Shown piece after piece: positions 1-64,000 of a stretch of DNA of 64,000 nt. Origin of the DNA: a virus; the IMG/VR virus record IMGVR_UViG_3300028569_002586, positions 64,001 to 128,000 of that record, one strand, 5' to 3'. The notes under the pieces are model-generated. The model did no database searches. It was not told the origin of the DNA and saw only the letters and a list, made by a program, of their open reading frames with translations. Position 1 is the first letter of the stretch; each line of letters opens with the position of its first letter. The position numbers and the translations under genes were made by a program.

Positions 1-432
1 TATGCTGAGATATTCTTCTTGTGTCAATTTAACATGTGTAGGCTTGCCAAAGAAATATGTGGAAGAAGCTGCTGCAACATTTGTTGAAGAAACCCCGTTA
101 GCATATGATACAACAGGGTATACTAGTGCACTGAAACTATCAGAGGTATCAATGCCTGATCCTTCGCCATATGGCATTCTGTATACTAAAACATCAGAAG
201 GGCTTTGAAAAACTGCTTTAACAGTGTGGTAGAAATATCTTTCTGCACCATTGGTAGGTTGGCCGTAAATTTGTTCAAATTCTGATAGGCTTCCAACTTT
301 AATTGCTTCTGAAACAGGGCCTTTTGTAGCGAAACCAGGGATTAAAACTGTTGTTGCAGCATTACCAACTGCTCGCAATGAAAGATCTATCTCACTTATT
401 TGTACACCAGGACTTTGAATTACGCGCGCCAT
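1..432 (-). CDS. Tail sheath protein (T4 gp18-like), N-terminal part; runs off the window edge
   Basis: Not in the ORF track. Read by hand from ATG at 432: MARVIQSPGVQISEIDLS...GFATKGPV...SLSEFEQIYGQPTN, the typical sheath N-terminus (SPGV.x.EID, GP, F...YG.P). TAAATA sits 6 nt upstream. Confidence 0.9.
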   Translation of the reverse strand, partial: MARVIQSPGVQISEIDLSLRAVGNAATTVLIPGFATKGPVSEAIKVGSLSEFEQIYGQPTNGAERYFYHTVKAVFQSPSDVLVYRMPYGEGSGIDTSDSFSALVYPVVSYANGVSSTNVAAASSTYFFGKPTHVKLTQEEYLSI

Positions 433-475
433 ATAAAGTATTTATTGATTCTGAACTAAAGTTTTGAAAAAAAAA

Positions 476-1105
476 TTATAAACTGTCAACATTTTCTACT
501 AATCTTACATAGAATTGTGAATAAGCAAAGGTAAAAGAGGTTTCTAGTTCATTTGAAGTGCGGTAATTTAAATCTAAAGCACCTAAGCTTATTGGAAAAG
601 CTTTTTTAAAAATAAATTCTACAGTGCGTTTATCATATTCATCTAGAGAAAATAAAGACAAGTCAGCAGTATAATCAATGTCCACAATGGGTTTTTTAGC
701 TCTATCAGTTGGATTAAAAAATTTACCTGTAAGATTATTTTTATCATACAAACCTGTGGCATCATCATTCAAGAAATTAAGCCAAGAGTATATTGTCCAA
801 TAATTGTTGAATCTGTTGTCCACAGTGAACCCTACAGAAACAGGGTCCCATGCAGGGCGTGTGAGACTGGATTGTGCGTATGTCTGACCTCCATATAATG
901 TATCAACTTTGGGTATATTGATTGCAGGTATGGCAGCAGAAAAAACAGAAAACTGAATAGAGTCAAAAGATACTTTTTCATCTCTTCTTTCAAACTTGCT
1001 ATCTGTCTTTCTTATGCTAGGTGGCAAATTGAGAACCAGTAAAAATTTATCTTGACGTTGTTTGTTAAAAGGGCTTTGAATGTATGTGCTGTTCAGATCT
1101 GTCAT
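476..1105 (-). CDS. Tail completion / tube terminator protein (T4 gp3-like)
   Basis: FTVDNRFNNYWTIYSWL and FKKAFPISLG...FTFAYSQF resemble the gp3/gp19 tube fold; next to the sheath gene. Confidence 0.65.
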   Translation of the reverse strand: MTDLNSTYIQSPFNKQRQDKFLLVLNLPPSIRKTDSKFERRDEKVSFDSIQFSVFSAAIPAINIPKVDTLYGGQTYAQSSLTRPAWDPVSVGFTVDNRFNNYWTIYSWLNFLNDDATGLYDKNNLTGKFFNPTDRAKKPIVDIDYTADLSLFSLDEYDKRTVEFIFKKAFPISLGALDLNYRTSNELETSFTFAYSQFYVRLVENVDSL

Positions 1106-2799
1106 TTTAGAAACCTCCAGCCTTGTCCTTGCAAGTCACTGACATCATTGAAATTGTTTTCATTATTTCCTTGCATGATAATAGGCAAGGGTGTGAAAGC
1201 TGTTCTGTCTTTTTCATTGTTGTATGAACTTGATGGGTTCACATAATATTTAATGCCATAGTCCAGTGCTCGTATCTTTAACGGTTTTTTATTGTCATCA
1301 AATTCCACAATCTCAAGATACTTTTCTGCTAACTCATTTTCAAGAATAATTAAAGCCCATACCAGAGACATCACTCTGTCATCCCAATTGTCTGCTCCAG
1401 GTTTGGTACTCCATGTGCCATTGGCATGACGAATAAAATTCTTAAGCTCAATGAGCGTTTGCATATCACGAATCTTGACCACTCTTAGCTCATTAATCCA
1501 GTAGCGCATATTGGTGATGCCTTTATACTTTGTATTAGTGTGGGCTTGTACACCAATTTTATTGACCAGTGCTCTGATGCCATATGAAACAATGTTTTCA
1601 TAATTGTGAGTATTTTTAAGTTGATCGACAACCTGGGCACCACAATTGTTCCTTTCAATTAGTGCCAGAGGCGCACCCCAGTGCTGCAATATGTCAAAAA
1701 GTTTAGCAGTAAAATTATAAGGAGAAATGTTTCTATTATGATAAGTGGCAACTTGAGTGATGTTTCTAAGATCAGTTATATCTAGTATTTGTATGACACT
1801 TGCAGCTTCACCAACACCTTCACTTATATCCACACCAGCCACATACACATGATCTTGCTTAAAAGTGTCCCACAACAGATAGCTACCCTCATCATACACA
1901 AATTCAGGCTCCATTACTTCAGCTTTTAATTCTTCGAAAAGCTTTTCATTAATAGAACTCTCTCCTGTTTGAATAAACTCATTACAGAATTCTTGACTAA
2001 ATGCTTCAACGCTGCCTAGAGTGCGGATGGTCTTTTCTTTCCATTCCTCATCTCTGCCTGGAACTTCCCACCAATCCACTCTTTCAGAGTGCCATCCATT
2101 TTTACCTTCAAGTGCACCAGTGTAGAGTTCATGAAAAAGATTTCCTGTACCGTTTGGAGTTGAAGCAACAAATATTTTTGATTTCTTGGAACTGGATATG
2201 ATGGGATATACAGATTTCCAAAAAGCTTCTACAAGATGATTGTCAATAAAAGCTAATTCATCTAATATAAGGCAATTTACAGATGAACCTCTGCCTGCAT
2301 CACTTGATGTAGTAGAAATGCCAATGGAGCTTCCATTGCCCAGGGTCATGGAAGTTTTGCCATACTCTACAGCGCCAGGCTTTATGTAATTAGGTAGCTG
2401 CTCATAAGCTAATCGTATTCTCTTGAAAATGTTAATTGCTGTACTCTCTTTGTTTGCCACAACTAATATGTTCTGATCTTCATTGAAGCATGCAACCCAC
2501 AAGGCATATATGGTCATCATGGTACTTTTGCCTGATTGTCTAGAAGAAAGCAGCACAACAAATCTGTTATCCCTCAATGCTCTCAAGATTTTTTTCTGAT
2601 ATCCATGCAGAGCAATTTTTTCACGACCTCTGTCAAGATTTACTATATAAAAAAAGTTTTCTGCAAAATATAAAATATTTTTTCTGCACTTATCAATGTC
2701 TTTTACCCATTCAGGGTGATCAGCATAATTAAATGATGCATCAGGCCGTGGTAGATTTTGATTACCAAGATAAAATTGTTTGCTGTTCTTATCGGTCAT
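1102..2799 (-). CDS. Terminase large subunit (gp17-like)
   Basis: Walker A SRQSGKS, Walker B LILDE, STPNG motif, nuclease residues GVDIS and DDRVMS. Confidence 0.97.
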   Translation of the reverse strand: MTDKNSKQFYLGNQNLPRPDASFNYADHPEWVKDIDKCRKNILYFAENFFYIVNLDRGREKIALHGYQKKILRALRDNRFVVLLSSRQSGKSTMMTIYALWVACFNEDQNILVVANKESTAINIFKRIRLAYEQLPNYIKPGAVEYGKTSMTLGNGSSIGISTTSSDAGRGSSVNCLILDELAFIDNHLVEAFWKSVYPIISSSKKSKIFVASTPNGTGNLFHELYTGALEGKNGWHSERVDWWEVPGRDEEWKEKTIRTLGSVEAFSQEFCNEFIQTGESSINEKLFEELKAEVMEPEFVYDEGSYLLWDTFKQDHVYVAGVDISEGVGEAASVIQILDITDLRNITQVATYHNRNISPYNFTAKLFDILQHWGAPLALIERNNCGAQVVDQLKNTHNYENIVSYGIRALVNKIGVQAHTNTKYKGITNMRYWINELRVVKIRDMQTLIELKNFIRHANGTWSTKPGADNWDDRVMSLVWALIILENELAEKYLEIVEFDDNKKPLKIRALDYGIKYYVNPSSSYNNEKDRTAFTPLPIIMQGNNENNFNDVSDLQGQGWRFLK

Positions 2800-2804
2800 T
2801 TACA

Positions 2805-2814
2805 TAAATATTTA
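2805..2814. promoter_or_regulatory. Palindromic TAAATATTTA; putative bidirectional late promoter
   Basis: TAAATA on both strands, 5 nt before ATG 2816 (+) and 9 nt before the terminase ATG 2799 (-). Confidence 0.6.
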
Positions 2815-2815
2815 C

Positions 2816-3673
2816 ATGAACAAAGCACGCGAACTAGTAGAAATGGGAAATCTTTATAATGAGAAGGTTACGTTCCCTCCAAAGGGTACATTTGAATTGG
2901 CAAAAGATGCTAAAGAGAAGAAAAAACCTTTTGTTGGTAAGCCTACAGGTCCTGAAGGCTCACAAGGATTCAGGCAAGATGCCATTACAGACCCTAAAGT
3001 TACTAAGAATAAAGAAACCTTTCAAGACGTGAAAAAGTTTTCCGCAGAAAAATTTCATGAAAAAGTTGGAAAAAGTGAGACCAAGAATATAAATAATTGT
3101 ATGAGCAACATATTTGATAAACTTTTTGAAGACGTAATGGGCCTTTCCCAAGATGATCAAGACGCACAAGATCTTGGTCTACCAGCAGCTGCTGGTGCTG
3201 AGAAAGCCGAAACCCCAGAGGGCGGTGAAGAGACAGTAACCATTACTCTTGACAAAGCTCTTGCTCAGAAGCTTCATGACGTTTTGATGTCTGCCATGGG
3301 TGGTGAAGAAGAAGTTCCTGAAGCCCCAGAAGGGGAAGAAAATGCTGAACATTCAGAGGACCATGGAAATGGTGAACAAGAGAATGCTGAAGAAATTGCT
3401 GGTGAAGGCACTGAGACGACAGAAGTCAAACCTGCTGCAGGTCAGTCTTTGCAGGGTAAAAGCAATAAAGTTGGTGGAACAGTAGATAGTCTTGTTGCTA
3501 AAGGCGGTGGAGATGGCAAAGTTAAGAGTGAAGTTGATGGCAAAGGTAAGGATGAAGGTCATGCCTTAGTTGGTAGCGGTGTCAAGGGTGGTGCTCCAAC
3601 ATCTCCTAAAGGGAAAGCCAATGTAGTAGCTGGTAAAGCTTCTAATGTTGGTCATTATCTCTTCCAGAAATAA
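2816..3673 (+). CDS. Hypothetical late protein, acidic and Gly-rich; likely head-associated
   Basis: ORF 2780..3673 with start moved to ATG 2816 behind TAAATA; followed by a terminator. Confidence 0.7.
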   Translation: MNKARELVEMGNLYNEKVTFPPKGTFELAKDAKEKKKPFVGKPTGPEGSQGFRQDAITDPKVTKNKETFQDVKKFSAEKFHEKVGKSETKNINNCMSNIFDKLFEDVMGLSQDDQDAQDLGLPAAAGAEKAETPEGGEETVTITLDKALAQKLHDVLMSAMGGEEEVPEAPEGEENAEHSEDHGNGEQENAEEIAGEGTETTEVKPAAGQSLQGKSNKVGGTVDSLVAKGGGDGKVKSEVDGKGKDEGHALVGSGVKGGAPTSPKGKANVVAGKASNVGHYLFQK

Positions 3674-3689
3674 TAGATACTTACAAAAT

Positions 3690-3723
3690 AAAAAAAGCCT
3701 AACGAAAGTTAGGCTTTTTTTTT
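3690..3723. terminator. Intrinsic terminator, probably bidirectional
   Basis: A7-GCCTAAC-GAAA-GTTAGGC-T9. Confidence 0.9.
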
Positions 3724-3737
3724 GATTAAATAACTAC

Positions 3738-4046
3738 ATGGACTCTTTTAAGAAATTTTTCAATATTAACATAGGCACAAAGAAGAGGCACATGCATCCT
3801 ATTCTGAATACCAAGCGTCCACATGAAACAGTGCCAGTCATGCATAGAACCAAGAAAGACATCTACAAGTTTAAGATACTAAAGAAGATGCAGTCAGGTA
3901 CAAAGATTATAACAAATCGTGAAGCACAAGAATTAATGAAAAGATTCAATGTAAAATTCTCTACAGACAATAAGGCCACTCTAGGCAACACAGGCATTTC
4001 ACTATACAAAAATCCAAATGGGGAAGGTTATATTTTACACAAATGA
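3738..4046 (+). CDS. Hypothetical basic late protein
   Basis: TAAATA at 3727-3732, 5 nt before ATG; ATGA overlap with the next gene. Confidence 0.7.
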   Translation: MDSFKKFFNINIGTKKRHMHPILNTKRPHETVPVMHRTKKDIYKFKILKKMQSGTKIITNREAQELMKRFNVKFSTDNKATLGNTGISLYKNPNGEGYILHK

Positions 4047-4786
4047 CAAACGAAGATTGCACAAATTATTTCAAGGGTAATCCTGATATAAAGACATATC
4101 CAGAGTCAAAGAATACTACAAATGATTGCTTTTCATTTGTTGATAAAGATAATACAGCAGGTGAAAGAGATTTGTATTCTAACTACTGGAAAGAACAGAT
4201 TGGTCTGTATGGTCAAAAAGTAGGGTATATTCTGCATAACTATAACCTCAACTTGAGCGGCAATAATCTGTATGGAGAGCAACCTACCCAGCAATATTCG
4301 CCACCTGTGACAATTAAGATGCTGGTTAATTTGAATGAAAATGCCTTGATGCTTTCAAAGTATGGATTGCAGTCAGATGATGAGTTGACTGCTTTTGTGC
4401 ACATTAGCTCTTTCTATGAAGCTTTTGGATATGGTGCAGAGCCAAAATCTGGTGACTTGTTCCAGCTAACAGAATATGGTGATGACAGGCCAGGTGGCAG
4501 AACAGGAAAGATATTTGAGATAACAGAGCGTCTGGATGAAGATGTGGCTCAAATTAACCCACTAATGGGTCATTATGTTTGGTTGTTAAAGGCTAAGCGC
4601 TTTGAATACAGCTTTGAACCAGGTCTTTCTGGAGGGGAAGTTGTTAACCAACAAGTGTTTGATGACACTAAAAACCCCAGTGCTTCAGGTGCTAGCAAGC
4701 CTTATTCATTCAGTGCGGATGTGGCGTCAAAAGATATATTTGATTATAGCAAGACAAATTATGATAGTGCTTACGGTGGTTATTAA
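4043..4786 (+). CDS. Neck / head-closure protein (gp14-like)
   Basis: LYGE, LSKYGLQSDDE, EPKSGDL and W.LKAKRFEYS match the gp14 pattern. Confidence 0.75.
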   Translation: MTNEDCTNYFKGNPDIKTYPESKNTTNDCFSFVDKDNTAGERDLYSNYWKEQIGLYGQKVGYILHNYNLNLSGNNLYGEQPTQQYSPPVTIKMLVNLNENALMLSKYGLQSDDELTAFVHISSFYEAFGYGAEPKSGDLFQLTEYGDDRPGGRTGKIFEITERLDEDVAQINPLMGHYVWLLKAKRFEYSFEPGLSGGEVVNQQVFDDTKNPSASGASKPYSFSADVASKDIFDYSKTNYDSAYGGY

Positions 4787-5043
4787 AGATCCAGATTGTT
4801 ATGCATTGTGACAGGCAAAGGCTTGTTTAAGCACAATGCAATGAACTCATCTGCTTCTCTGCATGTGGAAAATTCAACTTTTAGTTGGGTTCTATTTTCC
4901 TTGACAAAATTATACTCAAACTTATTATCTTTTTTTCTTATGGTAAGAAGCTTGTAGATGCCATCTTCAAAGAGCTTGGTCTTTGGATGTGCCTTGATTG
5001 AGTATTTGTTTACTTTAAAAGTGGTTCCGGAAATGAAATGCAT
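4783..5043 (-). CDS. Hypothetical protein
   Basis: ORF within an overlapping minus-strand gene run. Confidence 0.55.
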   Translation of the reverse strand: MHFISGTTFKVNKYSIKAHPKTKLFEDGIYKLLTIRKKDNKFEYNFVKENRTQLKVEFSTCREADEFIALCLNKPLPVTMHNNLDL

Positions 5044-5318
5044 ATGGGATTGCTTGTTGTTTGAATGTTAGTTTTTTCATTAAACTCAATTTCATCAACC
5101 ATGGATTCATGTCTTTCAACAATATATTTTTGAAAAGCAAGAGGCTTGATCCAATCAAAATCCTTGTTGCTGTTGAGTTTCATTTGATGAGCCTTCTTGC
5201 AGACCAATTCAATGCCTTCTATTAAGCTTAACCAACGAGCATACTCCACCATGCTCATCTTATGCTCTTTAGTTTTGCCTTGAATGTTAACTGCTTTTTT
5301 TGGTGTTTGAGATTCCAT
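5010..5318 (-). CDS. Hypothetical protein
   Basis: ORF within an overlapping minus-strand gene run. Confidence 0.65.
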   Translation of the reverse strand: MESQTPKKAVNIQGKTKEHKMSMVEYARWLSLIEGIELVCKKAHQMKLNSNKDFDWIKPLAFQKYIVERHESMVDEIEFNEKTNIQTTSNPICISFPEPLLK

Positions 5319-5730
5319 ATCCTATTATTATCATGAAAAGCTTGCGGGCGTCAAATACTTTTTTATCTATTTTTAAAGCATTTACTAGATTATTATGAAT
5401 GCTGAGATTATTTTCGAAGTTCTTAAAGATAGCTTCTAAGCTCTGTGTCATGGCTTGCTGTTTTTCAACCTCTATGGTTGTGTCCTTGAGCATATTACTA
5501 TAGAAATTAACAAACAAGAGCATGATATTTTTAAGAAAAGCGGCATCATCATTGTTGGAGGTTTTATAAAAATTATACCCTAAATCAAAATATTTTCTGA
5601 GTTCAAAAGGTATAATCTCCTGAATGCATTGGAAAAATTTATCAGCATCAAATTTTTGAGCTGGTGGTGCATCAAGAGAGGTTGCAGGTTTAACAGTAGT
5701 AATTGTGTCAATGCTATTCGAGTTTTGCAT
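5287..5730 (-). CDS. Hypothetical protein
   Basis: ORF 5287..5784; ATG at 5730 preferred because it reduces overlap with the upstream gene. Confidence 0.6.
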   Translation of the reverse strand: MQNSNSIDTITTVKPATSLDAPPAQKFDADKFFQCIQEIIPFELRKYFDLGYNFYKTSNNDDAAFLKNIMLLFVNFYSNMLKDTTIEVEKQQAMTQSLEAIFKNFENNLSIHNNLVNALKIDKKVFDARKLFMIIIGYGISNTKKSS

Positions 5731-6139
5731 TTGAAATAATTTCTGGCTTTGTTGTATCTGTATCAGCGATTGGCTCAGTAGCAATTGCTGTAAAGGGCTC
5801 TACTAGTACTGTTATTGTCTTCTGACAATCATTGCATTTGTATCTGTTGTCTGTATTGAATCTGAAAGGAACTAGCTGCTTTATTTGTTTGTGGCAAGGG
5901 CATTTCACCTCAACACCCTGATAGCTAAATTCCCGGATACGATCATTTTCCAGGGCCTTGTTCTTGAGCTCAACGTATGAATCTGTAAAGCGGTCAATGG
6001 CGTAGTTGATGACAAATTGTATGCATATGCCAAAGAACAATCCAAGGTAAAAATTTAATCCCATTGTGTTGAACACAACACCAGATATTACAGAGATAGA
6101 TGCAAGCAAAAATAATCTGAATAGTACTGATCCCATCAA
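5714..6139 (-). CDS. Membrane protein with two TM helices and a C-terminal Zn-ribbon-like motif
   Basis: Two hydrophobic N-terminal segments; CPC...CNDC. Confidence 0.65.
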   Translation of the reverse strand: MMGSVLFRLFLLASISVISGVVFNTMGLNFYLGLFFGICIQFVINYAIDRFTDSYVELKNKALENDRIREFSYQGVEVKCPCHKQIKQLVPFRFNTDNRYKCNDCQKTITVLVEPFTAIATEPIADTDTTKPEIISNAKLE

Positions 6140-6531
6140 TTCATTTTAATGGCAATTTTTAAATTATCAAGATTATTAACTGCTTTTGTGATGGATTTGG
6201 AAGCTTCTTCTAAATTTTTAATGGCCTCATGTATATTTGTGTTGTTGTTTTCTTCTTCTTTCAGAACAGGGTTATTCAATGAGCTTCTTGTGAGATTCAG
6301 GGATATGCCCAGATTTGTTATAACTGTTCCAAGAGCAGGAATTAAATTGTTAAGCGGGTAAGGAATGATGTTGTTGTTCATGACTTGGTTGGGGTATTGT
6401 CCACCTTCATTGGGCTTGCCAAGTAAATCCTTAATAAACACCTTTTTAGAGCTAAATTCTCTGGAAGCAATGCCTTGAACCCATTTGTTGTAATTCATCA
6501 CATCTTCTTCATTCAGAATAACATTATTCAC
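6136..6531 (-). CDS. Hypothetical protein
   Basis: GTG start 5 nt after TAAATA (6537-6542, - strand). Confidence 0.65.
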   Translation of the reverse strand: MNNVILNEEDVMNYNKWVQGIASREFSSKKVFIKDLLGKPNEGGQYPNQVMNNNIIPYPLNNLIPALGTVITNLGISLNLTRSSLNNPVLKEEENNNTNIHEAIKNLEEASKSITKAVNNLDNLKIAIKMN

Positions 6532-6563
6532 AGAAATATTTAATCATTTTCATAAATAATTGT

Positions 6564-6983
6564 ATGGATTTGTTTAAAAGAGCGTTCTCTGTTGTATTGG
6601 AGCAAGATAATGATGTTGAAGATGTAGCAGAACCAGGTGCAGCTGCTGCAACACCAGCTAATGATAGAGAGGCCATGGCACAAAAGCTTGATACAGCTAA
6701 GCCTGAAGATTTCGGTGTCAAGGGTGGTATCACTAATGTTGATGCCATCAAAGCAAAGCAAAAGGGCAAGCTCAGTGAATGGATTGGCAAGATTGATGAG
6801 TTTATTGAATACCTTAATGGTACAAATGATGGTTCTATCCAAACACAGTTGCATGCAGCGCAATGTGAAACTATTTTTCAAGATATTGCAAGAAGTGAGA
6901 AAAAGAAAATTGCAAGACTTGCAGCAGAGTTGAGTTCCTTGAGTGAATCCTTTAAGGGTTATCTTATTTCTTCCACCGACTAA
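6564..6983 (+). CDS. Hypothetical late protein
   Basis: TAAATA at 6553-6558, 5 nt before ATG; helical C-terminus. Confidence 0.75.
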   Translation: MDLFKRAFSVVLEQDNDVEDVAEPGAAAATPANDREAMAQKLDTAKPEDFGVKGGITNVDAIKAKQKGKLSEWIGKIDEFIEYLNGTNDGSIQTQLHAAQCETIFQDIARSEKKKIARLAAELSSLSESFKGYLISSTD

Positions 6984-8007
6984 TTTCAATCATTAGCAAT
7001 TTAGCTTTGATATCACTGAAAGAGTTTTGAATTACAAAATCAGTATCTAAGCTATTCATATTATTGGCAATACAATATTCATTTAAATCTTTGAATTCTT
7101 TGCCCATTTTCTCAGGCCATATAAAAACAGTTTCACCATTTTCAACTAACTTCATGGTTTTCTTTCTGCTAGCTGAATCATTCCATTGACTGTCTAAAAA
7201 CCAAACTTTTTTATAGAACTTGAAATTACTGAGCTGGTCAGTTTGTAGCTTGGTGAAATTAGCATTACTATTCTCTTGAATGCCTGCTACAGCTGTACCA
7301 TTTTTAATGAAGAAAGAATCAATTGGGCCTTCGAAAATAAAAACATATTCCAAATCTGAAGTTATGGTATTGATATTATATAATGATTTTTCACTGTTTA
7401 CCTTTGAGAGATATTTTGGGTAGTACTTTAAGCTATCATTTAATATTGTTCTGGATTGATAGAATATAATGTCATTGTTTTGATCATAAAATGGAATAAT
7501 AAGTCTATTTTTATGAACCTTATCAACAAGCGATAGCCACAGTGTTTGTGGTTTATTGATTGCAGTATGTAGCTTTCTCTTGACAATTAGTTTGAGAGCT
7601 TCTCTAACAATTGGATTATCTTTATAGTAGGTTAATTGCTGCTTGTCAAATAGATTAATTGAATCTTTTGGCAGCTTATTAACTGGTATTATTTTCTTAA
7701 CTTCAGGTTTATCGAGCAACAGATCGAGGGGTAGTATGTCAAAGTTTTTAGATTCATCAAAAATTTCTTTTGGTGTTAAGCAGGCTACTGTTTCAATCCA
7801 TTTGAAGGGGTTGCTAAACCAACCACAGTTGTGACAGCAGATATTATTTTTTTCGACAACATAATAACAGCGCCTCTTCTTGCCCCAAGATGCCCCTTCT
7901 CTGCATATAGGGCACCCAGCCTCATACACGTTGGTAAACTTCTTGAAGCGTGGATAACCAGCGTATTGGTAGAATTTCTGAACAATATACTCTCTAGGCA
8001 GTATCAC
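6964..8007 (-). CDS. DNA primase (gp61-like)
   Basis: Zn finger CPIC...CHNC, RLIIPF, TOPRIM FEGPIDS, KDLNE. Confidence 0.93.
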   Translation of the reverse strand: MILPREYIVQKFYQYAGYPRFKKFTNVYEAGCPICREGASWGKKRRCYYVVEKNNICCHNCGWFSNPFKWIETVACLTPKEIFDESKNFDILPLDLLLDKPEVKKIIPVNKLPKDSINLFDKQQLTYYKDNPIVREALKLIVKRKLHTAINKPQTLWLSLVDKVHKNRLIIPFYDQNNDIIFYQSRTILNDSLKYYPKYLSKVNSEKSLYNINTITSDLEYVFIFEGPIDSFFIKNGTAVAGIQENSNANFTKLQTDQLSNFKFYKKVWFLDSQWNDSASRKKTMKLVENGETVFIWPEKMGKEFKDLNEYCIANNMNSLDTDFVIQNSFSDIKAKLLMIEISRWKK

Positions 8008-8043
8008 TACTATAGTATACAGGAAGCAGATGCAAAGTTAAAC

Positions 8044-8232
8044 TTATTTTTGTTCGGGCTTTGTAATTTCTCTGATGGAGACAGTGCCTTTTCTGATAAA
8101 GGTGCCACTTGCTGGATCAATCCATTCAGCTTCAACAATCTCTTTATTTCCCCTTATATATGTCTTGAGGATGGGTCTGCACGGTTGTCCGCTTATGGGG
8201 GATACAATAACCTTTGGTTCTACCATGTCCAT
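8044..8232 (-). CDS. Small hypothetical protein
   Basis: ORF 8044..8334 with start moved to ATG 8232, 5 nt after TAAATA (8238-8243, - strand). Confidence 0.6.
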   Translation of the reverse strand: MDMVEPKVIVSPISGQPCRPILKTYIRGNKEIVEAEWIDPASGTFIRKGTVSIREITKPEQK

Positions 8233-8236
8233 ATTA

Positions 8237-8530
8237 CTATTTACTCTCAGATTGTGGAATTCTATAGTCAATAAGGTTTTTATTATACTGCACGTTACAC
8301 ACGTTAAACACTTTTCTTGGCAAGCGTTCCACAATGTCTATAATTTTATTATCCAACCCAAATTTAAATTTATCGCATGGCACTGTGCGTATCTTCATTT
8401 CTGGTAAAGAAAGAAAGAAGTCTTGACTGTCATTATTCTCCATGAAGACAAAGAGCTCTCCTAGATATTTGCCTCCTGTGATGGCATACACATATCCTTT
8501 CTTGGGGTGTGTTTTCTTAAAAAAAATCAT
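8237..8530 (-). CDS. Hypothetical protein
   Basis: ATGA overlap with the upstream epimerase gene. Confidence 0.65.
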   Translation of the reverse strand: MIFFKKTHPKKGYVYAITGGKYLGELFVFMENNDSQDFFLSLPEMKIRTVPCDKFKFGLDNKIIDIVERLPRKVFNVCNVQYNKNLIDYRIPQSESK

Positions 8531-9375
8531 ATGTGTTTTGATAGATCATAGATGCATCTATCTACAGCAGTAAGGGTATCAGAAAGCTCCAAGCCCATAC
8601 TACAGATTTTATCTGTTGCTAGCACACAATTAGATCTGCCAGCAATAATATTAAGTTTATCAATATCAACAAAAGTCCAGTTGGGATTAGTCATATTATG
8701 ATGTCTGAACATTTCAACAATATGTTTTGCATTAGTGGATGCAGTATTAACAACATTGTATATACCAGGTTTAAAGTTATGTAAGAATTTGAAAATAAAG
8801 GTGTTGAGATCATCGATGCTTGTTAGGCTGTTATCAAAGCTTATTAGATTATTGTATTTGAAGATTTTGTACAAGTAATTCTTTGATTCCAGAGTATTAG
8901 TAAAGGGCATTCTTATTCTCAAGATTGCAGCGTAGTCAAGATCTGTAACAGTTTCAAAGGCATGCTTGGTTTTTGAGTAAAAGCTTGAATCTGTGTAAAA
9001 AAGTCCAAAATTGGGTGCATCTTTTTCAGTGAATCTCTTTTCATATCCTGTGTATATGCAGCCGCTGGACACATGCATGCAAGGTACACTCAGATCTTTG
9101 CATACTTTGGTGATGATATTAGGAACAACAACGTTATAAAGCCAACATAAATCTTTATTCAACTCACATGCATCAACATTGGGTGCACCTGTGTATCCTG
9201 AACAATTAACAACTGCTGTTATTTTATTCTGTATAATAAAATCAATTAAATGTGAAGGCTTGCTATAGTCAATATCACTTTTTCCAATTAATGCGGACTT
9301 GAAATCTATATTATCAAAATAGTTCTTGAGTTTGGTACCAACAAAACCTTTGCCTAAAATAAGAGTATGAGACAT
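8527..9375 (-). CDS. NDP-4-keto-6-deoxyhexose epimerase/reductase (RmlD / NRS-ER-like SDR)
   Basis: LGKGFVG, GYTGAPNVDACE, SSGCIY, YSKTK (YxxxK), LRIRMP. Confidence 0.85.
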   Translation of the reverse strand: MSHTLILGKGFVGTKLKNYFDNIDFKSALIGKSDIDYSKPSHLIDFIIQNKITAVVNCSGYTGAPNVDACELNKDLCWLYNVVVPNIITKVCKDLSVPCMHVSSGCIYTGYEKRFTEKDAPNFGLFYTDSSFYSKTKHAFETVTDLDYAAILRIRMPFTNTLESKNYLYKIFKYNNLISFDNSLTSIDDLNTFIFKFLHNFKPGIYNVVNTASTNAKHIVEMFRHHNMTNPNWTFVDIDKLNIIAGRSNCVLATDKICSMGLELSDTLTAVDRCIYDLSKHI

Positions 9376-9406
9376 CTCTATAATAATAGAGGGGAGCTAG
9401 ATAATA

Positions 9407-9727
9407 TCAACTGTCTTCTCGGGAATTGCAATTTATAAAAAACTTATTTACAAGTGTTGCAAGAGAGTCAGCTTCTTGCTGATTATGTGCAGAGATAATA
9501 TTGACTGGTTCACCTTCTTCAGTGTAACCCAGTATGATGAAGCTATTGAGGAACTCTTGCACTGTGTGGTTTAATGCCTCGAGATCTTTTCTGCGATCTG
9601 ATTTTTCTAGTATTTTTTTGTGAAGAAATTTTTGAATTGCTTTGTTGGTGACGTCAGTAACTTCCTCGTGTTTGGCAGGATCAAAAGAATCAGAATTACT
9701 TTTCTGTTTGTTGGATGGTTTCTTCAT
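9407..9727 (-). CDS. Hypothetical protein
   Basis: TAAATA at 9734-9739 (-), 6 nt before ATG. Confidence 0.7.
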   Translation of the reverse strand: MKKPSNKQKSNSDSFDPAKHEEVTDVTNKAIQKFLHKKILEKSDRRKDLEALNHTVQEFLNSFIILGYTEEGEPVNIISAHNQQEADSLATLVNKFFINCNSREDS

Positions 9728-10079
9728 TTGAAGTATTTAATGTTTTGGTACTATATCTATCCTTGCCTGGGTAAGAATCATTATTAATACCATGTTTCAT
9801 AAGAAAATCAATAATAACATTCATACTGTCAGTCTTAATATAGAAGTTTTTAGGTATGCGTACACCGCCATCATCAAATTCAAATAATGTCTCATTCATC
9901 TCATTTTTATTGCTATAGCATGTGCAGAATACAGAATTGAAGCTGGGGTTAATCATGATGGTCCATCTGCGTGGATCACTCTTTGCAAAGACAGAAAAGA
10001 GTCTTATGACAACAAATCCATTGTCTCTAAGTCTTTTGATGAAATAACCAGGTGTTCTTATTTTATTTTTTGATATCAT
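9696..10079 (-). CDS. Hypothetical protein
   Basis: ORF directly downstream of the clamp gene. Confidence 0.7.
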   Translation of the reverse strand: MISKNKIRTPGYFIKRLRDNGFVVIRLFSVFAKSDPRRWTIMINPSFNSVFCTCYSNKNEMNETLFEFDDGGVRIPKNFYIKTDSMNVIIDFLMKHGINNDSYPGKDRYSTKTLNTSNEETIQQTEK

Positions 10080-10082
10080 AAA

Positions 10083-10814
10083 TTAATTGGCTAAGGCAGA
10101 TATTACAAATTTTATTTGTGTATTAGTTAGTACAGTATCAAACATGAAGACGCCTATTTTTGCAGAAAATGAGCAGTTTAGCTCTTTAAACTTCATAGAA
10201 GAAATTATTCTAAAGATTTCAAAATTCAACGGCGTAGCTACAGCTAGTTGCGGTCCACTGTATGTTGTAGATATCTTCAAACCATAGGAATCAACATTAG
10301 GGCGTGTTTTATCCGTTAATTCCCCGGTCACAGTATTGTCTCTAAAGGTGAGATAGATCTTGTTGGTGTCAGTAGCTACTGAGCTTCCTTTGATAAGATT
10401 AATAATGTCAGGATAATTGAGAGTAAATTTACCATCAAAAGTGAGGTTATTGAGTTTATCTACACTGAGCTTTGGAACAATGATAATACCATCCTCAAAC
10501 AAATGATATTTGAATCTTATATCATCGGATTTGTAGGATATGTTGTTCCCGTCAACATCTAAGACAATTTCATTCTTATCTATTACTGATAATATTCTAA
10601 CTAATTTAGTTAAATCAGGTATATTCAGTATTAGCTCATCATACTTGTCAGGCAGTGTGTAAATAGAGCTTAGAATAATTGTATTATCAGAAGTAGCAAT
10701 GAGAGTGGATAATATGTTGTCTTTTAGTTTTAGAACAGCGCTGTTAGTTACCTTACTTACTGGGATGAGAAAATTAGTTAAAAAGGTATTCTTATCTACT
10801 ATCTTGAGATTCAT
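10083..10814 (-). CDS. DNA polymerase sliding clamp (gp45-like)
   Basis: 243 aa, beta-rich; NIPDLTKLVRILS resembles gp45 IYDLN.FL.ILS; replication context. Confidence 0.75.
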   Translation of the reverse strand: MNLKIVDKNTFLTNFLIPVSKVTNSAVLKLKDNILSTLIATSDNTIILSSIYTLPDKYDELILNIPDLTKLVRILSVIDKNEIVLDVDGNNISYKSDDIRFKYHLFEDGIIIVPKLSVDKLNNLTFDGKFTLNYPDIINLIKGSSVATDTNKIYLTFRDNTVTGELTDKTRPNVDSYGLKISTTYSGPQLAVATPLNFEIFRIISSMKFKELNCSFSAKIGVFMFDTVLTNTQIKFVISALAN

Positions 10815-10862
10815 TTAACTTATTTTAACTGATAGTATTTGTAAATCAATACAAATACAGAT

Positions 10863-11249
10863 TTATCGCGAGGAAAGCTTTGTTACTATTTTTTCAAGAG
10901 CTTCAATTTTTCTTAGAATGGTATCAATGCGGTCAAATATTTTTTGTGCAGTAGCGCTGTTATCAAAATTAAATTCCAATTGATTGGGGTCACCTTGAGG
11001 TTGCTGAAGCATAGGAGCTGGAGCGGGTGGCAGCTGTGGCTGAATATATTGTGGTGCTTGTTGGTTTCTTGTAATACCAGGTATGGAGTTAAGAATATCT
11101 TGAGGCTGTATTGTAAGTCCTTGCAGATTTCTATTCCTATCAATAATATTTTTATCGATTTCCTTGACTTCACCCATTAAATTTTGCCCCAAAAACTGGA
11201 GCGTAATGAGCTTTGCCTCGTCAGGTGAAATGTCCCTAAATGTATCCAT
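10863..11249 (-). CDS. Hypothetical protein (Q/P-rich linker, C-terminal coiled coil)
   Basis: ORF between SSB and clamp. Confidence 0.7.
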   Translation of the reverse strand: MDTFRDISPDEAKLITLQFLGQNLMGEVKEIDKNIIDRNRNLQGLTIQPQDILNSIPGITRNQQAPQYIQPQLPPAPAPMLQQPQGDPNQLEFNFDNSATAQKIFDRIDTILRKIEALEKIVTKLSSR

Positions 11250-11255
11250 TATGGA

Positions 11256-12110
11256 TTATAGGTCGTCAAGGAGCTTCTTAAGAGCATCATCTTCACTAGA
11301 AGAGGCTGCAGTAGCAGTTGACACTTCTTTTTTGGGCACAACATTGCTCTTAGCTTGTGGCTTAGCTTCTTGAGTTTCTTTAACAACCTCTTCAATATCC
11401 ACATTACAATAGTAATGTCTATTGAGAAGATCTTTGAGTTCATCATAACTCTTAACAGTTACATATGACTCCAATTCAAAGACATTCTTATAGATCTTAT
11501 CATAGGCGTCTTCATCTAGCCCCTCAACCTCTTTAGGAGTTGTAAACTTTGAAGATACATATGTTGGATAATCACCTTGTTTCTCAACTTTAATCTTCAA
11601 GTTAACGCCTTTGGGTGTCAGATCAAAGATGCGAGGTCCAAGCTCTTCAGCTTCTTCACCCTGCATGGCATCCATGACAATCTTGTAAAGTTGTTTACCA
11701 AACCTCAATACTTTGATCTTGTTATTATTCTCCTCGTTAACAGGATCATTGATAACATAGCAATTTACTAACCAACGTTCAGTACGAACAATACTTTTAG
11801 CTTTTTCCTTCTCTTGCTCAGTACCGCTCCTCAAGACACGGTATCTCTCTTCAGCAATAGGATCACGTTGATTCCAGGTGGTGGGGCTCACTGCAGTAAT
11901 AAGTTGGCCTGTAGAGAAGCTGTTCCATCCATAAGAATAGTGATGCAAAAATGTTTTAGATGGGTCTTTGATATTAGGAAGAAGACGGACTGTGTAAGTA
12001 TTGCCTACTTCAGTGCGCAAATAATCTTTAATTTTGTTAGAGCTAGCTTGGTTTTCTTTAGTGAGAGCAGACTTGATGCTCTCAAACATCGAGGAAGTTA
12101 ATGAATTCAT
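11256..12110 (-). CDS. Single-stranded DNA-binding protein (gp32-like)
   Basis: VRLLP, VINDP.N.ENN.KI...FGK, IFDL..G.N.KIK, acidic tail ending LLDDL. Confidence 0.9.
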   Translation of the reverse strand: MNSLTSSMFESIKSALTKENQASSNKIKDYLRTEVGNTYTVRLLPNIKDPSKTFLHHYSYGWNSFSTGQLITAVSPTTWNQRDPIAEERYRVLRSGTEQEKEKAKSIVRTERWLVNCYVINDPVNEENNNKIKVLRFGKQLYKIVMDAMQGEEAEELGPRIFDLTPKGVNLKIKVEKQGDYPTYVSSKFTTPKEVEGLDEDAYDKIYKNVFELESYVTVKSYDELKDLLNRHYYCNVDIEEVVKETQEAKPQAKSNVVPKKEVSTATAASSSEDDALKKLLDDL

Positions 12111-12116
12111 AAACTT

Positions 12117-12144
12117 ATAATATATGTTATTTTATATAGTTCAA
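12117..12144 (-). promoter_or_regulatory. Sigma70-like promoter TTGAAC-16-TATTAT, 6 nt before the gp32 ATG
   Basis: Same geometry recurs before gp45, uvsX, gp43, uvsY, queD, queE and the DUF366-like gene. Confidence 0.65.
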
Positions 12145-12145
12145 C

Positions 12146-12781
12146 TTAAATTTTAATTTTTTTTAAGCCTTCTTCCACCAATATTCTGCACTTGTTAGAA
12201 TTTAAGAACTTTACTTTGAACATGCTGAAGTTGTTAGAAAAGTCTTCACCGAGCATGAATCTTGTTATTTCTAAATCTGCTTTTTTATAATTACTCTCAA
12301 AATCCAAGAATCCAAATAAGGCATATATATTAATATTTCTTTCTTTGAGGTGCAGCAAGAAGGTGGCCATATTGTTTGTTGTGTGGTATATGTATTGATC
12401 AACGTTGATGCTGTTTATTTTGCAAAAATCGCGTATAAAAACAAGGGAATCCTTAGTAAAGGCTAGTTGCTCAATTTCATCAGGATCTAGCTTTTCACGT
12501 CTTTTTTGAACAATTGTATATGCTTTTGAAGCTTTTAAAGAGGTAAAGTATTTCAAATCAAGAAACTGAGAATCTGAATAAACAAGGAACGATGCTCTGA
12601 AGAACTCCTCAGGCTTAATATTTTTATTACGTGTAAAGAAGTTGGAAAGTTTCTTTAGATATACAAATTTTTCATCATCAAGGGTATCAAAATCTTTTCT
12701 AATTTTGTACGGCTTGTTGTTTGACGATCTAGATACTTTTAAATATGTGTTGTATATGTGTTTGTCAAAATCATTTACCAT
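12146..12781 (-). CDS. Hypothetical protein, possibly helicase loader (gp59-like)
   Basis: 211 aa, basic and aromatic, immediately upstream of gp32 as gene 59 is in T4; sequence resemblance weak. Confidence 0.4.
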   Translation of the reverse strand: MVNDFDKHIYNTYLKVSRSSNNKPYKIRKDFDTLDDEKFVYLKKLSNFFTRNKNIKPEEFFRASFLVYSDSQFLDLKYFTSLKASKAYTIVQKRREKLDPDEIEQLAFTKDSLVFIRDFCKINSINVDQYIYHTTNNMATFLLHLKERNINIYALFGFLDFESNYKKADLEITRFMLGEDFSNNFSMFKVKFLNSNKCRILVEEGLKKIKI

Positions 12782-12986
12782 TATAAAATTTCCACTTATT
12801 TCTGTAGAGTTGTGATCTTAGTTTTCTTTTCATGCTTGGTTTATAATGGTATCTTCTAGCTCTCGATTCTTCAAGCACAAAGTTTTTTTGAACTTCACTT
12901 GAGAACTTTTTCAGCATTTTATCAAAGTATGCTTTATCTGTGCATCTTTCTTTTTTGAGTTTCACTTCAGCTCGTATTATTATCAT
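12771..12986 (-). CDS. rpsU: Ribosomal protein bS21 homologue
   Basis: FDKMLKKFSSEVQKNFVLEESRARRYHYKPSMKRK aligns with the bS21 core FD.ALRRFKR...K.GVL.E.R.R..YEKP...RK; 71 aa, basic. Confidence 0.8.
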   Translation of the reverse strand: MIIIRAEVKLKKERCTDKAYFDKMLKKFSSEVQKNFVLEESRARRYHYKPSMKRKLRSQLYRNKWKFYNGK

Positions 12987-13264
12987 AAAGCATTAAAATT
13001 CTTAGAATTTATAAATTTCATTATATATTTACTCTTATAAAGAGTTGGATCATACTGTAAGAAATATCTTAGTGCAAAATAGTCATTCTTAAAATCACAA
13101 TAATTCTTGAGAAGGTCACGGTACTTCTTATTCTTGAGAACAAGTAGAAAAACGTTAGCGAGGTTTAGCTTTTTTGTGCCAAGCAATGTGCAGAAAGTGC
13201 AAAATGAGAGAAACAGATGTGCGACCTCGAAGTGTGCTATCTTTTCAGAAGGATCAATATTCAT
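12983..13264 (-). CDS. Hypothetical protein
   Basis: Overlapping start/stop coupling on both sides. Confidence 0.65.
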   Translation of the reverse strand: MNIDPSEKIAHFEVAHLFLSFCTFCTLLGTKKLNLANVFLLVLKNKKYRDLLKNYCDFKNDYFALRYFLQYDPTLYKSKYIMKFINSKNFNAL

Positions 13265-13614
13265 TAATTCAGAGGGTGAAGAGATTTGGAGAGCTGTATG
13301 AAATTGCTGTTGAGTTTGCCTATAGCAATATTTTCGATGCCGCCACCTTCAAATAGCTTTGCAGCAAATTTGCTTGCGTTGAGAGTACAGTTAGCAGTTT
13401 TAATAAGAATAATTTTTTTGTCAATATCAACAACCAAGGCAACATTACATTGCAAGAACTTTATAAGATTGTCAGCTGTTTCATCATACCTGTCCTTAGT
13501 AAAGGTACTTGCAACATTATACTCTTGGTTTTGAGATCCAAGAGTTATAACTCCTTGAAAGATATCTTTTTTACTGGATTCGTTGGTCACATAATCATTT
13601 ATAGATTCAGCCAA
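13264..13614 (-). CDS. Hypothetical protein resembling an isolated DHHA1 domain
   Basis: ASKFAAKLFEGGG..NIAIG resembles DHHA1 GGGH..AAG; no ATG start (TTG). Confidence 0.4.
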   Translation of the reverse strand: MAESINDYVTNESSKKDIFQGVITLGSQNQEYNVASTFTKDRYDETADNLIKFLQCNVALVVDIDKKIILIKTANCTLNASKFAAKLFEGGGIENIAIGKLNSNFIQLSKSLHPLN

Positions 13615-13627
13615 GAAGGCAACTATG

Positions 13628-14953
13628 TTAATCTATGGATAAATTAGCAAGTGTAGATAATGATGAATTTGAAGCTTCAGTTTCGTTATTGATCTCGTCC
13701 TCCGTTAAGGTTAGTGTTGAATAATCAATTCTCATATTCACTGATCCAAAATTTGCGCCAAGTCTGTTTTTCATCATGCCCATTTTAATAATGCCAAGTT
13801 CTTTATCTGCATCTTCTTGCCAAATACTCAAAATAACATCTGCTGTGAAGCCCAGTCCCATGGATTCAGATAATGTATTAAGACCTGGGTCACTTATTTC
13901 ATAGCCTTGTCTGTTGAGCTGGGTGGCAGAAATAATTGGAAAATTGAACACGTAGCTCAAGGCTCTTAACTGTTCAGTAATGTACTTGACACGCTCATAT
14001 GTGTTGCTGCCGATTGTTGTGTGTAATAGATTGACATAATCAACAACAAGCGCATCAATCTTGATGCCTTTATTGGTTATCTTCTTGATAAAAGCTTTGA
14101 GATGATTTGTAGTGATTGTTGAAGGTGGAAACTCTTTAATGATAATTTTAGATTTTGACTTTGAATCTTTGTATTCTTGAAGCTGTTGAAAAAGGGTAGG
14201 TGCTTCAGACTTTAATTGACTAAATGGAATTTTGGTGATATTTGTGCACAATCTCTTAGCATATATCATTTCAGGCATTTCAAGAGTGACAAGCAGCACT
14301 GTTTTGCCTTGCTCAGCGATATTCACAGCAAGATTGCCTAAAAAGATACTTTTACCAATATTTGTTTCACCAGCAAAAATATAAATGGCTCTTCCCTGTT
14401 CCAGGAACCCTCCACCAATTTTGTCATCTAACCATTTCCACTTGGAAGGAATATAGTTTTCCACCTTGTTAAGATCATCGATGATTAAGTTTGCATCTTC
14501 AAGCAAATCAAGGCCAATATTAGTTGTTAGCGACACATTGCATACTTTCTCAAATTTGTCTAGGATAACACTGGTATCAACAGAGTTTTTATTAATATCA
14601 TCAACTGCTTCGAGCATTGCATGATAAACACCTTTTTCTTTTAAGAAAGTTTCTGTATTGCTATAAAGTTCATCGGTATTTAAGTTTTTATCAAAGCTCT
14701 CAAAACTCCTGACCACTGTCTTGAAGCTATTCTTGAGCTCATATGTGATCAGATAACTTTTGATTTCTGTAGGCGTTGGCCTGACACCCCTCTTCTGGTA
14801 GAAGTCCCTTATGACTTCAAAAATACTTTTAATATCTTTGCTCTTGAAGAACTTTGGATTTATGTGGTCAATGACAGAAGCAAGGTATGTCTCGTCTGTG
14901 AGAGACTTGTACATGACTATATTTTCAAAAAAATCTAAATCTAGCTTCTGCAT
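13628..14953 (-). CDS. Replicative DnaB-like helicase (gp41-like)
   Basis: GETNIGKS, TLEM, IKEFPP, VVDYVNLL, SATQLNR, SESMG, KNR.G. Confidence 0.95.
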   Translation of the reverse strand: MQKLDLDFFENIVMYKSLTDETYLASVIDHINPKFFKSKDIKSIFEVIRDFYQKRGVRPTPTEIKSYLITYELKNSFKTVVRSFESFDKNLNTDELYSNTETFLKEKGVYHAMLEAVDDINKNSVDTSVILDKFEKVCNVSLTTNIGLDLLEDANLIIDDLNKVENYIPSKWKWLDDKIGGGFLEQGRAIYIFAGETNIGKSIFLGNLAVNIAEQGKTVLLVTLEMPEMIYAKRLCTNITKIPFSQLKSEAPTLFQQLQEYKDSKSKSKIIIKEFPPSTITTNHLKAFIKKITNKGIKIDALVVDYVNLLHTTIGSNTYERVKYITEQLRALSYVFNFPIISATQLNRQGYEISDPGLNTLSESMGLGFTADVILSIWQEDADKELGIIKMGMMKNRLGANFGSVNMRIDYSTLTLTEDEINNETEASNSSLSTLANLSID

Positions 14954-14960
14954 AGTAACA

Positions 14961-15635
14961 TTATATACTATTGTTTGAGTATTCTCTCATAAAAGTTTCC
15001 TGGCTATCAGTAAACATTTTATCATTAATGTTCAAGAGACCAGGAGAATTATGCACAACCCATATTGGAGCAACTCCAAGTTTAAGTTTTTTCTGATTTG
15101 CATCAATGCAGCTAGCAATATCATAGTGATGAAATTTATAATTTTCATTGAACTGCCATTTCTTGCTCCTAATGCTGGCAACCTTTACACTTAAAAATAG
15201 CCCATCAAGAATAGCAACTCTGGCAGGTGTAGAGCCAAAGCTAGTCATTGCCACTGCTTCGGGTCCAGCAGGGTGGGCAACTGCACCTCTTAAATTACCA
15301 CTACCTACACCACCGCACATTATATGCCACAAGGCAGGTTTTTGTATGATAGGGTTAATACCACCAGCCAACCCAACAATATCAAAATCTCTGTGTGCAT
15401 GAATAAGTTTTTGGCACACATTAAAATCATCAACAAAGACATCGTCATGCACAAAGACTATATACTCATATAAATTTTTAGATGTTCTAATGAAATCATT
15501 ATACCTTTTGCTTAAACCTTCAGTATTGTTCTGTTCATACACAACATCGACTTCATCTGCAAGTCGATTCACAGATTCATAGAACATAGTATTAATAATG
15601 CTGCCTCTTGTGACGCTATAGAAGGCAAACTTCAT
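14961..15635 (-). CDS. Glycosyltransferase, GT-A/GT2-like
   Basis: YN..I, VFVHDDV, IVGLAG, LDGLFL, FHHYDIASC, V.H.SPG. Confidence 0.8.
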   Translation of the reverse strand: MKFAFYSVTRGSIINTMFYESVNRLADEVDVVYEQNNTEGLSKRYNDFIRTSKNLYEYIVFVHDDVFVDDFNVCQKLIHAHRDFDIVGLAGGINPIIQKPALWHIMCGGVGSGNLRGAVAHPAGPEAVAMTSFGSTPARVAILDGLFLSVKVASIRSKKWQFNENYKFHHYDIASCIDANQKKLKLGVAPIWVVHNSPGLLNINDKMFTDSQETFMREYSNNSI

Positions 15636-16318
15636 GCAGTGTAGAATGGTGAATTGGGTTTAAAGGTTCCAACAGAGGTTAGACCTTCAACAGTTTGAAG
15701 GTACAGTATCCCCTCTTGCAGAGGATTAAATCCTGCTTGCGGCAAAGAAGAAAAGTCATTAGTTATAAAATGTGCATATAGTGTGCTGCCTGATCTTGCA
15801 AGATACACGTGCCCTGTTTTGGAAGAATATATCCAGAGTCCAAATGTACCTTTGAGCTCAGTAAGAGCTTTGCAAATGCAGTCCACTTCTTTTTTTGAAA
15901 CAGCACAATAAGAAGTGATAAGTGCTGGTATGGCAGATGAATCAACTTGGTTGATGGACTTATATTTTTTAAGCTTTCTCTTGAGTTCTGGGAAGTTGGA
16001 CAAAACACCATTGTGAGCAACATACCAGTTTAGATTGCTAAAAGGGTGAGTTGTCTTGTGAGTGTATTCTCTTATTGCTGATGTGGGTGCTTGTGTATGG
16101 CCCAAGTAATTTTGGAAGGAACTGAGTGGTTTGGTTTTTTTCCCTTGAATCTCTAATTCAAGATTACCTTTGAACCCAAACGTACCTTTTGTTTTAATAA
16201 GAGCATGTAACTTGTTATCAATAAACAGCCCTCCATATGAAAAACTGCCCCTTTTTTTATTTTTATTGTAAAGAGCAACGTATCGTTTGTAATCTGTTGA
16301 ACCAAATATACCACACAT
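15632..16318 (-). CDS. Stand-alone class II (Ntn) glutamine amidotransferase
   Basis: N-terminal MCGIFG nucleophile; GHTQAPT, THPF, AHNG, VDS. Confidence 0.88.
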   Translation of the reverse strand: MCGIFGSTDYKRYVALYNKNKKRGSFSYGGLFIDNKLHALIKTKGTFGFKGNLELEIQGKKTKPLSSFQNYLGHTQAPTSAIREYTHKTTHPFSNLNWYVAHNGVLSNFPELKRKLKKYKSINQVDSSAIPALITSYCAVSKKEVDCICKALTELKGTFGLWIYSSKTGHVYLARSGSTLYAHFITNDFSSLPQAGFNPLQEGILYLQTVEGLTSVGTFKPNSPFYTA

Positions 16319-16354
16319 TCATATATTATAGTCTCAAAGCATAAGTATTTCAAG

Positions 16355-17230
16355 ATGAATAACGACACAAAGTTAATATTTGAAGCATATGTGGCAAAGA
16401 AGAAGATGCTGAATGAAGCACCTCCTTCATATGCAGTGGGTGACTTGAATATATCAGATGATAAATTGAAGGCAGCGCCAGGAGGCGGTTACGGTCTTAA
16501 GAAAGCAGCTGCAAAAACTGGCAAATCTATGAAAGATGTTACTGATGCTCTAGTCAAGAAAATTCAATCTACCCTTTTTAAGTCAGAAGAGCATAGAGTT
16601 GATGGGATTGAGTACAATCTCTACTACCCTGGCAACGAAATGAAATTAAGAAGCGATTTACAAAATCTGGTGCAAAGTGAATTGGGCCTGGGCAAGACAG
16701 ATGCAGGCTATACAGCCAGAATTATAAAAAATCTGCTCAACATAGTTGTTAAGGATGAAGTGACAGGTGGTGTAGCCACAAGACAAGATAGAGTAGCTGC
16801 AGCTGTAAAAAATGCAGCTGCCACGCCTGCTAAGATGGAAACAGTTTATGAAATTGAGAAAAGTGTAAAAATTGGTGATAAAAATATGAGAGCTCTTGTT
16901 TTAAGTTTGCCTGATGAAGATGTTCCAGAAAGAGAAATTCTTGGTGTACTAAAAACTGCCATAACAGAGTATAATGACAAGCCTGGGCTTGAAAAACAGG
17001 ATATTATTAAAGTAAGACCTTTGGAGCTTGTTGACAGATTAACTGAGCTGGGCATATTAAAGACAAAGCAGATTGAGCAAGCTCCTAAAGAAGGTGAAGG
17101 CACTGGTGAGGTTGCTACACCTGATGATGGATACCCAGAAGGCGATGATGCAAGTTCAGAGCTTAGATCTATAGGAGCAGTCGGTAGAGGTATGGGATAT
17201 GATCCAGGTAGCTTCAGCTACGGTAACTAA
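16355..17230 (+). CDS. Hypothetical late, probably virion-internal protein
   Basis: TAAGTA 7 nt before ATG; N-terminus MNNDTKLIFEAY shared with other late ORFs. Confidence 0.75.
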   Translation: MNNDTKLIFEAYVAKKKMLNEAPPSYAVGDLNISDDKLKAAPGGGYGLKKAAAKTGKSMKDVTDALVKKIQSTLFKSEEHRVDGIEYNLYYPGNEMKLRSDLQNLVQSELGLGKTDAGYTARIIKNLLNIVVKDEVTGGVATRQDRVAAAVKNAAATPAKMETVYEIEKSVKIGDKNMRALVLSLPDEDVPEREILGVLKTAITEYNDKPGLEKQDIIKVRPLELVDRLTELGILKTKQIEQAPKEGEGTGEVATPDDGYPEGDDASSELRSIGAVGRGMGYDPGSFSYGN

Positions 17231-17960
17231 TCGGTTTGCACTTGTATTTTTCCCAAGGAATAGAAGTTTTATATGAAATAGGGTCTATGTATCCTGCATC
17301 TAGAAATCCTTTGATGCGTAATGAGCAAGCTGTGCATTCACCACAAGCCTGTTCTTCTCCCTCATAACAGGTCCAAGTCTTACTAAAATCAACACCTAGC
17401 TTCACACCAAGTTTTATGATTTGTTCTTTGGATTTATCAATTAATGGTGCTTGTACTGTAATTTTATTTCTTCTGTTAAGAGCAGAAACTTTGTTAATTT
17501 GCTCCAGAAATTCTTCACTGCCATCCCAGAACCCTGCAACACTGTCGGCTTGTGCAGCACCATGAAAAACAGTGCTAGCCCCAGCATTCTCTGCTATTGC
17601 CAGTGATATGCTGAGCAGCATTAAGTTTCTGTAGGGAACATAATTTACTGTCTGTGGATCGCCCATCACATCTTTAGCCTTGGCTACAGCAATTTTGGTA
17701 TTGAGTAGTGATGATACCTCACAAATATCCTTAAAAAATGGTAAATCTATCCATTTGTATTCCACTGGAGTATCTGTGGATTCAACTTGGAATGCAGCAC
17801 AGTTTAACTCTTTGTCCTTGTGCTTCTGACCATAATTGTAACTGATTGCTATGACCTCATCATAGCGGCTTGCTGCTAAATGCAACAGTACAGAGCTATC
17901 CATGCCCCCTGAAATGGGCACTACTGCTTTACTGGATGGGTTCTTCTGTTTGCGCTTCAT
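17214..17960 (-). CDS. queC: 7-cyano-7-deazaguanine synthase
   Basis: SGGMDS PP-loop, YGQKH, YVPYRN, TWTCY...CGECTAC..R. Confidence 0.95.
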   Translation of the reverse strand: MKRKQKNPSSKAVVPISGGMDSSVLLHLAASRYDEVIAISYNYGQKHKDKELNCAAFQVESTDTPVEYKWIDLPFFKDICEVSSLLNTKIAVAKAKDVMGDPQTVNYVPYRNLMLLSISLAIAENAGASTVFHGAAQADSVAGFWDGSEEFLEQINKVSALNRRNKITVQAPLIDKSKEQIIKLGVKLGVDFSKTWTCYEGEEQACGECTACSLRIKGFLDAGYIDPISYKTSIPWEKYKCKPISYRS

Positions 17961-19044
17961 TGGAGTTGTACTGGTAATCTAGCACAAGACGTTTGTCCAA
18001 TTCAGGTATAATAAATTCTTCATAAAACAAGGGATCCTTAGCAAAGGTCTTGGCATAACCAAGCTTGTCACCTTTTTTGTACTTGCCTGATGTGATACCC
18101 ACAGAATATGTGGCACCAGCTTGTTCCACAATACCACGGGCGGCTGCCATGGCCAGTAGTCCGCTGTATTTGTTCAAGCCTGTCTTGAAGGACAAGTACA
18201 TTTCTGCTTCAAGAAATGGTGGTATGAACCGATTCTTCACAGTCAGAGCTCGCAGAGTGGTGCCAGAGTATTTGTTGGCTTCAGCAATCTTCTTGTCATC
18301 TGCATCCATGGAATCACCTTCACCTTCCTTTTCATTGCGCTTGGCCAATTGCACCAAAATACTGGACATGTATACTGGACCTGATCCACCTGCCTGACTT
18401 TTCACCAATGTGGGGTACATGGAGCCTGGGTCTTCATATGTATGGTTGGTGAACAGAATGGTTACACCTGCTTTGGCGGCTTTAAATGTGAGAGTACGGA
18501 ACAAACTCTTGAGTGACTTGGCACGCAAACCCATGTCTGTGGCAGACTTGTCCTTGATGATGTCATCCAGCTCTTTCTGAGAGGCCAGATTGCCCAAACT
18601 GTCAATGCTGATGATAAACTTGCCCTTGGCATTGTTTTCAATAACACTGTCCAGGAATGCAGCAATTTGATTTCTGCATTGATCAATGGTATCCACAGGC
18701 ACATATTTGGTATTTTCTGCATCCAGTCCTACACCTTTGGTGCTGTTCTCATCAATGGCTATTTCAGTATCAAATATGACTGGAGTCAATCCTCTTTTTT
18801 GTGCACTGGCCAGGATCTTGTTCACAATGAATGTCTTGCCAGTCTGGCTGGGACCAGAGAATCCTATGATTCTGCCCTTGGGTACACCACCATTGCGACA
18901 GCTGCCACCCAAAATGGCATTGAGGGCATAACAACCTGTGTCAAACCATTCATCCACTTTGCTGAGTGCATTTTCATTTAACATGGAAGCTTCACTGTTG
19001 AGTTTGTCCAGTGACGCAAATACTTGTTTAAGATCTTTATTCAT
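17929..19044 (-). CDS. uvsX: RecA-like recombinase
   Basis: DTGCYALN, GPSQTGKT, FDTE, IDSLGNLAS, NHTY, GGSG, KNRF. Confidence 0.93.
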   Translation of the reverse strand: MNKDLKQVFASLDKLNSEASMLNENALSKVDEWFDTGCYALNAILGGSCRNGGVPKGRIIGFSGPSQTGKTFIVNKILASAQKRGLTPVIFDTEIAIDENSTKGVGLDAENTKYVPVDTIDQCRNQIAAFLDSVIENNAKGKFIISIDSLGNLASQKELDDIIKDKSATDMGLRAKSLKSLFRTLTFKAAKAGVTILFTNHTYEDPGSMYPTLVKSQAGGSGPVYMSSILVQLAKRNEKEGEGDSMDADDKKIAEANKYSGTTLRALTVKNRFIPPFLEAEMYLSFKTGLNKYSGLLAMAAARGIVEQAGATYSVGITSGKYKKGDKLGYAKTFAKDPLFYEEFIIPELDKRLVLDYQYNSNEAQTEEPIQ

Positions 19045-19085
19045 AGATCCAGTATATATGAAATGTTTTTAAAAACAAGTAAAAA

Positions 19086-19448
19086 TTACTCGTCAAACAG
19101 TTTGATTACTTTTTCAGGGCTACTGGCAACTGCAGCTGCTGGCTGAGCGCTAAAAAGCCTGGTGTACTGCTCCAAGAGCCTGGGATCATTCTCAACGTCC
19201 ACAGCTTCAACAATGGAGCTCTTATTGAAAGCCCATGTAGTGCCATTTTCCCGGTTCTTCTCAGAGATAAACTCCTTGAAGTAAAGAGGGATAGTCTGAA
19301 CATTGAGCTGTCCTTGCTGTGTGGGTTGCACATGGAGGATGGCTGGGTTTTTAACCGTAAGTTTATCTTTAGTGCTGCTAATCTCCTCAGCAATAATGGT
19401 ACGGCCAATGTGATCAATGAAGGTTACTAGGTTTGTTTTGTCGCTCAT
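19086..19448 (-). CDS. Hypothetical protein, possibly Sm-like fold
   Basis: Own promoter TTGATT-17-TAATAT; ends KVIKLFDE. Confidence 0.7.
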   Translation of the reverse strand: MSDKTNLVTFIDHIGRTIIAEEISSTKDKLTVKNPAILHVQPTQQGQLNVQTIPLYFKEFISEKNRENGTTWAFNKSSIVEAVDVENDPRLLEQYTRLFSAQPAAAVASSPEKVIKLFDE

Positions 19449-19486
19449 AAAGTAATATTAACTTAACAATGATAAAAAATCAACTA

Positions 19487-22072
19487 CTAAACACTAAGAA
19501 GTTCAAATAAATCTGTTTGAACTTGTGTGCCTGGCGCTTTTAGCTTCCAATTAACTGATTCATAAAATCTCTCAATCACAGAGTAAATGATCTTCTCGAA
19601 CATCTTTTCATGATCAGGCTCAAAGATTTTCACAAATTCCTTTGGATAATAGTACTTGAACCCAATTACTGATATGCCATATCTGTTTGGTTGTTTCACA
19701 TAGAAGTAACGCACTTTGTCCCCAGATGATAGTTTCTCATATTTTCTATCTATACCAAACTTTTCCACTAACACGTTATGATAGTAGGCTGCTTTAACAT
19801 GAATAGGCATGTGTTTTGCAACATTAAAACCATCACATAAGCCTTCATATTTTTCATATCCTTTGACACCCATAACAAATGCTATATCTTCCAAACTCAA
19901 TCCTTTGAATATGTCGTATGTTTCATTAAAAATTTTATTGGTTTCTGTTTGGCTCTTAGTTGTGAGCATGGTTTCAATAATGCCTTTGACATAAGGTTTG
20001 ATGGGGGCAGGCATTGTGGTACGAACAACCTCGACACCTGTATATTTGAACTTGTCTGTGGGGATGCCTTCTTCATCAAGAATATGCAAAACATATCTTT
20101 TTTTCTGCAGGAAGAGACCGGTATCAGCAATTACCTCTCTCTTAAAATTCAATCTGCAATCTGCAGAATTAAGAGCAGTTGTTCCCCATTTCATAATCTC
20201 AGTATTTAAATAGCTTTCAATGTCTAGTACGATCTTATAATATTCGTCAGAGATTTTTCCTTCTTTATTAAACATCTTGATTTTTAAATTATCAACAAGG
20301 TGCTTGATAGAGATGTAGCTTGAGTCAGTATCATTGTATATGATTGGTGTGTATTGCTCGAGCTCTTTGTCTGTCAGTGAGGTCTTGCTTTTAATGTAAT
20401 CTATTAAGAGTTTGTTTGATTGCTTGATGACAGCTTGTCCTGTGAGAGTGATTGACTCTGCTAGTTCGTCGTCACCAAGAGGGCTGTGTTTGTTGCCAAA
20501 GTAACCGTAGATCGTATTGATTAAAATCTTGATGGTGTGTTGCTGAATATTAAGATTGTCTACTTGATGCTTGAGCTTAGGGTATTCAGGATCTGTTTTC
20601 TTGAGGTGAGAGAGCTTGCGTTTTGACGTTTGATGCTGCTTTTTGAGCGCTACTCTCTTTGCATAATACCAGTCCACAGTTTCAGGTATAATTCCCCTCT
20701 CTTTCTGAGAAAATAAAACCTTGGCCTTGGATATTGCTAGTTTTTCTTTTTGTACAAACTTTGCAAAATTAGGCTTTGAGAGTTTATATGTCTGACCGTT
20801 AACATGTTTAAGTGTTATTTCATCATCAGTTTTATCAATAATAGTTGCAACTTTTGTCTCTGGTGAAAGATTCAATGTGATCATTACGTTTGGATACAGA
20901 CTATTTGCATCAAAAGATACTATGTGCTCTTGAAAGCCTTTTACTGGCTCACCAACATACGCACCAGCATTTTGTTCATCGCTTTCTTTGCCTTTTTTAA
21001 ATGTAGGAATTCTTCTGTCTCTATACCTTGCGCGGATAACACACAGACCAGTAATTACTGATAGTGATCCAAGTGCGCCTTCAAACGTAGTTAAGCCAGC
21101 ATAAGCTATCATTCTTAACAATTCAAGATATTGTAACTTTTCCTCTAGGCGTAACAAAAGGTTAACGTCTTGAATGTTGTAATCAACAAATAATTCCCAA
21201 TTATCATCAGCCAAACTAGCCAAGTTTGTGTCACCATAATCAATCTTATTTTCACCCAACTCTGTCTGGCCAATTGCATCTAGTTTGTATGATTCTCTGA
21301 GCACAGGACAGAAGCGTTTGTATATATCTAGATAATCGACACATGAGATGCCTTCAATATGCCAGTGCACCTGCTCTCTGCCAAACTTACCAGTAAATAC
21401 AATGGGGCGTATGTATCTCACAGGAGAAAGCCTTCTTGTGTTATCTTCACCCAGTATCTTTGTTATTCTATTGACAATGTAAGGCAGATCAAAGAACTCA
21501 GAATTCCAACCAGAAAGAATGTCAGGGTAATCAGATTCAAAAAAAGTAATAAACTTCTCTAAAAGCTCTCTCTCGGTCTTGCAATGATAATAAACACAAT
21601 TCTCTTTCTTTTTTGCATATGGCTTGAGTCCAAAAGTTGTAAATTTTTTCCTGAGTGTATCATAGACAGTTATGATATTGATTGGGTGTTCAGGATTGGA
21701 AGGTACAGGAAAGGTGTCAGGACTATAGGTCTCAATATCAATAAAGAATACCTTGAGTGGATGCTTGTTAAAATCTTCACTTTCATTAGTCTTCCAGAAA
21801 GTATCAATTAAGAATTGCTGCTGCACATTAAGATTCTCAAATACCCTGGTGATACTATTATCCTTAAGGTAGCGTGATCTTTCAGCTTGGTTTTTGAATT
21901 TTTTCTTTTTGAGCTTAGTATTAAAGATGCTTAGAACATCACTCTCATAGTTGGTTTCTAGAAATATGTATGGTTCAAAGGTGGTATCATAGGCAATGCG
22001 GTTGCCGTTTTCATCCCAGGTAAATAAACGTATTACCTGATCTCTAGGAATATAAGCTACATTTCTAAACAC
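19487..22072 (-). CDS. Family B DNA polymerase (gp43-like)
   Basis: Exonuclease DIET, GWNSEFFD, YNIQD; polymerase SFDANSLYP, KILINTIYG, YNDTDS, KKRY. Confidence 0.97.
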   Translation of the reverse strand: MFRNVAYIPRDQVIRLFTWDENGNRIAYDTTFEPYIFLETNYESDVLSIFNTKLKKKKFKNQAERSRYLKDNSITRVFENLNVQQQFLIDTFWKTNESEDFNKHPLKVFFIDIETYSPDTFPVPSNPEHPINIITVYDTLRKKFTTFGLKPYAKKKENCVYYHCKTERELLEKFITFFESDYPDILSGWNSEFFDLPYIVNRITKILGEDNTRRLSPVRYIRPIVFTGKFGREQVHWHIEGISCVDYLDIYKRFCPVLRESYKLDAIGQTELGENKIDYGDTNLASLADDNWELFVDYNIQDVNLLLRLEEKLQYLELLRMIAYAGLTTFEGALGSLSVITGLCVIRARYRDRRIPTFKKGKESDEQNAGAYVGEPVKGFQEHIVSFDANSLYPNVMITLNLSPETKVATIIDKTDDEITLKHVNGQTYKLSKPNFAKFVQKEKLAISKAKVLFSQKERGIIPETVDWYYAKRVALKKQHQTSKRKLSHLKKTDPEYPKLKHQVDNLNIQQHTIKILINTIYGYFGNKHSPLGDDELAESITLTGQAVIKQSNKLLIDYIKSKTSLTDKELEQYTPIIYNDTDSSYISIKHLVDNLKIKMFNKEGKISDEYYKIVLDIESYLNTEIMKWGTTALNSADCRLNFKREVIADTGLFLQKKRYVLHILDEEGIPTDKFKYTGVEVVRTTMPAPIKPYVKGIIETMLTTKSQTETNKIFNETYDIFKGLSLEDIAFVMGVKGYEKYEGLCDGFNVAKHMPIHVKAAYYHNVLVEKFGIDRKYEKLSSGDKVRYFYVKQPNRYGISVIGFKYYYPKEFVKIFEPDHEKMFEKIIYSVIERFYESVNWKLKAPGTQVQTDLFELLSV

Positions 22073-22102
22073 TTTATAATAATAAAGGAAATTTTAAAAA
22101 TA

Positions 22103-23320
22103 TCAATATGTATTGATGCTATTCAAATATTTTCTCTCTGAGGCACCAACACCAAAGTTATATAGCTCGTAGTACTTAGATATATTTTCTTCATTCTCTA
22201 AAAATCTTGATTCTGCAACTTTTCTGGCTTTTGAGCAAATATTCATGTACCTGCCTTTTTTGGACAATGTCTCCTCTATTTGTGCAATCATCTCATCTCC
22301 GGTTTTGAATTTAATAGGTGCTTCAGAATACGTTACCAGATCCTGACATGCAATAGGAAGGCCATAGCAAGAAGCTTCAATATACTTGAGATCACTCTTA
22401 GCCTTATTGAAGGTGTTGTCTTGCAGGGGTGCAACCATCATATTGATGTTTAGTTTAGCAATTTTTTCAGGATACCTATACAATGTTTCCCAGGGATGAA
22501 ATTCGAGCTTACCGGCTTTGACATAGGGGTGTAAAGGCAGGGGAAATGCTCCAAGAAATACCCACTGAAACTTGTCGTGAGTCTTGGCAATTATTTCACA
22601 TACATGGGCAAAATCATCCTGCTGCCCCACTCTATTTTCCACATCAAAATGAGCGCCAGAACCTGCATAAAGAATTCTTGGCTTCTTTGCATATAAATCA
22701 TAATTCTCTGAAATTTTCTTTTCGTTATAAAAATTACCCATCCACCATTTGGGTGGGTAATTGGGTATAATCGTTACGTTTTGGTTTTTTGTCTTTTCTT
22801 TATAATAGTCGCGCATGAATTCACATGTAACAGTAACTTCATCGCAAAGCTCCATAATTTCTTGACAATTCTTACGTATTGAAGGATCAGTAAATGCAGG
22901 TTTAAACTTATTATACTCAGGGATATCTTCACTAAAAACAAGATCGTCGATTTCATATATGATTTTAAATCCTGCTTGTTTGGATATTTCTTTCAAACGC
23001 TTGACAAACTGCAATTGATGACTGGTGGCTTGTCTCTGAATGCGGACAGCTTTTACACCTCTGTAATAATTTGGATCAAGAACCATCACAGTGCTGCCAT
23101 GAACAATCATCTTTTGATGTGCATTGAGAAGATGTTCTGGCCAAATCATTCTCCAAAATCCACATCCACTGTAATCAGCATAGTAGTTAAGAGCTCTGGT
23201 TAGTGAAAGTTCTGGTGGTTGAGGAAGTGCTGGTTGTGCATTCTGTGCAGGCATAAAGCCAGGATGGGGCTGTACAAAAGGTGAAACATATGGCGAAGTG
23301 AAAGGTGAAGGTACAATCAT
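22103..23320 (-). CDS. Glycosyltransferase, GT-B-like
   Basis: SGCGFWR..WP, YEIDD, APLQDNTFNKAKSDLKYIEA...G.P. Confidence 0.8.
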   Translation of the reverse strand: MIVPSPFTSPYVSPFVQPHPGFMPAQNAQPALPQPPELSLTRALNYYADYSGCGFWRMIWPEHLLNAHQKMIVHGSTVMVLDPNYYRGVKAVRIQRQATSHQLQFVKRLKEISKQAGFKIIYEIDDLVFSEDIPEYNKFKPAFTDPSIRKNCQEIMELCDEVTVTCEFMRDYYKEKTKNQNVTIIPNYPPKWWMGNFYNEKKISENYDLYAKKPRILYAGSGAHFDVENRVGQQDDFAHVCEIIAKTHDKFQWVFLGAFPLPLHPYVKAGKLEFHPWETLYRYPEKIAKLNINMMVAPLQDNTFNKAKSDLKYIEASCYGLPIACQDLVTYSEAPIKFKTGDEMIAQIEETLSKKGRYMNICSKARKVAESRFLENEENISKYYELYNFGVGASERKYLNSINTY

Positions 23321-23337
23321 GTAATAGTTATTTTATT

Positions 23338-25152
23338 CTATTCACGGTGATATTCAACATAATCAACTTTTCTTGTGATGCCATTATTTTTCTCTAAGAA
23401 GATGATTTCACCAGTAGCTGCCTTGATGCTTTCTTTTCTATGACTTATAACCATTGCACACTCTTTATACTTTTCCACACGTTCCTTAAGAATATTGATA
23501 ACTAATTCTACTCCCTTTTCATCTAAACTAGAATCAAAAAGTTCATCATAAATACTGAAGTTAAAGGAAACATCACCTTGCAATCTTCTGATGTCCATGA
23601 AGGTGAACAAACAGGCCAGATCTATATTCTTTCTCTCGGCACCGCTAAAGTTAAAGTAGGAACATTCTTTGCCTTTATCATCCAGAATGTTTTCTTCAAA
23701 ATATTCATTAAAGACACATATGCAATTGGCATCCATCTTCTTGAGATAATATGCGAGTTTAGTATTGAAGATCTGCAATATTTTTTTGACAATATATGAC
23801 TTCACACCTTCTTCAGACATAACAAACTTGACAGCTTCAAGTTTTCTGAGATCTTTTTTAATACTTTCAATTTCTTCAGAAAGATTTTTTATCTTATCTT
23901 CTTGCTCTACTATAAGTCCATCAAACTGATTGTTACTCACCTCAAGTTCTTTCAGATCAACCTCAAGCTCTTTCTGCCATTTGTTGAGTTGCGTAATCCT
24001 TTCTTTTGTATTCTCAAGACCTTTAACTTGTATTCTATATTCTTGAATTTTATTTTTTAGTACATCTATGCCTTTAACAATCTTTAATTCAAGATCAGCA
24101 TACTCTTCTTCTTTGTCTTGTGACTCTTTAATTTGTTTATTAAACTCTGTTACTTCAGTTTTAATTTTTTGCTTTTCTTCTTTTATATGAGATTTATCCT
24201 TATCACCAAGAGCGCGTAAGCAGGTAGGGCAATTATCTTTATCTGTACCGATAAGCTTGTAGGTTTTTTCTTTTATATCAATCTGTGTTTTGAGAGAAGA
24301 GACTGTATCACGTACAACTTTAATATCATTATCAATTTTACCAGATTTAGCTTCAAGTGTCTTGATATCTTTTTCTATTTTTGAAACATCAAGCTCTATA
24401 GAGCTGTCAAGCTTTTCATTAAGTACAACAAGTTCTTTGGTATTATTATTTCTTCTTGTCTCATATTTTTTTTGCTTTGCAACTCTCTCAAGCTTAAAAT
24501 TTTCAGCTTGTTTCTGGAGATTGGTTAGCATTTTTGAAGCTTCATCGTACTTTGCAGACAGCACATCAAATGACTTCTTCTGTTCACTGATATCATTCTT
24601 TACATCAGTATTCATATTACTAAACACCGAGAGGTTGAATATGTCTTCAATAAACTTCCTCTTTTCATGCTTTTTCTTAGCCATGAAAGGCACAGTATTA
24701 TTAAGTGTCATTATTACACAATTCTGAAATATCTCAGGAGTACACTGAAAGAGTGTCATGATATACTCATTTGTATTGGAGATACTGTCACGGGTCTTAT
24801 CATCACCATTAACAAAGATATAACACTTTGAGGGGTCTATGGTGCGTATAATTTGAATTTTATCAACTTTATTATATCCTGACACTTCAGCTTCTAAAAC
24901 AACTTCGCATGTCTTTTTATTGATATTGTTGATGATAAAATCTTTTTTGAGATCTCTAAGAGTTTCGCCGAATACAGCAAAGTAAATTGCATCAGCTATT
25001 GTGGATTTTCCAACACCGTTTCTGCGGTCATCTTTATCCTTATTAATACCTGTTATGACATGAAGGCCTGGTTTGAAGTCAACAACCACAGGTGCACTAC
25101 CTACAGAAAGAAAGTTCTTAATTGATATATTTTTAAAGCTAATTTTTTTCAT
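23338..25152 (-). CDS. Recombination endonuclease ATPase subunit (gp46 / SbcC-Rad50-like)
   Basis: KNFLSVG, NGVGKST, CPTC zinc hook, FSGAE signature, DELFDSSLD, ISH. Confidence 0.95.
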   Translation of the reverse strand: MKKISFKNISIKNFLSVGSAPVVVDFKPGLHVITGINKDKDDRRNGVGKSTIADAIYFAVFGETLRDLKKDFIINNINKKTCEVVLEAEVSGYNKVDKIQIIRTIDPSKCYIFVNGDDKTRDSISNTNEYIMTLFQCTPEIFQNCVIMTLNNTVPFMAKKKHEKRKFIEDIFNLSVFSNMNTDVKNDISEQKKSFDVLSAKYDEASKMLTNLQKQAENFKLERVAKQKKYETRRNNNTKELVVLNEKLDSSIELDVSKIEKDIKTLEAKSGKIDNDIKVVRDTVSSLKTQIDIKEKTYKLIGTDKDNCPTCLRALGDKDKSHIKEEKQKIKTEVTEFNKQIKESQDKEEEYADLELKIVKGIDVLKNKIQEYRIQVKGLENTKERITQLNKWQKELEVDLKELEVSNNQFDGLIVEQEDKIKNLSEEIESIKKDLRKLEAVKFVMSEEGVKSYIVKKILQIFNTKLAYYLKKMDANCICVFNEYFEENILDDKGKECSYFNFSGAERKNIDLACLFTFMDIRRLQGDVSFNFSIYDELFDSSLDEKGVELVINILKERVEKYKECAMVISHRKESIKAATGEIIFLEKNNGITRKVDYVEYHRE

Positions 25153-26258
25153 CTGTATTTCTTATAGAGATCTTGACTGTATTTGATTATAGAAGGCTTA
25201 TCTTCTATATCTAGCAAGTTAACAAACTCTTCAATTGCTTTTGCAACATCAACACCTGAAACATCTAAACTGGCTTCATCAGTTATTTGCAATGTATCGC
25301 TAACAAGAGAATAATCGACAGACAAAGAAAATGGCTTGTATACAGAAAACTTTTTAAGAAGAGTGTCAACATGATCAGGAGCAACCTTCATATCAATTAT
25401 TAGCTTAACAATGTTGTTCTCAATTTCAGCCTGTATCTTTTTAATGTCTTTTTGATCCTTAACAACAGCACCAAATTTATCGCTTGTGATAAGATCGGTA
25501 AGAAGCATTTTCTTGTGTTTGGGTGACTTGCAGTTTTCAAAAAATTCTAAAACAAGATTATTAAAATCTAGGAGGTAATACCCTTTGGTTGATCCTGTAT
25601 CACCAAAATCCATTTCAAATGGATTGCCTACATAGATAATCTTCTTATCTCCGTATTCGCGTTCATCTCTGAGATGAAAATGACCTGATAGAATTAAGGA
25701 TGCTTTGTTGAGTAACTCTTCTGTTTTAAGACCATGATCACACAGCTTATAGCTATTCATCTTGAAACTCTCTATTTCAAAATGACCAAACACAATGTCA
25801 GAATTCTTGATGTCATTAATATCAAACCCCCATGGAGCAAAGCAACATTTCTTGCCAAATATTACAGTATTAAGTGTTTCAGAAATAATGGTTATGTTCT
25901 TCCATCCATCAAACAAGGAGAGAGAATTAATATCTGATCTATCTTTATAATATGAATCGTGGTTACCTACAAGAATAATAATATTAAAGTCCTTCCAGAG
26001 TTTGAACATCTCATTAACAACATGCAGTGTATTGACTGCAATTTCATCACGATAATGAAATACATCACCAAGAATAAGAATGTCTTTGATGTCTTGTTTT
26101 TTAAGTGATTCTCTCAGCCATTTAGCCCAACTCAGAGCTGTTTCATGCCAAAAAATACTATTTTGATGTATGCCCAGGTGCAAATCAGCAATACAACAAA
26201 CTTTATTGTTTTTTAGAGTAAATTCTTTAGTTTCCTGCGGTGTTATAGTTGTCGTCAT
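25149..26258 (-). CDS. Recombination endonuclease nuclease subunit (gp47 / SbcD-Mre11-like)
   Basis: DLHLG, LGDVF, GNHD, GHFE, SGHFH, YVGNP. Confidence 0.95.
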   Translation of the reverse strand: MTTTITPQETKEFTLKNNKVCCIADLHLGIHQNSIFWHETALSWAKWLRESLKKQDIKDILILGDVFHYRDEIAVNTLHVVNEMFKLWKDFNIIILVGNHDSYYKDRSDINSLSLFDGWKNITIISETLNTVIFGKKCCFAPWGFDINDIKNSDIVFGHFEIESFKMNSYKLCDHGLKTEELLNKASLILSGHFHLRDEREYGDKKIIYVGNPFEMDFGDTGSTKGYYLLDFNNLVLEFFENCKSPKHKKMLLTDLITSDKFGAVVKDQKDIKKIQAEIENNIVKLIIDMKVAPDHVDTLLKKFSVYKPFSLSVDYSLVSDTLQITDEASLDVSGVDVAKAIEEFVNLLDIEDKPSIIKYSQDLYKKYR

Positions 26259-26808
26259 CTCGATTATTTGACGTGTCTACATAGATATGATAATTGGCAT
26301 CAGGGTTATGATCAGTCATCAAATCTGTATAAACACGATCTTTGTAGTTTGTTACAGTCTCATGATGTTTTTTTTCTTTTTTAATTCTATTGATAAATGC
26401 ATGAAAAGCAATTGTGGTGAAATAAGAGAAGGGACTAAAACCAGAATCCAGTCTAAACTTTTTATTCTTTAGAGCAGAAACCATTTTTACAATAGCATCA
26501 CCTATCATGTCATCTTTATATGAGTAATTTATAAAATTAGGAGCATATGATAGTCCGTTAGCAATTTTGTTTATTGATTCACCAAGCTTAATAGAAATAA
26601 AATCTGTGTTGTAATAGTGTCTTATTTCCTCCTCAAATTCCCTACCATTAACATAGTGTACTTTTTCTTTGCCTCTGGGTTTTTTTTCTGTTTTTAAGCT
26701 GGGAGGGAGTGAAGCTTCAATCTCTGCAGATGTAAGAGATTTTCGTTGGTCTTCAGGAGCATTACTCTCTGATTTCTTTGATTTGATGTGTAATGTTCTC
26801 TTTTTCAT
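26227..26808 (-). CDS. Late-transcription sigma factor (gp55-like)
   Basis: HYVN..EF, KIANGLSYAPNFINYSYKDDMIGDA, PFSYFTTIAFHAFINRIKKEKK. Confidence 0.93.
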   Translation of the reverse strand: MKKRTLHIKSKKSESNAPEDQRKSLTSAEIEASLPPSLKTEKKPRGKEKVHYVNGREFEEEIRHYYNTDFISIKLGESINKIANGLSYAPNFINYSYKDDMIGDAIVKMVSALKNKKFRLDSGFSPFSYFTTIAFHAFINRIKKEKKHHETVTNYKDRVYTDLMTDHNPDANYHIYVDTSNNRDDDNYNTAGN

Positions 26809-28216
26809 AAAGTGCTCTTCTTTTTAGGAAGTGCTGATAACCATATTGTAGATTATCAGCAATGTCAATGATTATAAGCTTATCTTTGTCCTTATGCAAC
26901 CGTAAACCTCTTCCGATGGACTGTAATATCTTTATTTTTGCCTTTCCTCCGCCTGCAAAGATAATGTAGTGTAAGTTTTTAATATTAATACCTGTGGAGA
27001 ATATCTTTGAAATGGCTACAACAATGACATCGGAATGCTCCTCCATGAGCTTTCTAACCTCTTCTCTTTCATTAATTTCGACTTCTCCTCTGATGTAGAA
27101 TATTTTCTTGGCAGGGCAAGTATTCTTAAGCAGATTGAAAATGTTTTCACCATGCTCAATGTAGTCAACTAATATAAGTGTGTTCTGTGATGCACCACAG
27201 GCAGCTTTAGAAATAAGGTTGTTTCTAAAATTATTTTTTATTAAAAAGTCAACTTCTGCTCTATATCTATCTGCTGCATTAATTAACTCAGAAGGATATT
27301 GTGGCAGTGTTTTGTAGTTTATCATTAATACAGCAACAGACACATTGCTGACATAACTCTCTAGTCTGAGCTCATAGCTTGTTTTTTCATAGATGATGGG
27401 CCCAATTTTACCAATGATATTCCATTGATCTAGCTGGCCTTCGGGCATAGTGCCTGTCAATCCAAAGCGCAAAGGTGTTTTAATTATTTTAAATAATTTA
27501 TTAATTTCATTTCCTTTGCGAACCTTATGTACCTCATCAACAAACAATACATCTATTTCCGATAACCAAGATGTATCGCTGTTTTTGCTTTGAAGAATCC
27601 CTATATTTGCTACGACAACATTAGCGCTACGATCCAACTCATGGCTGCCAGTCCATTTGCTGATTGTGAATGGCACATTATAAGAAAGAAAATCTGCTGA
27701 TGTTTGTTGTACCAGTCCAAGATCAGGGACAATGAACAAACATTTGAATCTGGGATTAGATAAAAATATGTTGGAAAGAATTGTAGCTGATGTGAGTGTC
27801 TTGCCCCCTGCAGTAGCCAGTACAATAGTACCGCGACCAGTATTTAATGACTTTACAACAATTTCTTCTTGGTAGTCTCTAAGTGGTATGCTTAGCTTGA
27901 ACGGCGTTGTGGTGAAAGCACCTCTGTCCTGAAGATATTTCTTAGCAGGCAGTAATTCTTCAAGTAATTCTGCATCTATTTTTATTTCATCAGGGTACTG
28001 GTTTGTTATAAACAAGCGCTTGATCTCCAGGGCAAGACAGGGATCAAATTTGCCCATGGGTGTTATGGCGTAGGTTCTTTGCGGTATGAATCGACCATAC
28101 CCTCTGATAAATTTAGCTGCCTCGTTCTTTACTGAGAAGTGCTCTCTAATCTCATCAAATCTATCGCTTACAAGAATACCTTGGCGCTTTTTTGCATCAA
28201 GCTTAAGCTCGGTCAT
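26762..28216 (-). CDS. uvsW: SF2 DNA helicase
   Basis: LRDYQ, ATAGGKT, DEVH, GLTGT, STGINI, QSIGRGLR. Confidence 0.92.
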   Translation of the reverse strand: MTELKLDAKKRQGILVSDRFDEIREHFSVKNEAAKFIRGYGRFIPQRTYAITPMGKFDPCLALEIKRLFITNQYPDEIKIDAELLEELLPAKKYLQDRGAFTTTPFKLSIPLRDYQEEIVVKSLNTGRGTIVLATAGGKTLTSATILSNIFLSNPRFKCLFIVPDLGLVQQTSADFLSYNVPFTISKWTGSHELDRSANVVVANIGILQSKNSDTSWLSEIDVLFVDEVHKVRKGNEINKLFKIIKTPLRFGLTGTMPEGQLDQWNIIGKIGPIIYEKTSYELRLESYVSNVSVAVLMINYKTLPQYPSELINAADRYRAEVDFLIKNNFRNNLISKAACGASQNTLILVDYIEHGENIFNLLKNTCPAKKIFYIRGEVEINEREEVRKLMEEHSDVIVVAISKIFSTGINIKNLHYIIFAGGGKAKIKILQSIGRGLRLHKDKDKLIIIDIADNLQYGYQHFLKRRALYEKENITHQIKEIRE

Positions 28217-28605
28217 TAGGTTGTCTCGAGTTTAATAATTTCAAGAATATTTTTGACATCATAAGAGGCGCTGCTAAATGTTTTTTCTGATTTCTCTAAA
28301 AGCTCAATAACTAGTTCAATCTCTTTTATCTTTGCTTCATATTCTTTTAATTCTGTAGCACTTTCTGCTGTCTTCTCTAGAACAGGTATAGATAATTTTA
28401 CAGAAGATGTTTCATTTAATTTTTTAACAATATCGGACTTAAGTTTTTCTTTTTGTTTTTTTAATGTAACTAGTTCAAGCTTATGCCTTATGCATCTGCC
28501 AGTCCACTTGTGCTTAATGCCTGGTAGCTTTAATGCGTAATCCTTGAGGTAAATCTCATCTATCTTTAGATCAGCTTCCAATTCTTTTATATAATTTTCT
28601 AGCAC
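28216..28605 (-). CDS. uvsY: Recombination mediator
   Basis: E..ADLKID...L....LKLP..KHKW, coiled coil, YDVKNI.E..KLE. Start moved to GTG 28605, 6 nt after TTGATT-16-TATTAT. Confidence 0.8.
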   Translation of the reverse strand: MLENYIKELEADLKIDEIYLKDYALKLPGIKHKWTGRCIRHKLELVTLKKQKEKLKSDIVKKLNETSSVKLSIPVLEKTAESATELKEYEAKIKEIELVIELLEKSEKTFSSASYDVKNILEIIKLETT

Positions 28606-28638
28606 ATATAAATAATAGTATAAAGAATACAATAATCA

Positions 28639-28896
28639 ATGATAACGTTTAACCAGTTTTGCAGTGAGATGAATGTGGCAGGAGGTGCCGGCAGTGTATT
28701 TGGACCGGGTACCGCTGGTAGTATAGGTGCATTTGGCAATCAATTTCCTTCACAAAATGATAAAGCGTATAATCCTGGTGATTTGAGAATTGCTACTGTT
28801 TTAGGTGCAAGAAGAGGTGCAAGAAGAGGTACAAAAAGGAAGAAAAAAAATAAACAAAAAATACCTGTACAAAGAAGAGCTTTGCCAGGTCTGTAA
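28639..28896 (+). CDS. 85-aa protein paralogous to the N-arm of the major capsid protein, with a polybasic insert
   Basis: Shares C.E.N.AG, GNQFPSQND, Y.PGD.R and IP..RR..P.L with gp23 residues 58-110; TATAAATA at 28607-28614. Confidence 0.8.
   Translation: MITFNQFCSEMNVAGGAGSVFGPGTAGSIGAFGNQFPSQNDKAYNPGDLRIATVLGARRGARRGTKRKKKNKQKIPVQRRALPGL
28804..28839 (+). repeat. 12-bp tandem repeat GGTGCAAGAAGA x2 plus one degenerate copy (GARR GARR GTKR)
   Basis: Read directly from the sequence. Confidence 0.8.
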
Positions 28897-28914
28897 TTGA
28901 AGCTAAGTAGTCAG

Positions 28915-29331
28915 ATGAATACAGGTCACTGGATGCTTGCTGAAGGTGTCAAAATAACAGAACACAGTTTTGGTTTTATTTACGAAATTACTAATACTGT
29001 AACAAATAAAAAATATATTGGTAAAAAGCAGTGCAAGTCCAAGCTTAAGCGCAAACCTTTGAAGGGTAAGGTTAATAAGAGAATAGAGATCAAGGAATCA
29101 GATTGGAGGGAGTACACAAGTTCATCCAATGAACTCAATCAAGACATAGAAAGGATTGGTAAGGATAAATTTGTTTTTAAAATACTCAGAGAGTGTGGAT
29201 CAAAGTGGGAGTTAGCATATTTTGAAATTAGAGAGCAACTAGACAGGAATGTTCTTCTTAAGGAAGATTATTATAATGGCATTATAAATGTAAGAATTGG
29301 CAGACCTCCAAAAAATTTCTTGATTACTTGA
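28915..29331 (+). CDS. GIY-YIG family nuclease-like protein
   Basis: GFIYEITN...KKYIGKK, W..Y.SS, E, YYN; start ATG 28915 is 5 nt after TAAGTA. Confidence 0.8.
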   Translation: MNTGHWMLAEGVKITEHSFGFIYEITNTVTNKKYIGKKQCKSKLKRKPLKGKVNKRIEIKESDWREYTSSSNELNQDIERIGKDKFVFKILRECGSKWELAYFEIREQLDRNVLLKEDYYNGIINVRIGRPPKNFLIT

Positions 29332-29353
29332 CTGTTTCATGCAATAATACAGT

Positions 29354-29911
29354 ATGCTAAAAGATGTTATACTGAAGGAACACAATCTGCATATTGTAAA
29401 TTTTTTTTATGTTTTTAAGACACAGGTGGAGAGAGATCTTGTGGATGAGCTGCATAGGTTTGAGCTACTTGGTGATACATGCAGTACGACAATAAGGAGA
29501 TTGTTCCTACACCACACCATCTATAAGCTTTGCGAGTATTTGCTGAAATGCAGTAGCAGAGAGAAAGTTATAATTTATTTTGATCTGAATAATATTTACG
29601 ACAGCGAGCTGGCAAAATATCTTACAGAAGAAAAGGTTAAAAAATATTTAGAATTAGTTTTTCGAAAAATAAAGAGTATACTGCCATTGCGCATATACTT
29701 CTCAACATTCTCTCTCGACTATCTCAATAACAAGAGAAAAGAAGGTATAGGCATAGAAACCATTAATAGGATAAAAAATATGCTCTATAAGCATGATTTT
29801 AACAGGTTTACATTTGAAAGATGTAAGAAGTTCATTAAAAAAGAGGGGCTATACTTTCTTGATAAGCATTACTTTGATAATCTTAAATCTAAACAATTGT
29901 TGCTTGTATAA
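29354..29911 (+). CDS. Hypothetical protein
   Basis: Clean 185-aa ORF; weak resemblance to the N-terminus of T4 RNase H. Confidence 0.65.
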   Translation: MLKDVILKEHNLHIVNFFYVFKTQVERDLVDELHRFELLGDTCSTTIRRLFLHHTIYKLCEYLLKCSSREKVIIYFDLNNIYDSELAKYLTEEKVKKYLELVFRKIKSILPLRIYFSTFSLDYLNNKRKEGIGIETINRIKNMLYKHDFNRFTFERCKKFIKKEGLYFLDKHYFDNLKSKQLLLV

Positions 29912-29922
29912 TAAATAATGAT

Positions 29923-30387
29923 ATGGGATTTAAGGAAAAGCTTAACGAATATGTACTATCTTTAGAACAAGATGCAGCTGCAGTAGGTCAGCCTGCACAA
30001 CAAGATGCTTCTCAACCTATTACACAGCCTGTAGCAATGCCTGCCCCTGATAAAGGCAAAGCAGCAGAGCCTCAGGGCATTGCGCCTGAGGGGTATGTGG
30101 AGCTTGTAAGATTGTTAGCTAAAGCTCTTGTAATGAATGTACCACCAGAATCTATTGATGACCTCTTCTCAACACCTGTAACTAAGGAAAACGCAGAAGA
30201 GGTAAGAGAAGCGCTAGAGAAGCTAATGGGTACATCCAATAACTATAAGAACAATCCAGAGAAAGTTGACAATGTAAGTTTCATGAAATTTTATGATTCA
30301 ATTAATGAAAATAATTTTTATAATAAGCTCAAACATGTCATTTCTGTAATGAAGAAGTATAGTAATGATGTGGATGTAAAGCTATGA
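29923..30387 (+). CDS. Hypothetical late protein
   Basis: TAAATA at 29912-29917, 5 nt before ATG. Confidence 0.75.
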   Translation: MGFKEKLNEYVLSLEQDAAAVGQPAQQDASQPITQPVAMPAPDKGKAAEPQGIAPEGYVELVRLLAKALVMNVPPESIDDLFSTPVTKENAEEVREALEKLMGTSNNYKNNPEKVDNVSFMKFYDSINENNFYNKLKHVISVMKKYSNDVDVKL

Positions 30388-31541
30388 AGTCAGGAAAAAA
30401 GTATACTTCTTTAGGAGAAGTTTATATAGAAAACACTCTAGGAAAAAAGCTGCCTCCGCTGCCCAGACAAATACTAGAAAGAGTAAGGATTTCGGTACAA
30501 AATGATCAGGGCGATACAGAAGATTTTATTGTTTCAGATACATGGTATAACAAAGCAATTAGAGAAAAGCTTAAATTAGGCAGTCAAAATCAAGATACAT
30601 ATTATGAATTGATACACAGCAGGTGTGTTGATGCAGGTATTCTGCCTCAAGGCCATGAAGATATAAATGTAGATGCAGTAAAAATAATCTATAGTTATAT
30701 TTTAAAGATAGCTGGTCCAGAGAAGATGAATGTGTTTTTTGAAAAATTTGTTGATAATGGTGAAAAAGTGGCACAGTTATTTGTTGGTGAGTTGAAGAAA
30801 TTTCAACGGTTTAATATATTTGATGTATTATCTAGCTTTTATGGCATACCGTTTGTTTATGACCCTGATATCTTTGTATTAAGGCCTTTTAAAGCAGCAA
30901 AAAGTACAAGAGGCGCAGCAGGGCCTGGTGAAGCATTTATGTCGTTTTTCTTTTTTGGTAAAAAATACGAGGTGGGTGATCTTGTTATTCCTTATGGCGG
31001 TGCAGCATTTGAAATAGAAATCAAGAAGCAAAAAGGACGCATAGGGAAAGATGTTAATCGTAACGGTGGGATGAATGCGAGAAAATTATATCCAACGTTG
31101 GCAGGACTAGATGTAAATGCTTTACAAGAGTTTATTAAAAAGTATAATTTAAAAACATTAAGAGATATATTGCTGGGTACTGATGCCTTTGCAGGTATTT
31201 CAGGGGTATCAAAATATCCTAACTTACAATTAGATTCCTCTTTTTTAAATCAAAATATAACATCATTCAAGGATTATTTTAGTACTTTGAATGATCTAGA
31301 GCCATATATTGGCTTGATGCAGATGAAGCAGTATTTTGAGCTTATTAAAAAGTTTGATTGCATTATGATTTTTACAGAAAAAGGTATTGCTCTGGGTATT
31401 GAGAGAGATCTAGTTTTAGCTAAATCTCTGCTAGATCTTGTAGCGCACATGAAGACCATAGGTGTTAGGTTGAAGAGAAAAACAGCAGTAAAAGGTGGTG
31501 CTACGGTTTATGATAACGAGGGCTTGCAGATCTTGATATGA
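30384..31541 (+). CDS. Hypothetical protein with a PD-(D/E)xK-like motif
   Basis: GPGEAF...GDL...EIEIK..KGRIG. Confidence 0.55.
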   Translation: MKSGKKYTSLGEVYIENTLGKKLPPLPRQILERVRISVQNDQGDTEDFIVSDTWYNKAIREKLKLGSQNQDTYYELIHSRCVDAGILPQGHEDINVDAVKIIYSYILKIAGPEKMNVFFEKFVDNGEKVAQLFVGELKKFQRFNIFDVLSSFYGIPFVYDPDIFVLRPFKAAKSTRGAAGPGEAFMSFFFFGKKYEVGDLVIPYGGAAFEIEIKKQKGRIGKDVNRNGGMNARKLYPTLAGLDVNALQEFIKKYNLKTLRDILLGTDAFAGISGVSKYPNLQLDSSFLNQNITSFKDYFSTLNDLEPYIGLMQMKQYFELIKKFDCIMIFTEKGIALGIERDLVLAKSLLDLVAHMKTIGVRLKRKTAVKGGATVYDNEGLQILI

Positions 31542-31571
31542 TAACTATAGAGCAAATAAATAAATAATAGT

Positions 31572-32477
31572 ATGAACAAAGATGTACATCTAATATATGA
31601 AGCATTTGTCAACAAAGGTGTGCAGATCACGATTACGGACTACATTGAAGAGGACAAGGTTTTCTCAATTAACACAACAGTCAAACAATTTGATGCCAAG
31701 CATGTGGCTCATGCATTTGTGAAACATGCATATGGCAAATATGACCAAGAAAGAGTGGAGCCAGCATTGCAATCTGTGTTGGCCAGTATGCAAGTTAATC
31801 CATATGGTGAAAAGCCAGGCATCATAGAATTGAGCATACAAGAATTTGCAGGTGATGGCATGGATCATTATGTGGAAGCCAAGATGTTTGGCAAAGAAGA
31901 GAATGCAGAGCAATATGAACAGAACCGCATTGTGGGTAACACCATCATGCAAGATGATCAGGAAGTTGGAGCATTTTTGGGTGATTCATACAGCAGCAAA
32001 TTGACCTTGAATGGCAAACAAATGTTCATGCCTGGTGCTCCTTATGCTCAAACTGTGAATCAAGGTACACACATGGGGTTGTGGTACCTGAACAGGAGGC
32101 ACAGATTGATTGTGAAGGATGCAAGCAAATGGAAAGAATTCTTGAGTGACATTGTGTCCACAAGTGATGACAAATATTGGGATGGCAAGAAGATGCATCA
32201 ACATGATCACATTGGTGACAAGATTGCTGCTTCAAATGCATATTGGACCAAGAAGATTGCTGCAGGAGCAGATCAACGTGCAGAAGATGCAGAGGGAATT
32301 TCTTTTAAGAAGGGTGATAATGTTTATTTTAATGATTCAAATTACCCTTCTTATAAAAATATAGTATTTCAAATAAGAGATTTACATGGAGAAGATGCAA
32401 ATCTATGGAGTAATGAGCTGCCTTCTTCTGGGAAGCCATTCTGGGTTAAAATAAAAAATTTAAAAAAAGCTCACTAA
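31572..32477 (+). CDS. Hypothetical late protein
   Basis: TAAATA at 31561-31566, 5 nt before ATG; MNKDVHLIYEAF N-terminus. Confidence 0.75.
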   Translation: MNKDVHLIYEAFVNKGVQITITDYIEEDKVFSINTTVKQFDAKHVAHAFVKHAYGKYDQERVEPALQSVLASMQVNPYGEKPGIIELSIQEFAGDGMDHYVEAKMFGKEENAEQYEQNRIVGNTIMQDDQEVGAFLGDSYSSKLTLNGKQMFMPGAPYAQTVNQGTHMGLWYLNRRHRLIVKDASKWKEFLSDIVSTSDDKYWDGKKMHQHDHIGDKIAASNAYWTKKIAAGADQRAEDAEGISFKKGDNVYFNDSNYPSYKNIVFQIRDLHGEDANLWSNELPSSGKPFWVKIKNLKKAH

Positions 32478-32493
32478 GGGAATAGTTTTTAAT

Positions 32494-33741
32494 ATGAATA
32501 CCTTTGAAGAATATTTTCTCCTTGAGGGGGGTGCAGCAGGCCATATGGCGCATCCTTTTGATCTGTCTTCTGTACGTACTGGTAGAGATCTTGTAAGTTT
32601 TTTTAAGAGAGCTAGTGATAGTATTAAAAAAGATAAGACCAGCGTTAAATTTGATGGGTTAAATATAAGCTTAAAGCTCATACAAGATGGTGACAAGTAT
32701 AGATTTGCACTTGATAGAGGTAGCAACAAGCCAGCAGATATAAAAGGCATTACAGCAGATAATATAGAAGAAAGATTTGATAAGGGGCATGGCATGATTC
32801 CTGTGGGTAAGTTTATATTGAGTGTAATGGATAGTGCTCTTGATACAATACAACCAGAACTCAAGGCACTGGGTCTCTACAATTCAAATAAATTTTTAAA
32901 TACAGAATATATTACAAAGCTGACTAACGTTACAGAATATGATAGAAATATGATTGTATTTCATGGTATTAATGAGTTTTTTAACGAAAAGAGTCCTTTG
33001 AAGAGAACAACAAGAAGAGTATCACGTGAAATACCATATAATAAGAAAGCGTTAAATGAGCTTGTATTGAAATTGAGACCCATCTTTAAACAACACGAAT
33101 TTGAAGTGTTTGGTCCTACAAAAGCAACAAGCACAGGTGACATAGATTATAGCTCTGCACTCAACAGTACCTTTGGTATAGTGTATACAGGTAATGATAT
33201 GCAGACAAAATCTCTCAAGGGATGGTTGGATCAAGCAAAAAATCCAAGTAAGCTCTTTGTTCGTGATTCGAGGAATAAAAAAATACCTGCCATGTCAAAG
33301 TCAAATTATCTTTATGTGCTATCAGGCAAGCCTGTTGCAAATCTTGTGGGTAACAATCCAGATTACCAGAAGGCTGTGGCAGATGGTGCAATATTTTATC
33401 ATGCAACACGTCTGCTGGGCAATGAGCTTCTTAAAACTCTTGGCTCAGAAGCAGGAGAGCTTGCAAAACATGAAGGTATTGTGATAAGAGATTCAAAGGT
33501 TGCTTCAGTGCCAGTGAAAATAACAGGTGAATTTATTGTTAAGGGCATGTCCAGTCAATTTCAAAAATCTGAGAATGAAGAGGGCATGGGTGGTTTAACT
33601 GGTGCAATTAATTACATTAACAACAGAGGATATTCAAATTCTTCAGGTAATCCTGTAGATCCAAATAATTATATGGATAATGTGAATTACATAAACAGAC
33701 CAAGCTACGGCTCACCGCCCAAAGTGGGGAGCAATGTATAA
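32494..33741 (+). CDS. ATP-dependent ligase-like nucleotidyltransferase (DUF6267-like)
   Basis: GHMAHPFD; motif I VKFDG, motif IV HEGIVIRD, motif V-like VKITG. Confidence 0.6.
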   Translation: MNTFEEYFLLEGGAAGHMAHPFDLSSVRTGRDLVSFFKRASDSIKKDKTSVKFDGLNISLKLIQDGDKYRFALDRGSNKPADIKGITADNIEERFDKGHGMIPVGKFILSVMDSALDTIQPELKALGLYNSNKFLNTEYITKLTNVTEYDRNMIVFHGINEFFNEKSPLKRTTRRVSREIPYNKKALNELVLKLRPIFKQHEFEVFGPTKATSTGDIDYSSALNSTFGIVYTGNDMQTKSLKGWLDQAKNPSKLFVRDSRNKKIPAMSKSNYLYVLSGKPVANLVGNNPDYQKAVADGAIFYHATRLLGNELLKTLGSEAGELAKHEGIVIRDSKVASVPVKITGEFIVKGMSSQFQKSENEEGMGGLTGAINYINNRGYSNSSGNPVDPNNYMDNVNYINRPSYGSPPKVGSNV

Positions 33742-34298
33742 TGACATTTAAAAGGTTTCTTGCAGAACAGTTGAAAGATCGTGTTGTGATATTGCCCGGT
33801 GGATTTAAACCGCCGCATAAGGGTCACTTTGAAGCACTTAAATTCTTATTAAAAGAAGCAAAAGCTACACAAGCAAAAGTTTTTGTGGGCAGAGCAGAGC
33901 GCGACGGCATTACACAAGATCAAGCAGTTAAGATATGGAATATATACAAGAAGTATATTCCTGCTACAGTGGAAATTGTACCAGTATCTGGTGTTGATAA
34001 AGCAGGGAGAGAGTCAACACCTCTCAGTCTAACATATGACTTCATAGAAGATAATAAAGATTCCTTTAATCGTTTCTATGTTGGTGCAGGACAAGAAGAC
34101 CTTGCAAGATTCAAAGGACTAGAAAAAGATAAAGCAAGATATCCCAATACAACAGTAATAGCCATACCACCACAATTTGGCAGGCTATCAGGAACTGATA
34201 CACGAAAAAAGATTCAAAATAAAGACAGTGATGCTTTGAGCTTTGTACCTAGTGGTATTAAAGAAGTGGATGCAATAAAAGCAATCTTAGCTCTCTAA
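33741..34298 (+). CDS. HIGH-motif (cytidylyltransferase-like) nucleotidyltransferase
   Basis: PGGFKPPHKGH and KMSKS-like LSGTDTR; TAATG coupling to the upstream gene. Confidence 0.85.
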   Translation: MTFKRFLAEQLKDRVVILPGGFKPPHKGHFEALKFLLKEAKATQAKVFVGRAERDGITQDQAVKIWNIYKKYIPATVEIVPVSGVDKAGRESTPLSLTYDFIEDNKDSFNRFYVGAGQEDLARFKGLEKDKARYPNTTVIAIPPQFGRLSGTDTRKKIQNKDSDALSFVPSGIKEVDAIKAILAL

Positions 34299-34967
34299 TT
34301 GCTTAATAACTTCAAGAAATAACTTCTCTTTTGTTTCTCTTGATTCTCTATTCAATACATGCTTGAGATTAAGAATTAAATCATCGCCACCCTTATTAAT
34401 TGCATTATATAAATCAATTTCTGTCTCTTCTTGCTGCACATCTAATCCCCCCATCATTTTAATTTTCTCTTTAAAACTTTCAAAATCTTTGTATCCAAAT
34501 ACAGAGTTAAGATTGTCATGAGCTTTGGAAATTTTATCAAGCACCCAGGCTTCAACTTCAGTACCATTTCTCATGAGTGGGTACAGCATGGAGGCCAATT
34601 TAAATATTCTAAAAATAAGCTGCTTTGCCATGTAGGCATCTGAATCAGTATGTTCTTCTTCTGATCCACAGATGCCACCGCATTCTTCACAGTTCTCATC
34701 TTCTTCAGCTTCAGCTTCAGCTGGATCTGCAGCAGCCTGCTGTTGTGCAGGTGTTTGAATCATTACAGTCTTTTTTAGAGATTGTGGTGTTGCAACACTG
34801 GATACCACCCCGTCCTTGACAACTTTCTTTTTAGGCATTAGCACGGCAACACGTTTTTCAGGTGAAAGGCCTTCAGAAGGACCATCCTGTGGGCCTTGGC
34901 CAAGATTTAGCTCACTGATCCTGGTTCTATATGCCTCTGTAATCAATTCTGCATCACGTCTGAACAT
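34287..34967 (-). CDS. Hypothetical late protein
   Basis: TAAATA 5 nt before ATG; MFRRDAELITEAY N-terminus; acidic linker. Confidence 0.75.
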   Translation of the reverse strand: MFRRDAELITEAYRTRISELNLGQGPQDGPSEGLSPEKRVAVLMPKKKVVKDGVVSSVATPQSLKKTVMIQTPAQQQAAADPAEAEAEEDENCEECGGICGSEEEHTDSDAYMAKQLIFRIFKLASMLYPLMRNGTEVEAWVLDKISKAHDNLNSVFGYKDFESFKEKIKMMGGLDVQQEETEIDLYNAINKGGDDLILNLKHVLNRESRETKEKLFLEVIKQLES

Positions 34968-35011
34968 ATAAATATTTAATCCAACAGGTGGTTAAAATAT
35001 AAATAATTAAA

Positions 35012-35302
35012 GTGAAGACATTTGAAACAATATTTCTTGAATCCATTGATAGTGACCTACTTACTGAAAAAGCAGGTGCACGCTGCACCAAAGTTACAGG
35101 CCAGATGTCATCAACAAGATCTGATAAAAAATACATGAGATGTGCAAGAGTCGATGGCACTCTTAAAAGAATACATTATGGAGATCCAAATCTGAGAATT
35201 AAAAAGTCAAATTCTAAGCGTCGCAAGAGTTTTAGAGCAAGACACAAATGCTCTTCAGCAAAGCCTGGTACACCTAAATACTATAGCTGTAAAAACTGGT
35301 AA
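35012..35302 (+). CDS. Small basic protein, phage family with RRKSFRARH.C motif
   Basis: YGDPNLRIKKSN..RRKSFRARHKC...YYSC..W; TAAATA at 35000-35005. Confidence 0.75.
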   Translation: MKTFETIFLESIDSDLLTEKAGARCTKVTGQMSSTRSDKKYMRCARVDGTLKRIHYGDPNLRIKKSNSKRRKSFRARHKCSSAKPGTPKYYSCKNW

Positions 35303-35703
35303 TGAAGACGTTCAAACAATATATACAGGAAAAGTTAACACTTAGTGTTGTTGAAGCTATTCAGATAAAAGATGTTGGTGAGGCTGCTGCAAAGGTTGAT
35401 ACAGGCAATGAAGCATTTAATGTATTGCATGGTACAGATATTGAACATACAGAAAGAGGTGTTAAGTTTAAAACCCTGCATGATAAAGCAATGGAAAAGC
35501 CTATACTAAAAGAGATTGAAATTAATATAGGCAGTGGTAATCTTGAAAAAAGACCAGTAGTGGAGATTGAGTTTACAATGAGAGGTAGAACCTATACCAA
35601 GCCTTTTAGTATTGCAGACAGAAGCACTAACGATGAGCCTGTTTTACTTGGAGAAGTTTTCTTGAGAGAAATTGATGCTGTTGTTGATGTCAATCAACAG
35701 TAA
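35302..35703 (+). CDS. Retropepsin-like (RimK-associated) aspartic protease
   Basis: AKVDTGN, RPVV, F.IADRS...PVLLG..FL. Confidence 0.8.
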   Translation: MKTFKQYIQEKLTLSVVEAIQIKDVGEAAAKVDTGNEAFNVLHGTDIEHTERGVKFKTLHDKAMEKPILKEIEINIGSGNLEKRPVVEIEFTMRGRTYTKPFSIADRSTNDEPVLLGEVFLREIDAVVDVNQQ

Positions 35704-35706
35704 CTG

Positions 35707-36360
35707 TTAATCTCTTTTATTCTGAGCAAACTCAACAAACTTATAAAATTCTGCTCTGGAGTTGTCATCATTATCCAGAAATGCACCAGACATGCGAGCA
35801 GTGCGCATGGTAGAGTCATGTCTGATGCCCCTATTTGAGCAACATGTATGGGCTGCTTCAATCATAACTGCCACGCCATTGTTTTTCTCACATACCAAGT
35901 CAATATAAGCATGAATTTGCATGGTAAGATTTTCTTGCACTTGAGGTCTGCGAGCAAACCAATCCACAATTCTATTCAGCTTGCTCAAGCCAATTACCTT
36001 ACCATCTGTTGATGGTATGTAAGCAACATGTGCATACCCTGTGAAAGGAGCATGATGATGAGAACAAAGTGACGTGAGTTTAATGTTATTCTGACAAACC
36101 ATGCCATCATATTGATCCACATTTATAAAAGCAGTTACCTTGGGTGGGTTACTGTAACAGCCTGCTGCAAAGTCTTCAACAAATGCTTTTGCTACTCTAT
36201 GAGGTGTGTTGGAGCTGTTGGGATCATTTCTCCAGTCATAACCCAGGGCATCCATGTATGCTTCATAGGCTTTTGCAGCTTTCTCTATGATTTCATTGCG
36301 TTCCTCCAGGGTATGTGGGTGATTATGGTTAGCGAATTGAAACTTCTTTGTGTTACTCAT
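35707..36360 (-). CDS. folE: GTP cyclohydrolase I
   Basis: TPHRVAK, SLCSHHHAPF.G, GLSKLNR, RRPQVQE.LT, HTCCSNRG. Start is 36360 or 36366. Confidence 0.95.
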   Translation of the reverse strand: MSNTKKFQFANHNHPHTLEERNEIIEKAAKAYEAYMDALGYDWRNDPNSSNTPHRVAKAFVEDFAAGCYSNPPKVTAFINVDQYDGMVCQNNIKLTSLCSHHHAPFTGYAHVAYIPSTDGKVIGLSKLNRIVDWFARRPQVQENLTMQIHAYIDLVCEKNNGVAVMIEAAHTCCSNRGIRHDSTMRTARMSGAFLDNDDNSRAEFYKFVEFAQNKRD

Positions 36361-36407
36361 GAACATGTATTATATGATATAAGCTATTGAGTTCAATAAA
36401 TAATATT

Positions 36408-36845
36408 ATGGGATTTCATTCTTTATTAAAAGAGTCTCTTTTGAATACTAATTTGAAGAGGATACGCATCAAAACTGATCCAGCACAAGTAGCTAAGAAT
36501 CAAGATTTTAGAAAAATTGCAGGGTATGAAGGCTTCATACTAGGGGAGTGTCAAGGTAAGATGAAAATTCTTGTGCTGGATCCAGAGCTCACCATAGCAG
36601 GTGACATACCAGAGGAAATGTTGGAAATGTTAGCACAAAGAAATGATGTGGATGTGATGAATGAATTTAGAGAGTATGCAAAAGAATGCTTAATTAAACT
36701 CAAAGGAAAGCAGAATAATGACCCGGCATTTGCACAGATAGACAATGCTGCAACATTAGCGGATGCAGAGGTATTCCTAAAACAGGGTGGGTTCACAGAA
36801 GCAGAGGTGAATGATCTGTACAGGAGGTTCATCGGCAATGATTAA
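36408..36845 (+). CDS. Hypothetical late protein
   Basis: Start moved to ATG 36408, 5 nt after TAAATA at 36397-36402. Confidence 0.7.
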   Translation: MGFHSLLKESLLNTNLKRIRIKTDPAQVAKNQDFRKIAGYEGFILGECQGKMKILVLDPELTIAGDIPEEMLEMLAQRNDVDVMNEFREYAKECLIKLKGKQNNDPAFAQIDNAATLADAEVFLKQGGFTEAEVNDLYRRFIGND

Positions 36846-37380
36846 TTTCGAGCAATATTATAATGAAGGCCTTGGCAGTTTCGTAAAGAAAATGGGTGGT
36901 GACATAAGTAGAGGTATCAAAAAGACTGTACGTACAGCTCTTAATCCCGGGACATATATAGCTGCAGCTGGTAATGCTATTAAAGCAGCTCCAGGGGTTG
37001 TTGGTGCAGCTGGTAAATTCATGAAACAAGGCCCAAGTATTGCAGGTACAGCAGCAGGTATAGCAGGAGCTGCAGGGGGTGCACTAGCTAAGACAGGTGA
37101 ATATGTAAAAGCAGGATGGGGAGATCAAGATATCTTGATCTCCAACAAGCCGGCCGGCGGCGAAAATCTTGATATACCAACATATCAGAACCTTGCAGCA
37201 TCAGGTAAGATAAAATTGAGCCTACCAGCTGGTAAGACAAATCTATCTCAGCTAGCAGCAGGAGATTCATACAGTGTTGTAAACAAGAGAACAGGGCAAT
37301 CAACACAATATAAAGTCACAAATAAGCAGGGCAATACCATCCAGGTAGTTGATGCTGCAGTTATGCAAAAGAAAGTATAG
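36838..37380 (+). CDS. Hypothetical Gly/Ala-rich late protein
   Basis: MINFEQYYNE N-terminus; overlaps the upstream stop codon. Confidence 0.7.
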   Translation: MINFEQYYNEGLGSFVKKMGGDISRGIKKTVRTALNPGTYIAAAGNAIKAAPGVVGAAGKFMKQGPSIAGTAAGIAGAAGGALAKTGEYVKAGWGDQDILISNKPAGGENLDIPTYQNLAASGKIKLSLPAGKTNLSQLAAGDSYSVVNKRTGQSTQYKVTNKQGNTIQVVDAAVMQKKV

Positions 37381-37499
37381 GTAGCTAAATCTGAAAATAA
37401 CCAGTTGATTTCTTGTTTTTTTCTGTTATAATATCAATAGGTATAGAAAGAATAACTTTGGTGAGTTGATTATTATTGTTAATCAGTTATTATGTTGAT

Positions 37500-38201
37500 A
37501 TGAAATTTACGAGTACAAAGATAATAGAATTAGGTTCATGCGCATTCAGACAATGGAGAGCAGACAGTCACTGCAAGTTCATACATGGTTACAGATTAAT
37601 AGCGAAATTCTATTTTACATGTGATTATTTGGATGAAAGAAATTGGGTAGTAGATTTTGGTGGTCTTAAGGAGCTCAAGCAAGTACTAGAGAAGCAATTT
37701 GATCATACATTCTGTGTATCAGCTGATGATCCTTTACTAGAACAATTCAAAGCTTTGCATGCTTCAGGAGCAGCAGATCTGAGAATTATGCCCAAGGGTG
37801 TTGGCATAGAGAGAACAACAGAGTGGTGTTTTGAAATAGCAGATGCACATGTGAGAAGCATTACAAACAACAGATGTTGGGTAGATAAAGTTGAAGTATG
37901 GGAGCATGATAAAAATTCTGCAATTGCAGAGTATGCTGCACCTGCAACATTCATCAATAGCAAACATGACACAAAAGTTGAAGGTAGGTTCATTGCTGAA
38001 CAATATGAGCTCAAGCTTGATCAACCCACAACTCCATATGCTACAGCTGTGGGCGCACCAGCACCAGGCATTACAAAGGTTTCTGAGGGTGGTCAAATTG
38101 ACAATACACCTCTAAAGAAGGATATTAAACCTGCACCCTTGTACACACAGAAGAGCAGTGGATATGGTAATCTCTTTGGTGGCACCTCCTGGGGTACATG
38201 A
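37500..38201 (+). CDS. queD: 6-carboxy-5,6,7,8-tetrahydropterin synthase with a C-terminal extension
   Basis: SHCKFIHGY, WVVDFGGLK, FDHT, E..KNSA. Start ATG 37500 is 6 nt after TTGATT-16-TATTAT. Confidence 0.9.
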   Translation: MKFTSTKIIELGSCAFRQWRADSHCKFIHGYRLIAKFYFTCDYLDERNWVVDFGGLKELKQVLEKQFDHTFCVSADDPLLEQFKALHASGAADLRIMPKGVGIERTTEWCFEIADAHVRSITNNRCWVDKVEVWEHDKNSAIAEYAAPATFINSKHDTKVEGRFIAEQYELKLDQPTTPYATAVGAPAPGITKVSEGGQIDNTPLKKDIKPAPLYTQKSSGYGNLFGGTSWGT

Positions 38202-38386
38202 ACATAGACAGGGATCCTTTCATTGACAGTCTTCAAGAACAGCTTGAAGCTACACTTACAAAGGAATTAAAAGGTAAGATTGAATCTGCACCGGTGTTAC
38301 AGAACACAAAAAGCAGTTCTGTCAGAGAAGTTAGCTTGGAAGACGCTTTAAGAGAATTACTGGAATTAGAGAAAAAGATTACTTGA
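38198..38386 (+). CDS. Small hypothetical protein
   Basis: ATGA coupling to queD. Confidence 0.55.
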   Translation: MNIDRDPFIDSLQEQLEATLTKELKGKIESAPVLQNTKSSSVREVSLEDALRELLELEKKIT

Positions 38387-39119
38387 TCTTGATGCTGGCA
38401 ATCACCTTGACAATAAACTTCAGAAGTTTGCTTCTTGTAATGTCCTCTTCAGTAAAGTGAAATGTGCATATGCCATTCTCCTTGCTGGATGCTGAATCAA
38501 AAGCATTCATTATCTTTTCAAAACCTGATTTCTGAATATCAGATTGCAAGGAGTCACCTATGACAAACAACTTGCAGTTTTTTCCAAATCTGGTTAAAAT
38601 TGTAACTAGTTCACTATGTTCAAGATTTTGTGCTTCATCTACTATTACCACATTATTCATGAATGTGGAGCCTCTCAAAAAATTAACTGGAATACTTTTG
38701 AGATAATCACTGTTAAACAACATTTCTGTTATTTGTTTGCCTACTAATTCATCACATTTCTCCACAAGAGGTATACTCCATGGCTTGAATTTTTCATCCA
38801 CTTCACCAGGAAGACTTCCAAGTTTTCTTGTGGCAGATTCAACAATGCTTCTTATGTACACAATCTCATCAATCTTCTTGTCCCTGAGCATTGAAAGAGC
38901 CACATATACTGCCAGGTATGTCTTTGAGGATCCCGCAGGCCCATCACAAAACAGTATTTGTGATCCATCTTCCATAGCTATATCAACGAACGCTTTGTGA
39001 TGTTCGTTTAAATGAAACTTTTGGTCAATTTTAAAATTAAGAAAAATATCATTTCTAATAATACCATTCTCATCTTTAGCTTTGGCAGCTTTTTTCAGCT
39101 GTCTGTCTTTTTTAGACAT
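38379..39119 (-). CDS. phoH: PhoH-like ATPase
   Basis: GPAGSSKT, LGSLPG, FLRGSTF, VDEAQN, TRFG, GDSLQSD; TAAATA 7 nt upstream. Confidence 0.93.
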   Translation of the reverse strand: MSKKDRQLKKAAKAKDENGIIRNDIFLNFKIDQKFHLNEHHKAFVDIAMEDGSQILFCDGPAGSSKTYLAVYVALSMLRDKKIDEIVYIRSIVESATRKLGSLPGEVDEKFKPWSIPLVEKCDELVGKQITEMLFNSDYLKSIPVNFLRGSTFMNNVVIVDEAQNLEHSELVTILTRFGKNCKLFVIGDSLQSDIQKSGFEKIMNAFDSASSKENGICTFHFTEEDITRSKLLKFIVKVIASIKIK

Positions 39120-39166
39120 CTATAATTATTTATTGATTTCTGCTATCTTTATCTTATAATTTGGTC

Positions 39167-39904
39167 ATGGAAAAGCATATCTTTCTTAGTGATGACAAAA
39201 TCTTTCATACCATTGAAGGAGAGGGTGAGCATATAGGCAAGCCTTCTGTATTCATGCGTGTCTCTATGTGTAACCTCACGTGCAAGGGTTTTGCAAGCAA
39301 GGACTCACCTCATGGTTGCGACAGTTTTGTGAGCTGGTCAGTGAAGAATCGAATGACATATGATGAGATTCTTGATCTAATGGAGCAAAATAACTATATT
39401 AAATTTCTAAATAGAGGTGATATTTTAAAAATTACAGGTGGTGAGCCTCTCATACAACAGAAAAATCTCTTGGAGCTCATGAAAGCTTTCTTAGATCGAT
39501 ATGGTTTTGTGCCTCGCATTGATTTTGAAACAAACGCAACTCTCATGCCCCTGGAGCCTTGGTATGAAGAATATTTTGCTACATTTACTACATCTCCTAA
39601 ATTATCAAATAATGGCGATCCTGAGAATAAAAGGTACATACCTGCAACTCTTGAATGGCACGCAAAGAATGGATCAGGATTCAAGTTTGTTGTGGCCAAA
39701 GAGAGTGATCTTGATGAGATTTATACAAAATATATTGACAGATTCAACATCAAGCGTAACAAGATATGGCTTATGCCTTGTTGTGGCAGCAGAGAAGAAC
39801 ACATAAAGATTGCGCCTATTGTTGCAGAATTTTGCAAAGAAAGAGGATTAAGCTTTAGTCCAAGATTGCAGCTTGTTATTTGGGATAAGGCTCTTAAAGT
39901 TTAA
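39167..39904 (+). CDS. queE: 7-carboxy-7-deazaguanine synthase (radical SAM)
   Basis: FHTIEGEG...G.PSVF.R...CNLTC, TGGEP, ETN, SPKL, KFVV, PRLQ; start ATG 39167. Confidence 0.92.
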   Translation: MEKHIFLSDDKIFHTIEGEGEHIGKPSVFMRVSMCNLTCKGFASKDSPHGCDSFVSWSVKNRMTYDEILDLMEQNNYIKFLNRGDILKITGGEPLIQQKNLLELMKAFLDRYGFVPRIDFETNATLMPLEPWYEEYFATFTTSPKLSNNGDPENKRYIPATLEWHAKNGSGFKFVVAKESDLDEIYTKYIDRFNIKRNKIWLMPCCGSREEHIKIAPIVAEFCKERGLSFSPRLQLVIWDKALKV

Positions 39905-39907
39905 AAT

Positions 39908-40951
39908 ATGAATATTCTTGTTACCGGTTCTTCCGGTTTAATAGGATCTGAAGTTGTTGAGTATTTCTGTCAACAAGATAATACTGTATATGGTGTTGAC
40001 AACAACATGCGCAAAACATTCTTTGGTGAAAGTGGTTGCACAAATAGAAATACAAAAAGACTTAAAAAAACCTTTGATAATTTCAAACACTTAAAATACG
40101 ATATACGCAACAGAGCTAAAATTTTAAGTTTGTTTGAGGACATAAAATTTGATGCAGTAATCCATACTGCAGCTCAGCCAAGTCATGATCTTGCTGCGAG
40201 AATACCGTTTGATGATTTTGACACCAATGCCGCTGGCACGTTGAATCTGTTGGAAGCAACCAGGCAGCATTGTCCTGAGGCTGTATTTATTCATATGTCC
40301 ACAAACAAGGTGTATGGTGATAACCCCAATAAATTAGAGCTCATAGAGCACGAGAAGCGATTTGATTACAAAGATAATACCTTTCTTGGTGTACCCGAGA
40401 CATTCAGTATCGATAGCTGCAAGCACTCTCTCTTTGGTGCATCAAAAGTTGCTGCAGACATTCTAGTACAAGAGTATGGAAGATATTTCAATATCAAGAC
40501 TTGCTGCTTAAGAGGCGGTTGTCTCACTGGTCCAAATCATTGTGGTGTTGAGCTTCACGGTTTCCTGAGTTATCTTGTAAAGTGTAATATAACACGAAAA
40601 CAATATAAAATATTCGGCTACAAAGGCAAACAAGTACGTGACAACATACACAGCTTGGATGTTGTGAGATTCATGGATTTTTTTATTGCTTCACCCAAAA
40701 TTGGTGCCATTTATAACATTGGTGGTGGCAAACAGAATAGCTGCTCCATTCTTGAAGCTTTTGACAAAGTGGCAGGTGTTACTGGCAGGCAAATGGACTA
40801 TGAATACATTGACTGTGCCAGAGACGGTGATCATATTTGTTATTATTCTGATTTGTCAAAAATGAAAATGGATTATAAAGACTGGGATATTACTAAAAGT
40901 CTAGATGTTATTTTTCTAGAAATAGTTAATTCACATTTGAAAAAGATTTAA
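39908..40951 (+). CDS. NAD-dependent NDP-sugar epimerase (CDP-paratose 2-epimerase-like)
   Basis: [33 protein letters not shown]. Confidence 0.88.
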
Positions 40952-40972
40952 ACAAGATTAAATGTATCTAAC

Positions 40973-41710
40973 ATGAGAATAGCTATTTCAGGATCTGCTT
41001 GTCAAGGTAAAACAACTTTAGTAAATGATTTTATTAAGAATTGGCCTTCTTATAAGAAATCTAATGAAAGCTACAGAAAGGTTATCAAGGAAGATAAATT
41101 AAAAATCAATAAGCAAGTCAATCAAGATAGTCAGTGGAAAATTTTAAACTGTCTCATAGATGATATTCAGAAGGCTTCAAAAGAAACACATGTCATCTTT
41201 GACAGATGTCCGCTTGATAATCTCATCTATTCAATGTGGTGCTTTGAGTCTGGTGCCTCTGATATTGACAAAGCTTTTATTGACAAATGCATTCCTCTTG
41301 TAAGTGAAAGCTTGAAGCTTATAGACATAATCTTCTTCCTGCCCATCACAAGAGTAGCACCTGTTAAAATTTCTGAAAAAGATGACCGTGAAACAGACAA
41401 AGTTTTCATCAAAGAAATTGATAATATCTTTAAAATGGTGCACCAGCAGTATCTTAAAAATGGGGGTGTTCCCTTCTTCTGCGCTGATGATAAGCCAGGC
41501 TTCATTGAGGTATTTGGCAATCCTGAAGAGAGAATAAAGATGATTGAACTGTATCTTAATAAAGAAGGCGATCTGATTAGTGAAGAAGACAGTGTTTTGA
41601 GCCCTGAAAACCTGGATTTAATGGAAACTCTTCTGGGAATACAGAAGAAAGCACAAGATTCAGAGAATGAAGAGAAAAGACTTAGGGACAAATTCATCTT
41701 CGGCAAATAA
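40973..41710 (+). CDS. P-loop nucleoside/nucleotide kinase-like protein
   Basis: IAISGSACQGKTTL and IFDRCPLD. Confidence 0.7.
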   Translation: MRIAISGSACQGKTTLVNDFIKNWPSYKKSNESYRKVIKEDKLKINKQVNQDSQWKILNCLIDDIQKASKETHVIFDRCPLDNLIYSMWCFESGASDIDKAFIDKCIPLVSESLKLIDIIFFLPITRVAPVKISEKDDRETDKVFIKEIDNIFKMVHQQYLKNGGVPFFCADDKPGFIEVFGNPEERIKMIELYLNKEGDLISEEDSVLSPENLDLMETLLGIQKKAQDSENEEKRLRDKFIFGK

Positions 41711-41718
41711 ATAATTAG

Positions 41719-41934
41719 GTGAGTAAGTTTAACGATAAAATTGAAGAACTAAACGAAGGCTTCAAATCCATTCTTTATAAAAAAAGAGAGTTTTACCCAA
41801 AGAATTTCAATCTTTCAGAAGAGTTTGTCAAAGCCTTTAAAACAGAATACAAGAGACTACTTGATGAAGGCATAGAGCCAAAAAAAGCTCTTGTAAGACT
41901 CAACAAAGCTTTGCTATTTCACACAGCTAATTAA
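41719..41934 (+). CDS. Small hypothetical late protein
   Basis: GTG 5 nt after TAAATA at 41708-41713. Confidence 0.65.
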   Translation: MSKFNDKIEELNEGFKSILYKKREFYPKNFNLSEEFVKAFKTEYKRLLDEGIEPKKALVRLNKALLFHTAN

Positions 41935-42626
41935 AAGAAATATAATATTCTGTAATAGATATAATTTGCACCAAAGAGAACTGTCTTTGTATTAACTCTA
42001 AAGTTTAATGTACCAAAATCTCCAAGAGAACTAAACGACAGTGCATCAATTCTAGGCACTGCAGATAATGGCGGTAAATCTATGCCATTAAAATTTGTAC
42101 CTGCAGGTATCAAGGTGAAATGCCATGGTTGTATGGCATTTCCAACCACAGAAGGAACATTGTTAATTGCTACAGGGCTTGCTGAAGCATTTGCCAGGAT
42201 TGTTACCAGTCCACTTGCTTCATATCTACGGCCAATGGCTGAAGTAGTGGCAACAAGATTGTAAAGAGATGTATACTCTGGTGAGCCAATGACAAAATCA
42301 GCTGATGTAACAAGCCCATTTGTAAGTGTCATTCTGTTTGTATATCCAAATGCTTTGCTGTTGCCCTGGATGCCGTTAGAGAAATATGCCTGGCTGCTCA
42401 AAGCATCAACACTTATTGTTGTGAAAATAGCATCATTACCTGTTAGTGAACCAGCAAGTACAGTGTTACCATTAATATCTTCTTTGACAACATTAAAATT
42501 ATCAAACGTTATTGTGCCTGTTCCATTAGCTGTTTGAAGAATAAGAAGATCTGTATCAAGAGCTATTTGTGATTGCGGTAGATCCTGTATATTAACAAAA
42601 TTGCTATTTGTTGTATTATTTGCCAT
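41931..42626 (-). CDS. Putative virion structural protein (S/T/N-rich, beta-strand)
   Basis: TATAAATA 6 nt before ATG; NIQDLP...DLLI.QT..GT..I resembles tail or baseplate N-terminal modules. Confidence 0.6.
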   Translation of the reverse strand: MANNTTNSNFVNIQDLPQSQIALDTDLLILQTANGTGTITFDNFNVVKEDINGNTVLAGSLTGNDAIFTTISVDALSSQAYFSNGIQGNSKAFGYTNRMTLTNGLVTSADFVIGSPEYTSLYNLVATTSAIGRRYEASGLVTILANASASPVAINNVPSVVGNAIQPWHFTLIPAGTNFNGIDLPPLSAVPRIDALSFSSLGDFGTLNFRVNTKTVLFGANYIYYRILYFF

Positions 42627-42659
42627 TAATGATATTTATACTAAAATATAGAAGTCAAT

Positions 42660-43475
42660 ATGGATAAAATAGGAGTTGGTGTAGTTACTTGCAATAGACC
42701 GAGTTTCTTTCTTAAATGCTTTAATTCAATACCTGTTGATATTGAACTAGTAGTAGTTAATGATGGTGCAGATTTCTCTGATATTGAAAAGTTAAAACAA
42801 AAAAGACATTTTGACTATATACATAACAATGTTAATCTAGGTGTTGGCAAATCAAAGAACATACTTTTTAAGCAGCTGCTTGCCAAAGATTGTGATCATA
42901 TATTTCTAATTGAAGATGATATTGTTATTAAAGACAAGAGCGTCTTTAAAGAGTACATTAAAGCTCGCAATTTAACTGGTATTCAGCATTTCAATTTTGG
43001 CTATCACGGCCCAGCTAACAAGAACGGTGTCTCTGGTGGACCGCCCAAACCGAGATTCATTGTTGACTATGGCAACACAAAAATTGCCATCAATCATCAC
43101 AGTGTTGGTGCATTCTGCTATTACACAAAAGATGTCTTGAAAAAAGTTGGCCTAATAGATGAAGAATACACTAATGCCTTTGAGCACGTAGATCATGATT
43201 ATAGAATTGCTAAAGCTGGGTATAGTACGCCATATTGGAATTTTGCTGACATGGCTAATAGTTGTGATTTTCTTGAAGAAATAGAATGTTCAGAGAAGAG
43301 CAGTTCTATAAGACCAAGAGATGACTGGAGCTCCAATATTAGAAAAGGATATGAAACATTTAAAACAAAACACAACTGCTACCCTGCATTTCAAGGCGGG
43401 GTACCTGATACTGGGGAGCAGGAAGTCAAAAATATTATGAAACAAATTTATAAAAAATATGCTAAACGAAACTGA
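42660..43475 (+). CDS. Glycosyltransferase, GT2 family
   Basis: VVTCNRP, VVNDG, NLGVGKSKN, LIEDD, VGLIDE, EHVD. Confidence 0.88.
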   Translation: MDKIGVGVVTCNRPSFFLKCFNSIPVDIELVVVNDGADFSDIEKLKQKRHFDYIHNNVNLGVGKSKNILFKQLLAKDCDHIFLIEDDIVIKDKSVFKEYIKARNLTGIQHFNFGYHGPANKNGVSGGPPKPRFIVDYGNTKIAINHHSVGAFCYYTKDVLKKVGLIDEEYTNAFEHVDHDYRIAKAGYSTPYWNFADMANSCDFLEEIECSEKSSSIRPRDDWSSNIRKGYETFKTKHNCYPAFQGGVPDTGEQEVKNIMKQIYKKYAKRN

Positions 43476-44214
43476 TTTTATTATTCCTGTGTTCATTGAT
43501 CATGCAGATAGATTGCGCAATCTAAAAATCATGCTCTCTTATCTCAAGAAGATTGGTGCAACAAATGTGTATGTCCGCGAGTACTTTGACAGCGCACATA
43601 AAACAGGCGAACTACAAGCATTGTTTCCTGAGTATCATTTTTCAAGCAAAGAAAGAGATGCGCCTTTCTTCAATAAAATGACATGTGTAAATGAAGTGTT
43701 CAAGATGTTTTCCAGGGGCAAAGTTGTAAGCTTTTATGATGTAGATGTTCTCTTTTCAAAGAAAGACCTCATTGAAGCATCAGATTTAATTCTCAAGAAA
43801 CAGGCTGATGTTGTATATCCATATAATGGTTATTTTTATGATGTACCTGCAGAAACTGTAAAGCTACTGGAGACAGATCTCACTACACCTATTAATCTCA
43901 ATACATGCAAACTGTTCAATACTGGCTCACATGGTGGTGGTGCACTTTTTGACAGACAGGTATTCGAAGATGGTGGCATGTGTAACCCTAATTTTAAAAA
44001 TGTTGGTTATGATGATGATGAAATAAGAGTTAGATTTGATAAACTCAATTACAAGATCACAAGAACAAAGGGTGTACTTCTGCACCTAAATCATTTTCGT
44101 GGTGCCACCTCTTTTAATCATAATGACTACACAACAAATAATGTCAATGAGGTCGAAAAAGTAACACACATGACAAAAGAACAGTTACAAGCATACATCA
44201 AGGGCTGGAAATGA
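43459..44214 (+). CDS. Glycosyltransferase, GT2/GT7-like
   Basis: IIPV..D..DR.RN, FNK...N, DVD, GG..NPNF...GYDD.E, HL.H. Confidence 0.82.
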   Translation: MLNETDFIIPVFIDHADRLRNLKIMLSYLKKIGATNVYVREYFDSAHKTGELQALFPEYHFSSKERDAPFFNKMTCVNEVFKMFSRGKVVSFYDVDVLFSKKDLIEASDLILKKQADVVYPYNGYFYDVPAETVKLLETDLTTPINLNTCKLFNTGSHGGGALFDRQVFEDGGMCNPNFKNVGYDDDEIRVRFDKLNYKITRTKGVLLHLNHFRGATSFNHNDYTTNNVNEVEKVTHMTKEQLQAYIKGWK

Positions 44215-45008
44215 ACATACCCTTACTCAAGGGCGGGCTTTGCAATCAATTATTTCAAATTGCTGCAACCTATGCTCATAGCTTAAAACACAATCAAGAA
44301 TTAGGCATAAATTATAATTTTCCATTTGTTGCTCATCAAGGCCTACATCCAAGAAAATACAAAGATAACTTTTTTTCAAAAATACAGTCCACAGACATTA
44401 TGCCTAGCAAAACATTCAATAATCTTGGCTTTACTCTTACTGATATCCCTGTCGAACACAATCTAATTGTCGATGGGTATTTTCAGTGTTATAAATTTTT
44501 TGAAAATTATACGGCTGAAGTACAGAATTTATTTGTGTTCCCTGATAGCATACAACAAAAAATAACCAAAGCTGTTGAAAAGATTAATAAACCTCTTTGT
44601 GCTATTCATGTGCGCCGCGGTGACTACAAATCGCTTGCACCACACCACATGGTATGCAATACAGATTATTACATTGAATGCGCTAAAAAAATAAAACAAA
44701 TAAATGCAAATGCTCTCTTTATTGTCATGACTGATGACAAGCAGCACGTTTTCTCTGAATTCAAAAAACAGTTTGAAGATGGTGATTTTATTATTAGTAA
44801 TTCTGCCGATGAATTAGAAGATTTATACCTGCTTACACAAGCTGACTATATAATTGGCAGCAATAGTTCTTTTTCATGGTGGGGTGCTTTCTTTAATAAG
44901 CAGAAAAAGAACACACTTTTCCCCGAAGTATGGTTTGGTCCAGAAGGCGTTAAGGAATACGGAAATCCTGATATCTATACTGATTATATGGAAAAAGTAA
45001 AAGTATAA
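44211..45008 (+). CDS. Alpha-1,2-fucosyltransferase-like (GT11)
   Basis: GGLCNQLFQ, GYFQ, HVRRGDY, NSSFSWWGA. Confidence 0.9.
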   Translation: MNIPLLKGGLCNQLFQIAATYAHSLKHNQELGINYNFPFVAHQGLHPRKYKDNFFSKIQSTDIMPSKTFNNLGFTLTDIPVEHNLIVDGYFQCYKFFENYTAEVQNLFVFPDSIQQKITKAVEKINKPLCAIHVRRGDYKSLAPHHMVCNTDYYIECAKKIKQINANALFIVMTDDKQHVFSEFKKQFEDGDFIISNSADELEDLYLLTQADYIIGSNSSFSWWGAFFNKQKKNTLFPEVWFGPEGVKEYGNPDIYTDYMEKVKV

Positions 45009-45024
45009 CCTATAATATATAAGA

Positions 45025-45642
45025 ATGAAAAGCTATAGCCAATACGGACAGGATGTTGCACTTTATAATAATTTTTTTAAGGACAAGAAGAATGGTTATT
45101 TTGTTGAAATTGGTGCCTTCGATGGCCTTCTTCTGAGCAATACGTATTTGTTTGAAGAAAGAGGTTGGGATGGTGTTTGTGTTGAGCCAATGAATGACGC
45201 CTTTGAACAATTGAAAAAGAACCGCAAATGCAAGTGCTTTAATTACGCAGTAACCAACAGGGATGATGAATATCTTGACTTTTGCAAAATTACTGGTTTT
45301 AATAATATGTTAAGCGGGGTAATAGATTCCTATGATGATAAACATAAAGAAAGAATTCTTAGAGAGTGTCCACAGCTTGGAACAAAAGAAAAAATTAAAG
45401 TTAAAAATATTCAGTTTAATGACCTAATTACAGAGACAACAATTGATCTCCTGTCTGTTGATACAGAGGGTGGAGAAGATGCATTGCTCAATTCAATTGA
45501 CATGGTAAAATATAAAATTGATGTGATTTTAATTGAAGATAATTACAGCCAGTATCGTAACACACTGAGTGAGCAAATTAAAGACCTGTACAAGATATCC
45601 GATATCTCTCTTGGTGATGACATTGTGCTCAAGAGAAGATAA
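45025..45642 (+). CDS. FkbM family methyltransferase
   Basis: YSQYGQD, FVEIGAFDG..SNT, VEP, SVDTEGGE. Confidence 0.9.
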   Translation: MKSYSQYGQDVALYNNFFKDKKNGYFVEIGAFDGLLLSNTYLFEERGWDGVCVEPMNDAFEQLKKNRKCKCFNYAVTNRDDEYLDFCKITGFNNMLSGVIDSYDDKHKERILRECPQLGTKEKIKVKNIQFNDLITETTIDLLSVDTEGGEDALLNSIDMVKYKIDVILIEDNYSQYRNTLSEQIKDLYKISDISLGDDIVLKRR

Positions 45643-45643
45643 A

Positions 45644-46480
45644 ATGATGGTGGTCAATCTTTTTGATGGTAATTTTGCACATACACCAAGTGTTTGTGGT
45701 TTTGATTCTGCAACTGCATGGAGAAAACCTACAAAGATATCTTACGTAAGAGATCAACCATCATTTGACGGCGTGACAATATTCACAGATGATTTCATCT
45801 TCTCCTCACAGGTTGATAAAGTGCAGTCAAAATACAAGATTGCTTGGTGCCAAGAGTCTCCTGTTGTTAAGCCGTACTCTCATGCAGCTATACATGGGGT
45901 AGAGAGTAAATTTGATTTCATCTTCACCCACAACAAACAAAAGACAGCTGAAAAACCTGAAAAGTATAAATTCCTACCTGCAGCATGCTGCTGGGTGAAA
46001 GACTATGGTTTTGATATTGAGAAAAAAACAAAACTAGCTTCTCATATATTCACAGGGAAAAACTTTTCTGAAGGACATGCACTACGTCACAACATAACAC
46101 AGCTGCTTAAAAACTCTTCTATTGACATATTTGGTGAGAAACAGTTTAATAAAACTGAAGTTCATCAGCCTTATAAATTTTCAATTATCGTGGAAAACTG
46201 CAAATCACCAGGGTATTTTTCTGAAAAAATTATAGACTGTCTCATACAAGGCACCATTCCTATATATTGGGGTGACCCTACCATAAGTTCCTACTTCAAC
46301 ATGAAGGGTATTATTAATTTTAATAACATAGATGAAATAGCTAATCTTAAAATTAGCAAGAAATATTATGATGAAAATTTAGATGCAGTAAGAGAGAATA
46401 TTGCTACATGTGAAAATAAATATCTCTCTTCTGATGATAATCTTGCTGATTTGCTTAAAGAGGTAGGTGTATGCTCTTAA
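45644..46480 (+). CDS. GT10 (alpha-1,3-fucosyltransferase-like) glycosyltransferase
   Basis: YKFSIIVEN....YFSEKIIDC...GTIPIYWG; start moved to 45644. Confidence 0.82.
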   Translation: MMVVNLFDGNFAHTPSVCGFDSATAWRKPTKISYVRDQPSFDGVTIFTDDFIFSSQVDKVQSKYKIAWCQESPVVKPYSHAAIHGVESKFDFIFTHNKQKTAEKPEKYKFLPAACCWVKDYGFDIEKKTKLASHIFTGKNFSEGHALRHNITQLLKNSSIDIFGEKQFNKTEVHQPYKFSIIVENCKSPGYFSEKIIDCLIQGTIPIYWGDPTISSYFNMKGIINFNNIDEIANLKISKKYYDENLDAVRENIATCENKYLSSDDNLADLLKEVGVCS

Positions 46481-47091
46481 ATCTAGATAATCTCATCTCA
46501 CGATATAATATGAATATAACAGGTGTTATACACATAGGAGCACATTTTGGTGAAGAATATGACTTGTATAAAAAACTACCATCCATAAAAGATATAATAT
46601 TCTTTGAACCTGATACTGATAGCTTTGCAAAATTAACTGAAAAAACAAAAGACGATAAAAAAGTAATACGCATTAATCGCGCACTTGGCCCTTTCTCTTG
46701 TGAAGCATATCTGCATAAAGAAACAGCAAACAACGGTCAATCCAACTCTTTACTCGAACCACATTTACATGTAAGACAATATCCTGGGATACAATTTACG
46801 GATAAAGTAAAAGTAAAAGTGGAACCACTTGATAGATATGAACCAGGATCCACATTGAACCTTATTAATATTGATGTGCAGGGTGCAGAATTAAATGTTT
46901 TTCTAGGTGCATCTAATACTTTAAAAAACAATATACAATATATTATTACAGAAGTTAACCGTGATGAGTTGTACAAGAATTGTGCACGGGTTGAGGACTT
47001 GGATTACTTTCTTGGTAAATTTAATTTTAAAAGAGTAGAAACAACTTGGGACGGTGTTACGTGGGGTGATGCTTTTTATATCAAAAACTAG
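46471..47091 (+). CDS. FkbM family methyltransferase
   Basis: HIGAHFGEE, FEP, IDVQGAEL, EVN...LY, WGDAFY. Confidence 0.9.
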   Translation: MLLNLDNLISRYNMNITGVIHIGAHFGEEYDLYKKLPSIKDIIFFEPDTDSFAKLTEKTKDDKKVIRINRALGPFSCEAYLHKETANNGQSNSLLEPHLHVRQYPGIQFTDKVKVKVEPLDRYEPGSTLNLINIDVQGAELNVFLGASNTLKNNIQYIITEVNRDELYKNCARVEDLDYFLGKFNFKRVETTWDGVTWGDAFYIKN

Positions 47092-47095
47092 CGCC

Positions 47096-47905
47096 ATGAA
47101 TGATACACTTACTGTAAACCATAATGCTGGTTTTTTTTCCTGTTGCTCAGTAAGATTACATGAATTAATTAAATTCTTCAATTACAATAAAAGAGAGCCT
47201 GTTAATCTAGACATCAAACATCAATTCTCTGGCTATAGAATTAACCCTGCCGATACCAATGAAGATGTCAATTCCTTATTCTTTAAGACACCAGATAAGG
47301 AGGAGATATCATTTAAAAGAGAGGTTGATTATGACCATGGCTATCAATTTGAATCATATGCAAAATTTGACTTTGAAGGTATTGTGCCATTTATTAAAAA
47401 ATATTTTGCTCCAAGCGATACAGTATTGGAATTTGTTAATAATATTATACAAAAATATAATATTAATTTTGAAACAACTGCAGGTGTCTTTTACAGAGGC
47501 AATGATAAATGCACAGAAACAGGAATCGGGACATATGAGGAGTATTTTAATAAATGCAATGAACTTATAAACTTAAATCCAGATATAACATTTCTTGTAC
47601 AAACTGATGAGCTAGAGTTTAGAGATTTTTTTAGCTCTAAATTTAAAAACAGTTTTTTTATAGATGAATTACCAGTTATAAACAAAAATACAAACACCGC
47701 AATGCATAACATGATAGGGTCATATGATAGACCAAAATTTGGTATGCGCATACTAGGAATAACTTACTTACTATCAAAATTAAAATATCTTATCACACAC
47801 TCTGGTAATTGTAGTGAATGGGCAATATTTTATAGAGGCAATGCTAATAGTGTATACCAATATCTCAAGCATCCAAGTACTGCTGTTACGGGAGAATGGG
47901 TATAA
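47096..47905 (+). CDS. Putative fucosyltransferase-like protein (NodZ/GT23-type)
   Basis: AGFFS, GVFYRGNDK, VQTDE, LSK..YLI..SGN; start moved to 47096. Confidence 0.55.
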   Translation: MNDTLTVNHNAGFFSCCSVRLHELIKFFNYNKREPVNLDIKHQFSGYRINPADTNEDVNSLFFKTPDKEEISFKREVDYDHGYQFESYAKFDFEGIVPFIKKYFAPSDTVLEFVNNIIQKYNINFETTAGVFYRGNDKCTETGIGTYEEYFNKCNELINLNPDITFLVQTDELEFRDFFSSKFKNSFFIDELPVINKNTNTAMHNMIGSYDRPKFGMRILGITYLLSKLKYLITHSGNCSEWAIFYRGNANSVYQYLKHPSTAVTGEWV

Positions 47906-47915
47906 TTAATAGATT

Positions 47916-48851
47916 ATGAAAATAGTAGAAAATTTCACCGGCAATTATGCAGAAGATCCAATAACATTCTTAAACTTTACTCCCCTGCAAGATATTAATG
48001 TTACACTCCATCTCGGGCTAGGTACAACAATAGACAAAAACAATAGTAGTAGAAAGTTTTATCTTGAGCTTGAAGAGCCAAATAGATTTTGTGTACACGA
48101 AGCAGCATTGAAATATCGTTCTGATTTTATTCATTGTGATAAAATTCTCACATTATGTCCATACACAGCTACATACATGAATAAAGAATTCTACAAAAGG
48201 AATGTAGCTACACCAATATTTTTTCCATTCAACAAAGACTTTATACCTGCAGATTTTAACAAAAAATACAGTGTTCTGTATTCTGGTTACACACAGTCAC
48301 GTTATCATACACAGATGTTAAGCGCTATATCAAAATTTGATAATAATGTCATAATTTCATTTAGACCTTTTGACAAAGTAACACATGTTAATGTGTCATA
48401 CAAGGAAAAAATTAATCTTTATGCTCAAACAAAAATTGCTGTTGTACATAATATTATAATAAACAAGGGATTAACAATTGGCTCTCTACAGAATACAGCT
48501 TCACAAATCGGATTAACAAACATCAGAGAAAATCATGCATTTAATTTCCTAGAAACCGACAATGTGATGCCTCAATTAAAATCTAGAATATTTGAAGCTG
48601 CGTTTACTAAGTGTATAATTCTATGCCAAAGGGATCCTTTTAATGTTATAGAGCAATATTTTACACCTGAAAAAGAATTTGTCTATTTCAATGACCATGC
48701 AGATTTAGAGAATAAAATTAAATTGATACTTGAAAATTATGATGACTACAGTAAGGTAGCAGACAGTGCATTTACAAGAGCTATCAATAATTATACTACA
48801 GATCACTTAGTCAAAAAAATTTATGAAATACATAGTAACAACAACTATTAA
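47916..48851 (+). CDS. Glycosyltransferase, GT-B (CgeB-like C-terminal domain)
   Basis: KSRIFEAA, YF.PEKEFVYF...DL..KI..IL, NYT. Confidence 0.75.
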   Translation: MKIVENFTGNYAEDPITFLNFTPLQDINVTLHLGLGTTIDKNNSSRKFYLELEEPNRFCVHEAALKYRSDFIHCDKILTLCPYTATYMNKEFYKRNVATPIFFPFNKDFIPADFNKKYSVLYSGYTQSRYHTQMLSAISKFDNNVIISFRPFDKVTHVNVSYKEKINLYAQTKIAVVHNIIINKGLTIGSLQNTASQIGLTNIRENHAFNFLETDNVMPQLKSRIFEAAFTKCIILCQRDPFNVIEQYFTPEKEFVYFNDHADLENKIKLILENYDDYSKVADSAFTRAINNYTTDHLVKKIYEIHSNNNY

Positions 48852-49758
48852 TAAACCTACAAAAGCTACATTAGAATATTGTAAGTTTACAGATTGGAAA
48901 TTCATTATTGTGGGTGATTTGAAGACACCACATGATGAGTATCTTGCTCTTGAAAAGAAGTATAATGTTGAATACTTGTCACCTGAAAAGCAAGAAAAAC
49001 TATATAAAGACATTAGCGACATAATTGGATGGAAGACCATTCAGAGAAGAAACATAGGCTTTATTGAAGCATACAATCAAGGCGCCCAAGTTATTGCTAC
49101 CGTTGACGATGATAATATTCCCTACAGCCATTGGGGTAAAAATATTCTAGTTGACAAAGAGATTGAAGTTGATGTTTACGATCCAAAAGACCATGACATT
49201 TTTGACCCTCTTTCAGTTACAGATTCGAATCATGTATGGCATAGAGGATTTCCAATTGACTACCTGCAGAAAAGACATAATGTTGAGTACAAAGGAAAAG
49301 CTTTTCGAAAAATCTTAGCTCAAGCTGATCTTTGGGATGGTGATCCTGATATTGATGCTATAGCTAGATTGACTCATAAACCAATAGTTAAGTATTCTGA
49401 AATCACTGCCCCTTATTGCAGTAACTTCAGATCACCATTTAACAGCCAAAATACATTCATATCCAGATCAGCTCTAAAATACTATAGCGTATGGCCACAT
49501 GTAGGCAGAATGGATGACATTTGGGCAAGTTATTACTTCCAACAAAAATTTCCTAACAGCTTAATATACAATACTGCTTCTGTTTATCAGGAAAGAAATA
49601 TTCAAGATCTTATAACAAACCTAGAGAAGGAGATCATAGGATACAGAAATACTCTCAACTTCACCAAACTACTAGAAACCACAGAAGTAAAAGACATACC
49701 CTTTGTACCACAAGCTACCAAAGACTTTATAGTTGAATACGAGAAACATTTCAATTAA
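48823..49758 (+). CDS. STELLO/RGP-like (DUF288/GT75-type) glycosyltransferase
   Basis: TTTIN.PT, VGDLKTP, RRNIGF, VDDDN, WHRGFP, DPDIDA, FNSQNT, RMDDIW. Confidence 0.78.
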   Translation: MKYIVTTTINKPTKATLEYCKFTDWKFIIVGDLKTPHDEYLALEKKYNVEYLSPEKQEKLYKDISDIIGWKTIQRRNIGFIEAYNQGAQVIATVDDDNIPYSHWGKNILVDKEIEVDVYDPKDHDIFDPLSVTDSNHVWHRGFPIDYLQKRHNVEYKGKAFRKILAQADLWDGDPDIDAIARLTHKPIVKYSEITAPYCSNFRSPFNSQNTFISRSALKYYSVWPHVGRMDDIWASYYFQQKFPNSLIYNTASVYQERNIQDLITNLEKEIIGYRNTLNFTKLLETTEVKDIPFVPQATKDFIVEYEKHFN

Positions 49759-49767
49759 AATTTAACA

Positions 49768-50760
49768 ATGAAAACAGCATTAGTATTAGGTGCAGGTGGG
49801 TTTATAGGCAGCCATCTTGTTACAAGATTAAAAGAGAATGGTTATTTTGTTCGTGGTGTTGATTTAAAACTTCCAGAATATTCAGGATCCACAGCTAATG
49901 AATTCATACTTGGTGATTTGCGCAACCAGCCTTTTGTTGATAAGATTTTAAACATCAATTGTAATGCACAAGACAAACAAGCAGTACCTTTTGATGAGGT
50001 TTATCAGTTAGCTGCTGATATGGGTGGTGCAGGCTATATATTCTCTGGTGATCATGATGCAGATGTGATGCATAATTCAGCTACCATAAATCTTAATGTT
50101 GCTGATGTTTGCAAAAGACACGGTGTTAAGAAAGTTTTTTATAGTAGTAGCGCTTGCATGTATCCAGAGCACAATCAGCTTGATCCTAACAATCCAAACT
50201 GTGAAGAAAGCTCAGCTTACCCAGCCAATCCTGATAGTGAATATGGTTGGGAAAAGCTTTTTAGTGAGCGTCTCTTTTTAGCTTACAAGAGAAATTATAA
50301 TTTAAATGTCTGTATAGCAAGATTTCATAACATCTTTGGCCTACAAGGCTCCTGGAGCAATGGCAAAGAAAAGGCACCTGCTGCTATCTGCAGAAAAGTA
50401 GCAGAAGCAAAAGATGGCGGTGAAATTGAGATTTGGGGAGACGGTGAACAGACAAGAAGCTTTCTGTACATTGACGAGTGTTTGGATGGTATATTGAAGC
50501 TAATGTCCTCTGATTTCACTGGCCCAGTAAACATTGGCTCAGAACAAAGAGTTACTATCAATCAATTGGTAGACATTGCTTGTGATATTGCAGGCAAAAA
50601 GCTAATCAAAAAACACATCAAAGGACCCACAGGTGTAAGGGGTCGCAATTCAGACAACAAGCTCATTAAAGAAAAATTAAATTGGGCACCTTCGCAGGAT
50701 CTTAGAATTGGCTTGGAAAAGACATACAATTGGATTAACAGTCAAGTTCACAGCAGTTGA
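49768..50760 (+). CDS. GDP-mannose 3,5-epimerase-like SDR
   Basis: GAGGFIG, LAADMGGAG, SSACMYP, YGWEKL, RFHNIFG, EKAPAA.CRK, GVRGRNSDN. Confidence 0.9.
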   Translation: MKTALVLGAGGFIGSHLVTRLKENGYFVRGVDLKLPEYSGSTANEFILGDLRNQPFVDKILNINCNAQDKQAVPFDEVYQLAADMGGAGYIFSGDHDADVMHNSATINLNVADVCKRHGVKKVFYSSSACMYPEHNQLDPNNPNCEESSAYPANPDSEYGWEKLFSERLFLAYKRNYNLNVCIARFHNIFGLQGSWSNGKEKAPAAICRKVAEAKDGGEIEIWGDGEQTRSFLYIDECLDGILKLMSSDFTGPVNIGSEQRVTINQLVDIACDIAGKKLIKKHIKGPTGVRGRNSDNKLIKEKLNWAPSQDLRIGLEKTYNWINSQVHSS

Positions 50761-50790
50761 TATTTTAAAATTTTATACTAGAATAGACAT

Positions 50791-51375
50791 ATGATTATTG
50801 ACCAGAAGATCTACGACGGTAACCTGATTCATTCACGATTTGCATACAAGTACTTTAAAGACCGTACGCTCCCCATTGGCAACATTGTTGTTTTCAGAGC
50901 GCCCATGAAAGTGGAAGCTGCAGGCATGATTGACACAGAAGACATTCTTAATAATGATTTCATCTACAGTGATGATGCTATTAACTTTTGCTGGGAAATT
51001 CCTAACCTGGATCCCTTTGGTGCAGTTGCTTGGCAGAGACTTTTCAATACCCAGATAGCAAACATACTTGGCAATACGTATCTCAAAGCACCCATTGAAG
51101 TTGATGGTGATGATTTAATTGTTCACAAGGAACACAATCAAGGTGGCATTGAGCAGAAGAAGGGCAAGTGTAGTGTCAGTATTACATATTCTAAGAACAA
51201 TGTTGCTTTAGGTCATACGGGTATCAATATTGCTGCAGGCAAGAAAGCACCTGCATTTGCTTACTCTACTAATCTTACAGATGAACAAGCAACAGCTTTT
51301 ATGAAGAATGTTATTGATGTATTCTATAGCTTAAATGATGACATCTTTATTGCCACCTCCAAAGTTATTGCTTAA
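50791..51375 (+). CDS. DUF366-like protein (biotin/lipoate ligase-like fold)
   Basis: YDG....S.FAY, MID.ED, I.SDD...F, QRL, DGDDL, K.SVSI, H.GINI. Confidence 0.7.
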   Translation: MIIDQKIYDGNLIHSRFAYKYFKDRTLPIGNIVVFRAPMKVEAAGMIDTEDILNNDFIYSDDAINFCWEIPNLDPFGAVAWQRLFNTQIANILGNTYLKAPIEVDGDDLIVHKEHNQGGIEQKKGKCSVSITYSKNNVALGHTGINIAAGKKAPAFAYSTNLTDEQATAFMKNVIDVFYSLNDDIFIATSKVIA

Positions 51376-51743
51376 TGTCAATATTTGACTTCTTAAAAGA
51401 TATTTTATTCCTCAAGAATAAACAATCTCTTGCCAATGTGGATAATGAGTCTGCATTTTCACCATATATGGTTAACAGATGGTCAAGCATGTATTCAAAT
51501 CAGGTAGCACTAAGATGCAATATCTTGAACAAGTACTTTGCCTTTAGTCCTATAAAGACTGATGTGTTCAATCTCTTCTTTCATTTCCTGCCTAGAGTTG
51601 TACAGAGAAAAATTACTTACTTCAAGAAGACCAAAGAAGAAAAACAGCCGGATAACAACAATGATTTACTTGCTAAATCTCTTGAAGTTTCAACAAGAGA
51701 AGTTGAAAACTACACTGATATGTTGAAAACTCTAAAAAGGTAA
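51375..51743 (+). CDS. Clamp loader small subunit (gp62-like)
   Basis: FDFLKDI, FSPYMVNRW.S, ending S.RE...Y. Confidence 0.7.
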   Translation: MSIFDFLKDILFLKNKQSLANVDNESAFSPYMVNRWSSMYSNQVALRCNILNKYFAFSPIKTDVFNLFFHFLPRVVQRKITYFKKTKEEKQPDNNNDLLAKSLEVSTREVENYTDMLKTLKR

Positions 51744-51755
51744 TTAATTATACAT

Positions 51756-52199
51756 ATGCCTGCAAATATTGACGCACTACCGACACAAAAAAGTTTAATT
51801 GATTTAGCTGAACTGCCCAAAAATTCATTTAACTCTACATTTCTTGGCTTCAATTTGAAGAAGCTGTTAGATGATGTGATGCTTGTTAAGTTTGTTGATG
51901 AATCTACAGATGGTGCTGCTATTATTCGCAATGGGATTCATATCCCAACAAATGCTGATACAAGAGCATGGAGAATTGGTGAAGTCATTCTTGCTGGTCC
52001 TAACGTTAAGCATACAGTGATTGGCGATTTTGTTTGCTTTCCCAACAACCTGGGCATGCCTGTTGCAAACCTGGATGTTGATGGTTATGGCACCTTGAAA
52101 AAAGGTATCTTTTTGAATGAACAGCGCATATTTGGCATATGTTCTGTTAGACAAGAAAAAGATACTATTGCAGCTAACGTGTTAAAGAAGAAGAAATAA
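51756..52199 (+). CDS. GroES-like co-chaperonin
   Basis: LDDVMLV, GIHIP, GEVILAGP.V....GD.V.F, LNEQRIFG. Confidence 0.75.
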   Translation: MPANIDALPTQKSLIDLAELPKNSFNSTFLGFNLKKLLDDVMLVKFVDESTDGAAIIRNGIHIPTNADTRAWRIGEVILAGPNVKHTVIGDFVCFPNNLGMPVANLDVDGYGTLKKGIFLNEQRIFGICSVRQEKDTIAANVLKKKK

Positions 52200-52204
52200 C
52201 CTTC

Positions 52205-52582
52205 ATGAAGGTATCCTTTTCAACACTAAAAACATTAGTGCTTACTAATGTTGTTGAAATAAAGTTTGCGCGCAAGAGACCCAAGGCAGGATTTCCACCC
52301 ACCAGAAGAATGCTTTGCACAAACAGCTTCCCTCTGTTAAATAGCCCGGAAGGTAGATTGGCCCTCAACTTCAAGCCTGCAAAAACAGTGCCCAAGTTTA
52401 ATATGGTGGAAAGAAATGTTTTAATTGTGTGGGATATCTTTATGCAAAATTTCAGGTGTATAAACATGAGTGCTTGTAATTTAATTTCTGTTATTCCAGC
52501 CAATAAAGAATTCTGGAAATATTTCAACCAAAAGCTAGCCAGGCTTTCTGTACAACAAAAAATGGTATTCATGAACAAATGA
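52205..52582 (+). CDS. Hypothetical protein, WYL/Sm-like (DUF2693-type)
   Basis: VEIKF.....G...RRMLCT...VWD.....FR. Confidence 0.5.
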   Translation: MKVSFSTLKTLVLTNVVEIKFARKRPKAGFPPTRRMLCTNSFPLLNSPEGRLALNFKPAKTVPKFNMVERNVLIVWDIFMQNFRCINMSACNLISVIPANKEFWKYFNQKLARLSVQQKMVFMNK

Positions 52583-52926
52583 TTTCTCCTGAAATAGTAG
52601 AAGCGGAAATTGTTAAAAATTTACAAAAAAAAGTAGATTTTATTCTTGAGAATAAAACTCTCAAGACAGGAAAAATTCTTTTATTTTCAGTAAAAGATTT
52701 TTATTGCACATTCTTATTGGATGTAGAGCACAAGAAGAAGAAGATTTTGTATGAAATTCCTTATCCGTATAACTTTGAAAAAGTTAATACAGGTTTCATC
52801 TTTGACTATACACTTGAGACATTCTTTAAAAACAACTCTCATATTGAAGATAATATAAGCATCTTCCGCGGCTCAAAAACTTCTAAAATTTTCAATAAGA
52901 AACTATTATTAAAAATTTATATATAA
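52579..52926 (+). CDS. Hypothetical protein
   Basis: ATGA coupling to the upstream gene. Confidence 0.6.
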   Translation: MISPEIVEAEIVKNLQKKVDFILENKTLKTGKILLFSVKDFYCTFLLDVEHKKKKILYEIPYPYNFEKVNTGFIFDYTLETFFKNNSHIEDNISIFRGSKTSKIFNKKLLLKIYI

Positions 52927-52953
52927 TCCGTGTTTGTAGTATATAATTAACTT

Positions 52954-54585
52954 GTGTTCAGTCGCTATTTAAATCATTTTCCAAAAGAATATAGTCCCTC
53001 TCCACAGCAAATTAAGCTCATTAAGAGTGTGGAGAATGCTTTTAATAAGGGAAAAAAATTTGTAATTGCTTGTGCACCTACTGGATCTGGAAAAAGCTTT
53101 CTTTCCAAAACTATATCCGGACTTGGTCAAAAGCCTTCTGCAGAATTCATCAATCTGATCAAAAGCTACAGCGCCTATAAACAAGACTATACTGGTAACT
53201 ATATAAGTGAGGTTGAATGCATGTCACAGCCCCCCTTTGGTACATTTGCTCTAACTATCACCAAGTCTTTACAAGATCAATATCTCTCACTATTTCCTGA
53301 CACTGATCTTTTGAAAGGTAAGACAAATTACATTTGTGATGTGGATCCAAATTTTGATGTGGAAACTGCACCTTGTTTGTTTGTGAGCTCTTTGAAAGAT
53401 GACTGCTGTAAAGCAAATAGATGCCCCTATTATAATGCAAGAAATACAGCTTTACTTTCTCCCTTTGCAGCACTTAACTACAAAATGTTTCTTGCGCTTC
53501 CAAGACATCTGAAACGCAAAAACTTTATCATATGTGATGAGGCAAGTGAACTTGAAGATGAGCTTGTTAGACAATTCTCTGCAGAAATTAATTACGAACG
53601 TCTTAAAAATTATGGCATAAATTACAGGATACTCACCACAGAGAGTTATGACAAAGCAAGAGCATGGATAAGTGATCTGCTCTTATGTGTGAGTGAAAAG
53701 ATTAATGCACTGTCAACAAAAGCCATCAAAAAGCAAAATGTATTCTCACAACCTGACAGAATCAAACTTCTATATCTCAAGAATCTGTCAAACTCTCTTC
53801 TCATGGTTGATACATTATGGACAGATTGTGAATTTATAATTGACAGAGATTCCAAGCGAGCAGTCTTTACTCCATTAAAGATTAACAGGCTTTCAAAGAA
53901 CATCTTTGACCATGGGGACAATATCTTGCTCATGTCTGCTACAATTATTGATCATAAGAATTTTGCCAAGACACTTGGCATAACAGATTATGAATATGTG
54001 GAAGTTGAGAGTGAGTTTAGTCCCGATAAATCTCCCATCTATGTAACATCAAAAAACAAATTGAACTATAAGAACTATAGAGTGCTCTTACCTGAGATAG
54101 CTGATCAAATAAAAACAATCATAGAACACCACAAGAATGATAAAGGCATCATTCATACTCATAGCCAAGAGATCACCAACATATTGAGAGACAAGCTTAG
54201 AGGAAATAAAAGGTTTCTTTTCAGAGATGAAACGTCAAATAATGAGGCAATTCTCAAGGAACATTATAATACTGATTTTCCTACTATTCTCATGTCACCG
54301 TCTCTTTCTTATGGTGTTGATCTTAAAGATGATCTGGCAAGATTTCAGATTATTGTAAAACTGCCATTTCCACCGCTTTCTGTTAAACGTATCAAGAAAA
54401 TGTTTGATTTGGACAAAGATTGGTATGAGAACAAGATGCTGAATACTCTTGTGCAAGCATGCGGAAGAGCCACAAGAAGTAAAAATGATTTCTCTACTAC
54501 CTATATCCTTGATGGCAATATTGTTAACACTCTCAAAAGAACACGCTCAAAACTACCTCAATCATTTATAGATAGGATAGTTTAA
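52954..54585 (+). CDS. DinG/XPD family helicase
   Basis: APTGSGKS, LQDQY, KGKTNY.C...C...C...CPYY (Fe-S region), DEAS, MSAT, GVD, QACGRATR. Confidence 0.88.
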   Translation: MFSRYLNHFPKEYSPSPQQIKLIKSVENAFNKGKKFVIACAPTGSGKSFLSKTISGLGQKPSAEFINLIKSYSAYKQDYTGNYISEVECMSQPPFGTFALTITKSLQDQYLSLFPDTDLLKGKTNYICDVDPNFDVETAPCLFVSSLKDDCCKANRCPYYNARNTALLSPFAALNYKMFLALPRHLKRKNFIICDEASELEDELVRQFSAEINYERLKNYGINYRILTTESYDKARAWISDLLLCVSEKINALSTKAIKKQNVFSQPDRIKLLYLKNLSNSLLMVDTLWTDCEFIIDRDSKRAVFTPLKINRLSKNIFDHGDNILLMSATIIDHKNFAKTLGITDYEYVEVESEFSPDKSPIYVTSKNKLNYKNYRVLLPEIADQIKTIIEHHKNDKGIIHTHSQEITNILRDKLRGNKRFLFRDETSNNEAILKEHYNTDFPTILMSPSLSYGVDLKDDLARFQIIVKLPFPPLSVKRIKKMFDLDKDWYENKMLNTLVQACGRATRSKNDFSTTYILDGNIVNTLKRTRSKLPQSFIDRIV

Positions 54586-54596
54586 TAAATAATTGA

Positions 54597-55400
54597 GTGA
54601 GAAACATCACATTTCACTTTGAAATAAAAGATCTTATAACTCAGTTTGTTACTGCGTTTGATAATATTATCATAAAACGGTATGATAGTAACAGAGTACC
54701 ACAGAATTTACTGCAAGTGCGATATGTTTACTCTCCCAAACAAAGAGTAATGTATGACCTGGTTAACAAAGCACAAAACCTAACAGTGCCTGTTGTGGCT
54801 GTAAACATCACAAGTGTGAGCAGAGATGAGACCCGGGTTTTCAATAAATTAAATGGCTTTTATTTTTCAAAAGGCACTTCTGATACCAGTGCAAAAAGCA
54901 AGAGTACTTTTGTTGCTTCACCAATACCAGTCAACATTGGCATAAACATGTCCATATTAACCAAGTTTCAATCTGACATGGATCAAATCATAAGCAACTT
55001 TGTTCCATACAACAATCCTTACATCATCATATCTTGGAAAGTGCCTCAAGATTTGGCTGCAGAAGGCTTGTCACCTCTGCAAGAAATTCGTAGTGAAGTT
55101 CTTTGGGATGGTAACATTGCTCTCAGCTACCCAACAGACATTAATGCATCTGACAAATATCGTATTGCAGGAGACACAACATTCATTATCAAGGGATGGC
55201 TGTTTCAAGCTTCAAAGGATAGTGTAAGCAATATATTCTATGTTGATGCTAATTTTTATAATAGTAGAATCATTTCTAATTATGAGACCTTAAGCTCCAT
55301 AGATTATGCAGCTTCACCTTCTGGTGAAATTATATCAACAACTGAGACAGTAAGTGTGTCAGGATTCCCTCAAATAACAAACATTGATTACCAGCTCTAA
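54597..55400 (+). CDS. Tail terminator / sheath stabiliser (gp15-like)
   Basis: F...FDNI.I.R, Y.PKQR, P.PVNI...MSI.TK...DMDQI...F.P, KGWLF; TAAATA 5 nt before GTG. Confidence 0.82.
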   Translation: MRNITFHFEIKDLITQFVTAFDNIIIKRYDSNRVPQNLLQVRYVYSPKQRVMYDLVNKAQNLTVPVVAVNITSVSRDETRVFNKLNGFYFSKGTSDTSAKSKSTFVASPIPVNIGINMSILTKFQSDMDQIISNFVPYNNPYIIISWKVPQDLAAEGLSPLQEIRSEVLWDGNIALSYPTDINASDKYRIAGDTTFIIKGWLFQASKDSVSNIFYVDANFYNSRIISNYETLSSIDYAASPSGEIISTTETVSVSGFPQITNIDYQL

Positions 55401-55401
55401 A

Positions 55402-55731
55402 ATGAATATTATAACTGTAGCTTCAGGGTTAACTGCCAGTATTGCTTTTGAGGGGTATTTTTATGATAAACTGAATGCTGTCTATTTGAGCGCTTCAAAT
55501 GCTTCTGCATTCCCATATGTAAGCGCAGTAAATCTCTTTCCATCCAACACTGCTCTTGCTACTGCATTTCCACCATTCTCCGGTTACCCGTGGCAAAATT
55601 ATACTGTATTAAACAACAATAAACTGTTTGTATACTTCTACAATAACAGTAGTTCTTTATTTGACATCATATTAGTCAATAACGCAGGGTATTCAAAATT
55701 ATCAAGCAGGAATTATCTGCTATCAAGCTAG
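55402..55731 (+). CDS. Hypothetical protein, probably structural
   Basis: S/A/N-rich ORF between gp15 and portal. Confidence 0.55.
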   Translation: MNIITVASGLTASIAFEGYFYDKLNAVYLSASNASAFPYVSAVNLFPSNTALATAFPPFSGYPWQNYTVLNNNKLFVYFYNNSSSLFDIILVNNAGYSKLSSRNYLLSS

Positions 55732-55779
55732 ATAACATATAGATCTTTTAATATTATAGTGTATCATAAATAATACTAT

Positions 55780-57576
55780 ATGGCAGACTCCAATCGTGAA
55801 TCTACGTTCGGCAGGGACTTGATGAAGTTTGTCTCCTCTAAACTACCATATCAATCTGTGGATGTTGCATCAAAAGTTAATGCTCTTAATCCGAAATATG
55901 AACTCTTTTACAGTCAAGGCACCAAATATAACGATGCTCTGTCAAGACAATCCATCTCCAACACAACAACCTATTCAGAAGACTTGTATGCAAATGTTGT
56001 ACAAAATAAAGACTTCCATGAATTCATGTATGCAAATATTCAGCCTGATAAAGGCAGAAGACTCATGGATTACAGGGTCATGGCTGCTTTTGCAGAAGTG
56101 GCAGATGCATTAGATGAAATATGCGATGAATTTATTAACAAAGATGAGAGCGGTGAAGTTGCAAAAGTACAGTTCAGAGATTGTGAACTTTCTGAACAAC
56201 AAAAGAATGAAATAAGAAAAGAGTTTCAAAAGTATGTAGATTTTTTTGATCTAGAAAACAAAGGATGGGAATACTGCAGGCATCTTCTCATTGATGCTGA
56301 ATTGTACTGGGAACACATTGTGCACAAAGATCACAAAGACAAGGGTGTATTAGGCATATTGCAAATACCTTCTGATACAATTGATCCTGTGTATCAAAAT
56401 GTCCAGAACATGAACATCAAGGGTTATTTGTTACGCAAGCCTATTTATGATTCCAAGAACCCTGGAAAAATTGTTAAAACTGAAATGGTTCCAATGGATC
56501 TCAATCAAGTTACATATGTCAATTCTGGCATATGGAATGAATCAAAAACCATAAGACTGCCTTTCATTGAAAATTCTAGAAGAGCTTACAGACAATTATC
56601 TCTCATAGAAGATTCAATCGTTATTTACCGACTGGTCAGAGCACCAGAGCGTCTTGTTTTTAATGTTGATGTGGGCAACATGGCACCACCCAAAGCTGAA
56701 GCTTACCTGCGCAAGTTAATGACAAATTATTGGTCCAAGAGAACATATGATGCAGATCAAGGTGCTTCAGTACAGAAATTTAACCCACAGTCAATGCTGG
56801 ATAGTTTTTGGTTTGCAAAACGTTCTGGTAGTGAAGGTACAACTGTTACCTCGCTGCCTGGTGGACAGAATCTCGGTGAGCTTACAGACTTGATGTACTT
56901 TGTCAAAAAACTTTACAAGAGCTTGAAGGTGCCAGTTAACAGACTTAATCCTGAAGATCAATACAATGATGGTGCAAATATTCTTAGAGAAGAATTAAAA
57001 TTTGCTAGATTTGTTATCCGCTTGCAACAAAGATTTGCTGCTGGCATTACCCCAGGATTCATTACACACCTCAAGTTGAAAGGCATTTTTGACAAGATTA
57101 AGCTAAAAGAATCAAATATAGATATTAATTTCAATGTACCTACAAACTTCTATGAGATAAGAGAGAATCAAAAATTCCAACTCAAGTTTGAAAACTTTAA
57201 TAATATTACACAGAGTGATCTTGTTTCCAAGACATATGCACAAAAGAAATATCTTGGATGGCATGACAGTGACGTCATGGCCAATAGAGAGTTTCTTAGA
57301 AAAGATAAAGAACTTCTCTGGGAGCTTGCTCAAATTGAAAATGCTGGTCCAAATTGGAGAGAAGGCGGTGAAACTGTGCCCGGTGGTGAAGCTGGTGGCG
57401 GAGGAGCAGCTGGTGGTGCATCCATGGCTGCTGGGACACCACCTGCATTTGGCCCTGCTCCTGAAACACCTGAAGCTGGTGGTGCAGAAGGTGAAGGTGC
57501 TGGTGAAACAGGTACAGCAGCTGCAGCTCCTGAAACATCTGCTGGTGGTGGTGGGTCTTCTGCATTGCCCACATAA
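55780..57576 (+). CDS. Portal protein (gp20-like)
   Basis: YR.MA...EV..A, IEDSIVIYRLVRAPER.VF.VDVGN, KAE.Y, LPGGQNLGE, REELKF..F..RLQ. Confidence 0.97.
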   Translation: MADSNRESTFGRDLMKFVSSKLPYQSVDVASKVNALNPKYELFYSQGTKYNDALSRQSISNTTTYSEDLYANVVQNKDFHEFMYANIQPDKGRRLMDYRVMAAFAEVADALDEICDEFINKDESGEVAKVQFRDCELSEQQKNEIRKEFQKYVDFFDLENKGWEYCRHLLIDAELYWEHIVHKDHKDKGVLGILQIPSDTIDPVYQNVQNMNIKGYLLRKPIYDSKNPGKIVKTEMVPMDLNQVTYVNSGIWNESKTIRLPFIENSRRAYRQLSLIEDSIVIYRLVRAPERLVFNVDVGNMAPPKAEAYLRKLMTNYWSKRTYDADQGASVQKFNPQSMLDSFWFAKRSGSEGTTVTSLPGGQNLGELTDLMYFVKKLYKSLKVPVNRLNPEDQYNDGANILREELKFARFVIRLQQRFAAGITPGFITHLKLKGIFDKIKLKESNIDINFNVPTNFYEIRENQKFQLKFENFNNITQSDLVSKTYAQKKYLGWHDSDVMANREFLRKDKELLWELAQIENAGPNWREGGETVPGGEAGGGGAAGGASMAAGTPPAFGPAPETPEAGGAEGEGAGETGTAAAAPETSAGGGGSSALPT

Positions 57577-57584
57577 ATAATTAA

Positions 57585-58667
57585 ATGGCATGCACAGAGA
57601 TAACCCCGGTTTCTGCTTTTCAGAGTACTAATCTCAATAGTAAGATTGCTTCATTCTCACGTCTAAGCGAACGCGTTATGAGGTCTCTTGGAGCTCCTCT
57701 GGTCAATGTAGAAATACATCATGATCAACTGTTTGAAAATATTAGTCTTGCTTGTGAAATGTTTACTAAATTTGCAGGGTACACAGAAGAATATCTTATT
57801 TTTAATTCTGACCTTTATGTTGATAACAAAGGTCTCAAGTTAGACGAGCTCTTCAGCATCACACCCTACTTTAACAAAGTCATTAACCCTGCAAAACCTA
57901 CAGTTTATGCTGCAACTTCTTCCATCCCTGGAACAGCGTTCAGCACATCCTACCTGCTGTCAACAACATATGTTGACGGTATTTTCAAAAATCAAATTCT
58001 CACATCAACTAATTATTTGAGTGTTATAAATTTTGATGCTACACTTTCTGGTTATTTCCTGGCTTCATCCAACAGCAACAAAGAACAAATTGTCAACAGC
58101 TTTGATTATGATATCATGGATTACAGGAAAGTCATGGACATAGTAGACTTTGAAGAAGGCACTAGCACAGGTATTAATACTCTGTTCACCATTGAGCAAA
58201 CTCTTGCTCAACAAACATATTTTAGCTACGCCATGGGTAATTATGGCTTTGATTTAATCAGCTGGTATGTTCTTAAGAACTGGCTGAAAGATCGTGAGAA
58301 GATGTTAGCACAGAGAAGACATTTAACATTTGATGACAGAACACAATACATGGTCATGTTTCCCCCGCCCAGAACACCAGGCTCAGGATCTCAATTCTGG
58401 GGAATAGTTAAATGTTATGTGGAAAGAGCATTGAGAGACATCATCAAAGAGCCTTGGGTGTATCAATATGCTCTTGCATTGAGTAAAATAACCGTTGGCA
58501 ACATACGTGGTAAATATCAAGGCACAAGTCTTTTCGGGGGAGGTCAAATCAATGGCACAGATCTTCTCTCGCAAGGCTTGGCTGAAAAAGAAAAACTTGA
58601 GACTGCTCTGCAAGAAGGGCCCCCAGGGTTCGGTGATGCTGATCCACCCATGTTTTTTGTAGGATAA
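57585..58667 (+). CDS. Neck / head-tail adaptor (gp13-like)
   Basis: R.LGAPLVNVE, WV.QYALAL.K...G..RGKY....L.GG..ING, C-terminal PPMFFVG. Confidence 0.88.
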   Translation: MACTEITPVSAFQSTNLNSKIASFSRLSERVMRSLGAPLVNVEIHHDQLFENISLACEMFTKFAGYTEEYLIFNSDLYVDNKGLKLDELFSITPYFNKVINPAKPTVYAATSSIPGTAFSTSYLLSTTYVDGIFKNQILTSTNYLSVINFDATLSGYFLASSNSNKEQIVNSFDYDIMDYRKVMDIVDFEEGTSTGINTLFTIEQTLAQQTYFSYAMGNYGFDLISWYVLKNWLKDREKMLAQRRHLTFDDRTQYMVMFPPPRTPGSGSQFWGIVKCYVERALRDIIKEPWVYQYALALSKITVGNIRGKYQGTSLFGGGQINGTDLLSQGLAEKEKLETALQEGPPGFGDADPPMFFVG

Positions 58668-58668
58668 A

Positions 58669-59130
58669 ATGCTACCTCTCAGAAAAGATGACAAGTACAG
58701 GCAAGGGGTGTTTAAACCAAAAAACGCATCAAAATACATTGGTAAAACACATCCAGTCTACAGATCAGGATGGGAATTAAAATTCTTTAGATGGTGTGAT
58801 GATAACGATAACATACTGGAGTGGGCCAGTGAAGCAATTATTATACCATATACAAATCCTGTGGACGGCAAAGTGCATAGATACTACACAGATGGCGTAA
58901 TAGTTATTAAAGAGGGTGAAACAAGAGCAAGGTACATAATTGAAATTAAACCATCAAGTCAGCTCAAAGTGCCAGTCAGAGGGAAAAAGCGGCAACAAAC
59001 TGTTTTATATGAGAATCTTAGGTACATCCAGAACCAATCCAAATGGAAAGCTGCTAAAACATGGTGCGACAAACATGGTTATAAATTCTTAATCTTGACT
59101 GAAAAGGAACTAGGACTAAGTAAAAAGTAA
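58669..59130 (+). CDS. Head completion nuclease (gp4-like)
   Basis: G.FKPKN..KY.G, YRSGWE..F..WCD, W.SE...IPY..P.D...HRYY.D, EIKP, KW.AA, LTEKEL. Confidence 0.93.
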   Translation: MLPLRKDDKYRQGVFKPKNASKYIGKTHPVYRSGWELKFFRWCDDNDNILEWASEAIIIPYTNPVDGKVHRYYTDGVIVIKEGETRARYIIEIKPSSQLKVPVRGKKRQQTVLYENLRYIQNQSKWKAAKTWCDKHGYKFLILTEKELGLSKK

Positions 59131-59151
59131 CAGAAAGATATAAATAATAAT

Positions 59152-59814
59152 ATGGCGCTTCGTCTAATAGTTGAAACCCCTCAAGATAATTCTGACTTCG
59201 AGTATATCTATGAGGAGAAAAATCACAAAGAACTTTCAAAGCTTTTTATCTCCGGACCTTACATGATGTGTGAAACAGTCAATAAGAACAAGCGCATTTA
59301 CTCAAGAGATGACATGGAGAGAGAGGTGGGCCGTTATGTGGGTGAAATGGTTAATACAAAGAGAGCCATGGGTGAACTCAACCACCCTGAGAGTGCTGAT
59401 GTTAATCTGGCCAATGCATGTCACCTTGTTACATCTTTAAAGATGAATGATAATTTTGTTGTTGGCAGATCACAAGTTCTCTCCACACCCTCAGGCAAGA
59501 TTGTTGAATGTCTCATTAAGGATGGTGTCAAGGTTGGAATGTCTTCCCGTGCACTTGGCGAGCTCAAGGAAGAGAATGGTGTTAACAAGGTCAATAACAT
59601 GCGGTTGATTGCAGTTGACTGTGTTGCCGACCCATCGTGTCCAAAAGCTTTTGTTAATGGTATTCTGGAATCTAAGGAATATGTTCTCAAGGACAATGGA
59701 GAGCTTCAGGAATTTTATGATAAATTTGAAAAGTCAATTTCTAAATTACCTAAACATGATGTGGAGAGCTTCCTAAAGGAACAATTCATTAATTTCATAA
59801 GAAAAATCAAATAA
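59152..59814 (+). CDS. Prohead core protease (gp21-like)
   Basis: NKNKRIY, GELNHP, TPSGKI, GMSSRALG, D.VADPS...AFVNGILE. Confidence 0.95.
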   Translation: MALRLIVETPQDNSDFEYIYEEKNHKELSKLFISGPYMMCETVNKNKRIYSRDDMEREVGRYVGEMVNTKRAMGELNHPESADVNLANACHLVTSLKMNDNFVVGRSQVLSTPSGKIVECLIKDGVKVGMSSRALGELKEENGVNKVNNMRLIAVDCVADPSCPKAFVNGILESKEYVLKDNGELQEFYDKFEKSISKLPKHDVESFLKEQFINFIRKIK

Positions 59815-59830
59815 ATAGATAAATATCATT

Positions 59831-59995
59831 ATGAGCGACAAAAATAACAATAAAGGCGTAGAACAAAACATTCTTGCATTTATTAAGAACATTTCTCAAA
59901 AAAATTACTCTGAAGCAAATAAATACTTACAAGAGGTACTTGATTCTAAATTAAAGAATAGAATTAAAACATCCTCAGAGAATAAATTATATTAA
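59831..59995 (+). CDS. Small prohead core protein (gp67-like), 54 aa
   Basis: Below the ORF-track cutoff; translated by hand as MSDKNNNKGVEQNILAFIKNISQKNYSEANKYLQEVLDSKLKNRIKTSSENKLY. TAAATA 5 nt upstream; lies between gp21 and gp22. Confidence 0.65.
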   Translation: MSDKNNNKGVEQNILAFIKNISQKNYSEANKYLQEVLDSKLKNRIKTSSENKLY

Positions 59996-59996
59996 C

Positions 59997-60872
59997 ATGA
60001 GCACAATCATAGACGTACTAAAAGAAGCAACAAAAGACATTCTTTCTGAAGAAACATTGAAAGATATTGAGACAGTATTTAACACCTCAGTAAATGAGAA
60101 AGTTGAATTGCATGTAAATAAAGCCTTAACAGAGCAGGATGCAGATTATGCTTCTAAGCTAGAAAAGCTTGTTGAAGCCATTGATAGTGATCATACTGAC
60201 AAGCTCAAGAAAGTCGTTGAAGCAATTGATGCAGATCGTGCAAACAAGCTCAAAGCTGTTGTTGAAAAGTATGAAAACGCTCTCAAGAATGAAGCTAGCA
60301 AGTTCAAAGGAACACTAGTAAATAACATTTCCAAATATCTAGAACTTTATCTAGATGAAAAACTACCTGTTACAGCTGTTAATGAAGCTGTAAAAAACAA
60401 GAAAGCTCAAAATGTTCTTGAAGGTATCAGAAAAACTCTCGCCGTTGACATGGCATTCTCCAAAGATAGCATCAAGGAAGCCGTTGTTGAAGGTAAGAAC
60501 AGACTCGATGAAGCTGCAAAGCAGCTTGAAGCCTCCAATGCGAAAGCAACAGCTCTTGAAAAAGAGCTAACAAAATTAAAGGCAGAACTTACTCTTGAAC
60601 AAAAAGTTCAAGGATTAGATGAAGAAAGAAAAACATACGTAAAAAAGATGTTTTCTGGAAAATCTGACAAGTTCATAGCTGAAAATTTTGACTACGCAGT
60701 GGGGCTTTATGAGAAGTCAGAAGAAGAACAAGTTGATTCCCTAAAAGAGGAAGCAGTAAATGATGCTGTTTCTGCCAAAGTGGATCGTCCTGTTATTGCA
60801 GAGTCTGTAGCCAGGCCAGTTAATGAAGACCCTGCCTTCAATAATTACCTATCTGAATTAGGTAAGTACTAA
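59997..60872 (+). CDS. Prohead scaffolding protein (gp22-like)
   Basis: Acidic coiled coil, I.TVF...V, ..YL..Y; directly before the major capsid gene. Confidence 0.88.
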   Translation: MSTIIDVLKEATKDILSEETLKDIETVFNTSVNEKVELHVNKALTEQDADYASKLEKLVEAIDSDHTDKLKKVVEAIDADRANKLKAVVEKYENALKNEASKFKGTLVNNISKYLELYLDEKLPVTAVNEAVKNKKAQNVLEGIRKTLAVDMAFSKDSIKEAVVEGKNRLDEAAKQLEASNAKATALEKELTKLKAELTLEQKVQGLDEERKTYVKKMFSGKSDKFIAENFDYAVGLYEKSEEEQVDSLKEEAVNDAVSAKVDRPVIAESVARPVNEDPAFNNYLSELGKY

Positions 60873-60941
60873 TTTCTCTGAGGCATTAAGCCTGAACAGA
60901 AACAATAAGGTCGACAATTTACAAAGGAAATACATATTATT

Positions 60942-62411
60942 ATGTCAAAATCTATTCGTCCTTCGCAGTCTTACATCAGTGAAGATCGCGCTAAACTATT
61001 AACAGAGAAGTGGGCTCCAGTATTGGATTACACATCTGCTAATGTTGCAGCAATCGAAGACGACCATACTCGCTTAAACACTGCTATCCTCTTGGAAAAC
61101 CAAGAGAAGTGGTGCATGGAAGCTAACACTGCCGGTCCTGGTTCCACTCTTGGTTCTTGGACAGATGTTGGGAATCAGTTCCCTTCACAAAACGACAGCG
61201 GTTACGCCCCAGGTGATTACCGTCTTCCAAAGATCCTCATTCCGATGATTAGACGTACCTTCCCTGAGTTGATCACTAACGAAATCGTTGGTGTTCAGCC
61301 CATGAGTGGTCCAGTTGGTCTTGCCTTCGCCCTCCGTTATAAATACGAAGGTGCCGCTCTTGGCTCACAGATCAACAGTGGTGACGCAGCTCCTAACGTC
61401 AGTGGTCCCGTTGGTGGTCCTCAGTCCCAGTCTGATGGTGCAGAACTCGGTTATCAGTATCTAGATTCTAGATTCACTGGTACCTCTGCTTCCAATCTTT
61501 CTGGAAATGCAGACTTCTCAATGGTTGCTAGTGATCAGGGTGTTGCTCAGTTGCTTGCCAACTTTGAGCTCACATCCAAGATCCCTCAGATCGTAGTTAG
61601 CTTCGAAAAGACAGCCGTTGAGGCTGGTACTCGTAGGCTCGCTGCCCGCTGGTCCGTTGAACTCGAGCAGGATTTGAAGAACATGAACGGTATTGATATC
61701 GACACTGAGCTCACAAACGCTATGTCTTATGAGCTACAGGCCGAAATCGATCGTGAAATGATCATCAGAATGATCCAGACAGCTCTTAACGGTGGCTTCG
61801 GCCGCGGTTATTCTATCTGGTCTCCTGCTTCAGCAGATGGCCGTTGGTTGGTTGAACGTAACCGTGACTTCTATCAGAGACTCATCATCGAAGCTAATCG
61901 TATTGCCGTTCGTAATCGCCGTGGTAGCGCCAACTTTGTTGTTGCTACTCCTCGCGTTTGCGCAATCTTGGAAATGCTCCCTGAATTTCAGTGGGTACCA
62001 GTCCAGGGTAACGTTAATACCCAGCCCGTCGGAGTCGCTAAGGTTGGTACACTCGCTGGTAGATTCAATGTATATCGTGACACACGTACAGAGGCACAAT
62101 TTGAAGCCGCTGGTGGTGGAAACTACGCCGGAAACGCCGCAGCTCCCGTCACCCGTAATGCTCGTCTTGAGTACGCCCTATTGGGCTACAAGGGACCAGA
62201 GTTTTACGACACTGGTATCATCTATTGCCCATACATCCCTGTCATGGTACAAAGAACAATTGGACCCAATGATTTCGCTCCCCGTGTTGGTCTCTTGACC
62301 CGCTACGGTGTTGTCGATAACATCTTTGGTGCCAACTTGTACTACCACGTTATCATCCTGCAGGGTCTCGGCACTGCGTTCCAGCCTGGATTGCAGTCTG
62401 TTTACTTCTAA
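60942..62411 (+). CDS. Major capsid protein (gp23-like)
   Basis: KWAPVLD, LLENQE, RR.FP.LI...IVGVQPMSGP.GL.FALR, ELEQDLK, EIDRE, YCPYIP, TRYG. Confidence 0.98.
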   Translation: MSKSIRPSQSYISEDRAKLLTEKWAPVLDYTSANVAAIEDDHTRLNTAILLENQEKWCMEANTAGPGSTLGSWTDVGNQFPSQNDSGYAPGDYRLPKILIPMIRRTFPELITNEIVGVQPMSGPVGLAFALRYKYEGAALGSQINSGDAAPNVSGPVGGPQSQSDGAELGYQYLDSRFTGTSASNLSGNADFSMVASDQGVAQLLANFELTSKIPQIVVSFEKTAVEAGTRRLAARWSVELEQDLKNMNGIDIDTELTNAMSYELQAEIDREMIIRMIQTALNGGFGRGYSIWSPASADGRWLVERNRDFYQRLIIEANRIAVRNRRGSANFVVATPRVCAILEMLPEFQWVPVQGNVNTQPVGVAKVGTLAGRFNVYRDTRTEAQFEAAGGGNYAGNAAAPVTRNARLEYALLGYKGPEFYDTGIIYCPYIPVMVQRTIGPNDFAPRVGLLTRYGVVDNIFGANLYYHVIILQGLGTAFQPGLQSVYF

Positions 62412-62470
62412 AAAAAGTAGACAGAGATCATAAAAGAAAGCAATTTCACCTAGTCAGTCCTAGGAAATTT

Positions 62471-62504
62471 AAAAAAGGGCCTCTTGCGGGGCCCTTTTTT
62501 TTTT
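62471..62504 (+). terminator. Intrinsic terminator after gp23
   Basis: A6-GGGCCTC-TTGC-GGGGCCC-T10. Confidence 0.9.
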
Positions 62505-62546
62505 GTTAAATTATAAAAATAAAGACACAAGAGAATAAATATTTGT

Positions 62547-63068
62547 ATGGCCTTACTAACATCTTCACTGTCTTCACAAGCTACTAACACTAGCACATAC
62601 AACCCAGTTAACTCTGCTTTCACAGGCACAGTGACTGTTTCTGGTCAAATTGATCCTAGATTCAATGGTTCTTTATCTGGTAGCAGCTATGCTTTTAGCG
62701 GAACGTTTAGTTACAGTGTAACAGGTGCTGCAGGTAGCACATTGACTGCTGGTGCAAATCAGTTGGTATTAACCATTCCTTTTGCTGGTGGTTCAAATGT
62801 AGCTTATGGTGCTTTGCAAGGTAATAGCGTATACTTCCCTGGTTCAAGTGCTGCAAACATTGTTGTAGGTTTCAGTGCACCTTTAAACAACACCACAATA
62901 AGTGTTTCAGCAAATAGAGCTGCAGCATCTCTTCCATCTAGTAATGGATTTGTTAATCAAATTGATGTGCCTTATAAGACTACCAGTACTGATACAGCTC
63001 TAGGTGCTAATAACGTCACCTTCCGTACTGTGGGTGACTTCTTGAGACTCTGGAGTCTCAACGGTTAA
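62547..63068 (+). CDS. Putative virion structural or decoration protein (S/T/G/A-rich)
   Basis: TAAATA at 62536-62541, 5 nt before ATG; follows the major capsid gene; almost no charged residues. Confidence 0.6.
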   Translation: MALLTSSLSSQATNTSTYNPVNSAFTGTVTVSGQIDPRFNGSLSGSSYAFSGTFSYSVTGAAGSTLTAGANQLVLTIPFAGGSNVAYGALQGNSVYFPGSSAANIVVGFSAPLNNTTISVSANRAAASLPSSNGFVNQIDVPYKTTSTDTALGANNVTFRTVGDFLRLWSLNG

Positions 63069-63989
63069 TTATTGTCTAACTGTTTTAGTAAAGTACTTCC
63101 GCTCATCCCACAAGGCGCTGTTCTGTTTGAGTAATTCCTGACTGCTGGCCCTGATAGGATTGATGTCAATACCACCGCGCCTCACATACAAGCAAGCCAC
63201 CATCAATTCCTCTGGCTTGACCAAGTCATATAAACGCTTGTAAATGGTCTCACAAATTTCTTCATGGAAATGACATTCATCCCTAAATGAGACTATGTAT
63301 TGCAGCAAAGAAGTCTGATTGAGTTCATAAGGTCCTTTGTAATGAATATAAACATCCCCCCAATCTGGTTGGGATGTGACCCTGCAATTACTCTTTAACA
63401 GGGCTGAATGATATCTCTGCACGCGACTTGTAGTCCCATTCACCCAACTAATCAGAGAGGGATCTTCATTATAACCTCTGGACTTGATGGTCGTTACATC
63501 AATATAATTCTCCATGGTGGGGTAGTGACGAGTGGCAAACAACGGTGGGTAGTAGATTGAGTCATCAATTGCTTGAGTGAGTTGCACAGACACCCGAACA
63601 TCTGTTTCAAGTAACTTGGACAAATCAGATTGCATGACTGCTTCAAGTTGCTGCAATACCCTTACAATATTACCTTGATACGTTTCCATGTTAAACGAAT
63701 TCATGTACAGTTTTATGGACTTGGACTCCACAATGTACTTGTTAGTGGCAGGATAAACAACCTTAGCAATAGCAGCAATGGGCATTCCTTCGTTTGTTAG
63801 GCAAGATACTTCATAAGCATTCCAGGTATCATATCCACAGAAAGGAGGATTTTCATCACTAATGCCCAGATGCTTTCTGTTGTTAGCTCTGGGCTCGCGA
63901 ACCAAGAGCGAGGGGTCATAGGTGCACTTGTACCCTGTTATTCTGCCAAGATGCTTTGATATGTTACTGTTATCTAATTCCGTGTTCAT
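63069..63989 (-). CDS. queF: NADPH-dependent 7-cyano-7-deazaguanine reductase (bimodular type)
   Basis: YDPSLL, D.WNAYEVS.L, QueF motif ESKSIKLY, catalytic KSNCRVTSQPDW, FHEE..E, RRGGIDINP.R. Confidence 0.95.
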   Translation of the reverse strand: MNTELDNSNISKHLGRITGYKCTYDPSLLVREPRANNRKHLGISDENPPFCGYDTWNAYEVSCLTNEGMPIAAIAKVVYPATNKYIVESKSIKLYMNSFNMETYQGNIVRVLQQLEAVMQSDLSKLLETDVRVSVQLTQAIDDSIYYPPLFATRHYPTMENYIDVTTIKSRGYNEDPSLISWVNGTTSRVQRYHSALLKSNCRVTSQPDWGDVYIHYKGPYELNQTSLLQYIVSFRDECHFHEEICETIYKRLYDLVKPEELMVACLYVRRGGIDINPIRASSQELLKQNSALWDERKYFTKTVRQ

Positions 63990-64000
63990 TAAGTTTTATT

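Follow-up and report, generated by a model that had tools for sequence, protein, structure and literature searches.

The DNA analysed here (the window) is a stretch of 64,000 nucleotides, positions 64,001 to 128,000 of IMG/VR record IMGVR_UViG_3300028569_002586, a 157-kb record of a freshwater T4-like phage of which 74% was recovered. Lake and freshwater metagenomes from a number of studies contain near-identical DNA. The portal, protease, scaffold-like and major capsid protein (MCP) genes stand in T4 order, and the MCP has thousands of close relatives among metagenomes, with only ∼33% identity to the MCPs of T4-like cyanophages. The ORF that concerns us, the mini, had been described in an initial annotation as an 85-aa protein that copies the N-arm of the MCP and carries a polybasic insert, and the ORF reads as given there. 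Its parts and the relevant head genes are listed in Table 1. The C-terminal end of the mini coincides with the point where the MCP runs on into its body, and the mature mini carries a net charge of +13. A 12-nt unit is present three times in the insert, at 28803-28838; strains 93-95% identical to the window (P0003 and P0004) have one unit fewer, and the insert grows and shrinks by this unit.

Table 1. Features of the mini locus and of the head genes in the window
Feature	Coordinates	Strand	Basis or remark
uvsY-like gene	28216..28608	-	PHROG 231, E = 5e-10; divergent, ∼30 nt from the mini
Late-promoter-like box TATAAATAAT	28607..28616	+	30 nt upstream of the mini ATG
Mini gene (P0002), 85 codons plus stop	28639..28896	+	Short ORF kept at ∼40 loci; dN/dS ∼0.2
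Mini leader, residues 1-10, capsid-targeting-sequence type, Glu10 at its end	28639..28668	+	Pattern as in T4 IPII/IPIII
Mini copy of MCP N-fist and start of N-arm, residues 11-55	28669..28803	+	Aligns with MCP 61-99
Mini polybasic insert, residues 56-74	28804..28860	+	Every family member has such an insert
Mini copy of N-arm motif, residues 75-85	28861..28893	+	Aligns with MCP 100-110
SegE-like GIY-YIG gene, directly downstream of the mini	28915-29331	+	Pfam E = 1.7e-30; syntenic in every relative examined
Prohead maturation protease, gp21 type	59152..59814	+	PHROG 207, E = 2e-57
Candidate scaffold protein, acidic, net -12	59997..60872	+	PHROG 237, weak; 13 [LI]-x-Glu sites
MCP gene	60942-62411	+	Pfam Gp23, E = 3e-88
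MCP segment copied by the mini, residues 56-110	61107..61271	+	Corresponds to T4 gp23 57-106

The motif TATAAATA, which the initial annotation had placed ahead of the ORF, lies at 28607-28614. Of 29 distinct relatives, 28 have the core TAAATA[AT][TA] at a distance of 21 or 29-31 nt ahead of the mini ATG (0.02 expected per interval searched); around the mini gene, neither a sigma-70 promoter nor a terminator signal rose above chance. By analogy with the late promoters of T4 and cyanophages, the mini is probably expressed late.

BLASTP aligns mini residues ∼5-85 with MCP residues ∼55-110 (E = 4e-12, 31 identities) across one large gap, the 19 residues of the K/R insert. At the level of families, the mini profile matches the MCP profile with a probability of 99.5% (E = 4.5e-23). 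The insert sits exactly between L55 and I75 of the mini, equivalent to MCP L99|I100, just where it had first been placed. Similarity stops at MCP residue 110, and the mini has no Pfam match to the HK97-fold body (P and A domains) of Gp23 (PF07068). The nine identical residues encoded by differing codons that had drawn attention to the ORF were found again (mini 33-41, nt 28735-28761; MCP 77-85, nt 61170-61196); five of the nine codons differ, all at synonymous third positions. In nine same-genome pairs of mini and MCP, codons are identical at 33% of identical residues, compared with 35% in cross-genome pairs. Gene conversion between the two genes is thus rejected, codon identity being no higher within than across genomes. 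Because synonymous sites between mini and MCP are also randomised, the mini is an old copy and not the product of recent duplication or conversion. By sequence, it is a true mimic of the MCP N-terminus, homologous to it and with the same junction.

A scan of IMG/VR viral contigs for the small ORF, proposed in the initial annotation, located ∼40 lake-phage loci at which a short ORF (76-97 codons) occupies the corresponding position and diverges from uvsY; the remaining matches were MCP N-termini. Twenty-one homologues are present in the protein collection, and the family profile recovered 184 clusters, mostly of 60-100 aa, from 1.84 billion representatives. The wider family shares, as its constant elements, a Glu-terminated leader, a stretch rich in Gly, a motif of the Y-A-P-G-D-A-R type, the polybasic tract and a last R-R motif. 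The basic insert, present in all members, varies in sequence and in length (7-25 residues). Pairwise comparisons give a dN/dS of 0.18 for the copied core and of 0.21 overall, and one-third of the pairs are synonymously saturated. These values lie well away from the dN/dS near 1 that had been named as telling against the proposal and, with the randomised synonymous sites, uphold its view that selection acts on the protein and that no recent DNA duplication is involved. The mini and its relatives belong to no family in Pfam or PHROGs. Megablast with the mini locus gave no match, nor did tblastn with the mini and two divergent members against 50,697 cultured-phage records with the low-complexity filter on.

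The gene order around the mini is fixed. In all relatives sbcD, a ∼200-aa gene, a uvsW-type helicase gene and uvsY lie on one strand, and the mini, the SegE-like gene and further late genes begin on the opposite strand ∼30 nt from uvsY. Retention of its synteny in every relative examined makes the SegE-like gene unlike a mobile homing endonuclease. Both mini and MCP are present on the 11 contigs that reach both positions, and the pairing of minis with their own MCPs rests on these 11 pairs; contigs G018-G022, which carry divergent minis, had no Gp23 gene and added no pair. On G001 the mini is present and the MCP position is probably beyond the contig end. Contigs G016 and G017, with a more distant MCP (48% identity), gave an MCP match and no mini match, and there the mini may be absent, too divergent or beyond the contig. 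The homologues and clusters, the dN/dS values and the joint occurrence with the MCP together identify the mini as a real, selected gene.

In the T4 capsid-targeting sequence (CTS), targeting depends on residues 4 and 7, and cleavage on residues 8 and 10 (PMC9026906). The mini leader of the window has Phe4, Phe7, Cys8 and Glu10, the T4 internal proteins IPII and IPIII have Tyr4, Phe7, Ile8 and Glu10, and the leader has the form of a CTS propeptide (10-19 residues, determinants at 4, 7, 8 and Glu10). The proposed likeness to the leaders of T4 internal proteins therefore stands, given the aromatic residues at 4 and 7 and Glu10, and the Glu junction said to be common to the mini leader and the MCP is borne out by alignment. 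Relatives use three interchangeable leader types, each with hydrophobic-x-Glu at its end before the NVAGG junction common with the MCP, and similar leaders stand on six or seven further late proteins encoded in the window. The predicted cleavage context is L-x-E in relatives, C-S-E in the window mini and C-M-E in its own MCP. The gp21-type protease encoded upstream of the MCP gene is the presumed processing enzyme. Mature minis (n = 38) contain no [LI]-x-Glu site and 1.1% Glu, with net charges of +4 to +13, a composition with which they would survive such a protease.

A segment search of the T4 genome with gp23 57-93 returns a single other match, gp61.1 (NP_049649, 54 aa, annotated as hypothetical), whose alignment (E = 1e-9) spans the known cleavage site and the N-fist. 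Both gp61.1 and the window mini are small ORFs that join a targeting-type leader ending in Glu to a copy of their own MCP's cleavage junction and N-fist. The two junctions are nearly identical, and in gp61.1 a short Lys run follows at the same N-arm position. Unlike the mini, gp61.1 stops its copy after the N-fist, has an acidic tail and lacks the second N-arm motif beyond the basic run. Its gene adjoins the primase gene among early genes, whereas the mini lies beside uvsY behind a late-type box; a primase-gene neighbourhood was found neither in the window nor in any relative. The mini-family profile aligns with gp61.1 over 18 columns, in the leader and junction only (hhalign E = 1.8e-4, probability 49%).

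The cultured cyanophage P-HM1, which infects Prochlorococcus, provides a third case. Its protein PHM1_169 (ADO98793, 234 aa, hypothetical; T4-like gene cluster 538) is 72% identical to its own MCP over 29 residues (E = 1e-13). Like the mini, it contains the N-fist and the start of the N-arm of its own MCP, with which it begins, and a K/R-rich tract directly after them. It differs from the mini in having no clear cleavable leader and a C-terminal extension of ∼190 residues rich in Lys and Glu, and the two proteins show no sequence similarity, as each copies a different MCP. The gene (GU071101.1 146124-146828; L168:1125-1829) lies two genes downstream of a virion structural protein gene.

The N-fists of T4, P-HM1 and the window clade are unalike, with the basic run at the same N-arm position in all three mimics, so each mimic tracks its own MCP. 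Co-variation of mimic and own MCP is strong at this deep scale, judged by sequence. At the fine scale it is weak. Same-genome pairs are slightly more alike than cross-genome pairs (17.8 versus 17.3 of 22 residues, permutation p = 0.02, relatedness uncontrolled), the signal is confined to a G/N site common to two of ten pairs, and in lineage L095 the mini lacks the nine-residue block that its own MCP still has. The expectation that the mini would co-vary with the gp23 of its own genome thus holds between distant lineages and is only weakly borne out within the clade. The further claim that no equivalent had been described is correct for the literature, in which our search found neither a published description of the mimic family nor its motifs in print. 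It does not hold for genomes, since T4 61.1 and PHM1_169, for which the annotation says no more than hypothetical, are equivalents. As far as we have searched, this kind of capsid mimic, common to the window clade, T4 and a cyanophage, is undescribed.

The copied segment corresponds to the N-fist/N-arm of mature T4 gp23* (residues 66-105; PDB 5VF3, 7VS5); the mini differs in being free-standing, with its own leader, a polybasic insert and no HK97-fold body attached. In the unexpanded T4 head, gp23 66-105 is disordered and internal and probably touches the core; after expansion it is externalised as the N-arm/N-fist and binds four neighbouring subunits (PMC9546572, PMC9958956). At the T4 portal, the five portal-facing N-fists are disordered and Met98 of the N-arm contacts the portal (PMC7136217). 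By alignment, the mini insert falls between T4 gp23 residues 95 and 96.

Among known head proteins, T4 IPI, IPII, IPIII and Alt resemble the mini in the pattern of their leader, which is 10-19 residues long, and in having a Glu cleavage site, and the internal proteins (IPs) also yield small basic mature products. In contrast to the mini, the T4 IPs have no similarity to capsid proteins, are folded and are poorly conserved between phages, whereas the mini is a capsid mimic, predicted to be disordered, that all of its clade retains in a conserved form and at a fixed position. T4 gp67 (80 aa) is another small, protease-processed component of the prohead core; unlike the mini it is acidic and encoded between the portal and protease genes, and BLASTP gave no alignment between the two at E = 100 or better.

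The mimic module also occurs in larger proteins. In several clusters it precedes other domains, including DUF5661. One family of cargo domains is found in two layouts, either directly behind a bare targeting-type leader or behind leader plus module. The structural model of such a fusion gives a pLDDT of 84-93 for the domain and below 50, i.e. disorder, for the module. The domain model matches only proteins of the ADP-ribosyltransferase (ART) fold, with Tpt1/KptA first (E = 6e-4), then DUF952 and ART toxins. Y-R-G and S-Y-V-S motifs are invariant among members of this family (L132:500-1096, L153:1483-2076, P0394-P0413). With their ART-fold cargo on a leader, the fusions resemble T4 Alt, an ADP-ribosyltransferase that has a leader and is packaged into the head (PMC9026906). 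The ART-fold proteins that stand behind T4-CTS-like leaders in marine and freshwater phages are thus candidate Alt-like, head-packaged enzymes, and by the same analogy the mimic module would ride on proteins loaded into heads. The cargo domains of L124, L132, L153 and others drew no Pfam match; for the L124 cargo, a language-model look-alike alone hints at ParB/Srx. A hydrophobic-x-Glu motif that follows the module in fusions may be a second protease site but could equally be the homologue of F-P-E in the MCP, and we do not count it as evidence. A further variant, a 198-aa mini form (L047:3001-3594 and P0027), has a C-terminal extension with repeat-like G-x-x-x-Y-W-x-N-G motifs and no Pfam match; in L047 its leader resembles those of two small neighbouring genes, one of which is itself polybasic.

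The best explanation of these observations, to which we give a probability of roughly one half, is that the mini, a mimic of the MCP N-terminus, is directed to the prohead and trimmed there by the protease, and that the polycationic product remains in the head. We infer its targeting, cleavage, head location and binding partner as follows. During prohead building, the CTS-type leader and the MCP-like segment would take the mini to the interface between scaffolding core and shell. The gp21-type protease would cut it after Glu10, at a junction built like the MCP maturation site. The ∼75-residue product, disordered, nearly Glu-free and highly basic, would resist the protease that shreds the acidic scaffold, and it would remain inside, binding DNA and/or the surface recognised by the MCP N-fist/N-arm. 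This explanation draws support from the leader pattern, the MCP-shared junction, the protease gene and the contrast between site-free minis and a scaffold with 13 sites, as well as from the module on leader-bearing cargo, the same design in T4 and P-HM1 and the conserved late-type box.

Several observations argue against the packaged-mimic explanation. At P3, the presumed site of the window mini has Cys rather than Leu or Ile, although the MCP of the same phage has Cys there too. A ten-residue leader suffices for packaging in T4, so that targeting leaves the conservation of the MCP copy unexplained. In mature T4 the N-fist is on the outer surface (PMC9546572), and a peptide trapped inside could therefore not use that site; a disordered 8-kDa peptide might moreover escape through capsomer pores. 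The loss of the nine-residue block in L095, whose MCP kept it, the lack of an obvious cleavable leader in the P-HM1 mimic and the position of T4 61.1 among early genes also count against it.

Alternatively, the mimic could regulate assembly or maturation, in competition with the N-terminus of the MCP for either the scaffold core or the protease. It would then tune shell-core contacts, acting on head size or shape or keeping polyheads from forming, or it would set when cleavage and expansion occur, with the basic tract gripping the acidic scaffold. The T4 capsid-length mutations A66D, A94V and G97S fall within gp23 66-105, the copied segment, and two of them flank the insert position (PMC9546572). 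Loss of IPIII in T4 leads to polyheads, and the IPs co-purify with gp22 (PMC9026906). The acidity of the scaffold candidate fits a regulatory role as well, as does a gene that is universal and syntenic in its clade, unlike arms-race cargo. The case nevertheless proceeds by analogy, and the length and sequence of the insert vary freely, down to repeat number at the strain level, which is unexpected for a precise regulator. We consider this role rather unlikely.

That the processed peptide is a surrogate arm bound to the shell, as the initial annotation proposed, is an unlikely reading. It would fill N-fist/N-arm sites that lack a neighbour's arm, for instance at the portal or the five-fold vertices, and turn its basic loop towards the DNA. 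The residues that never vary in the MCP arm are exactly those retained by the mimic, which in three lineages follows its own MCP. The T4 portal, with its five disordered N-fists and its contact to Met98, a residue adjoining the insert position, would offer such a site (PMC7136217). Only one Gp23-family gene, and no gp24-type vertex paralogue, was found in the recovered 74% of the 157-kb record. T4, however, has both gp24 and 61.1, and its ordered N-fist is external, a misfit with a DNA-facing loop or an internal origin. Fusion of the module to large cargo domains is likewise a poor fit with a lattice site. A complex prediction for two MCP bodies (residues 111-489) and the mature mini, made without controls, scored 0.02 against a mark of 0.32; it gives this reading no structural support and does not speak against it.

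It is very unlikely that the mini is an anti-defence decoy, a free MCP N-terminus that soaks up or mis-triggers a host capsid sensor of the Gol/Lit/EF-Tu or another type, or that it binds EF-Tu or the chaperonin as nascent MCP does. Tracking of the own MCP would suit a decoy. In T4, Gol maps to the first quarter of gp23, to the stretch of the protein that is conserved most strongly (PMC3014915, which gives its extent without coordinates). The mini, however, ends at the equivalent of MCP 110, before that stretch, which it lacks. A faithful mimic, moreover, would tend to trigger a sensor rather than block it, and the leader, junction and late-type promoter indicate the prohead, not the cytoplasm. 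A decaying, functionless remnant of a partial capsid-gene duplication, which would account for coverage of only the 5′ part of gene 23, is refuted by a frame kept intact in fixed synteny at ∼40 loci, dN/dS of ∼0.2 across saturated synonymous divergence and a family of 184 clusters.

T4 head assembly is among the best-studied pathways, and we know of no role in it for a free copy of the capsid protein N-terminus. Occurrence of the design in three lineages with unalike N-fists, and its conservation under selection in the window clade, point to a function tied to a partner of the capsid N-terminus, which could be the scaffold core, the neighbouring subunits, the protease or the portal. A bolder reading, which we offer tentatively and regard as rather improbable, is that free N-fist/N-arm copies with a basic tract belong to T4-like head assembly since ancient times and have gone unnoticed, from T4 61.1 to cyanophages and lake phages, and that they act on the capsid lattice itself by filling arm-docking sites without a neighbour or by gating shell-core release or expansion. 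If true, it would explain why each mimic needs to track its own phage's capsid protein. T4 61.1 makes the question directly testable in T4, and PHM1_169 gives a handle in a cultured phage. On cargo, the cassette of leader, mimic and polybasic tract may also serve as a natural tag by which proteins are loaded into phage heads.

Three further features of the late genes were observed. About a dozen window genes have the box NATAAATAAT exactly 11 nt ahead of their ATG or GTG, with examples at 29912, 31561, 36397, 55767, 57574 and 59141 on the plus strand and at 39132 on the minus strand (the spacing is 13 nt at 55767 and 39132). A distance of 11 nt leaves no room for a Shine-Dalgarno site, and with T4-like late-promoter spacing these transcripts would begin at the start codon, as leaderless late mRNAs. 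Upstream of gene 23 in nearly all relatives lies the motif GGTCGACA, 25-32 nt from the MCP start (L038-L082 and others; ∼60905-60915 in the window) and followed by a GGAG/AGGA-like site. Other late genes look leaderless, and GGTCGACA may be a capsid-gene-specific RNA-processing or regulatory site. Finally, a group of proteins without a family match has a conserved G-G-A-A-G-H-M-x-H-P motif behind CTS-like leaders or internal Glu sites; it is encoded at 32494-33741 (+) in the window, from 5822 in L015 and from 4712 in L004.
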